Numbered from the stretch's first letter, positions 1 to 41,232 are shown. The stretch: 41,232 bases of DNA from an uncultured Candidatus Poseidoniales archaeon (GCA_964516645.1 CAZEXE010000004.1:1-41232); one strand, 5' to 3'. Program-made: numbers and translations. Notes: a model not told the origin generated them from the letters alone.

Positions 1-1383
1 TTATTCTTCTTCGTCTGAAACAAGTGATTCATCATACCAGGATTCTAAATGGGTAATTCGATCCTCATCTAGGCCAAGGGTCTTGGCTTGTAGTTGCAAG
101 AATTTCCTCTCTTCTTTGGTTACAATCATATCTTCCATGGCCAACTCATATGCTTCAAGATAAGTCTTTTCAGCAGCTGTGAACGATTCTGGCATTAAGC
201 GGCTTGAGAAACCATTGATTACAGAAAAGATTGGTTTACGTAATACGATAAGTGGTGCGCCAATCAAAACTCCTCCAATCCAGCCAGACCCTCCAACCAA
301 ATTTTCTACAAGCTCTGAGGCTACAAGGAATGCAATAGCTCCAATAGTTGCGAATATCGCTGTGCTGAATGTTCTACGTAACTTCTCATCGATTCCAAGT
401 ACATCGTTCTTCAATATAGCATATGTAAACATAGTTCCTTCGAATAAACCAGCAAACAATGAACTGAACAACCAAGCATACACTGCAAAGAAATAGTACT
501 TCATTGAATCTCCTACTTTCATTTCAACCATATCAGCAGCATTGAATTGACCATATACTGCAGATATGTAAATCATCATGAACAATGTTATTCCTTGGAA
601 GAAGGTTTTTCCTCCAAATCCTATGAAAATCGCTCTTGCTTCAGTTGCCTTCTGTGCAGACACTTCATCGTCCTCATCTAAGCTCAGTTTCTTCTGCGCA
701 TTACGCATAAACGCTAATGCGATGAATGCAGTCAAAACTGGACTCATCAACAAAAACCTTGCAAGGTTAGACTGTTCCATTACAACATAAGAGTATGGAG
801 TATGCTCTTTGAAACAATTACCCGTCATATCTTTCCCATCATAAGAAGTTTCGACAACCGCTGACCCTTCAGCACCACCTTCGGGACATTCGACATGCAA
901 TGAACCATTGATGGTCTCATATACTCCTCCAGAAGATGTGATTATTATGGCCATCAATGCTACAGCTATTGCTGGAAGGGCCCAATACAAATTGTTCTTG
1001 ATTGAATCTTTTGTCATGAACTTCAAAAATTTCACCGGATAAAATGAAGAAAGGGAGAGATACATCAATATCGATAGAAGATTCATTGTATAGAAGATTA
1101 CTCGCCAGTACTGCATTATTGGTAAAATCTCAGGTCCAAATGGATATATCGCATACCAAGTAACTATTGTCTTCAAACCTTCAACATACAACATCAATGA
1201 CATGAAGCGATTCTCAGGAGATTCAGGCCTTGCTCGAAAGATCATTGTCGCCAAAGTAAACAAGAAAATTAATGTTAAAATAGAAAGAAACGAATGTATA
1301 ATGCCTATTCCACCCCAGGCATATTCAAAATCAATATCTCGGAATGTTTTGAGATACCAAGCGAAGGACCCACTCTCTGTCAT
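1..1383 (-). CDS. Multi-pass membrane protein: N-terminal 7TM sensor-like region plus short C-terminal TerB-like helical motif
   Basis: About 460-aa ORF with many hydrophobic segments. N-terminal 'IFRARPESPENRFMSLML' resembles 7TM sensor modules; C-terminal 'DMIVTKEERKFLQLQAKTLGLDE' resembles TerB-like helices. Stop TAA at 1-3; ATG at 1383 (track starts at TTG 1386). Confidence 0.6.
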   Translation of the reverse strand: MTESGSFAWYLKTFRDIDFEYAWGGIGIIHSFLSILTLIFLFTLATMIFRARPESPENRFMSLMLYVEGLKTIVTWYAIYPFGPEILPIMQYWRVIFYTMNLLSILMYLSLSSFYPVKFLKFMTKDSIKNNLYWALPAIAVALMAIIITSSGGVYETINGSLHVECPEGGAEGSAVVETSYDGKDMTGNCFKEHTPYSYVVMEQSNLARFLLMSPVLTAFIALAFMRNAQKKLSLDEDDEVSAQKATEARAIFIGFGGKTFFQGITLFMMIYISAVYGQFNAADMVEMKVGDSMKYYFFAVYAWLFSSLFAGLFEGTMFTYAILKNDVLGIDEKLRRTFSTAIFATIGAIAFLVASELVENLVGGSGWIGGVLIGAPLIVLRKPIFSVINGFSSRLMPESFTAAEKTYLEAYELAMEDMIVTKEERKFLQLQAKTLGLDEDRITHLESWYDESLVSDEEE

Positions 1384-1466
1384 CAAACAGATGGTAGTTT
1401 ACAAAGTGCAAAAACTTACCTCCAATAATAACAATATATTTTGAACTAACCATACAACCGCCAATC

Positions 1467-2018
1467 ATGGAAGTCACCCGTGAATTCATCAGAATTTTTA
1501 CCCTCGTTACCGGACCGCTTGTGCTAGTTAGCTATGTTTACGGACTATCACGATTAGATGATAAAGCATCACTTTGGGGAGGAATCCCTGCTTCTTGGAC
1601 AACATACATTGTTCCATTTATGTTCTTGGCAGCAATTGGGTTCCTGATGTTTTGGTGGGTCTCTTTAATCAAAATCGATGTGTCTGTAATGGAATCACTC
1701 AGGTGGCCATGGGGTGAATCTGACGGCAATGGTGCTAAGCGTCTATTATTGGCATACGCACTATTTCTAATTCCTTCATTACTATGGATTGATAGTACAA
1801 TTTTCCACATGAATAACTCATATTCTTGGACTCCTTTCTTGGTTATTGGCATCCTAGGATTAGCCTCAATTGGCAACATAATGTTTGGACTGCTCGCATA
1901 TGGAGCATGGCAAGATGGAGTTGACGGTTCTGGAATGATGTTGCTTGGTTCTGTATTTTTAGCAATACAAGTCATTCTAAATGATTTCATTATCTGGTCT
2001 GCCAAATTCCCTTGGTAG
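1467..2018 (+). CDS. Hypothetical membrane protein (about 5 TM)
   Basis: 183-aa ATG ORF, hydrophobic and Trp-rich, fills the space between neighbours. Confidence 0.75.
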   Translation: MEVTREFIRIFTLVTGPLVLVSYVYGLSRLDDKASLWGGIPASWTTYIVPFMFLAAIGFLMFWWVSLIKIDVSVMESLRWPWGESDGNGAKRLLLAYALFLIPSLLWIDSTIFHMNNSYSWTPFLVIGILGLASIGNIMFGLLAYGAWQDGVDGSGMMLLGSVFLAIQVILNDFIIWSAKFPW

Positions 2019-2042
2019 AATCGCCAATTTTCCAATTGCGCC

Positions 2043-2807
2043 CTAATTGAAATTCGGTTTGCGTTTGGACAGGAATGCATCAACTCCTTCTGCGAATTCA
2101 GGTGTAGTTCCTGCAGCCTCGATCAGAGTTTGTTCATGCTTCAAGTGTGTTTCAAAATCGTTCATGTTTTGTGTTAACAAGAGATGCTTGGTTGCCTCTT
2201 TGGTATGATTGCCCCATTGTGACCAAGTATTAGCAATCTCGATTGCTCTATCAATCAGTTTCTCCTCTGAAACTACTTCATCGATTGCACCAAGTTCACA
2301 TGCTTCTTCAGCACTCCACACTTGATTCTCAAGGAAGAACCTGCGAGCGATCTGCTCTCCTACAAGTCGAGGCAATAGCCATGTTGTCCCCCCATCTGGA
2401 GATAGCCCGATACCAGAATATGATGCTGCCATCTTACCATTTGGACTGGCAATTCTTGCATCACATGCAAGTGCCAATCCAAGACCTCCACCTGCGGATG
2501 CACCATTGAGGGCTGCAACAAAGATGGTTTTCGAAGTCCTCATTTTCACCAGCATTGGATGAAGTATATCGGTCAATTCTCGGATTAGTTCAACGCTATC
2601 TCCGTCCTCAATCGATTTCTGAAAGGCTACGATATCAGCCCCTGCAGAGAAGAACTTGCCTTCACCTGTTATGACAATCGCTTTGCAACCAATATTATCC
2701 ATCACCGCATCTCGGATTTGCGGTAGGAATTTTCGACTGAACGACTGAGTAGCAGACCCACCTGTAAGTTGGATGAGAGTAATACCATCTCTCTGGCTTA
2801 CCTTCAT
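2043..2807 (-). CDS. Enoyl-CoA hydratase/isomerase family, PaaG-like isomerase
   Basis: Crotonase motifs FSAGADI and GGGLGLALACD. Lacks both hydratase Glu residues but has GLSPDGG, as in PaaG-type isomerases. Confidence 0.85.
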   Translation of the reverse strand: MKVSQRDGITLIQLTGGSATQSFSRKFLPQIRDAVMDNIGCKAIVITGEGKFFSAGADIVAFQKSIEDGDSVELIRELTDILHPMLVKMRTSKTIFVAALNGASAGGGLGLALACDARIASPNGKMAASYSGIGLSPDGGTTWLLPRLVGEQIARRFFLENQVWSAEEACELGAIDEVVSEEKLIDRAIEIANTWSQWGNHTKEATKHLLLTQNMNDFETHLKHEQTLIEAAGTTPEFAEGVDAFLSKRKPNFN

Positions 2808-2811
2808 ATTA

Positions 2812-4248
2812 TCACAACTTTACATTGACATTCTTGACCTTGGTGTAGAAATTGAGTGCATCTTTAGATTGCTCAATTCCAATTCCAGAATGTTTCCATC
2901 CTGTGAAAGCGGTTTGTGGGAATGTGATTGGGTATTCGTTGATACTGACCATTCCTGATTCGACATCTCTAGCGAAGCGGTGTGCTCGCGAGAGGTCATT
3001 AGTCCAAATTCCATTCAGAAGTCCGAACGGAGTATCGTTTGCCAGAGCGAGGGCTTCTGATTCCTCACTAAATTTGGTTACTGCAAGAACTGGGCCGAAC
3101 AATTCTTCTTGGAATAAGAGGTTATCAGAAGTTACACCTGTTACAACAGTCGCCTCCATGAATGCGCCATCTCTATCCAAAGCCTTTCCACCACAAACGA
3201 CTTCTCCGCCCTGCTCTAATCCCTTGGATAGCATATCCAATACATCATCACGGTGGGATGTGTGAACCATACTTCCCATTCTGACTCCTTCTTCCATACC
3301 TGGGCCAACTGGCCACTTAGAAATCTCAGCCACTATGGCTTCAACCAATTCATCATGAACATCTTCGTGAACAATCAATCGTGAACCAGCCCAACACATT
3401 TGTCCTGCATTCATGAAAATTCCAAAGCAAATCGCTTTTGCACAATAGCGAAGGTTTGCATCAGAGAATACAATATTTGCACCCTTGCCACCAAGTTCTA
3501 GAGTAACCGGAGTAAGATTCTCACTAGCCTTAGCCATCACAGCTTGTCCAGTAGGAACACCGCCGGTTAAGACTATTCCATCCACGCCCGCGTGACCTGC
3601 TAATGCATCTCCAATCAGACTACCAGAACCGGTAATGACTTGCAGAACATCTGCTGGAAGGCCAACTTCAGCCTCTTGCATTGCTTTCATCCAAGCAATC
3701 AAGGAAAGTGGAGTCCAAGAAGCAGGCTTAGCGATTACGGTACAACCTGCAGCAAGTGCAGGAGCAATTGAACGAATTGCTAATTGTAGCGGGAAATTCC
3801 ATGGGACGATGTGAGCAGTTACTCCAAGAGGTTGCCTCAAAGTGTAGTTTAGACGATTTCCTGGGACTGGAATTGTACTACCCTCAATCTTATCTGATAG
3901 TCCTGCAAAGTATTCCAAAGTCCATGCACCATAGCGAATCTCGCTCAATGCTTCACGGAATGTCTTGCCATTATTTGAGGACTCGATGGACGCTAGACTC
4001 TTTGCGTTTGCATAGGTTGCTGCAGCCATCTTCTGTAATACCCTGCCTCTTTGAGCGGGGTCCATTGCGGCCCAGTCCTTTGAATTTAGAGCCGCTCTTG
4101 ATGCGGCCACACATCTCTCAACATCTCCAATTGTTGCTTTGGGTGTTGTTGCAATTACTTCACCAGTAGCAGGGTTCAACACATCCGCGGTTGAACCACC
4201 TTCTGCATCGGTCCATTCGCCTGCAATCAACATCTGTTCGCTCGCCAT
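2812..4248 (-). CDS. NAD(P)-dependent aldehyde dehydrogenase
   Basis: PWNFP, LELGGKG (catalytic Glu), NAGQMC (catalytic Cys), EELFGPV. Start taken at ATG 4248 (MASEQ). Confidence 0.93.
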   Translation of the reverse strand: MASEQMLIAGEWTDAEGGSTADVLNPATGEVIATTPKATIGDVERCVAASRAALNSKDWAAMDPAQRGRVLQKMAAATYANAKSLASIESSNNGKTFREALSEIRYGAWTLEYFAGLSDKIEGSTIPVPGNRLNYTLRQPLGVTAHIVPWNFPLQLAIRSIAPALAAGCTVIAKPASWTPLSLIAWMKAMQEAEVGLPADVLQVITGSGSLIGDALAGHAGVDGIVLTGGVPTGQAVMAKASENLTPVTLELGGKGANIVFSDANLRYCAKAICFGIFMNAGQMCWAGSRLIVHEDVHDELVEAIVAEISKWPVGPGMEEGVRMGSMVHTSHRDDVLDMLSKGLEQGGEVVCGGKALDRDGAFMEATVVTGVTSDNLLFQEELFGPVLAVTKFSEESEALALANDTPFGLLNGIWTNDLSRAHRFARDVESGMVSINEYPITFPQTAFTGWKHSGIGIEQSKDALNFYTKVKNVNVKL

Positions 4249-4322
4249 GACCGAGGCGAGGGGGAACCGCCTCAAAGCCTCTCCCATCGAGGGTTGTCTT
4301 GATTAGCAAGCAGGCATAGCAT

Positions 4323-4991
4323 ATGTTGATGGCGAAGCGGATTGGCATCGCTGAGGCGACGACGACCAAAGTAACTGGGCGTCCTCCAATCTTGGTATTA
4401 ATCGCTGGTGCAACAGGGGTTGGAAAATCAACTACTGCAGTGAAAATCGCCAACGAGCATTCATTCGCTAGGCTTCTTTCGACTGATGCGATTCGTGAAA
4501 TCATGCGTGTTCAAGATACAAGTGAGAATCCCGCATTACATCGCTCTTCCTTCTCGAAGGGCGAATCAGGAGATGCGGTTCTTGACTGGCAAGACACATG
4601 CAAATCTGTAGAGGCAGGCGTTCTTGCGACAATCGAGAGAGCTCGACGTGAAGGTATCGATCTCATCTTAGAAGGCGTACACATTGAACCAAGTGCTCGT
4701 CTATTACGTTCTTGGAGTGACTCTGGAGGTATAGCAGTCGGTATTGTGATGTATGTTGATAATGAGTCACAACATACTAGTTTCCTGAAGCAAAGGGAAA
4801 GTCATTCTTTCAGAAATGCGGATAGATATATTTCTGCATTGCCACGAATTAGAGCCATACAAGATTCCCTAAAGGAAAAAGCAAGAATTGCTGATTGGAA
4901 TACTCTTGACCCAACGATAGTCAAAGATAGTCTAGACCGAGTTAACCATTGGCTAGACCTCGCTTGGAATGAATGGCGTAAGTCGCATTAA
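4323..4991 (+). CDS. 2-phosphoglycerate kinase-like P-loop kinase without ATP cone (candidate mevalonate-3-phosphate 5-kinase)
   Basis: GATGVGKST Walker A, STDAIREIMR and ILEGVH motifs of the 2-PGK family. Confidence 0.75.
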   Translation: MLMAKRIGIAEATTTKVTGRPPILVLIAGATGVGKSTTAVKIANEHSFARLLSTDAIREIMRVQDTSENPALHRSSFSKGESGDAVLDWQDTCKSVEAGVLATIERARREGIDLILEGVHIEPSARLLRSWSDSGGIAVGIVMYVDNESQHTSFLKQRESHSFRNADRYISALPRIRAIQDSLKEKARIADWNTLDPTIVKDSLDRVNHWLDLAWNEWRKSH

Positions 4992-5422
4992 TCATCCAAG
5001 TCGATTTCAAACGATATAACCCTAGTGAGCATCGAATTTCTATCTGCTGCCCCTAGTTCACTATACACTGAAACAACTCCATCCGATTCACTAACTGTGA
5101 TGTTCAGGAGTTTGAGTTCAACACCACGAATTTCACCATGATGTAATACATCATCGTGCACTGATTCAATCGATTTCTCAACACTTTCTAGTTCTGAAAG
5201 CCCAGAATCGTACCATATCTGAGCTCTTGCTTCAGTCAAAGCTGGAAGATTATCTGCAACATCTGATGATGCTTGAATCGTATCATCTCCTGCAGTATCA
5301 TAAGGCATAGAAATTCCTGCCATCTTGACACCGAAAATAGCCATAGAAAGCAAAGACATCATCAAAACAACCCCGGTTGCCAACAACATTTGGCCCCTAT
5401 CGTCTTTGTTTGTTGAGCGCAT
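4988..5422 (-). CDS. Pilin-like protein with class III signal peptide
   Basis: MRSTNKDDRG|QMLLATGVVLMMSLLSMAIF: charged leader, RG|Q cleavage motif, hydrophobic helix. ATG at 5422 overlaps the upstream TAA (TAATG coupling). Last gene of the pilus operon. Confidence 0.7.
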   Translation of the reverse strand: MRSTNKDDRGQMLLATGVVLMMSLLSMAIFGVKMAGISMPYDTAGDDTIQASSDVADNLPALTEARAQIWYDSGLSELESVEKSIESVHDDVLHHGEIRGVELKLLNITVSESDGVVSVYSELGAADRNSMLTRVISFEIDLDD

Positions 5423-5859
5423 TATGAACCACGCTCCCACAGATCCAGACTTATTGTCCACAAATGGTCATCGACCACAACTAAGCCGTGTGCATTGACA
5501 GTACTAGAGCCAGGAGTTGCAACCTCTCCATGAGGTTGGGAAGTACCTGAGTCCTTTGCTAACCAGCAATTTGCTTCGATTCCGCTTGCAAGATAATTTT
5601 GAACCAATTCGCATGCTTCATCATTTTGACCAGCAGCAAGCAACTCTGCTAATCGTGAATCATGATCGCTCTCTAATGACGGAGTTGCTAATCCCAAATT
5701 GATTGCATCCTCGCCAGCAAATTGCATTTCAGCATCTATCGAAATGCTCGCTTCATCAGGAATATGAACTGTGATGAGAAAAGCAGCCGTCATGAAAAAC
5801 AACCAAAACAAAGTCAACATTTCAAGGATGTGAATTTGTGCGCCCTCATCATTTTGCAC
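5422..5859 (-). CDS. Pilin-like protein with class III signal peptide
   Basis: MQNDEGA|QIHILEMLTLFWLFFMTAAFLI. GTG start preceded by GAGGTGA SD. Directly downstream of the platform genes. Confidence 0.7.
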   Translation of the reverse strand: MQNDEGAQIHILEMLTLFWLFFMTAAFLITVHIPDEASISIDAEMQFAGEDAINLGLATPSLESDHDSRLAELLAAGQNDEACELVQNYLASGIEANCWLAKDSGTSQPHGEVATPGSSTVNAHGLVVVDDHLWTISLDLWERGS

Positions 5860-5868
5860 AATATCACC

Positions 5869-7383
5869 TCAAGGCGAGAATGTTCCCGCAGATGGAGTCA
5901 ATGTCGGTAAAGCAGTGACACCAATTAAATCTGGCGTGAATACAATGACGTTGAAACAAAGCATAGCAAGCAAAATCATCAATCCTGAGTGCTTCATTCC
6001 ATTTGTGAAACGCCCGGTTGCCATCAAACCAGCCATCGAACCATTACCGAGTGCTTGCATGGTTACACCATAATAAAAAATCGTTAGGAAGAACAGTGGT
6101 TCAATATTTCGAATGACCATGTTTCCTAACTGCTGGCCTCCTCCACCATCTTCTGAATCAGAATTTGAACCAGCAATCGCTGGAATGAAAACCTTAGCTA
6201 GAACGACAATAACACCAAGGAAAACACCGTATGAAGTCCAAATAACCGAAATGTAGGACGCTATCGAACGTTTCCTTTCTCCTTCCAAGAACTTTATTTC
6301 ACGACTATCATTAGCAGCGGTTACAAGAATATCTGAAATCTTTCCACCAGCTCTATTCGCTTCAGAAATTAACGATATCGCACGTAAAACAAGTGGCGTG
6401 CCCACCCTATGAGCAAACATTTCGATAACATCACCAAATGCAACACCCCATGACAATTGGTCACTCATTTTCTTGACTTCATGATTCAGGGCACCGTATT
6501 CACTCGTCGCTAACGTTTGAACCGCCACCGTCATGGAAAGACCTCCTTTCCAATATTCTGCAAGGTCTCTCAAGAAATCAGGGAATTTTTCTTCCATCCT
6601 ATTTGTCTTCTCTTTGACTCTATCCCAGTAAAATGAAGCTGGCCAAAACATAATGAAGAATCCAAAGCCGAAGAAGTTCAGGAAAATCGTAGGTCTCAAA
6701 GAAAGTCCTCCGAGTTCAACTTCAGGTCCAATCCATTGTGATTTATTGTTCATGTTTTTTGGTAATCCATCGTAGTAATCCATCTCTAAGCGATAGGTCG
6801 CTTGCTGAACCTCGTTCTCAGAAATAATCACAATTGAGTAATAATTTCCTTTCTCCATATTTTGAACGGAAATTTCACATTTATCATTATTTGAGTGTGT
6901 ATTCCCGCTATATCTGTCAAGTTCTACACCTAGAGGGTCGTAAAGAATGAATGAATAATCTGAAGGTATCGCAGATTCCACACTACATGTACCGGTCAGT
7001 GGTTGTTCAGGACGCACATTGGCAGTTATATTTTCATCCATACCCGGAACATCAAACAATTGTCCTAGGCCAATGAATTCTTTCCATGGCTCTTCTGGAG
7101 TCATCACCAACACATCGGGGTGATCTTTGAGCAAACCGGATTGGCAGGACTCATTGTCATCAAATGTAGGAACATAATTTGGATCATATCCACATGCCAA
7201 ATTGATGAAAAGCGGTTGGCCATTAGGAGCGGTAGTGAAGTGTGAATTGGTTACCCAAAATGTGAATGATGCTGAGCCCAAGAAAATACATACACCAAGA
7301 ATTGCGTATAATTTAGTTAGAGTTGTGTCATCTTTTGGAAGATCCAATTTGACGATGATTTTCTCTTTCTTCTTGCGCGCTAT
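5869..7383 (-). CDS. Type IV pilus/T2SS-F platform protein (TadC/FlaJ-like) with an extra N-terminal extracytoplasmic domain
   Basis: C-terminal T2SSF domain (EEKFPDFLRDLAEYWKGGLS...YGAL...RAGGKISDIL). Start probably ATA at 7383 after GGAGGTGA; the track start is TTG 7347. Confidence 0.88.
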   Translation of the reverse strand: MARKKKEKIIVKLDLPKDDTTLTKLYAILGVCIFLGSASFTFWVTNSHFTTAPNGQPLFINLACGYDPNYVPTFDDNESCQSGLLKDHPDVLVMTPEEPWKEFIGLGQLFDVPGMDENITANVRPEQPLTGTCSVESAIPSDYSFILYDPLGVELDRYSGNTHSNNDKCEISVQNMEKGNYYSIVIISENEVQQATYRLEMDYYDGLPKNMNNKSQWIGPEVELGGLSLRPTIFLNFFGFGFFIMFWPASFYWDRVKEKTNRMEEKFPDFLRDLAEYWKGGLSMTVAVQTLATSEYGALNHEVKKMSDQLSWGVAFGDVIEMFAHRVGTPLVLRAISLISEANRAGGKISDILVTAANDSREIKFLEGERKRSIASYISVIWTSYGVFLGVIVVLAKVFIPAIAGSNSDSEDGGGGQQLGNMVIRNIEPLFFLTIFYYGVTMQALGNGSMAGLMATGRFTNGMKHSGLMILLAMLCFNVIVFTPDLIGVTALPTLTPSAGTFSP

Positions 7384-7398
7384 AATCTCACCTCCTCA

Positions 7399-8418
7399 TC
7401 ACATCTTTTGTTCTTGACTTGACGACCATACAATGAATGCGAACATTGCGTGAATCATTGGTAGAACCAATAAAACCACAGCGTACAAAGTGCTCTCTTC
7501 CATCTGAGCTCCAGCACCACTAACCCAGAACATAATAACCAGCATAACGATTAGGAACAGTGGCATTGCTACTGCAACAACAACATATGATTCCGCTAAC
7601 ATTGCCAGAGATTCCAAGAACTCTTGAAGGCGAGTTCTATTTTCACGCATGTAGTGTTCAGCACGATTTAGGAAATACAACTTCAGAGAACCACCAGCAG
7701 TAAGTGTGCCGACCATTCCTTGGAAGAATTCTGTCATCCATGGAGACGCGGCTCTATCAACTGCCATCTTCATTGCAGTCAACAAGTCATAACCTAACAA
7801 AGATACATCGCGATAAATCATAGCCGAATCATAGGCAATCTCTCCATAGATGTCTCCATTCAAAGCCAACGATTTGAAAATCTTGTGAGGTGTTGCGTTT
7901 GCAGCAGCCATTGCTGCGGTGTATGATGCTGCATAAGGAAGATACTTCTCAAGAGCAACTCCTCGAGCATGAGCCGACCTTGCAGCAGTGCCCTTCAGAT
8001 ATTTGTAAGTCCCAAATGGTACTAAGAGCCCAAGAAATATTGGGACCAAAATTTTAGCAATAGGTGGGAACACCATGTATTGGAAATATGGACAACCTCT
8101 ACTCTCGAGTGTTTCATCTACCAAGTCCGCATTCCAATACTCCCATTCGTAACATGCTAGAGCATAATTTAGGTCAGGCCTAGATTCATACCATGCAATC
8201 AATCCAATGTCCGGCATAAATATTCCAGCCAATAACATTCCACAGATTATCGTGACCGCTACAGTTGTAACGAATAATTGAGCCATGTATACCTCGGGCA
8301 TCATTGGCATATTACCCTTAACGAGGTCTTCAGAAAGTTTAGTATCGTTACGTGCCCTATTCTTGAACACTCTACCGAGTATGCGATGACAAATTTTCTG
8401 CCATGCAGTTAACTCCAA
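7399..8418 (-). CDS. Type IV pilus/T2SS-F platform protein (TadB/FlaJ-like)
   Basis: LPYAASYTAAMA...YGEI...GYDLLTAM...SPWMTEFFQG...LESLAMLAESYV. TTG start with GGAGGTG SD. Confidence 0.88.
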   Translation of the reverse strand: MELTAWQKICHRILGRVFKNRARNDTKLSEDLVKGNMPMMPEVYMAQLFVTTVAVTIICGMLLAGIFMPDIGLIAWYESRPDLNYALACYEWEYWNADLVDETLESRGCPYFQYMVFPPIAKILVPIFLGLLVPFGTYKYLKGTAARSAHARGVALEKYLPYAASYTAAMAAANATPHKIFKSLALNGDIYGEIAYDSAMIYRDVSLLGYDLLTAMKMAVDRAASPWMTEFFQGMVGTLTAGGSLKLYFLNRAEHYMRENRTRLQEFLESLAMLAESYVVVAVAMPLFLIVMLVIMFWVSGAGAQMEESTLYAVVLLVLPMIHAMFAFIVWSSSQEQKM

Positions 8419-8448
8419 TTATCACACCTCCAATTCAATTTACTTTAA

Positions 8449-9972
8449 TCAACGAAGACCATCAACACGAGCTAAAATTTCATGCGGCCTAACGTAATAT
8501 TCAGTAATGATTTGGCTAACTTGGTCAGCCTTACGAATATCGTTCAAAACACACCATTCAAGGATACGTTTCCTTGTTCGGAGTTCTCTTCGCATCTCAT
8601 CTTGACTGTAGTTGATTTTCACCATGATTTTCTCAAGAACATATGACTTTCCTGAGAATATAAAATCATCATTTGCGACATTCCATCTGAACACTTCATT
8701 AGTAATTACTTCCAAAGAGTTTGGATCAATTCCGACAATTTCAACGATTTGCTTACTTCTTCTAACACGTCGTCCGTTGATACGAGTCTGAATTTGAATT
8801 ACACATGCTTCAAGCGCAGGAAGCAGAACACGCGGAATATCAATCGGTTTGTTCTCCAATCGGTGTACGAGTGATGGAACTGAATCTGCGTGCACTGTAG
8901 AGTATGCACAGTGACCTGTAGCCATCGCTTGGAATAGAACATATGCTTCCGCACCACGAATCTCGCCCACGATAATGTATTCTGGTCGTTCACGAAGAGC
9001 CGCTTTTAGCAACTCGAATTCTCCAATTTCTCCTTCATTTGACTCACCACCGAATCCCTGTCGAGTAAGACCTGGGACCCAGTTAGGTTGTGGGATGTTT
9101 ACTTCACGGGTTGATTCAATGCTGACAATCTTCATCTGCCAAGGGATGAAGATACACATTGCGTTTAGTGTTGTAGTTTTACCAGAAGCTGTACCGCCTA
9201 CGAAAAGCATTGGAACTTCATTTTGGAATGCAACCCACAAATATGCTCCCATCAAAGAGGAAAGGGTTCGGAATGCAATAATATCACATGGTGAGAACGG
9301 ATCATCCTTGAATCTTCGAATACAGAATGCAGAACCTCTAGTTGAAACTTCACGTCCCAACTTCATGACAATTCTTGAACCATCCATCAGCGTAGCATCC
9401 AGCAATGGGTCAGCAACGGAAATGTGCTTACCACAACGCTGTGCCAATTTGATAACATAAGACTCCAATTCCTCATCTGTCTCCCACACACAAGTCGTCT
9501 CCACAGATTCGAATTTCCTGTGGTAAGCGAAAATTGGAACATTAGTGCCATCAAGCGAAACGTCTTCCACATTCGCGTCATTCATCAAAACATCCATTGG
9601 CCCATATCCTACCAAATCTCTTCGAAGATAGTAGAATAATTTTGATTTCGATTTCTTATTGATTTTCATGCCGTAAGCCTTGATGACTTTATCCATCGCA
9701 GTGCGAAGATAAGCGATTGGGTCTGCATCGATTTCGTCGATGTTTGCTGTCAGTGAACGAATAAAAATATCGAGTAACTCATCTCGCCATTCCTGTTCTT
9801 TCTTGTTCAAAGGTGGTTCGATAATTTGGTAGATGATATTCAGAGTTCTCTTGTCACGTACAATTCTTGCAAACGCGTGTGGAGGCATTACAGGATACTT
9901 GTCAAGTTCATCATACATTGCGCGTTGTTGGTTACGCCTTCTCTTTTGGCCACCACCACTTCTTCTTGCCAT
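8449..9972 (-). CDS. Archaeal type IV pilus assembly ATPase (FlaI/TadA/VirB11 family)
   Basis: GGTASGKTT Walker A, LRERPEYIIVGEIRG Walker B, QAMATGH...STVHA His box. Confidence 0.93.
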   Translation of the reverse strand: MARRSGGGQKRRRNQQRAMYDELDKYPVMPPHAFARIVRDKRTLNIIYQIIEPPLNKKEQEWRDELLDIFIRSLTANIDEIDADPIAYLRTAMDKVIKAYGMKINKKSKSKLFYYLRRDLVGYGPMDVLMNDANVEDVSLDGTNVPIFAYHRKFESVETTCVWETDEELESYVIKLAQRCGKHISVADPLLDATLMDGSRIVMKLGREVSTRGSAFCIRRFKDDPFSPCDIIAFRTLSSLMGAYLWVAFQNEVPMLFVGGTASGKTTTLNAMCIFIPWQMKIVSIESTREVNIPQPNWVPGLTRQGFGGESNEGEIGEFELLKAALRERPEYIIVGEIRGAEAYVLFQAMATGHCAYSTVHADSVPSLVHRLENKPIDIPRVLLPALEACVIQIQTRINGRRVRRSKQIVEIVGIDPNSLEVITNEVFRWNVANDDFIFSGKSYVLEKIMVKINYSQDEMRRELRTRKRILEWCVLNDIRKADQVSQIITEYYVRPHEILARVDGLR

Positions 9973-10027
9973 ACTTAGTCCCCTGACACTTCGGACACTG
10001 TCACCCTCGGTTATGACCTTTCTCCAT

Positions 10028-10055
10028 TGTGAGAGGCCCTACGGGCCCTCTCACA
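10028..10055. repeat. Inverted repeat TGTGAGAGGCCC-TAC-GGGC(C)CTCTCACA
   Basis: 12-bp arms with one bulge and a 3-nt spacer. Overlaps the stop codon of the UPF0200 gene, upstream of the pilus operon. Confidence 0.6.
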
Positions 10056-10596
10056 GAGTATTGAGCCAACCCGAAACTGCGGTTTCCAAATCTTCAAGAT
10101 TTAACTCGTTTGAAAACGAAAATTCTGCTTCTTCGATAATTGTATCAAGTCCCCAACCAGTTTCTCTTTCATCTCTATTTTCAAGATCTGTTAAATCCCC
10201 GTCTTCGGAACGAGCACGAGATTGTACTCTCTCGAATCTCAATTGCTTGGAAGATGTAATGGCAACCACCTTGAACGAATCTCCCCAATGAGATGAGAAG
10301 ACTTCTCTCTCCGCTACTCCACGCAGGCCTTCAATCAATACGATTGGATGACTTTCGAGCAATACGTCAACCGAATCAACCAATCTGTGAGCCAATACGT
10401 CATCTCCATATTCAGCACGTAATTGAATTGCTACCTCACCAAATACATGAGGTGCTTCAGCGATACCTCTTGCCTTAACTTCAGCCCTGACCATGTCCCC
10501 CATAGAACGAACAGGGATGCCCTTTGATGCTAATATCGCGGCAAACTCGCCCTTGCCCGCAGCAGGCAATCCACTTACTGCGATTACGAGTCCCAT
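10051..10596 (-). CDS. Archaeal UPF0200 / dephospho-CoA-kinase-like nucleotide kinase
   Basis: GLPAAGKG P-loop, SMGDMVR, IEGLRG, RDERE..WGL. Confidence 0.8.
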   Translation of the reverse strand: MGLVIAVSGLPAAGKGEFAAILASKGIPVRSMGDMVRAEVKARGIAEAPHVFGEVAIQLRAEYGDDVLAHRLVDSVDVLLESHPIVLIEGLRGVAEREVFSSHWGDSFKVVAITSSKQLRFERVQSRARSEDGDLTDLENRDERETGWGLDTIIEEAEFSFSNELNLEDLETAVSGWLNTL

Positions 10597-10614
10597 GGAA
10601 GAGTCGAGATGGTT

Positions 10615-12312
10615 TCAATTGTTGAACTCTGCCCTTCCCCATTTGCGGTCGAGCAGTTTCATCAACAGTATTGCACCGGCCACCAGACCTACACTAACTA
10701 GCAGAATCCCTTTGAATCCTGTAGCCATTCGATTATTATCAAATTCTACGGATTCTGCTTGCAATCCTTTGTCCTTAACTTGATCTGCCCAATTTTCGTA
10801 AAATGAGACATCGCCTTGAGTGAAGGAAAGCAAGAATAATGCTAGCAATGGGATTACGGTTCCAATCCAAAACCAAGTCATGATTTTTGCATCGAAAATC
10901 GCCTTATTCGGAGCCAATCCCATCAGGAATGCTGTTAAACAGACAATGTAAATGCTATTGGCAATCATTACGATTAGACCTACTGGTAATACCGCCCATT
11001 CATCCAATCTCCAAGCCATCAGACAAAGGAAAATTACTGAAATCCAGGTTGTTGCCAAAAAATAGACCGTAACCTTTGCACGGATTAATTGCGGTACACT
11101 TAGTGGTAATCCATTCATGTGTTCTGGAGAATCTAAAGCTGTCAACCATGAATAAAAATTGAATCCAAAGAATCCCAAGAACGGAGCGTAAGATAGCAGA
11201 TTAATCGGGATAGGTGCTTGTGCGAAATCAACTAGCCAAGCCATCATTAGCAGAACGATTAGAGGCACAGAATATGAAACAATCATCTTCTTCAAAGAAC
11301 CTGAACGAATAAGGTCAACCGCTTCTTTAGCAACCAATATTCTCAGCGTCCCATTACCTAAGAATCTCAAACGACTCCAAGCGGGAATGAAAATCTCTTT
11401 CTTGGATACTACTTTGACCTCGAAATCATCTAACACTAATTGAGAAGCAAGCCATGCCAAAAATATCGATGCTGAAATTGCAGGTATTGCCAACAACATT
11501 CCATCCGGTTGTTGTGTAGCCAAGCCCCACAGGAAGTATTGTCGTGGCATCAAACCTAGACCGATAATTGTTCCAAGGCCAATCACAAAAACTGGGGTTA
11601 ATCTGCTAAACCAGCCCCCTAGTAACCATAACGAAGAGGCGATGAATGAAAATGCCAAACCTTGTGATAATGTTACGGTCATTGCCACCCATGTTCTTGG
11701 TAAACTGCTAAACTCTAACGGAGTTTTCACACTAGTGAAATCCTCCAGTAAAATTCCAATTGCCATTCCTGATATAACTGGGGTGAGTATCAGCATCACA
11801 TAGTAGGAAAGATCTTTCACATAATATGCAAAATGAGCCGTTGGATTAGTCAGTGGCTGAAGAGCGGGTGAAGCAAGAAGGTAATTCTTGGTCCCCGTGC
11901 GAGCTAAGACTTTCTCCCTACCTAAAAAGGCGAAAGACCCCATTCCTAAACTGAAGAACAACAAAGGCAGATGTAGTGCAAAACGCATTTCTTCCCAAGT
12001 AAATGCGTTGGAATTTGCATCTGTTCCCTGTGCAGCGCCTTCGCCAACAAGAAATTGCAAACCGATGGTTGCAACCATCGTAACCAATGCTACCAGTAAA
12101 GGGAATAGAAGAATACGTCTCTTCTTTGCGAAGTCTAAATTTTCTCTGAATTCTTCAACAAACATAACTCGAAATGTTGTTGAAAACGCACCCCATCCAA
12201 CCAAAGGTGTGTTTAGATGGATTCCAGCATTGGTTGAACCCAATGTCTTGGGTGGAGATTGTTTTGAAATTTCAGACCAATCTCGGCTGGTTATAGAAAC
12301 AGACAGATTCAC
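10615..12312 (-). CDS. ABC transporter permease-like membrane protein (about 12 TM)
   Basis: Highly hydrophobic, apparently two-halved architecture. GTG start overlaps the stop of the ABC ATPase. True start may lie further downstream. Confidence 0.7.
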   Translation of the reverse strand: MNLSVSITSRDWSEISKQSPPKTLGSTNAGIHLNTPLVGWGAFSTTFRVMFVEEFRENLDFAKKRRILLFPLLVALVTMVATIGLQFLVGEGAAQGTDANSNAFTWEEMRFALHLPLLFFSLGMGSFAFLGREKVLARTGTKNYLLASPALQPLTNPTAHFAYYVKDLSYYVMLILTPVISGMAIGILLEDFTSVKTPLEFSSLPRTWVAMTVTLSQGLAFSFIASSLWLLGGWFSRLTPVFVIGLGTIIGLGLMPRQYFLWGLATQQPDGMLLAIPAISASIFLAWLASQLVLDDFEVKVVSKKEIFIPAWSRLRFLGNGTLRILVAKEAVDLIRSGSLKKMIVSYSVPLIVLLMMAWLVDFAQAPIPINLLSYAPFLGFFGFNFYSWLTALDSPEHMNGLPLSVPQLIRAKVTVYFLATTWISVIFLCLMAWRLDEWAVLPVGLIVMIANSIYIVCLTAFLMGLAPNKAIFDAKIMTWFWIGTVIPLLALFLLSFTQGDVSFYENWADQVKDKGLQAESVEFDNNRMATGFKGILLVSVGLVAGAILLMKLLDRKWGRAEFNN

Positions 12313-13088
12313 TCCTCCTCGTTGATACCCTCATCACTCATTCTCTCTGCTTCCTCAATCGAATGTCCTACTAATCGAATGAATACATCTTCAAGTGTTT
12401 CACTTTCATTTTCCTTTAGTCCTTTCACGGTACCTGCAGCCAATACCTTTCCATTGTTGATTATAGCCATGCGGTTACACATTCTTTCAGCCATTTCAAG
12501 AACATGTGAACATAGGAAAATGGTCCCGCCATTTGCTACCATATCCAATAGCCATTGCCGGCATTTCCTCTGATAAATCGGGTCGAGGTTAGCAAATGGC
12601 TCATCTAGGAAAAGTAGTTTCGGCTCGTGAATAAATGCTGATGCCAACATTACTTTTTGGCGCTGCCCTTTTGAGAGATCTTTGCACATGGTGTCTCTCT
12701 TTTCTTGAAGACCAAACCAATCCATCCAATGCTCAACCTTGACATCCAAGTTTTCCACGCCCCGTAATTTGCCTACGAATTGCAAAAATTCACTAGGTGT
12801 GAGATATGATGGAGGTGATTCTGATTCTGGAACAATACCAATATTTGCCTTCAATTTCTGAGGTTGCTTTGCCGCGTTGATTCCCAAGACTTCAACAGCG
12901 CCTATACTAGGGCGCAATTGGCCGGTTAGAAGTTTAATGAATGTCGATTTTCCAGCACCGTTAGGACCGAATACTCCAAAGAATTCTCCAGAACTAACTT
13001 TGACATTAAGTGGATGAAGAGCAATGAAATCACCGTATCTTTTGCCCAAATCATTTGCGACCACCAAGAATTCTTCGCTGTCGGACAT
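12309..13088 (-). CDS. ABC transporter ATP-binding protein (exporter type)
   Basis: GPNGAGKST, LSKGQRQK signature, LFLDEP, CSH switch. Confidence 0.93.
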   Translation of the reverse strand: MSDSEEFLVVANDLGKRYGDFIALHPLNVKVSSGEFFGVFGPNGAGKSTFIKLLTGQLRPSIGAVEVLGINAAKQPQKLKANIGIVPESESPPSYLTPSEFLQFVGKLRGVENLDVKVEHWMDWFGLQEKRDTMCKDLSKGQRQKVMLASAFIHEPKLLFLDEPFANLDPIYQRKCRQWLLDMVANGGTIFLCSHVLEMAERMCNRMAIINNGKVLAAGTVKGLKENESETLEDVFIRLVGHSIEEAERMSDEGINEEE

Positions 13089-13161
13089 AAATCAACGGTA
13101 GGACTCATCAACTTCAATGTGTGCTTACAGATTGATTTGCTATGACTTCCTCGGAGGTAGC

Positions 13162-13986
13162 ATGGGCGAAGTAGTAATCATCGAGGAAATTCCTTGCGAA
13201 AACGGTGATGGAGTAATTGCAAAGGTTACGATTAACAGACCTGATAAGTTGAATGCGCTAAACCAACAGGTGGCTTCTGCGCTCAAAGATATGTGTGGTT
13301 GGGCTGAACAAAATGATTCTGTTCGCTGTGTTATTATCACAGGAGCCAATCCAAATCCTCCTCCAGAAGGAAAGAGAGCAAAACCAAACGCCTTCGTTGC
13401 GGGAGCCGACATAACTGAATTCGTCGGCAAGGGTTCTCAAGAAATCAGAGCAATGTTTAGTAACAGCCCTATTGAAGCGATTTGGTATTTGAATAAACCA
13501 ACCATAGCAATGGTCGATGGTTTCGCGTTAGGAGGAGGTTGTGAAGTTGCTTGTTCTTGCGATATTCGAATCGCCAGTACTCGTTCCATTTTTGGAGCTC
13601 CTGAAATCAAATTAGGATTGATTCCAGGTTACGGTGGCACGCAAAGATTGGTCCATCTTGTTGGTTATGGTAGAGCCATGGAGATGATTATGACAGGCAA
13701 TAATGTAAGTGCTGAAGATGCTTACAGAATGGGTCTAGTAAATCATGTGTGTACTCCTGAAGAATTAGAAAGTAAAACGATGGAAATAGCCCAAACTATC
13801 GCTTCAAAATCCATGCATACAATGAGAGTAGCCAAGCAAACAATTCGCGCCTCTCTCGAACATGGAATCTCTAAAGGAATAGAAATTGAAGCACATGCTT
13901 TTGCTGATCTATTCGACACCGAAGATAAAGAAATAGGTGTACAAGCATTCCTAAACCGAAGTGATCCTAAATGGGTGCACAAGTGA
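13162..13986 (+). CDS. Enoyl-CoA hydratase (crotonase)
   Basis: FVAGADI, GGGCE and APEIKLGLIPGYGGTQRL (both catalytic Glu). ATG 13162 follows a GGAGGT SD. Confidence 0.92.
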   Translation: MGEVVIIEEIPCENGDGVIAKVTINRPDKLNALNQQVASALKDMCGWAEQNDSVRCVIITGANPNPPPEGKRAKPNAFVAGADITEFVGKGSQEIRAMFSNSPIEAIWYLNKPTIAMVDGFALGGGCEVACSCDIRIASTRSIFGAPEIKLGLIPGYGGTQRLVHLVGYGRAMEMIMTGNNVSAEDAYRMGLVNHVCTPEELESKTMEIAQTIASKSMHTMRVAKQTIRASLEHGISKGIEIEAHAFADLFDTEDKEIGVQAFLNRSDPKWVHK

Positions 13987-14709
13987 TTAGAATCCTACAA
14001 TTATATGCCAAGCGATGACAAAGATCGCTACATCTGCAATTGCATGTGCTACCCATGCAACCCAAATGCTACGATATTGAATGTATATCCAAGAGAAAAT
14101 TACACCTCCAGCGAAAACTCCTGCCGAGGCAAGTAGATTTCCCAGCGGATCGATGAAGTAAGCCATTGCAATCGTATGGTGAACAGTAAATATGGTCGCA
14201 GAAATTAGTATAGGAATCCATTTACCTCCTACTAATTGTTCAACTTTTGAGGTTATAAACCAGCGAAAAACGTATTCTTCTAGAACTGAATTGATGAATA
14301 TCCAGAATAGGATTGCGATGGCCAATTTCCAAGGAACTGTAAGTCCGAAGGGCTCTAGAATTTCTACTATATCCTCGCTTGATAAGACCAAATCACCTAA
14401 GAGAATATAGGCAATTGCAATAGTTATAGCCATTCCTAATCCTAGAAATGTAGAGGCTAGCCAACCTCCATTTTGAGGTAACGAAAACGACCTCTGACCT
14501 TTCTCCACATTGAGATGCCAAAATGCTGGTAATCCAAACATCCACAATTTTGTAAAAATAAAGACAAATACCGCAAATATTCCTGCTTTCAAAGCAAACC
14601 CAGTAATTACTGAAATTGTAGGCGCAATTGCTACAAGAATAAGTCCATACAAAGCCAATCTGTTTTGACGTATTGACTTTTCAGCAATAGTTTGCATCAA
14701 AAACCTCAA
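13987..14709 (-). CDS. CPBP (CAAX/Abi) family intramembrane glutamic protease
   Basis: LEEYVFR, FTVHH and AHAIAD motifs in a polytopic membrane protein. Confidence 0.85.
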   Translation of the reverse strand: MRFLMQTIAEKSIRQNRLALYGLILVAIAPTISVITGFALKAGIFAVFVFIFTKLWMFGLPAFWHLNVEKGQRSFSLPQNGGWLASTFLGLGMAITIAIAYILLGDLVLSSEDIVEILEPFGLTVPWKLAIAILFWIFINSVLEEYVFRWFITSKVEQLVGGKWIPILISATIFTVHHTIAMAYFIDPLGNLLASAGVFAGGVIFSWIYIQYRSIWVAWVAHAIADVAIFVIAWHIIVGF

Positions 14710-15605
14710 TCTTTAGCCATCTCATCTTTTAATGCCGCCAATGCGCCTGAGGCCCCTGGTGGTGGTGGAAGCGGTAGGCCCAATTCTTCTGGAGATGGTA
14801 GGCCCGGTGGTAATGTCATAGTTGCGGTGGTGGCTCTTTCCTCTTCAATAGCAACATAACCAGTGTCCAAAGGTACTCTCAATTTCAAAATTGTTGAATC
14901 ATCGATACGTACTAATGTCGCCCCGTAAACGTGTCCGGCCTCAGCATTTGCTGGTTCAATCAAAATATTGTGACCGTGCTTCTCACTTTGAATTAATCCA
15001 ACCAGATCTTCACCAGAACTGTGGTCTTCCCACATCTTTGCTGTTGATGCTCTAATCTCAGCCATTTGGTCTCTTCGACGCTCTTCGATTCTTGCACGAA
15101 TTCGGCTATGGTGGTCGCTCTTTTCTCGAATGTGAGCAGCAATATTTGCATCCTCTATGGATTGAGGAGAAACCTCAACAACATACTCATCTGCAACATG
15201 CACTTCTTCGATTGATACCGCAACTTCTTCCAAATCATCATCTGGTTCGACTGTAATTTGATTCTCGTCCTCTTCTTGTTGGCTAGATGCAACTTTGGCC
15301 ATCTTTCTCTCACGTAATGATGCGCCATCCAAGTCATCCTTGGTTACAACTTCAGGGATATCTAATGATGATTCTTCCTCATCTCCAACAGGGCTAACAC
15401 GAGTTGCAACTTTTCTTTGAACTGGCTGTTGTGCGGTTCCCGGATTGTCTCCTAAGAATACCCAAATAATTGCCAAAAGCAGGTTGCCACCAACCAATGC
15501 CCAACGCCCATTTTCATCTAATTCGCTCTGCATAGTGAAAAATGCTAGTATGCCTACAACCAATAGGATGAAAACAACAAGTCTTGACATCTTCATGCTG
15601 CTCAC
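14706..15605 (-). CDS. Hypothetical protein: two N-terminal TM helices, acidic region, Pro-rich tail
   Basis: 299-aa ORF, coupled by a 4-nt overlap to the CPBP gene. Confidence 0.7.
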   Translation of the reverse strand: MSSMKMSRLVVFILLVVGILAFFTMQSELDENGRWALVGGNLLLAIIWVFLGDNPGTAQQPVQRKVATRVSPVGDEEESSLDIPEVVTKDDLDGASLRERKMAKVASSQQEEDENQITVEPDDDLEEVAVSIEEVHVADEYVVEVSPQSIEDANIAAHIREKSDHHSRIRARIEERRRDQMAEIRASTAKMWEDHSSGEDLVGLIQSEKHGHNILIEPANAEAGHVYGATLVRIDDSTILKLRVPLDTGYVAIEEERATTATMTLPPGLPSPEELGLPLPPPPGASGALAALKDEMAKD

Positions 15606-15635
15606 CTTAGGCCAAAACGCTTACACTCAAGAATA

Positions 15636-16280
15636 TCACCCAAGCCTGTCGAGATTAGAAAGTAAGTTCTCAAGCGCTCTGTTACGGTGTGAATATAGCT
15701 GTTTTTCTTCTAATGGAATGCCCCCAAATGGCTTCCCGTGAGTACTTTGTGCTCCGATTTCACCAATTGCTAAGGATTCCCCATCATCATCCAAATCCGC
15801 AGGAATGAAAATTGGATCAAATCCAAAGCCCTTTCCCACCACCGGCTCATGTGCTATGCGACCAGGGCATACTCCTTCAGCTACAATTGTTTGTCCGTTT
15901 TTGTAAAGAATCGCTACTGCTCTGAATTCTGCACTTCTAAGATTCCCATCTTGAATTGGATCTTCGCTATGTAAGTGATTCATCAATTTTAGAATTCCAT
16001 GTACATCTAATGTTTCAAGAACATAAGATGAGTAAACTCCAGGAAAGCCATTCAGGGCGTCGATAAACAATCCTGCATCTTCTACCAACAACATATCAGT
16101 GGGGTCGGGCAAATGTGGAATCGCTTGCTCTATCTTGGACAATGCTACAACTTCTAAATCATCTGCTTGGGGTTCTGTGGCTTCAAACTCAAGTTGTCGA
16201 ACTGGGATTCCGTGTTTGGAAAAATAATCCCTAGCCTCGTCAACCTTACCCTGATTAGTGGTCAAGAACCAGATAGTCAT
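15636..16280 (-). CDS. rdgB: Non-canonical purine NTP pyrophosphatase (RdgB/HAM1)
   Basis: TTNQGK, EDAGLFIDALNGFPGVYS, GFGFDPIF, SHR. Confidence 0.93.
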   Translation of the reverse strand: MTIWFLTTNQGKVDEARDYFSKHGIPVRQLEFEATEPQADDLEVVALSKIEQAIPHLPDPTDMLLVEDAGLFIDALNGFPGVYSSYVLETLDVHGILKLMNHLHSEDPIQDGNLRSAEFRAVAILYKNGQTIVAEGVCPGRIAHEPVVGKGFGFDPIFIPADLDDDGESLAIGEIGAQSTHGKPFGGIPLEEKQLYSHRNRALENLLSNLDRLG

Positions 16281-16345
16281 AATTCGCCCCTAGAGGATAG
16301 GGCTCTTGAGCATGTTTGATAGAGTTGCCCCGACAAGGGGGGTTT

Positions 16346-16699
16346 GTGAATTCATATCTCGCGGTGGCAATAGGCGGTGCTATCGGTGCCACGCTTCGGT
16401 TTGCAGTTAGTGAATGGATAGGCACTCCACAGGGGACATTATTGGCTAATGCAATCGGTTCTCTTCTTCTTGGAATATGTATGGCAGCACTTGCAAATGA
16501 AATGATTTCTAAAGAACTTACACTATTCATAGGTACTGGTATTTTAGGCGCATTCACAACCATGTCTACCTTTTCTGTTGAAACTATTGAAATGTGGAGT
16601 GAAGACCAAACAAAAGCTATTGGTTATGTTTTGATTACAATGATTTTGTGTCCAGCCCTAGCATTTGCGGGATGGAGAGCGTTCGAAGTTACTGCTTGA
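16346..16699 (+). CDS. crcB: Fluoride efflux channel Fluc/CrcB
   Basis: GGAIGATLR, GTLLANAIGS, GILGAFTTMSTF. GTG start at 16346 chosen. Confidence 0.9.
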   Translation: MNSYLAVAIGGAIGATLRFAVSEWIGTPQGTLLANAIGSLLLGICMAALANEMISKELTLFIGTGILGAFTTMSTFSVETIEMWSEDQTKAIGYVLITMILCPALAFAGWRAFEVTA

Positions 16700-17819
16700 T
16701 TGAAAGCATTCTTTCTAGGGCTATTTTTGCACCTTCTTGTATCTCTGGTCTAACGATTACTTGATTCGGTACCTCGCCCTCTGCAAGTCTTTCCAAGACA
16801 TCGAGTAAATATGCTGGATGAATCATATACATTGTTGAGCATGGACAAATTGTAGGTTCTAGGCATTGAACATGGAGGTCTTCATGTTGTGAATCCAATC
16901 TTGCAACCATATTGATTTCCGTACCTACAGCGATGTGAGTTCCTGATTTTTGCTCAGCAACAAACCTCCTAATGAATTCTGTACTACCATTGGCATCTGA
17001 TGCTTGCACAACTTCCATTGGGCACTCTGGGTGAACAACGACTACTCCGTCTGGATGTTCTTCTCTAAATGCTTCAATCTGAGCGACTGTAAATCTCTTG
17101 TGAACTGAACAGAACCCATGCCACAACACAATCTTAACATCTTGTGGCAATTCGTTTTCTTGACCTGGCGTCCATACGGCCATTTTCTCAAGTGGTATCC
17201 CCATTGAAAGTCCAGTGTTTCTTCCCAAATGCTGATCTGGGAAGAAAAGTACTGCTCCATTTGGACCTGCTCTATCATACGCCCATTCTAGGATTCCTGC
17301 TGCATTGGACGATGTGCACACAATACCACCGTGACGGCCACAGAAATCCTTGAGTTCTGCTGCGCTATTCATGTATGTTACAGGAATTAGACAGGAGTCT
17401 CCATCTTTTGCGGTTGCCGGGTCACTTAATCCGGATGTACGCAAAATTTCCTCCCATGCGATTTCTACTTCATCTAGGGCCGCCATATCAGCCATCGAAC
17501 AACCTGCACGCATATTTGGAAGAATTACTCTTTGTTCATCTGAAGTTAGAATATCGGCGGATTCAGCCATGAAATGAACACCACAAAATACGATATTCTT
17601 AGCCTTTGACTTAGCTGCTAATTCTGATAAAAGGAATGAGTCTCCTAACAGATCAGCATGCATAACGATTTGGTCTCTTTGATAGTGGTGACCAAGAATT
17701 AGCAAATCTTCACCCATTTGCTTTTTCAGTTCAGCAATTCTATCAGCGATTGCTGCTTCTTCAGGCCCCATCGCATCATTTGTGAAGTCGATGGCGCACA
17801 TCGGCAATGACATAGTCAT
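16689..17819 (-). CDS. nadA: Quinolinate synthase
   Basis: GHHYQ, FCGVHFMAE, AGCSMA, YMNS, CTSSNA, CSVH, HPEC, CSTM (Fe-S cysteines). Confidence 0.95.
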   Translation of the reverse strand: MTMSLPMCAIDFTNDAMGPEEAAIADRIAELKKQMGEDLLILGHHYQRDQIVMHADLLGDSFLLSELAAKSKAKNIVFCGVHFMAESADILTSDEQRVILPNMRAGCSMADMAALDEVEIAWEEILRTSGLSDPATAKDGDSCLIPVTYMNSAAELKDFCGRHGGIVCTSSNAAGILEWAYDRAGPNGAVLFFPDQHLGRNTGLSMGIPLEKMAVWTPGQENELPQDVKIVLWHGFCSVHKRFTVAQIEAFREEHPDGVVVVHPECPMEVVQASDANGSTEFIRRFVAEQKSGTHIAVGTEINMVARLDSQHEDLHVQCLEPTICPCSTMYMIHPAYLLDVLERLAEGEVPNQVIVRPEIQEGAKIALERMLSIKQ

Positions 17820-17823
17820 GGGT
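17807..17823. promoter_or_regulatory. Palindrome-containing 17-mer ATGACATAGTCATGGGT over the nadA start (identical copy at 39192-39208)
   Basis: Exact sequence match seen; regulatory role is inferred. Confidence 0.35.
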
Positions 17824-17882
17824 GTGCCTCAACACCCGGTACAGGCACTCCTTTTTCAAGCATACACACCCTCGCTAAATCG

Positions 17883-18560
17883 ATGCAAGCGTGGACAGAA
17901 GGTGAAAGATTGCACCTTGGGGCTGAAGCTGAAGTGATTTCAGGGTCTTGGCATGGACGTTCCGCGATATTGAAAAAGCGCAAACCAAGGGGCTGGAGAC
18001 ATCCTGATTTGGATGCAAGTCTTACCCGGAAACGTATGATTAATGAAATCAAACTGACGATTTGGTTGGCTCGTAAAGGGGCGCCTGTTCCTGCAATTTG
18101 GGATGTTGACATAGAAGAGGCCACCATTATCATGGAAAAAATCGAAGGTAGGCCCCTAATCGAAATTTTGCATTCCAATGAACACGATGAAGAATTACTA
18201 ATCAAAGTTGGAAAAGCAATACGAGAATTGCACCGTAATGCAGTTAATCATGGAGATTTGTCAACAAATAATATTCTGATCAACAAACAAAGAGAGGCTA
18301 TACTAATCGATTTAGGACTGGCAACTAGAGAATATGAATTAGAAGGATTTGGAATCGATTTGCATGTACTTCATGAAATTCTAAGAGCAAGTCACCCTGA
18401 TGTAAAGGGTGCAATGGATTTAGTTCTCAAAGGCTATCTTACATTGGATGAGGAATTAGGTGAACCCGAAGCAGCACCGGGTGGTATGCCTCCAAAAGCA
18501 GTAGATGTTGTCAAAAGATTAGAGCAAGTCATGAAGCGAGTTCGCTATCATGGTGGCTAG
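17883..18560 (+). CDS. bud32: KEOPS complex kinase Bud32
   Basis: GAEA loop, K..WRHPDLD..L, HGDLSTNN, IDLGL, DLHVL. Confidence 0.92.
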   Translation: MQAWTEGERLHLGAEAEVISGSWHGRSAILKKRKPRGWRHPDLDASLTRKRMINEIKLTIWLARKGAPVPAIWDVDIEEATIIMEKIEGRPLIEILHSNEHDEELLIKVGKAIRELHRNAVNHGDLSTNNILINKQREAILIDLGLATREYELEGFGIDLHVLHEILRASHPDVKGAMDLVLKGYLTLDEELGEPEAAPGGMPPKAVDVVKRLEQVMKRVRYHGG

Positions 18561-20613
18561 GTTCATTCGCTTCTTTTTGCCTTTGCATGATGTGAATGAA
18601 TGCCAGAGATATGAATAATATCACTCCGAATTTTAGCACATTGGAAGCATAAGGTTGTAGAGAAGGTTCTTTCGGTTGAACTTCTACACTGATGTCCCCT
18701 TCACTATTCATTTGCTGATACACATAATGGTCTTCCAATACCATTGGTGCCCATTGATCTAATTCATCTGCAGTCAACGGTTTTGTCAGATTTGTTGAAA
18801 GGTCATGAATGTATATTTCTCTGTCTGAATACTTCTCAGTAGCATTCAATGGGTCGATTTCAGTATACGCTGAATACATCAGAATCCCATGTCCTAAATG
18901 AGGGTCATACGCAGCAAATTTGTGGTCGGAAACAATCTTGCTTTCACCAGTTATAGTATCGAGTAGTATCAATCTTGAAGTTGCATTAACATCGATTGTT
19001 GCTGCAAGTTTGTCTTTTGAAATAGATATGTCTGTAATAGTTGCATTCTCTAAATCTACATTGAATCCTTCCTGAATAAGAATCTCGTCTTCTCCGGGAT
19101 CAGCAGTAGCATTTACTTCTATCGAAATCAATCCTTCACCATCTGCGATTCCAAGCTGAATGATGTCGGGATTGCTTGCAAACACCATTGCAATTTGACC
19201 ATTAGATGATTCAAACAAAATAATCGAATCACCTTGAACTGCATTAGGTCCTGTTTTCTCCATACCATCGAATGACAAATATCTGACTTGCCCATTCTCT
19301 AATACTGCAAAACAATCTTCTGACACAATTACTACATCGGTTGGTTCTTGAACTTCGATTGTGGTTTTGGCCTTGTCTGGATTATTCAAATCGATAACCA
19401 TCAATGTTGACTGATTAGCCATAACTAACATGTCTCCTTGAACATCATATGTTGAATTAGAATCCATTAACGGCTGGAATACATCGATTTCTGATTCTAA
19501 ATCGGATAAATCGTGAACTACCACCAAAGCAGATTCTCCTCTATCATCCAAAGTAATCAGCCATCCATCTGCCGCTTCCACGCCAACAGGTGCATCCACC
19601 CCCCCCGCGGGTATCGATTGATGAGTCAAATCCCAGGTGATAACTCCGGCTACCACAATCAATATCGCAGTCAAGATTGCCCCTGTTTCTTTGCTGGTCG
19701 GTTTAGCAAATCTTGTAACTTGTTGTACTGTATTTGATTTGATTACTTTGAATGCCCTACTGGGATTAGTCAACAAGGTAACCAAGCGAGCATTGATTGT
19801 TCGCTCATCAAGAATTCTCCAAAACGGATCTGCCATCTTGTTTGCAATATTTACCGCCACCGCTGCTACAATCATACCTCCGATGATATCCATAAACCAA
19901 TGAATACCAAGGTAAAGGATACAAAATGCAGTTAGCAAAATGAAGCCAAAGAGGATTCGGCGATAAACAATCCATCGCCCATCTGTATCGAATCTCAACA
20001 AACAAAGCCAAACAGCAAACGGGAATGCGATATGTAGACTTGGCATACCATTTGTCAGAGGATCGATTCGATGGAACCAATCATTAATTTCAGGTGTGTG
20101 ATTATAGGCCAAAGTTTCCATTCCGGGGATGTAGTTTCCTGTTACATGAACATTGAAGAACAAATAGAATGGGATTGCGAGAACATAAACCCAAAAAATG
20201 GCTAGACTGATTCTGTCAGCCATGTATCTATCATCGAAGTATGCGAAATAGAACACTGACACATAACAGATAACCATGAATCCAACTACATAGAAGTGCG
20301 TCAAGAAAGCGGTTAGCCAATCTGCCATGAAGGTCTCTTGAACCCACAGTGCCATGTCGCCTTCAATAGCATATATCCATGGAGTCATATTGAGCATTCC
20401 ATCAGTATTCGCCATGAGAATACGATCTACTTCATCCAAGAAATCCTTGGCGTTGTATATGATTAGAACGATTCCAATGTGTAGCCAATATCTACGAATA
20501 AAGTCGATGAAACCATGCATAGTCACCTTTGCCCAAGGCGGTTTAATCAGGGGCATTAGCAATACACCGATTGCCAATGCAGAAATCAACCAAGTAAGAT
20601 ATACACCATCCAT
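18529..20613 (-). CDS. PAP2-superfamily (AUR1/IPC-synthase-like) membrane enzyme fused to a C-terminal beta-rich extracytoplasmic domain
   Basis: GMPSLH and LGIHWFMDIIGG catalytic motifs, followed by a TM helix, about 320 aa of acidic beta-repeat-like sequence (EIYIHDLSTNLTKPLT..DQWAP) and a final TM helix. GGAGGT SD upstream. Confidence 0.8.
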   Translation of the reverse strand: MDGVYLTWLISALAIGVLLMPLIKPPWAKVTMHGFIDFIRRYWLHIGIVLIIYNAKDFLDEVDRILMANTDGMLNMTPWIYAIEGDMALWVQETFMADWLTAFLTHFYVVGFMVICYVSVFYFAYFDDRYMADRISLAIFWVYVLAIPFYLFFNVHVTGNYIPGMETLAYNHTPEINDWFHRIDPLTNGMPSLHIAFPFAVWLCLLRFDTDGRWIVYRRILFGFILLTAFCILYLGIHWFMDIIGGMIVAAVAVNIANKMADPFWRILDERTINARLVTLLTNPSRAFKVIKSNTVQQVTRFAKPTSKETGAILTAILIVVAGVITWDLTHQSIPAGGVDAPVGVEAADGWLITLDDRGESALVVVHDLSDLESEIDVFQPLMDSNSTYDVQGDMLVMANQSTLMVIDLNNPDKAKTTIEVQEPTDVVIVSEDCFAVLENGQVRYLSFDGMEKTGPNAVQGDSIILFESSNGQIAMVFASNPDIIQLGIADGEGLISIEVNATADPGEDEILIQEGFNVDLENATITDISISKDKLAATIDVNATSRLILLDTITGESKIVSDHKFAAYDPHLGHGILMYSAYTEIDPLNATEKYSDREIYIHDLSTNLTKPLTADELDQWAPMVLEDHYVYQQMNSEGDISVEVQPKEPSLQPYASNVLKFGVILFISLAFIHIMQRQKEANEPSHHDSELAS

Positions 20614-20674
20614 TGGAATGACCTCCTAGTTTTGTCCTGTCGTTAAGGCATACAAGTGTATTGCTACAACAAAT

Positions 20675-20691
20675 ACGCCCTTACAGGGCGT
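20675..20691. repeat. Inverted repeat ACGCCCT-TAC-AGGGCGT
   Basis: Perfect 7-bp arms, 3-nt spacer, immediately after the DUF971 stop. Confidence 0.55.
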
Positions 20692-20692
20692 T

Positions 20693-21040
20693 TTACCATG
20701 CTCCGTGAACATACGTCTTACCATTATCAGGGTCTTGTTTTTCTCCTAGACGCCAAATCCTCTCGAATCTGTGAATTCCTGATGAACAACCATTGGTCCA
20801 TTCAAATGCTAATGCATAATTTCCTACCGGCCTAACCGTTGGCTTTTCTTTGGGCAAATTTTCCACATTTCGACGTAATATCAATGAAGATTCATCGTCA
20901 TTCCTTTGCGGCCCACATTTTGCACAAGGGCATGCATGGCGTAAATCATCGTAAGTAATCTCATGCTCAGTACCATCCGACCAAGTCAGATGTATGTCCA
21001 ATTCTCTTCGCTCTAAGCGCTTTAACTCAGGGGTGCTCAT
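20693..21040 (-). CDS. DUF971 / GBBH-like N-terminal domain protein
   Basis: LTWSDG, LRHACPCAKC, PVGNYAL.FEW..GCSSGIH. ATG 21040 removes the overlap with mrp. Confidence 0.85.
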   Translation of the reverse strand: MSTPELKRLERRELDIHLTWSDGTEHEITYDDLRHACPCAKCGPQRNDDESSLILRRNVENLPKEKPTVRPVGNYALAFEWTNGCSSGIHRFERIWRLGEKQDPDNGKTYVHGAW

Positions 21041-21050
21041 CGATTTTCCC

Positions 21051-22055
21051 TCAAATGATTTCAAGTTCGCTACCTGATGAACCCGATTCAACCTTCGATT
21101 GTATTTTAGCAACCACTTCAGCGAAGGCTTGGGAGGCTTGACCCTCAGGTTCCGATACAATTCGATGAACTCCATCATCTCCACCTCTTACGAAGCCGGG
21201 GTCGAAAGGAAGTTTACCCAAGAAGGGGACACCAAACTCTTCTGCTGTCTTTTCTCCTCCACCCGCTTTGAAAATATCTAGAGTCCCCGCCCAGTGCCCA
21301 TCATCATCAGCAGTCACATGAATTGTTTTTCCGCCCGGTGCGGCCAGTTCAATTTCAGTCCCAGATGGGGCTTTGCCTCTAACTGTATAACCACTCATAT
21401 TCTCGATTACACCGATGACATCAACCTTCAATGAATTTGCGAAAGTAATCGATTTACGAGAATCAAGGAGCGCAACATCTTGAGGCGTGGTTACTATTAC
21501 CATACCGTCAATGTCTGGCAAATTCTGAGCCACAGTCAATGGCTCATCAGAAGTACCAGGTGGGAAATCGATAATGAGGTAATCCAATTCTCCCCAATCT
21601 ACATCGCCAATAAATTGTTGAATTGCTCCAAGTTTGATTGGTCCTCGCCAAACAACAGGTGTGTCTTCATCTTCTAGCAAGAATGCCATGGAGATCACCT
21701 TGACTCCTAAGTGGCCCTGCGCTGGATGAATTCTACCGTCTTCTACATTCAAACGACGGCCACCGAGTCCCATCATCTTTGGAACATTTGGCCCGGTAAT
21801 ATCTATGTCCAGTAATCCAACTTTCAGACCTTGTTGGGCCAATGAAAGAGCTAAACCAGTTGCTACAGTTGATTTGCCAACGCCACCTTTTCCAGATAGT
21901 ACCATTATTTTGTGTTTAATCGCTTTACCCATCTCTGAAATAGCCATCTTACGCTTCATTTGGTTATACGCTGCTTCCATCTTTTTCTGCTCTTCAGGAG
22001 AAGGGCCAGTTGGGGCATCGCCGGGGTTGTTTACCTTGACAGGAGAATCAGCCAT
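21051..22055 (-). CDS. mrp: Mrp/ApbC/Nbp35 family P-loop ATPase (atypical, cysteine-free)
   Basis: SGKGGVGKST, DIDITGP, VVWRGP, DWGELDYLIIDFPPGTSD, VTTPQ, IENMS; the CxxC motif is absent. Confidence 0.92.
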   Translation of the reverse strand: MADSPVKVNNPGDAPTGPSPEEQKKMEAAYNQMKRKMAISEMGKAIKHKIMVLSGKGGVGKSTVATGLALSLAQQGLKVGLLDIDITGPNVPKMMGLGGRRLNVEDGRIHPAQGHLGVKVISMAFLLEDEDTPVVWRGPIKLGAIQQFIGDVDWGELDYLIIDFPPGTSDEPLTVAQNLPDIDGMVIVTTPQDVALLDSRKSITFANSLKVDVIGVIENMSGYTVRGKAPSGTEIELAAPGGKTIHVTADDDGHWAGTLDIFKAGGGEKTAEEFGVPFLGKLPFDPGFVRGGDDGVHRIVSEPEGQASQAFAEVVAKIQSKVESGSSGSELEII

Positions 22056-22386
22056 TGGACGAAGGGGCGGGTGTGCCATACTTCAACCCTTTTTCAGTTC
22101 CATATTGCAAAATAATTGCCATACAGACCCACAGAATGATGTTCCAATCAAAGGACATTTCTGCATATGCCCAGCCCAATCCAGCACTCAAAGCGATTAC
22201 TGGGAACCTTGCATGGCGGGCGTCTCCCTTCAGTAAATGAAGGCAAAAACCTGCAAACATTGTTTGCAATGTGATAATTACCGCAACAATTCTGAAAAGA
22301 TGGTCAAAATCATTTGCTGCGGCAATAATATGAATCACAAATAAAAATGAAAATATGGCCGTATAGGCTGATATTGACTTCCACAT
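22048..22386 (-). CDS. Small hypothetical membrane protein (about 4 TM)
   Basis: 112-aa hydrophobic ORF overlapping the mrp start by 8 nt. Confidence 0.6.
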   Translation of the reverse strand: MWKSISAYTAIFSFLFVIHIIAAANDFDHLFRIVAVIITLQTMFAGFCLHLLKGDARHARFPVIALSAGLGWAYAEMSFDWNIILWVCMAIILQYGTEKGLKYGTPAPSSNG

Positions 22387-22439
22387 CTATTGAGGCTAGA
22401 TGCCATTGGTTCATATGTCTCTTCTGTGCACACCACACC

Positions 22440-22799
22440 ATGCGCCTATTATTCGTCTGTGTTGGAAATTCCTGTCGCTCGCAAATGGCAGAAGGAATTG
22501 CAAGGAGTCTTGGCCATGATGCTACCAGTGCGGGAACCCACCCTGCATCCCAAGTTAGTGCCAATGCTTTGAAAGTTCTTGAATCGAGAGATATTAACAC
22601 CGATGGACTATTTCCAAAACAAGTGAATGATATTGATTGGCAATCTTTTGACATGATTATTTCGATGGGGTGTGGAGTAAGTTGTCCAATGATTCGCATA
22701 GACCAAGATTGGGCTTTAGAAGACCCATATGGACAGACGCTTGATGCATTCGAAGCATGTGCTAAAATCATTGAAGAGAATATCAGAAATTTGAATTGA
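22440..22799 (+). CDS. arsC: Arsenate reductase / LMW protein-tyrosine-phosphatase family
   Basis: CVGNSCRSQMAEG P-loop, SAGT, MGCGVSCP, W..EDP. Confidence 0.85.
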   Translation: MRLLFVCVGNSCRSQMAEGIARSLGHDATSAGTHPASQVSANALKVLESRDINTDGLFPKQVNDIDWQSFDMIISMGCGVSCPMIRIDQDWALEDPYGQTLDAFEACAKIIEENIRNLN

Positions 22800-23246
22800 T
22801 TATTCTCCGATACTTAGCAGTTCTGCGCCTTGAGTGACTTGATCTCCCACTACATAGTGAATCGCTTCTACAACTCCATCACTGCCTGCGACGATTTTAT
22901 GCTCCATTTTCATCGCTTCCATAACCATCAATACATCTCCAACACTAACCGTTTGACCTTCGGTTACATGGACTTCGAGAATCTTACCAGGCATGGGTGC
23001 TGAAAGTCCACCATCATCATCTGAAGATGTTGCTCCAGCCTCTATGATTTCGTACTGAAGTGTGTGTCCCATCACATGTATCCACCAAACATCAACAACT
23101 TTTGTTGCTACGGCTTTGTGTTTTCTTCCATCAATTTCCAACCACAATTCTTGACCGGTGTGCACAACCATTCCCTCGTGAATAAAGGATGTGCCATCAC
23201 GAATAGCCTCGATTTCGATGCGCCCAGAAGAGGTCTTGAATTCCAT
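22800..23246 (-). CDS. Biotin carboxyl carrier subunit of an acyl-CoA carboxylase
   Basis: APMPG and EAMKME biotinylation motif; 1-nt overlap with the biotin carboxylase gene. Confidence 0.92.
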   Translation of the reverse strand: MEFKTSSGRIEIEAIRDGTSFIHEGMVVHTGQELWLEIDGRKHKAVATKVVDVWWIHVMGHTLQYEIIEAGATSSDDDGGLSAPMPGKILEVHVTEGQTVSVGDVLMVMEAMKMEHKIVAGSDGVVEAIHYVVGDQVTQGAELLSIGE

Positions 23247-24733
23247 CAGGGGAACCTCCTATTGATTGTAGAGAAAGGTGATGGCAAGACTGTATCTGTG
23301 CCAGTTGGCATAACAACTCTGCCATGGTTGGTAGATTCACATGCAGCAGCGAGTAGGAGTCCTGCATCGCTAACCATTGAATCCAAATCAGGCTTCCACC
23401 CCTCTGGCCACAACCTGTCAATCATGTCTGTCGTAGTCCAACCATCGACAACATCGGGGTGATTGCACAGTTCTCTCAAGAACCTAACATTCGTGGTGCA
23501 ACCTAGCACAACAAAATCATCTAATGCTCTACCCATTCGCTGCAGGGCCTCGTCTCTAGAAGGAGCCCAAACGATTAATTTGGCTAGCATCGGGTCGTAA
23601 TCTGGAGTTACTGCATCTCCTTCACGTACACCTGTGTCCAAACGGACACCTGGTCCAGACGGAGCGATAAATCGTTTCAATTCTCCAATAGCAGGAAGGA
23701 AATTATTTGCTGGGTCCTCTGCATATAATCGAACTTCAATCGCATGCCCTCTCATATTCAGTGAACCGCAACTCATCGCTTCTCCACCAGCTATTCTCAA
23801 TTGCTCTCGCACCAAATCAACACCAGTTACCATCTCGGTGACAGGATGTTCGACCTGAATTCTAGTATTCATTTCCAAGAAAAAGAACTCACCGGTTGGA
23901 GTGACGAGAAACTCTACAGTTCCCGCTCCTTCGTAATCTACTGCCCTTGCTGCATCACATGCTGCCTCTCCCATCGCTTCTCGCAATTCGGAATCTAAGG
24001 CAACACTTGGAGATTCTTCGAAAACTTTCTGATGTCTTCTCTGAATACTACATTCTCTCTCTCCAAGATGAATAGTACGACCAAACTTATCAGCCAAAAC
24101 TTGGATTTCGATATGGCGGCTTCCAGTCAGTAATCTCTCGATGTAGATTCTATCATCGCCGAAGGCATTGAGCGCTTCTCTCATCGCTGCTTTGGCTTCA
24201 CTTTCAAGATCCTCTTGTTTGTGAACTGCACGCATACCTTTACCACCACCGCCAGCGGTGGCTTTGAGCAAAAGTGGATATCCGACTGAAGGCGCTGCTT
24301 CGAGAACTTCATCAAGACCTCCAGAAACTTCTTCTCCAGGAATAACAGGCACTCCGGCCTGTTTCATAGTGATTCGAGCGGTCATTTTGTCTCCCATCTT
24401 TGTTATCGCTTCGGGTGAAGGGCCGACCCAAATTAATCCAGCATCCATCACTACTTGAGCAAAATCTGCTCGCTCGGAAAGGAATCCAAAACCGGGATGA
24501 ATTGAATCACAACCATTGGCGATTGCAATTTCCAAAATTTGCTCTTGATTCAGGTATGTCTCAGCTAATCCTTCTCCCTCGAGTTCAATCGCTATATCTG
24601 CAAGTTCGGTGAATAATGTCCCTGCATCATTAGCCGCATAAATTGCAACCCCTTCGATTTCTGCTTCTCGGCACGCTCGCAAAATACGGCATGCAATCTC
24701 ACCGCGATTTGCGACGAGAGTACGTTTGAGCAT
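23246..24733 (-). CDS. Biotin carboxylase subunit (methylcrotonyl-CoA carboxylase alpha, LiuD-like)
   Basis: ANRGEIA, HPGFGFLSE, GGGGKGMR, RECSIQRRHQK, EMNTRIQVEHPVTE, YDPMLAKL. Confidence 0.92.
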   Translation of the reverse strand: MLKRTLVANRGEIACRILRACREAEIEGVAIYAANDAGTLFTELADIAIELEGEGLAETYLNQEQILEIAIANGCDSIHPGFGFLSERADFAQVVMDAGLIWVGPSPEAITKMGDKMTARITMKQAGVPVIPGEEVSGGLDEVLEAAPSVGYPLLLKATAGGGGKGMRAVHKQEDLESEAKAAMREALNAFGDDRIYIERLLTGSRHIEIQVLADKFGRTIHLGERECSIQRRHQKVFEESPSVALDSELREAMGEAACDAARAVDYEGAGTVEFLVTPTGEFFFLEMNTRIQVEHPVTEMVTGVDLVREQLRIAGGEAMSCGSLNMRGHAIEVRLYAEDPANNFLPAIGELKRFIAPSGPGVRLDTGVREGDAVTPDYDPMLAKLIVWAPSRDEALQRMGRALDDFVVLGCTTNVRFLRELCNHPDVVDGWTTTDMIDRLWPEGWKPDLDSMVSDAGLLLAAACESTNHGRVVMPTGTDTVLPSPFSTINRRFP

Positions 24734-24737
24734 TGAA

Positions 24738-25574
24738 TCACTCCTCTGACTTCCAATTCGCATTTCGCTTTTCGAGAAAAGAAGTCAAACCTTCTTGGCC
24801 TTCGTCACTTCCACGCATTTTGCTTGTGAAATCTAGTGTCCAAAGGCGCAATGACTCATCATCGCCATCCCATCTATCGAATTCAAGTGTCAATTCCTTT
24901 GCAGCAGTTACTGCACATGGTCCTGTGGACAAGACTTCAGCGATTACTCCTGATTCATCTAATGAATCATCAACCGCATCAATCATTCCAATACGCAATG
25001 CTTCAGTTGTATCCATTCTTCCAGCCAACATTGCATGCCTGCGGAAATTAGCACTACCCATTCTTCGGTACACATACGGTCCAATCACTGCAGGTAGTAT
25101 TCCGAGTTTACCTTCAGACAATGCAATTTTCACTCCGGGCTTGCATATCACATGATCTAAGCATGCGATCAATCCAGCTCCACCACCTAAAGCAACTCCT
25201 TGGATTTTACCAACTGTGAAACATGGGTGTGACCACAAGCCGTTGAACAATGAATCGAGCCTTTCGGAATCCCTGCGATTTTCTTCAGGCGTATTTGCGC
25301 CAGCGTCTCGCATCATATTGATATCAGCGCCAGCACAGAAGTGCTTGCCTTCTCCTGACAATACTAGGACTCGAAGATATGGTGTACCGTCATCAGAAGT
25401 CAATTTGCCAACCTGTCCCACAGAATTCTGTGCAGTCCAAGAGAATACCTCGATTAATTCGGTTATCATCTGCACATTGAAGGCATTATATTTGTCAGGA
25501 CGGGCAAGGTTTACCCTTGCTATACATCCATCGATTTTCAATTGAATAAGTGAAGTTGTAGGTTGATTGTTCAT
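24738..25574 (-). CDS. liuC: Methylglutaconyl-CoA hydratase (LiuC-like crotonase)
   Basis: FCAGADINMM, GGGAGL, LSEGKLGILPAVIGPYV; lies between the two MCC subunits. Confidence 0.8.
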   Translation of the reverse strand: MNNQPTTSLIQLKIDGCIARVNLARPDKYNAFNVQMITELIEVFSWTAQNSVGQVGKLTSDDGTPYLRVLVLSGEGKHFCAGADINMMRDAGANTPEENRRDSERLDSLFNGLWSHPCFTVGKIQGVALGGGAGLIACLDHVICKPGVKIALSEGKLGILPAVIGPYVYRRMGSANFRRHAMLAGRMDTTEALRIGMIDAVDDSLDESGVIAEVLSTGPCAVTAAKELTLEFDRWDGDDESLRLWTLDFTSKMRGSDEGQEGLTSFLEKRNANWKSEE

Positions 25575-25609
25575 GTCTAATTCTCCAATTGTAAAATTTA
25601 TTTCTCCAA

Positions 25610-27220
25610 TTACATTCTGAATACTCCAAACCGATCATTTGGTAACTTAGCATTTTGACTTGCTGCTATACACAATCCTAGAACATCTCGGGAATCTCGT
25701 GGATCGATGATTCCATCATCCCATAATCGCGCTGTAGAATAGTATGGGCTACCTTCAGTTTCATACTTCTCAAGAATTGGTGCCCGGAACGATTCTAATT
25801 CATCACCCTGCATCGGCTCTTGTCCTTCCCTTGCTCTTTGATCTTGTTTGACTGTGGTTAGAACATCTGCTGCCTGAGGGCCCCCCATTACAGAGATTCG
25901 ACTATTTGGCCACATGAATAGGAAACGGGGGTCGTAAGCTCTGCCACACATTCCATAATTTCCAGCTCCATGTGAACCTCCAATAATGATGGTGAACTTT
26001 GGAACGTTCACACAAGATACTGCTGTTACCAGTTTCGCTCCATCTTTGGCAATTCCACCAGCCTCGTACGCCTTACCGACCATGAATCCTGTAATGTTCT
26101 GTAAGAAGACCAAGGGAATTCCTCTTTGACCACATAATTCAACGAAATGGGCGCCTTTCAGAGACGATTCTGAAAATAGTATTCCATTATTTGCAACGAT
26201 GCCAACCTTGTACCCGTGAATGTGTGCGAATCCACATACCAATGTCTGCCCATATCTCGATTTGAATTCATGGAATCTGCTTCCATCTACTATTCTTGCA
26301 ATGATTTCCTTTACATCGACTGGCGTACGATTATCTACAGGGATTAGACCAAGCAAGTCTTCTGTATCATGGAATGGTTCCTCAGCATCTATTCTTTCGA
26401 AAGGTGCTAATTCCCTTGTTCCTAAATTCTCAACAACATTTCGTACCATACGCAGAGCTTCAGTCTCATCTTCAGCGAAGTGATCTGCGACTCCACTTTG
26501 TGAAGTATGTATATCAGCACCTCCGAGTTCTTCAGCAGTTACTTCTTCACCAGTCGCTGCTTTCACCAGCGGTGGGCCTGCAAGGAAAATTGTCCCATTT
26601 CCTTTAACAATAATTGATTCGTCACTCATTGCAGGTACATACGCGCCACCTGCAGTACAACTACCGAGTACGGCTGCAACTTGGGGAATTCCGTCACCAG
26701 ACATCTTTGCTTGATTCCTGAAGATGCGTCCGAAGTGTCCAATATCCGGGAATACTTCATCTTGCATTGGAAGGAATGCCCCTCCTGAGTCTACGAGATA
26801 GATACATGGAAGATTATTCTCGTGAGCAACAGTTTGTGCACGAATATGTTTCTTTACAGTCATTGGATAATAAGACCCTCCTTTTACAGTAGCATCATTA
26901 GCCACGAAAAGGCACTCTCTTCCATGAATTAGACCAACGCCAGTTACTATTCCTGCACTGTTGGCTCTGCCGTCATACAATTCGAATGCAGCGAGTGGAG
27001 ATAACTCGAGAAAGGCAGTACCTGGATCGATGATTTTCTCAATTCTTTCTCTGGCCAATAATTTGCCACGGCTTCGATGTCTTTCGACATACTTGCCACC
27101 ACCACCTTCGCCCACCATATCTAGACGCTCACGCAAGGTTTCAATCAAATCTTGATTGTGTGTACGACGATTTTGGAAGTCCGGGTCAGCACGATTGACA
27201 CGAGTTGGTAGTCTATCCAT
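25610..27220 (-). CDS. liuB: Methylcrotonyl-CoA carboxylase beta (carboxyltransferase) subunit
   Basis: [66 protein letters not shown]-terminus. Confidence 0.92.
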
Positions 27221-27230
27221 GTCTGCCCCT

Positions 27231-27252
27231 CATTCTAACCGAAGGTAGAATG
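27231..27252. repeat. Inverted repeat CATTCT(A)ACC-GAA-GGTAGAATG upstream of liuB
   Basis: 9-bp arms with one bulge, GAA spacer. Confidence 0.5.
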
Positions 27253-27269
27253 CGACTTGAATCAACCGC

Positions 27270-28547
27270 TTACACACCTAGGATTAAACGCCCAATGTCA
27301 CGCAAACCTGGAGCCATACCAACTATCATTACCGCTAGTACGATTAATACACGCAAATGTTGTTGCCTACTCTCGATTCGTAATTGAGAAAACATCCAAA
27401 TTATCAGAGTTGCAAGAGCCGCTTTGACCAAGAAAAATAGCCACGCACCTTCACCTAAAATTCCTAAATCATCGCCAAACTGTATTACAGCATCAGATAG
27501 AGGGTGCTTTTCAGAATAACCGAACCAATCAATTCCTACCATTGTTGCTAGACCATCACATAATTGGCCAAACAACATACCTGCGACCATCGGGGTGGCA
27601 AGAATTCCTCGTGCAGAAAGCATCTCAACGGGATGAGTGGACCGATCTTCGCTTTCCCACTCCTCCAAAGAAATACCGTCAGGAATCAATCCAACATCAT
27701 TGCCTGTTAATCGCAATTGAGTTAAATCCTCCACACCTTGACGCCAAACAGCCCAAGTGATTAGTAAAGGAAGTACGACAACTACCAACACTGGCCATAG
27801 AATTTCATTTTCTCTAGGTAACATCCCACTATCTTGAACCCACGGAGTTGAAGCTAGTTGTGCCCAATGTCCAAGACCCATTGTGATTAATCCAACTGCA
27901 AATGCTAGCATACTTCGAGGTATTGCATCCCAATCCCATGTGTTGTGAATTACAACTGCAATCATCACTGCTCCAGCAAAAGAGCCTGCGAGAATCCAGA
28001 AATGGCCGGTATCGTGGATGTGTACATTTGGTAAAACTAATATTCCTGTAAATACGATGTATGCGACCAGTAGCATCGCTAACATCGAAATTTGATTCTT
28101 CCTTCCAATATAGCCAATAATTGCTGAAACTACCAACCATACTGCAAGGTGTATGTGAATCAATGGTGAAATAAACAACACATCTATTCCTTCCTTGAAA
28201 TAATCTGCATCTTCCATCACTCTCAAAATTGGAGCTAAAGCAACCCACGACATCAAAGCCCAAACCATCTTGTCATCGACAGGTAACCTCCATTTGCGGA
28301 ATAGTGCTTGAAGAATAATAATCGCAGCAATCATTGTGGTGATGTAAACCAGAGTATTCACTCCAGAATAGCCTGCATCCCCACTAGCACCTGCATCTTT
28401 GACGATTGGATCCCAGATGTATATCTTGACAAAGTCATCCCAGAACATTTCAGGTACGAAAATCAATCCACCTACAATTATCAATGAAATTAATCCAAAT
28501 AGTGAAAGAAGAAATCTCTCTCCATTGGAGAACTCCGTATCTTCCAT
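27270..28547 (-). CDS. DUF63 family archaeal membrane protein
   Basis: GY..VNTLVY, LRVMEDA, FISPLI, DGLAT..GID..GYSEKHPLS, GMAPGLRD. Confidence 0.8.
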   Translation of the reverse strand: MEDTEFSNGERFLLSLFGLISLIIVGGLIFVPEMFWDDFVKIYIWDPIVKDAGASGDAGYSGVNTLVYITTMIAAIIILQALFRKWRLPVDDKMVWALMSWVALAPILRVMEDADYFKEGIDVLFISPLIHIHLAVWLVVSAIIGYIGRKNQISMLAMLLVAYIVFTGILVLPNVHIHDTGHFWILAGSFAGAVMIAVVIHNTWDWDAIPRSMLAFAVGLITMGLGHWAQLASTPWVQDSGMLPRENEILWPVLVVVVLPLLITWAVWRQGVEDLTQLRLTGNDVGLIPDGISLEEWESEDRSTHPVEMLSARGILATPMVAGMLFGQLCDGLATMVGIDWFGYSEKHPLSDAVIQFGDDLGILGEGAWLFFLVKAALATLIIWMFSQLRIESRQQHLRVLIVLAVMIVGMAPGLRDIGRLILGV

Positions 28548-28589
28548 GATTGTCTCACACCGTGACAGATGATGAGAGTTACGGAACCG

Positions 28590-29339
28590 TCACTCTTCTT
28601 CATCGTGGTCATGGTCACAATTTTCATCATGAACATGCTCTTCCTCTTCTTCATCATCAGCAACACGAGGCTCGTGAACTTCTACGAATGAAACCTTACC
28701 TGCTCCAACAGAATCTCTTAGAACAGTTACTAAACGGAATTTCTGCATTGCTGCATTAGGGTCGAATAGCATAGTTTGAGGTACAACGATTGAAATATCG
28801 TCACCATCGAATGAAACTTCAAATCCTTCTTGTCCAGTATTTGCTTCAAGAAGAGCTGCGACTTTCTCCTCTTTTCCTTCAATGACCTTTACAATCTTGT
28901 AATCATACTTCAGAGTGCGTCCTGCCATAGGATGATTGTAATCGATACGTGCTCTGCCGGCTGCAAGGTAAGAAAGAACTCCTTGACGGCCATCTACTGT
29001 AACTGGGCCTCCAATGTATAGTGACTTAGGGTCACGAACATGGCGCAATAATTTGTCGATTGAAATTGTCTCGATTTGCTCAGGATCTTTGTCTCCATAA
29101 GCATCTGCTGGAGCAATTTCAAGAGAGACATCTTTGTCTGCTTCCGCTTCCAATAGACTATCTTCAAATCCAGAGATTAGGTTTCCAGCACCTACTACGC
29201 AAACCAGAGGGGAGTAATTTCGACCCTCTTGATGCATCTCGTGCTCCTTTGCGACTTCTTCTCTAGTGGTCTCAATCAAATCGCCGGAGTCTGCGTTATA
29301 CAAGTCATACTCGACATGGACAATGGTTCCTTCTTCCAT
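28590..29339 (-). CDS. slyD: FKBP-type peptidyl-prolyl isomerase, archaeal long type (SlyD-like), with an acidic His/Cys tail
   Basis: VG.G.LISGFE, IAPADAYG, RIDYNHPMAGRTL, C-terminal archaeal domain, tail EEEEEHVHDENCDHDHDEEE. Confidence 0.9.
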   Translation of the reverse strand: MEEGTIVHVEYDLYNADSGDLIETTREEVAKEHEMHQEGRNYSPLVCVVGAGNLISGFEDSLLEAEADKDVSLEIAPADAYGDKDPEQIETISIDKLLRHVRDPKSLYIGGPVTVDGRQGVLSYLAAGRARIDYNHPMAGRTLKYDYKIVKVIEGKEEKVAALLEANTGQEGFEVSFDGDDISIVVPQTMLFDPNAAMQKFRLVTVLRDSVGAGKVSFVEVHEPRVADDEEEEEHVHDENCDHDHDEEE

Positions 29340-29352
29340 GGTTCTTCACCTA

Positions 29353-29378
29353 TCGCCCCTACGGGGGCACTTGGGCGA
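29353..29378. repeat. GC hairpin GCCCC-TAC-GGGGGC with alternative pairing TCGCCC/GGGCGA, upstream of the FKBP gene
   Basis: Seen in the intergenic spacer next to the AGGTGA SD. Confidence 0.45.
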
Positions 29379-29393
29379 CCGACCATCCCTATT

Positions 29394-31700
29394 TCAATCA
29401 GTTGGGTCGCCACGAGGAAACCAAATTGCAAGGCTTGCTAGCAACATCAGTGTCCATCCGCCCCACACTAAGTGAATACCAGGTAAGTCGTAAACCATTA
29501 TTCGAACTAAATCGCTACCTTCCATCAGTGAGCGTGCTTGAGTACCATCCATTATCAGAACCAAGTCTCCATGCCACAGATTAACTCTATCAATTTCCGA
29601 GCGAGAGCGTGTGTCGAAACGAAGCACACCAGGCTCAACCGTGTCGATTAATTCACCGTCTTCATAGACATTTATCACGGCTCCAAGGTAACCATCTCCC
29701 ACCTCAAGGTCATCGGTTTGCGTAACCACTTCAGTGAATTCGAATTGATATTCACCCCACTCAACCTTCTCATTTTTGATCATAGTGACGCTATGAGAAT
29801 AGGTGCCTCTGTCGATTATTGTCGTACTCATTACGTGTCCAATCACTATCAAAACCAAACCAAGATGAATCAAATGAGCAAAGAAAGGAATTTCTCTCTT
29901 ACCAAAGTTTTCTTTGGCTAGAGATATTGTTGCAGGTAATGCTAGTAATGCTGGTAGTAAGACCACCATTCCGATTTGTCCGCGACTCAATGATGCACCA
30001 AGGATATCTGTTGAATCATAACCAAGTGAGTTCCCGAAGAACCATGCTGCAACCAAAATTAGTGGTGTTGAAATTAGAAGATAAAACACTCTTTGAGGTG
30101 ATTCTCTAAGACTCCAAATCACAAATGCAAGCATTATTGCAGCAATTAATGGAGCGCCATACAATTCATGTGCTGCGAATTGAATTGAATCAATACTTGA
30201 AATCAAAATCACCAAGGTAAGAATCAGGTATAATCCGACAGCGACTACAGGTGTCCACAATGCCAGACGTTGCTGAGTGCTCCTGTCCTTAAACGAAAAT
30301 TTCGATTCCCCACTTTCTTCAGCAAAGAGCCAAGGTAAAACAAATGCTGTCATTCCTATTGCACATATCCAAATATCCAACATTCCAGACCATGATGCTG
30401 ACAAAAACAACATCACTCCGCCGCTAGCCCAGCCCCAAGCTTTGAGTCGTTCTTTTTCAAATACTAATCCAAAGGCAAACAATAGTGAAAGCAGTTCAAA
30501 CAAAACCATACCATGAATAAATCTGAGAGCGACCATAATCGCAGGGATTGCGAACCACTTCCAATCATGGCCAGTGTGCAATGACCGAATTCCTGATTCG
30601 ACAAACGGCCCCAATCCTAAAATTACTAACAATGTTGGAGGGAACCCCTCTAAGACATCTCCTCCACCGATAACGCCAATAATCGCAGTACCAGGTAATA
30701 ATGCAAGCCAATATTTGGAGAAGTCAAACCCAAGCCTAGAGGCAAGGAATAATCCCAATAGTTGCAGAATTCCAAGGAAGTAAATTACTACCTCAATTCC
30801 GCTAAAATCGGAAAGAAGCACCATAATCCGGCCGAATACATCGCTTGGTGGTGAACCTGCAGAATTCACAACAAAGGTATGGACGCTGACTGCCCAAACC
30901 CCACCCGCTCTTGTGACCATGGTTGCAAATAATGCCAAAGCACCGCATGCCATAGCAATCCCTGCCCACATGTGTTCCGGAGTCTTCCCAGGCCTTGTAC
31001 GAAGATGTAACAACATCACTAGGCAAATCCAAGGCAAAAGTGAGCCTGTCTCAACTGGATCCCACGCCCAATATCCACCCCAATCTAAGATTAAATAGGC
31101 CCAAAGCCCACCCAAGCCGATTCCTAAGGTTGAGAAAAAGAATGCTGGTCTAGCAACTTGAATGAGCCTATCTTTGATTCCTGCACAATCAGTCAATAAC
31201 GAAGAAATTGCAATACATGCAAGGGTGACACATAAGGAATAGGATAGGAATATCAACGGTGGATGGATTACCATCAAATCGGTTTGTAATAATTCATTTA
31301 GACCGGGTCCAACGCTTTCTGCGGGTTTGAATGGTTGCAAAATCCAAGCTACCAATAGCAATGTAAGAGCAAAGCCGTTCATCAAACGTAAGCGTAACAG
31401 ATGAGTTCTCTCTGATTCAGAAGACAATGGATTTCTCAAGATTGTTGAAAGCAGAGCCATCCAAGCGACCCAGAGAAGAAGTGGTCCCTCTCTAGCAGCC
31501 CAAGTGGCTGCAAACCTATACCTCAACGGAAGTTCTTCTCCACCGTACCAAGCAACTAGATGTATCATATCATAATTCATTGTGAACATGAATGCTAATA
31601 CCAAAAATGGTAATGTCAGAATCCATGTAATTTGCGGGTCTGGGCGGTATGTGACCCATGCAGCCACAAAAACAGCAAATGGCATCAACAAGGATTCCAT
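29394..31700 (-). CDS. ccmF: Cytochrome c biogenesis heme lyase CcmF
   Basis: W...EG.LLLW, GLNELLQ..LMVIHPP, WGGYWAWDPVE (WWD domain), SVHTF, HLIHLG. Confidence 0.9.
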   Translation of the reverse strand: MESLLMPFAVFVAAWVTYRPDPQITWILTLPFLVLAFMFTMNYDMIHLVAWYGGEELPLRYRFAATWAAREGPLLLWVAWMALLSTILRNPLSSESERTHLLRLRLMNGFALTLLLVAWILQPFKPAESVGPGLNELLQTDLMVIHPPLIFLSYSLCVTLACIAISSLLTDCAGIKDRLIQVARPAFFFSTLGIGLGGLWAYLILDWGGYWAWDPVETGSLLPWICLVMLLHLRTRPGKTPEHMWAGIAMACGALALFATMVTRAGGVWAVSVHTFVVNSAGSPPSDVFGRIMVLLSDFSGIEVVIYFLGILQLLGLFLASRLGFDFSKYWLALLPGTAIIGVIGGGDVLEGFPPTLLVILGLGPFVESGIRSLHTGHDWKWFAIPAIMVALRFIHGMVLFELLSLLFAFGLVFEKERLKAWGWASGGVMLFLSASWSGMLDIWICAIGMTAFVLPWLFAEESGESKFSFKDRSTQQRLALWTPVVAVGLYLILTLVILISSIDSIQFAAHELYGAPLIAAIMLAFVIWSLRESPQRVFYLLISTPLILVAAWFFGNSLGYDSTDILGASLSRGQIGMVVLLPALLALPATISLAKENFGKREIPFFAHLIHLGLVLIVIGHVMSTTIIDRGTYSHSVTMIKNEKVEWGEYQFEFTEVVTQTDDLEVGDGYLGAVINVYEDGELIDTVEPGVLRFDTRSRSEIDRVNLWHGDLVLIMDGTQARSLMEGSDLVRIMVYDLPGIHLVWGGWTLMLLASLAIWFPRGDPTD

Positions 31701-31704
31701 CTAC

Positions 31705-32931
31705 TCACCAACCGAAATGCTTTGCTCTTGAATATCCAAAGGACAACAATACACTGATGACACCTTTAGTGTACAACAGGGGGTGACGCACTAGTATTTT
31801 CAGCCCAATCCATGTCTTATCGAGAATCGACATTGAGCCTAACTCTTCAGGTAGGCAGTGTGCCATATTGGACAGTTCCTGATCGGTCAAATCATATAGT
31901 GATGTTTTCCCCTTCAATATTTTGTGATATGGCGGGAATTTTTTCTTCCACGCTTTGACATATCTCTGCATCCTTGCATCAGAAAGGTCACCCTCAGAAA
32001 TAGCAGAAGCAATTGTTTGGGCTGCTTGTCTTCCAGACCAAAGCGCAAGATGAGAACCCCCTTCGAATAACGGTGAAGTGAAACCCGCTGCATCACCAAC
32101 CAAAATCAATCCGTCACCAGTTGTAATTTCACGAGGGCCTGAAATAGGAATCGTGCCGCCAAATGGACGTGGTTTAAGTCCTGGCTTCCTCCACTCAGGA
32201 TTTTGAATACCCTTGCCTTTGAGATAGGTGTCTTCTACAAATTTGTCAAGATATTTTATCGCTCCTTTCTTGTCTGTAGTTACCAAGCCAACATTTGCTC
32301 TTCCACCTTTCTTGGGAATCATCCACACATACCCGTGCGGGGAATATTCTGGCCACAGGTAGAAATCAAGATATCCATCATTATCGACTTCTGTCAACTC
32401 ATATTGGAAGCCTGCAATCACTTCTACTTCAGTGCCCATATCCAGTAATTTTGTCGCTGCACCGGCCACTCCTGAAGCATCAATTACGGCTTTACATTCA
32501 ATTGGAAATTCATTTCCACGACCATCAATTTTCCAATTGATAAATTGATTTTTGCTATTGTAAATTCTCTCCATTGAAGTAACCCTATGTGAAAGGTGCA
32601 AACTAGCCCCTTGATTTACAGCTTCTTCACACAACCATTGCTCGAACTTATGCTTCTCCAAAACATACCCCTTTTCTGTAAGAAACTTGGCAGTTCCATC
32701 AGGGAAAATTACACGGATGCCTTTGCAATCCAATGCAATCACATCCTCGGGCAATTCCAAATCTAAATTATCGACCGCCATTTGAGATAGACATTCGCCA
32801 CAATGGACCGGTACACCAACCTCTGGATCAGCTTCAACAATCATCGTCCTAAGCCCTGCACGAGCAGAGTGAAGGGCGGCTGAACCGCCACCTGGCCCAG
32901 CACCGATAACGAGGACATCGCAACTCGCCAT
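31705..32931 (-). CDS. Geranylgeranyl reductase family (DGGGPL reductase-like) flavoprotein
   Basis: GAGPGG, PVHCGECLS, PHGYVWMIPK...ANVG, GDAAGFTSPLFEGG. ATG 32931 follows GGAGG. Confidence 0.88.
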   Translation of the reverse strand: MASCDVLVIGAGPGGGSAALHSARAGLRTMIVEADPEVGVPVHCGECLSQMAVDNLDLELPEDVIALDCKGIRVIFPDGTAKFLTEKGYVLEKHKFEQWLCEEAVNQGASLHLSHRVTSMERIYNSKNQFINWKIDGRGNEFPIECKAVIDASGVAGAATKLLDMGTEVEVIAGFQYELTEVDNDGYLDFYLWPEYSPHGYVWMIPKKGGRANVGLVTTDKKGAIKYLDKFVEDTYLKGKGIQNPEWRKPGLKPRPFGGTIPISGPREITTGDGLILVGDAAGFTSPLFEGGSHLALWSGRQAAQTIASAISEGDLSDARMQRYVKAWKKKFPPYHKILKGKTSLYDLTDQELSNMAHCLPEELGSMSILDKTWIGLKILVRHPLLYTKGVISVLLSFGYSRAKHFGW

Positions 32932-32950
32932 GCCTCCCCGAAGGGGAGGC
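32932..32950. promoter_or_regulatory. Perfect inverted repeat GCCTCCCC-GAA-GGGGAGGC covering the SD of the GGR gene
   Basis: 8-bp arms abutting the start codon, in the divergent GGR/ubiD spacer. Confidence 0.6.
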
Positions 32951-33009
32951 GGGACTTCAATGAGTCGGCATAAAACAAGTATTGATGAAGAAGGCCTCCT
33001 AGCGGTATC

Positions 33010-34935
33010 ATGGCCTGGCGCAATTTGACTCGCTGGCTCGCCCACCTCGAGAAAGAGGGTGAGTTGCTGCGTATCTCTGAACCAGTTGATGTCGAATTAG
33101 AAGCCGGAGCGATAGCAGACCGCCTAGTCAAGACAAATGGCCCCGCAGTATTATTTGAGCAACCAAGACTTCCAAATGGCGATATTAGTGAAATTCCGCT
33201 TGCTATGAATTTGTTCGGATCTCAAGATAGAACCCTCAGAGCGCTGGGCGCTGCCCATTCAACCGAAGTTGGTGACAGATTAGTCGCATTAATGAAACCA
33301 GATATTGGTGGAATTCTGAAGAGGCCTTGGACTGGGTTTCCTTTGCTAAGAGATGCTTTGTCTTTACCACCAAAGAAGGTCAGAAGGGGGGCTTGCCAGA
33401 GGGTAAAAATGGAAATTGATGTCACCCAGTTACCGATTCCAAAGACATGGCCTATGGATGGCGGCAGATACATCACCTTACCACTAGTAGTTACCAAAGA
33501 CCCAAATTCGGGAGAACATAATTTGGGAATGTATAGAGGTCAAATTTTCGGACCAAAGGAGGTTGGACTTCATTGGCAGATTCACAAACATGGAGCAGAC
33601 CACGCAGCAGCATGGCCAGATGGGAAGATGCCAGTTGCGATTTGTATTGGTGGCCCACCTGAACTTATCTTCTCAGCAATAGCACCCCTTCCCGATAACT
33701 TGGAGGAATATATGTTTGCAGGATTCCTCGGAAGAAGGCGGTTAAGAATTACTAAAGCGCTAACTCAAAACTTACTTGTTCCAGCAGAAGCTGATATCGT
33801 GATTGAAGGATGGGTGGATGCAACCCAAACTAGAACCGAAGGGCCGTTTGGAGACCACTTTGGATTCTATTCATTGACGGGCCAATATCCTGTTCTCAAT
33901 GTTACAGCAATCACTAGAAGAAAGAATGCAATACTTCCTGCCACAATAGTTGGTCAACCGCCGATGGAAGATGGTTACCTAGGGGAAGCCATCGGTAAAC
34001 AATTCCGGCCAATCTTATCATTCCAACATCGCGACGTTCTAGATTTGCACCTGCCGTTGGAAACCGGATTCCACAATCTTGCCATTATCAATAGCAAGCA
34101 AAGATATCCCCGCCAGGCTCGAAAAACTTGCGTTGGTTTACTGGGAGCAGGACAAATGATGTTCTTGAAAATCCTAATCGCTACCGATGAAAACCCAAGA
34201 GATCTAGATGCATTATTGGATGTACTCAACAACCGTGTTGACCCATATACTGACATCACTATTTTGAACGGAATGGTTAGTGATGCTTTAGAACCTGCAT
34301 CGACATATGAAAATGTACATTCGAAGATAATTATCGATGCAACAAAATTGGTTCCTGCCGATCCAAGAAGTGGAGACCCATTAGAAGGGTCGCCAATCGA
34401 AAAATGTCCTGCCTGGAGAAGAGGTGAAGAAGAGGCACCAGGAATAAGTGATTCATTGCTAAATAAAATCTCAGAAATCGATGGAATAGAAGATTGCCTT
34501 CTGCTTCGAAATTCAATGCTTGTTGTCACTGTAAATATCGAAGGGAGGCCGGATCCAAGAACCGGTATGCAATGGCCAAATGAAGAGGATGCGCAAGCCC
34601 AAAGAGATAAAATTATTCAATTGAGAAATTTAATTTGGCAATTGGACTTGAAAAATGAATTACGGTGGCTATTTTTCACAGATGATGATTTGGATTTACA
34701 TGGAGAAGGCGCCAAACGTAGACTCTTGTGGCAACTGACTTCACGCTTTGCTGTCGAGCGTGATTTCATTGTGGAAGGAGGTAGAATTTTCTGGGATGCA
34801 ACTATGCCAATTCCTTCGTTTGAAGGCCCAACTCCTGTAAGAAGATGGCCCGCGATTACTATGCACGATCCTGAAACTTTAGCTGCGATTGAAAGGTTTG
34901 ATTTGCCACCATGGCCCAATAATTTGGTGATGTGA
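33010..34935 (+). CDS. ubiD: UbiD family prFMN decarboxylase, menaquinone (MqnL-like) type, with C-terminal extension
   Basis: WPMDGGRYITLP, NLGMYR, HWQIHK.GA.H, EGPFGDHFGFY, VGQPPMED. Confidence 0.88.
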   Translation: MAWRNLTRWLAHLEKEGELLRISEPVDVELEAGAIADRLVKTNGPAVLFEQPRLPNGDISEIPLAMNLFGSQDRTLRALGAAHSTEVGDRLVALMKPDIGGILKRPWTGFPLLRDALSLPPKKVRRGACQRVKMEIDVTQLPIPKTWPMDGGRYITLPLVVTKDPNSGEHNLGMYRGQIFGPKEVGLHWQIHKHGADHAAAWPDGKMPVAICIGGPPELIFSAIAPLPDNLEEYMFAGFLGRRRLRITKALTQNLLVPAEADIVIEGWVDATQTRTEGPFGDHFGFYSLTGQYPVLNVTAITRRKNAILPATIVGQPPMEDGYLGEAIGKQFRPILSFQHRDVLDLHLPLETGFHNLAIINSKQRYPRQARKTCVGLLGAGQMMFLKILIATDENPRDLDALLDVLNNRVDPYTDITILNGMVSDALEPASTYENVHSKIIIDATKLVPADPRSGDPLEGSPIEKCPAWRRGEEEAPGISDSLLNKISEIDGIEDCLLLRNSMLVVTVNIEGRPDPRTGMQWPNEEDAQAQRDKIIQLRNLIWQLDLKNELRWLFFTDDDLDLHGEGAKRRLLWQLTSRFAVERDFIVEGGRIFWDATMPIPSFEGPTPVRRWPAITMHDPETLAAIERFDLPPWPNNLVM

Positions 34936-35742
34936 ATGGACTTGAAACAGATTGCTTCATTTGTCAAAATTGAACATACTTTGTTTAGTTTACCTTTCGT
35001 TTTTATTGGAGCATTAATGGCTGGTGAACCTAGCAATTCACAATTCCTGTGGATACTAGTTGCTGCAGTTGGTGCAAGAGGTCTTGCGATGGGATTGAAT
35101 AGAATAATCGACAAGGATATCGATGCTGAAAATCCCCGTACCGCAAGTAGGCACCTTGCCCAAGGAAGCATGTCTCTCCAAACAGCCTGGATATTGTGTG
35201 CAATATTCTTGCTAATGCTTGTAGGAGGTGCATGGATGCTTAACCCTCTATGTTTGTACCTATCACCAATCCCAGTAGCTGCATTTGTTATCTACCCCTA
35301 TCTCAAGAGATTCACTTGGTTGTGCCATTGGTGGCTAGGTGGATGTCTAGCACTCGCACCTGCAGGAGCGTGGGTAGCAATTACAGGTGAAATTTCATCA
35401 TACTCTTGGTATCCTGAATTGCTGTATGTATCAGTTGGAGTAATGGTATGGATTGCGGCATTTGATTTGGGATACGCGCAAATGGATATTGATAATGATA
35501 AGAACACTGGGATAAAGTCATTCCCAGCAGTATTCCAACCTCCCGCAACAATGACAGTTATGCTACTGTCAATACCGATCTGGGCTGTTGCTTTCTCGGT
35601 GGTTTCATTTTACGGTACATTGATTGCTATGGCTCTAGTTTTTGGCGTTTTAGCGGCTTCTGGTTCTCAATTCCAAAAATGGTGGTTTAGAGCACATGTT
35701 TCCACCGGTTGGATTCTGTTAGCAGCAATGCAACTTTCATAG
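34936..35742 (+). CDS. ubiA: UbiA family aromatic prenyltransferase (MqnP-like)
   Basis: KIEHTLFSLPF, NRIIDKDIDAENPRT..R, FD..YAQMDIDND. Confidence 0.88.
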   Translation: MDLKQIASFVKIEHTLFSLPFVFIGALMAGEPSNSQFLWILVAAVGARGLAMGLNRIIDKDIDAENPRTASRHLAQGSMSLQTAWILCAIFLLMLVGGAWMLNPLCLYLSPIPVAAFVIYPYLKRFTWLCHWWLGGCLALAPAGAWVAITGEISSYSWYPELLYVSVGVMVWIAAFDLGYAQMDIDNDKNTGIKSFPAVFQPPATMTVMLLSIPIWAVAFSVVSFYGTLIAMALVFGVLAASGSQFQKWWFRAHVSTGWILLAAMQLS

Positions 35743-35765
35743 AGTGGCGAGACCCCCGGACAGAT

Positions 35766-36143
35766 ATGAATCCGATAGTGAAGTCCTTGCTAGAATTCAA
35801 TCATGCGTTCGATATCCCAAAATTGGACAACCCAGGATTAGGGCCTGACGAATTAATCGAGTTAAGAATTAAACTTCTTTCAGAAGAAGTACAAGAATAT
35901 GCAGAGGCTGCAAGAGCAGGAGATTTAGTCGAAGTGCTCGACGCACTAGCAGACATTGGCTATATTCTTGCAGGCACAATAATCAATCACGGAATGCAAG
36001 AAATCTATGATGATGCATTCGATGAAGTACATCGCTCCAATATGGCGAAACTAGTAGATGGAAAAGTGCTGCGTAGAGAAGATGGAAAGGTAATGAAACC
36101 CGCAGGTTGGCAACCTCCTCACCTCGCACAATTCCTCCAGTGA
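35766..36143 (+). CDS. MazG-like / PRA-PH all-alpha NTP pyrophosphohydrolase
   Basis: LLSEEVQE, DALADI.Y, FDEVHRSNMAK, REDGKVMKP..W.PP.L. Confidence 0.85.
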   Translation: MNPIVKSLLEFNHAFDIPKLDNPGLGPDELIELRIKLLSEEVQEYAEAARAGDLVEVLDALADIGYILAGTIINHGMQEIYDDAFDEVHRSNMAKLVDGKVLRREDGKVMKPAGWQPPHLAQFLQ

Positions 36144-36153
36144 GTTATTGAGT

Positions 36154-36174
36154 ATGCCCTCCTAGGGAGGGCAT
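36154..36174. promoter_or_regulatory. Perfect inverted repeat ATGCCCTCC-TAG-GGAGGGCAT covering the SD and start codon of the SDR gene
   Basis: 9-bp arms; the right arm contains GGAGG and the AT of ATG 36173. Confidence 0.6.
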
Positions 36175-36898
36175 GCGCACCGCATTGGTTACCGGTGGCG
36201 GCCGAGGAATTGGCGCCGCTATCTCAAAGCAATTAGCGAATGACGGATACCGTATTTTGCTAACCTATTGCAATTCATCCAAGCCAGCAGAAATGGTTGT
36301 TGATGAAATCCGCAATACAGGAATAGATGCTGTTGCAGCGAATTGTGATGTTACCGATGCAAGAGAAGTCGCACTATTGGCAACACATCCATGGATGGTT
36401 GAAGGCATTGATGTGTTGGTTCTCAATCATGGTAGATATGATCGAATCGAAGCAAAGGATCTCGACATAGGTCATTTGCGACGCACAATGTCAACCAATT
36501 TCGAAGGTGCATTCTTGATTTGGGATGCTGTGAAAACACACCTTACACAAGACGCGAGAATCTGTGTAATTGGAAGTCAATTAGGCACAAGAGGTTCTCC
36601 ACATGGTGCTGATTATTCTGCTTCTAAAGCGGCTTTAGCAATCTGGGCACGTTCTCTCGCACAATCCCTCGCTCCTGAAGGAAAGAGAGTGAATGTAGTT
36701 GCACCTGGTTTCGTCGATACAGACATATTGGCAGGAGATAGTCTTGAGAAGAGAGCTAGCCGAGAAGAAGAAGTTCCACTAAAGAGAATAGGTACTCCAG
36801 AAGATATCGCTGGAGTCGTGTCATTTTTAGTCGGTGAAGATTCAAGTTATATCACCGGTGCAGTGATTCATGTTAATGGCGGATTGTACCTACCTTAG
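36173..36898 (+). CDS. Short-chain dehydrogenase/reductase (FabG-like)
   Basis: TGGGRGIG, YSASK, VNVVAPGFVDTD, YITG.VI.VNGG. Confidence 0.9.
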   Translation: MRTALVTGGGRGIGAAISKQLANDGYRILLTYCNSSKPAEMVVDEIRNTGIDAVAANCDVTDAREVALLATHPWMVEGIDVLVLNHGRYDRIEAKDLDIGHLRRTMSTNFEGAFLIWDAVKTHLTQDARICVIGSQLGTRGSPHGADYSASKAALAIWARSLAQSLAPEGKRVNVVAPGFVDTDILAGDSLEKRASREEEVPLKRIGTPEDIAGVVSFLVGEDSSYITGAVIHVNGGLYLP

Positions 36899-36909
36899 GA
36901 TGTGAATGA

Positions 36910-39195
36910 ATGAGCGATCCCTTCGACATCTCGAAGGCCCTAGAAGGGGCGGTTAAAGACCGGCTTTCACCGGAAGTTTCGCGCTTCATAATTCACTCCG
37001 AACACGGAACGGCAGGTGACCAAGAAAAAGCAATTGAAAATTTAATTTCGCAATTGGAAAATAATCAAGAAAGGTGTGTCCTTTTGGGCGTTACGGGTTC
37101 TGGGAAAACATTCGCTATGGCGCACCTAATTGAGAGACTGAATATACCTACATTAATCATCAGCCATAACAAAACTTTAGCTCGTCAACTTTACCAAGAA
37201 ATGGCAGGATTATTTCCAGAGAACGGAGTTGAATATTTCGTATCTCACTATGATTACTATCAACCTGAAGCATACCTGCCAAAAAGGGATTTGTACATCG
37301 ACAAGGAATTGTCAATCAATGAAAGAATCGAACAAGAAAGATTCGCTACTGTTGCAAGCCTAGTCAGTAGACCCGATTGTGTTGTAGTATCATCTGTCTC
37401 ATGTATTTACGGCCTTAACGCGCCTGAAACATTCCTCTCCTATCATTGTCGCATACATGTTGGTCAAGAAATAGAGCCTATCGACTTGGTTCGTGAATTG
37501 GTTTCCCTTCAATACGGAAGGACTTCGACTGATTTGGAGCGAGGGCAAGTTAGGCTTCGAGGAGAAAACCTCGATGTTTGGATGCCGAGTCGAGATGATC
37601 CGCTCAGAATACGATTCGGTTTTGAGGGAGTAGAGCATATCCAAATTTGTGACCCAGTTACCTGGGAAGTTCTCGATGAATTGAATGAAGCTTGGATTCA
37701 TCCAAAGGAATTCTTCATGGTATCACCAGAGCGATTTGAAAAAGCGCTCGAAAATATCGAGACTGAACTTGATGGAAGGGTTGCTGAACTGAAAAGCGAA
37801 GACAAGGAAATCGAGGCGCACCGCCTCGAACAAAAAACAAGATATGATTTAGAAATGCTGAGAGAAATTGGTCACTGTACTGCCGTCGAAAATTATTCGA
37901 TGCACTTGGATGGCAGAGATTATGGCGAGCGCCCATATTGTCTTCTCGACTTCTTTGCAGCAGCCGCAAAGCAATTCCATGGAGACCCCAAGAAGTTCCT
38001 CGTAATCATGGATGAGTCGCATGTTACACTACCACAAGTCGGAGGTATGTTTGGTGGAGATCGCAGTAGAAAACTGAATTTGATTGAACACGGATTTAGA
38101 TTACCCTCCGCTGCCGATAATCGCCCACTGAAACTGAAAGAGTTCCAGAGTTTGGTTCCCCAAATGGTGTATGTTAGCGCTACACCGGGTGAAAGGGAAT
38201 TACTACACCTCTGTGAAGTGACTGAACAGGAGGTACCTATCGGGCTCAGACATGTTTCTGGAGGAGGGGGGGTGGACGAGCCTGAGTACTCGAAGAAACA
38301 CCCCGATTCAGAAAGTATGTATGACATGCTACAAATGATTGAAGAAATTCCAAGAATGGAAATTCGCCCTACGGGTCTACTTGATCCAGAAATTGAAGTT
38401 AGAGGGACTGAAGGCCAAGTAGCTGACTTGCTCTCTGAGATAAATGCTCGAATCGCAAAAGGCGAGAGAACACTTGTCACCGTTCTAACGATTAAATTCG
38501 CAGAAGAAGTTGCTCAATATCTCAACAAAATGGGCATTAAGGCTCATCACTTGCATTCTGAAATCGATACCCTCGAGAGAACAGAGATCATCAATGCGCT
38601 ACGTATTGGTCACATCGATGCCATCGTTGGAATCAATCTACTGAGAGAGGGATTAGATATTCCCGAGGTTAGCTTGGTTTCAATTTTTGATGCTGACCGC
38701 CAGGGCTTCCTGCGTAATGAAAGAAGTTTGTTACAGACAATTGGAAGAGCCGCTAGAAATTCGAATGGTAAGGTTATCCTTTATGCAGATTCAATGAGCC
38801 CTGCAATGGCGGCTTCTATTAGGCAAACCTTAGAGAGACGTGAGAGACAAATCATTCACAACGAAAAATTTGGAATCACACCTGTTACAATTCAAAAAGC
38901 ACTTCCACAAATGGGTAGCGATGTTGACGACCTAATTGCAGGTACTGCTGGAGGCAAAAGATTGGTCGCATCCAAAGGAGGCCGGAAAGATGGAGATTGG
39001 GCTAGCAACTTGAAAATCGGAGCAGGTCAATGGGCACACTCAAATTCGGTTACTAGCAACATTTCACAACCAATTGGAGAATTAAATTATTCAATTGAAG
39101 AATTAAAGGAGATGATGCAACAAGCAGCACTCGAATTAGACTTCGAAAGAGCAGCCATGCTAAGGGATAAAATCCACGAAATGGAATCCCCATGA
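36910..39195 (+). CDS. uvrB: Excinuclease ABC subunit B
   Basis: GVTGSGKT, HNKTLARQL, YDYYQPEAY, DESH, SATPG, RPTGLLDP, GINLLREGLDIPEV, C-terminal UVR domain (LDFERAAMLRD). Confidence 0.96.
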   Translation: MSDPFDISKALEGAVKDRLSPEVSRFIIHSEHGTAGDQEKAIENLISQLENNQERCVLLGVTGSGKTFAMAHLIERLNIPTLIISHNKTLARQLYQEMAGLFPENGVEYFVSHYDYYQPEAYLPKRDLYIDKELSINERIEQERFATVASLVSRPDCVVVSSVSCIYGLNAPETFLSYHCRIHVGQEIEPIDLVRELVSLQYGRTSTDLERGQVRLRGENLDVWMPSRDDPLRIRFGFEGVEHIQICDPVTWEVLDELNEAWIHPKEFFMVSPERFEKALENIETELDGRVAELKSEDKEIEAHRLEQKTRYDLEMLREIGHCTAVENYSMHLDGRDYGERPYCLLDFFAAAAKQFHGDPKKFLVIMDESHVTLPQVGGMFGGDRSRKLNLIEHGFRLPSAADNRPLKLKEFQSLVPQMVYVSATPGERELLHLCEVTEQEVPIGLRHVSGGGGVDEPEYSKKHPDSESMYDMLQMIEEIPRMEIRPTGLLDPEIEVRGTEGQVADLLSEINARIAKGERTLVTVLTIKFAEEVAQYLNKMGIKAHHLHSEIDTLERTEIINALRIGHIDAIVGINLLREGLDIPEVSLVSIFDADRQGFLRNERSLLQTIGRAARNSNGKVILYADSMSPAMAASIRQTLERRERQIIHNEKFGITPVTIQKALPQMGSDVDDLIAGTAGGKRLVASKGGRKDGDWASNLKIGAGQWAHSNSVTSNISQPIGELNYSIEELKEMMQQAALELDFERAAMLRDKIHEMESP

Positions 39196-39207
39196 CATAG
39201 TCATGGG
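39189..39207. repeat. Perfect inverted repeat CCCATGAC-ATA-GTCATGGG over the uvrB stop, upstream of dys
   Basis: 8-bp arms, 3-nt spacer. Confidence 0.6.
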
Positions 39208-39238
39208 TTTCATATGCGAAAGCCTCACGCCTTGATTC

Positions 39239-40246
39239 ATGGCCATCGACCCTGAGTCTTTTGACGAGCCGGTCAAAGACTATGATTTTGCATTGCTAAG
39301 CGATGCTACTTCGCTTATCGATCAAATGGCTACTGCGGGTGGCTTCACTGCAACCAAACTTGCATACGCAAGAGATATTCTCAAAGACATGATAGCAGAA
39401 ATTGAGGGTGCACAAGCAGACCCTGCTAAAGTCACAAATTGGCTTTCCTTCCCTGCCTGTCTATGTGCAACGGGAACTCGTGGATTCTTTGTTGAAGCAA
39501 TTAAGAGAAAAATGTTCAATGTGGTCTCGACAACTTGTGGAATGTTAGACCATGATATTGCAAGAGCATACAAGCACTACTACCACGGATCATTCGAATT
39601 GGATGATGTCGAATTGGGCCAGCATGAATTGATGCGCTTAGGAAATGTAATTGTTCCAAATGCAAGTTATGGTGAAATAATTGAATCCGTGGTTCTTCCA
39701 GTGCTCGAAGATATTCGTACTGATAGAATTGCTGAGACTGGAAAACAAGGAGCAGATGCATGGGTAGGTTTCGGCTCAATTCATCTGGTATGGGAATTAG
39801 GAAAGCGTATCGGCACCCCTGATTCGTTAATTTATTGGGCTTACAAGAACAAAATTCCTGTGTGTATTCCTGGAATTACCGATGGCAGCATTGGGGCTCA
39901 GTTATTCATGTTCAGACAGAAATATCGAGATTTTCACATCGACACTTTAGCAGATGAGCAAGTGATGAGCGATTTGACTTGGGATGTAGAGAAATCGAAC
40001 GCATTGATGATTGGCGGAGGTATCTCAAAACACCATGTTATATGGTGGAATCAATACCGAGGTGGCTTAGATTCTGCGATTTACATTACTACCGCACCTG
40101 AACACGATGGCAGCCTATCAGGTGCTCGTCTAAGGGAGGCAATTAGTTGGGGTAAGATGAGGCCTGAAGCACCAAATGTTTGCGTTGAAGGCGATGCCTC
40201 TGTACTATTGCCTCTACTAGGTGCTGATTTGTTTAATGGTGAGTAA
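39239..40246 (+). CDS. dys: Deoxyhypusine synthase
   Basis: GGF.A..L, R.GNV.VPN, PGITDGSIG, GGGISKHH, DGSLSGA...EAISWGK (active-site Lys). Confidence 0.93.
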   Translation: MAIDPESFDEPVKDYDFALLSDATSLIDQMATAGGFTATKLAYARDILKDMIAEIEGAQADPAKVTNWLSFPACLCATGTRGFFVEAIKRKMFNVVSTTCGMLDHDIARAYKHYYHGSFELDDVELGQHELMRLGNVIVPNASYGEIIESVVLPVLEDIRTDRIAETGKQGADAWVGFGSIHLVWELGKRIGTPDSLIYWAYKNKIPVCIPGITDGSIGAQLFMFRQKYRDFHIDTLADEQVMSDLTWDVEKSNALMIGGGISKHHVIWWNQYRGGLDSAIYITTAPEHDGSLSGARLREAISWGKMRPEAPNVCVEGDASVLLPLLGADLFNGE

Positions 40247-41232
40247 ATGAGGCCCTTTTTCCTAGCTATTTTGATGGTAAGTGCTTCACTTGCTGGATGC
40301 TTTGGTGAAGAAGAGGAACAACCTGTGGTCGAGGCTCCAACCGTTTGGGATTTCGAGAGGCCTGAACTTACTTGGTATCATTTTGCTGATGCAGTAGATG
40401 CATGGGGTAATGAAGAGTTTGAATTCAATGGGCGAAATATGCCATTTGAGGCAACTGGAACCTATTATGGAATAGGAATGTCGACCTTTGAGCCAACTAT
40501 GGGAATCACTCAAACCGATACGATGGTAATGACATCATGGGGTAATGGCCCTGCAGGTTCCACTGCGATTGTTTCATGCGATTTGATTGGAATGCATGAT
40601 GCTCTTTCCTACACCTGTGAGAATGTGTATGACCCATTGCTTCCAATTCCAAATTCAAATGATCCATATGTGTACGTAGACCCATGGACGGGTCGCATAA
40701 TGAAATTCGACATGCATGCTCTACTCGGAATGACCGTCGAATGGTCTGATAATGATGGAGCCAGTTGGACAGGTCCAAGTGTTGCTACCCAAATCTACTC
40801 TGTACAAGACCACCAAACCATTGCTAGCACAAATATGCAAGCTCTGGCACATCCAACAACCTGGATGTTTTGTATCAATGGCAATGCGCCTCATCCATTG
40901 TGCTCTTCCAGCCAAGATGGCGGGCTCACCTGGGGTCCAGAAACCTCTGGCGCACCTGTAACCTGTGGTTCTGGAGGACTAACTGCTCATCTTGTTGGCA
41001 GTGTTGATGGTAACTTCTACCGAGGTAATACCGGCTGTTCAGGCGAAGGCTACTCGGTTTTCAGAACTACAAATGCTGGTCTAACTTGGACTGAGCATGA
41101 ATTGCCGACTTCTGAATCCGGCACTGCTGATACTTGGAATGCCGAAGAAGCCCAAGTTGAAACAGATAGCGAAGGCAACATCCACGCTATGTGGATGGGA
41201 TTAGACAACATGCCTTACTGGTCTTACTCAAG
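40247..41232 (+). CDS. Lipoprotein with BNR/Asp-box repeats (sialidase-like beta-propeller), truncated at the window end
   Basis: Not in the ORF track. Manual translation gives MRPFFLAILMVSASLAGC (lipobox) and Asp-boxes SDNDGASW, SQDGGLTW, TTNAGLTW; I found no stop before the window edge. Confidence 0.85.
   Translation, partial: MRPFFLAILMVSASLAGCFGEEEEQPVVEAPTVWDFERPELTWYHFADAVDAWGNEEFEFNGRNMPFEATGTYYGIGMSTFEPTMGITQTDTMVMTSWGNGPAGSTAIVSCDLIGMHDALSYTCENVYDPLLPIPNSNDPYVYVDPWTGRIMKFDMHALLGMTVEWSDNDGASWTGPSVATQIYSVQDHQTIASTNMQALAHPTTWMFCINGNAPHPLCSSSQDGGLTWGPETSGAPVTCGSGGLTAHLVGSVDGNFYRGNTGCSGEGYSVFRTTNAGLTWTEHELPTSESGTADTWNAEEAQVETDSEGNIHAMWMGLDNMPYWSYS

Follow-up and report, generated by a model that had tools for sequence, protein, structure and literature searches.

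Introduction

Mrp/NBP35-type P-loop ATPases, including Mrp, ApbC, NBP35, Cfd1 and Ind1, are taken to work through a labile [4Fe-4S] cluster that sits at the dimer axis, where a CxxC pair carries it. In the available text of PMC6345978, the CXXC of Mrp/NBP35 is described as binding a [4Fe-4S] cluster that bridges two monomers and as essential in vivo, and the deviant Walker A motif is defined as GKGGhGK[ST]. Family members without CxxC, or without any cysteine, are already known, HCF101 among them. Plastid HCF101 is a Mrp-type ATPase lacking the CXXC that still binds a transferable [4Fe-4S] cluster via other cysteines, one of them in its DUF59 domain, according to the portion of PMC2805927 open to us; the cysteines that it uses are C128, C347 and C419. 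HCF101 carries DUF59, Mrp and DUF971 in one polypeptide, an architecture traced to PVC bacteria in the accessible part of PMC7980591, which also ascribes to the DUF971 domain of HCF101 proteins a conserved CxCxxC and a role that is 'currently elusive'.

Here we describe a Mrp from an uncultured Candidatus Poseidoniales archaeon that contains no cysteine and has a predicted beta module in the place of the CxxC hairpin. Like HCF101, it is tied to DUF971, with its CxCxxC, and to DUF59 (the HCF101 side of this comparison following PMC7980591 as far as its available text goes). In contrast to HCF101, its domain content is ParA only; the three-domain arrangement is absent, and DUF59, Mrp and DUF971 are separate genes in the Poseidoniales genome. 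HCF101-type loops are short and free of any beta insert, whereas the loop described here is long. We found no description, in open-access papers or preprints, of an entire order whose only Mrp has a folded part-Ig module instead of the loop.

A cysteine-free Mrp with a conserved ATPase core

The gene lies in a window of 41,232 nt, by which we mean the whole stretch of DNA analysed (GCA_964516645.1 CAZEXE010000004.1:1-41232), and all coordinates are positions in that window unless a locus is named. An ORF of 342 aa on the minus strand (21051..22079) encodes a Mrp/NBP35-type P-loop ATPase, hereafter the window Mrp. Its start is probably M9, at 22055, because homologues begin MADSPV or MSDSPV; this gives a protein of 334 aa, and residue numbers follow that form unless marked. 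PF10609 (ParA/NUBPL) matches at E 2.4e-89, with 299.4 bits against a Pfam cut-off of 27.1, in two stretches that lie one on each side of the insert described below. The NCBIfam models MrpORP (NF041136; 321.4 against 450) and ApbC (NF008669; 207.3 against 348) both match strongly yet score below their equivalog cut-offs. In its own genome, a 1.77-Mb, 88%-complete assembly, no PF10609 gene besides the window Mrp passes the cut-off.

The deviant Walker A motif of the window Mrp, GKGGVGKS (21870..21893, minus strand), was read directly from the sequence and fits the GKGGhGK[ST] definition (PMC6345978, available text). In alignment A1, whose 96 rows include CxxC-bearing relatives, S54, K56, G57, G60 and K61 are invariant in every row, as are D83, D85, D163, P165, P166 and G167. 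Altogether 22 columns are invariant over the 96 rows, with Walker A and Walker B residues among them. Judged from this alignment, the nucleotide-binding core is intact.

The nearest solved relatives by sequence are Cfd1 (6g2g), ApbC (8zkc) and two Archaeoglobus structures (2ph1 and 3kb1), and the top structural matches by Foldseek are ApbC 8zkc, AF2382 2ph1 and Cfd1 6g2g. Over residues 50-232 the window Mrp is ~50% identical to Fe-S carrier Mrps. The core fold, the deviant Walker A, ENMSG and FKxGGG are common to the window Mrp and the Mrp/ApbC/NBP35/Cfd1/Ind1 proteins (8zkc, 6g2g, 2ph1, 3kb1); what sets the window Mrp apart is the absence of CxxC or any Cys, and a 38-residue beta module where these relatives have a 12-residue hairpin.

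A beta insert replaces the CxxC hairpin

PDB homologues locate the difference. The structures 6g2g, 8zkc and 2ph1 align at query 53-232 and then again from ~267, and between the aligned blocks they have 7-10 residues, against ~34 in the window Mrp. Reverse-strand translation of 21279-21389 gives the 37-residue insert, YTVRGKAPSGTEIELAAPGGKTIHVTADDDGHWAGTL, which is flanked by ENMSG and DIFKAGGG and reaches 38 residues with its closing Asp (21276-21278).

We surveyed this loop in the 150 best 50%-identity cluster representatives from a 1.84-billion-protein library, among which a pattern search located the loop in 111. The loop is 12 residues long in 87 of these, and 85 combine a short loop with CxxC, the typical form being G-[FY]-x-C-P-x-C-G-x-x-x-D. 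A short loop without CxxC occurs in 17 of the 111, and long loops in only a few. In the window Mrp the loop still opens with G-[YF] and closes with D, and 38 residues, compared with 11-12 in relatives, lie in between. Since the 12-residue CxxC loop is the common form in relatives, the insert replaces the CxxC hairpin, for a net gain of 26 residues. Translation and homologue loops thus agree with the original prediction, which had put a 37-residue insert in the place of the Mrp CxxC loop.

The family's CXXC, the ligand of the bridging [4Fe-4S] cluster and its sole known binding site in these proteins, is absent from the window Mrp. Because the protein has no cysteine and its CxxC loop is replaced, its sequence is one that cannot hold a cluster in the known way.

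Prediction of a homodimer from two copies with A1 scored 0.39 against a mark of 0.42 and gave no contacts, an outcome that speaks neither for nor against dimerisation or the placement of the insert. The Cfd1 structure paper reportedly describes an exposed bridging cluster. From homologues, we infer that the insert sits at the dimer axis, because the CxxC that it replaces bridges the two monomers in the family (PMC6345978, available text).

The insert is predicted as a four-strand module with a likeness to part of an adhesin-type Ig repeat

AlphaFold2 modelled the whole window Mrp from the 96-row alignment with a mean pLDDT of 90.6. The insert forms four strands in this model (223-228, 234-238, 244-248 and 254-259), at a block pLDDT of 94-96. 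Modelled alone, from a 53-row alignment, it gave the same four strands at a pLDDT of 95.9. The beta module that had been proposed from the DNA is therefore upheld by a four-strand model of an insert that is conserved in homologues, and far from being disordered the strands are predicted with confidence both in the whole protein and alone (pLDDT 94-97).

A 38-column profile of the insert, A2, was searched against all PDB sequences. The best match was 7dm0_A, a 'Biofilm-associated surface protein' (E 3.2e-11), in which two repeats scored 24.7 bits each. It was followed by 6m3a_A, the 'Biofilm-associated surface protein' Bap-C1 of Staphylococcus aureus (E 6.1e-6), and by 4p99_A, the Marinomonas MpAFP RII tandem repeat (E 0.0079); beyond these three, nothing in the PDB fell below E 0.4. 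Pfam Big_6 (PF17936) exceeds its gathering score of 27.6 bits in the homologues P0052 (30.2) and P0105 (31.1), lies below it in three other homologues tested, and is found at E <= 0.01 in 32 of the 96 A1 members. The window Mrp itself has no Big_6 match at E <= 0.01 in Pfam. A Pfam search with the insert alone returned no Big match at E <= 10, the matches being chance-level ones to MDMPI_C and HrpB_C only. The NCBIfam model Ca_tandemer gave a sub-threshold match to the window Mrp (E 1.7e-4), scoring 21.9 bits where the cut-off is 50.

The extent of the likeness is limited. Matches cover positions 12-63 of the 83-position Big_6 profile at most and, in the ~86-residue Bap repeat, ~33 residues. 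With four strands in 37 residues, the insert falls short of a complete Big_6 domain of ~83 positions, and on these profile matches it is about half of a Big_6/Bap-type Ig domain, a part-domain rather than a full Ig module. Foldseek with the 38-residue insert model found no match at E <= 0.001. Its best geometric rows, none of them significant, were 7kmm, 6m3a, SiiE 2yn5 and 5irb, with an rmsd of 1.0-1.6 Å; these are adhesin Ig domains and esterase accessory domains. The insert model superposes on 6m3a with an rmsd of 1.6 Å over 33 residues, at a Foldseek E that is not significant for so short a query.

Comparison with Big-type families, which the original prediction had put forward as a check, thus yielded profile matches to Bap repeats, and to Big_6 in a third of the A1 members. 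Of the suggested likeness to Ig-like adhesin repeats, the Bap and Big_6 profile matches sustain a resemblance that stops at about half a domain. A relation in sequence between the insert and part of a Big_6/Bap-type Ig repeat is supported. The settings differ: Bap and Big_6 units are secreted tandem repeats, whereas the insert is cytoplasmic, single and inside an ATPase loop, with ~33 residues of sequence pattern in common with the Bap C-repeat (6m3a, 7dm0). A Big_6 search of the archaeon's own genome gave one sub-threshold match (contig 11, 20.2 bits) and no obvious donor domain.

The insert keeps its frame while its surface drifts

The close homologues of the window Mrp, taken as the 120 best matches in a search of 5.8 billion proteins, are all at least 75% identical to it and are named Poseidoniales or Marine Group II. 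The 38-residue version of the insert, with the closing Asp, recurs at constant length in 119 of the 120, so the possibility that it is unconserved falls away; the remaining one is a pattern mismatch. Cysteine is absent from 114 of the 120. Among 60 other Poseidoniales genomes, 58 have a full-length match that spans the insert, one each, at 60-87% identity, and the insert itself was read directly in 30 loci. The two Poseidoniales genomes of the 60 without a spanning match are G038, with a weak P-loop match only, and G039, with none. A single copy and near-universal presence in Poseidoniales argue for a needed function and against decay.

Several variants stand out. One homologue, P0122 (341 aa, 61% identical to the window Mrp), has a beta insert of 46 residues, lengthened by 8 behind its first strand. 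In two Poseidoniales genomes the Mrp match is broken by TGA (G003:C1:1777264-1778243 and G057:C14:25618-26616); the match in G003 consists of two overlapping pieces, which may reflect a frameshift or an assembly error.

Across 51 insert-bearing rows, 38 of them Cys-free, the conserved positions trace out a frame. The glycines G227 and G253 never vary, every row has an aromatic residue at 255 (F in 38, W in 13), D250 persists in 46 rows and D260 in 44, and hydrophobic positions alternate along the insert. The remainder varies quickly. Among 29 Poseidoniaceae genes, mean identity is 54% in the insert against 91% in the rest of Mrp, and over the 406 pairs of these sequences pN is 0.316 in the insert against 0.067 elsewhere. 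Synonymous sites are saturated (pS ~0.77, with only 3 of the 406 pairs unsaturated), so dN/dS is not computable. In these alignments the frame of the insert is conserved while its surface drifts.

The insert could be purely a brace, a longer hairpin that, once CxxC had been lost, substitutes for the cross-link given by the cluster, stabilising the dimer by cross-axis beta-sheet pairing and binding nothing, with any Fe-S role exercised via other surfaces. The conserved residues are frame residues only (G227, G253, the aromatic at 255, D250, D260 and the alternating hydrophobics), the insert is far more variable than the core, and modelled alone it is predicted to fold as a compact four-strand unit. 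A fast-drifting surface with mainly frame residues kept fits such a brace better than a specific docking surface. Yet the length is fixed at 38 across two archaeal groups (46-52% identical to the window Mrp), and distant DUF59-Mrp lineages also have, at this loop, beta modules with a similar pattern; fixed length and recurrence together suggest selection beyond filler. We rate a pure brace as rather unlikely, though the strongest of the alternatives to the reading favoured below.

The conserved acidic residues raise a second alternative, in which D250, D260 and the acidic positions 251-252 of the two inserts, or the histidines of the window Mrp, provide a site at the axis for Ca2+, Fe or a cluster. 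The persistence of D250 and D260 is consistent with such a site, as are the weak, below-cut-off match to Ca2+-stabilised adhesin repeats in NCBIfam and the match to the Ca-binding MpAFP RII repeats. The histidines, however, vary: His is found at position 246 in 1 of the 51 insert-bearing rows and at 254 in 3, and the window Mrp offers no Cys. The matched Ig repeats themselves have the D-x-x-G-aromatic turn as a structural signature, so its conservation needs no metal. A new metal or cluster site appears very improbable to us. Its specific form in the original prediction, a His/Asp site built on H..ADDDGH, is rejected, as the two histidines of the window Mrp are not conserved.

Some Poseidoniaceae (L007, L010, L018, L020, P0054 and P0061) have a lone Cys inside the insert, beside the conserved Asp (..ATCDDEG..), in a protein otherwise free of cysteine.

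The insert occurs in a second archaeal family and similar modules in distant lineages

We sampled 300 further genomes of the phylum, and the statements here hold among the matches listed. Among those, matches span the insert only in Poseidoniales families and in f29, a second family of Thermoplasmatota; all others end at query 230-233. A spanning match is present in 10 of 10 f29 genomes, at 48-55% identity, and the f29 inserts are 37-38 residues long with the same pattern as in the window Mrp. A scan of species-representative genomes added 22 f29-like loci, titled uncultured Thermoplasmatota MAGs, of which 21 carry the insert.

The sister order MGIII (f4, of the same class) has a different arrangement. 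There, DUF59 (FeS_assembly_P), ParA and DUF971 are fused in one protein of 450-540 aa (L035-L040), and the Mrp loop is of the ordinary 12-residue kind. CxxC is present in 3 of the 4 f4 genomes read (G260, G247, G086 and G219); the loop of G260 has 12 residues and is Cys-free.

A quick maximum-likelihood tree of 96 rows, built with the insert columns removed and showing long branches, recovers clades for the Poseidoniales (38 rows, support 100) and for f29 (11 rows, support 99), which join, together with one long-branch CxxC row, at an SH-aLRT of 90. This topology is compatible with one origin of the insert in Poseidoniales and f29.

Two DUF59-Mrp proteins outside this group, P0170 and P0211, have beta-type inserts of 41 and 45 residues at the same loop. 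They sit in the other main clade, among CxxC rows, and the P0170 cluster is labelled a bacterial MAG. The starred branches of the tree force at least two changes of insert state, and the placement of P0170 and P0211 suggests a second, independent insertion or a module transfer. From sequence comparison, similar beta modules seem to have entered this loop on two or more occasions, in archaeal Mrps as well as in bacterial-type Mrps that bear DUF59. Another protein, P0189 (422 aa), has a 41-residue insert at this loop that looks helical and seems to have no relation to the beta module.

A DUF971 gene adjoins Mrp in Poseidoniaceae

A DUF971 (GBBH-like_N) gene of 115 aa, counted from the Met at 21040, follows on the same strand (20693..21040, minus; PF06155, E 3.2e-15) and begins 10 nt past the Mrp stop codon. 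The protein has four cysteines, three in a CPCAKC motif (20915..20932, minus strand) and a fourth elsewhere. DUF971 is single-copy in 60 of 61 Poseidoniales genomes, the archaeon's own included. Of 30 loci examined, 29 show CPCA[KN]C. The gene lies directly downstream of Mrp in all 29 Poseidoniaceae loci. Among Poseidoniales genomes with both genes, the two adjoin in 0 of 2 for family f2 and 0 of 28 for f3, and in f29 DUF971 was not found in any of 5 genomes that are 90-94% complete. The N-terminal domain of gamma-butyrobetaine hydroxylase, which is homologous to DUF971, holds a structural zinc. By analogy, the DUF971 cysteines may simply hold structural zinc as well.

Just downstream of DUF971, the minus-strand ORF at 18529-20613 encodes a 694-aa protein that has a PAP2 phosphatase membrane domain (PF14378/PF01569) at its N terminus and whose long C-terminal region lacks a Pfam match. 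Upstream of Mrp, on the opposite strand, is a low-molecular-weight phosphatase/ArsC-type gene (22347-22799, plus; PF01451), and beside it, within 22800-24763 on the minus strand, two ORFs resemble by eye a biotinyl carrier (AMKME motif) and a biotin carboxylase.

Elsewhere, the genome encodes SufB/SufD, one A-type carrier and two Nfu-like genes. A stand-alone DUF59 gene adjoins SufB/SufD, on a contig other than that of Mrp. The f29 loci are high in GC and ORF calling is unreliable there; the neighbours of Mrp are mostly uninformative. At one locus the insert-bearing Mrp is followed, ~1.4 kb downstream, by an A-type carrier gene (L052:4842-5300, plus strand; PF01521, E 2.5e-18).

These gene contexts tie the window Mrp to Fe-S biogenesis, since DUF971 adjoins it, MGIII fuses DUF59, Mrp and DUF971, and its own genome has Suf, A-type and Nfu genes. 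A contrary reading is that the ATPase has left Fe-S biogenesis and uses its ATP dimer and beta surface for another task, such as metal delivery in the manner of HypB or positioning in the manner of MinD/ParA. Foldseek ranks HypB (5auo, 3vx3) just below ApbC and Cfd1, at E ~1e-20. HypB of Thermococcus kodakarensis (3vx3, 5auo) is a Mrp/MinD-family ATPase with a TM-score of 0.63-0.65 normalised by query; by the titles of its PDB entries it works with its partner HypA and nickel, which makes it a model for a partner-dependent Mrp. It differs from the window Mrp in serving hydrogenase maturation and lacking a beta insert. The presence of other Fe-S carriers in the archaeon's genome, and of the insert in f29, where no DUF971 was found, would also accord with such a change of function. 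Weighing against it, the sequence is closest to Fe-S carrier Mrps, with ~50% core identity compared with ~32% to HypB, the DUF971 operon is conserved in Poseidoniaceae, the three domains are fused in MGIII, and an A-type carrier gene accompanies Mrp at the f29 locus. On balance a neofunctionalised ATPase seems improbable to us, more so than a brace.

Discussion

The reading that we favour, with somewhat more confidence than doubt, is that the window Mrp is a Fe-S maturation ATPase with an intact core, whose insert bridges the dimer axis while the cluster is held by Cys-bearing partners. The protein would still dimerise on ATP like its relatives, so that its two beta modules would meet on the exposed two-fold axis, the usual place of the cluster. 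The paired modules may then stand in structurally for the cluster bridge and offer a surface for docking or gating. The window Mrp would still serve Fe-S protein maturation while carrying no cluster itself, and partners that bear cysteines would hold the cluster or metal in trans. For Poseidoniaceae, the probable partner would be the putatively co-transcribed DUF971 protein, with its CPCAxC and fourth Cys; outside that family, DUF59/SufT-like, A-type or Nfu-type carriers may fill the role. The resulting system would be a split, HCF101-like arrangement, for which HCF101, CXXC-less and cluster-binding, offers a precedent. The lack of adjacency in f2 and f3, and the f29 genomes without DUF971 (5 of 5), count against a general partnership with DUF971. 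A purely structural zinc on the DUF971 cysteines would likewise tell against the favoured reading, as does the fast drift of the insert surface.

A bolder form of this proposal is that half an Ig adhesin repeat of extracellular type was captured by the cluster-binding loop, and that on ATP two halves pair over the two-fold axis to complete a nucleotide-gated Ig-like sandwich that clamps or releases a Cys-bearing partner such as DUF971, with the Fe-S cluster wholly in trans. We regard it as a long shot.

A family taken to depend on a labile [4Fe-4S] at the dimer axis includes, in an abundant order of ocean archaea, a single and well-conserved Mrp that by its sequence is unable to work in that way, being Cys-free and having a module predicted to fold instead. 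If the favoured reading of a Fe-S maturation ATPase with its cluster in trans is right, it would represent a natural separation of the family's ATPase function from cluster ligation. The insert also shows plainly that part of an adhesin-type Ig repeat can be put to use inside the loop of a cytoplasmic enzyme. The DUF971 gene directly downstream in Poseidoniaceae amounts to a split HCF101, in which the role of DUF971 becomes testable with separate proteins. Repeated uptake of beta modules at this loop, if true, would be a recurrent solution, perhaps one that avoids an oxygen-exposed bridging cluster in aerobic, iron-poor waters.
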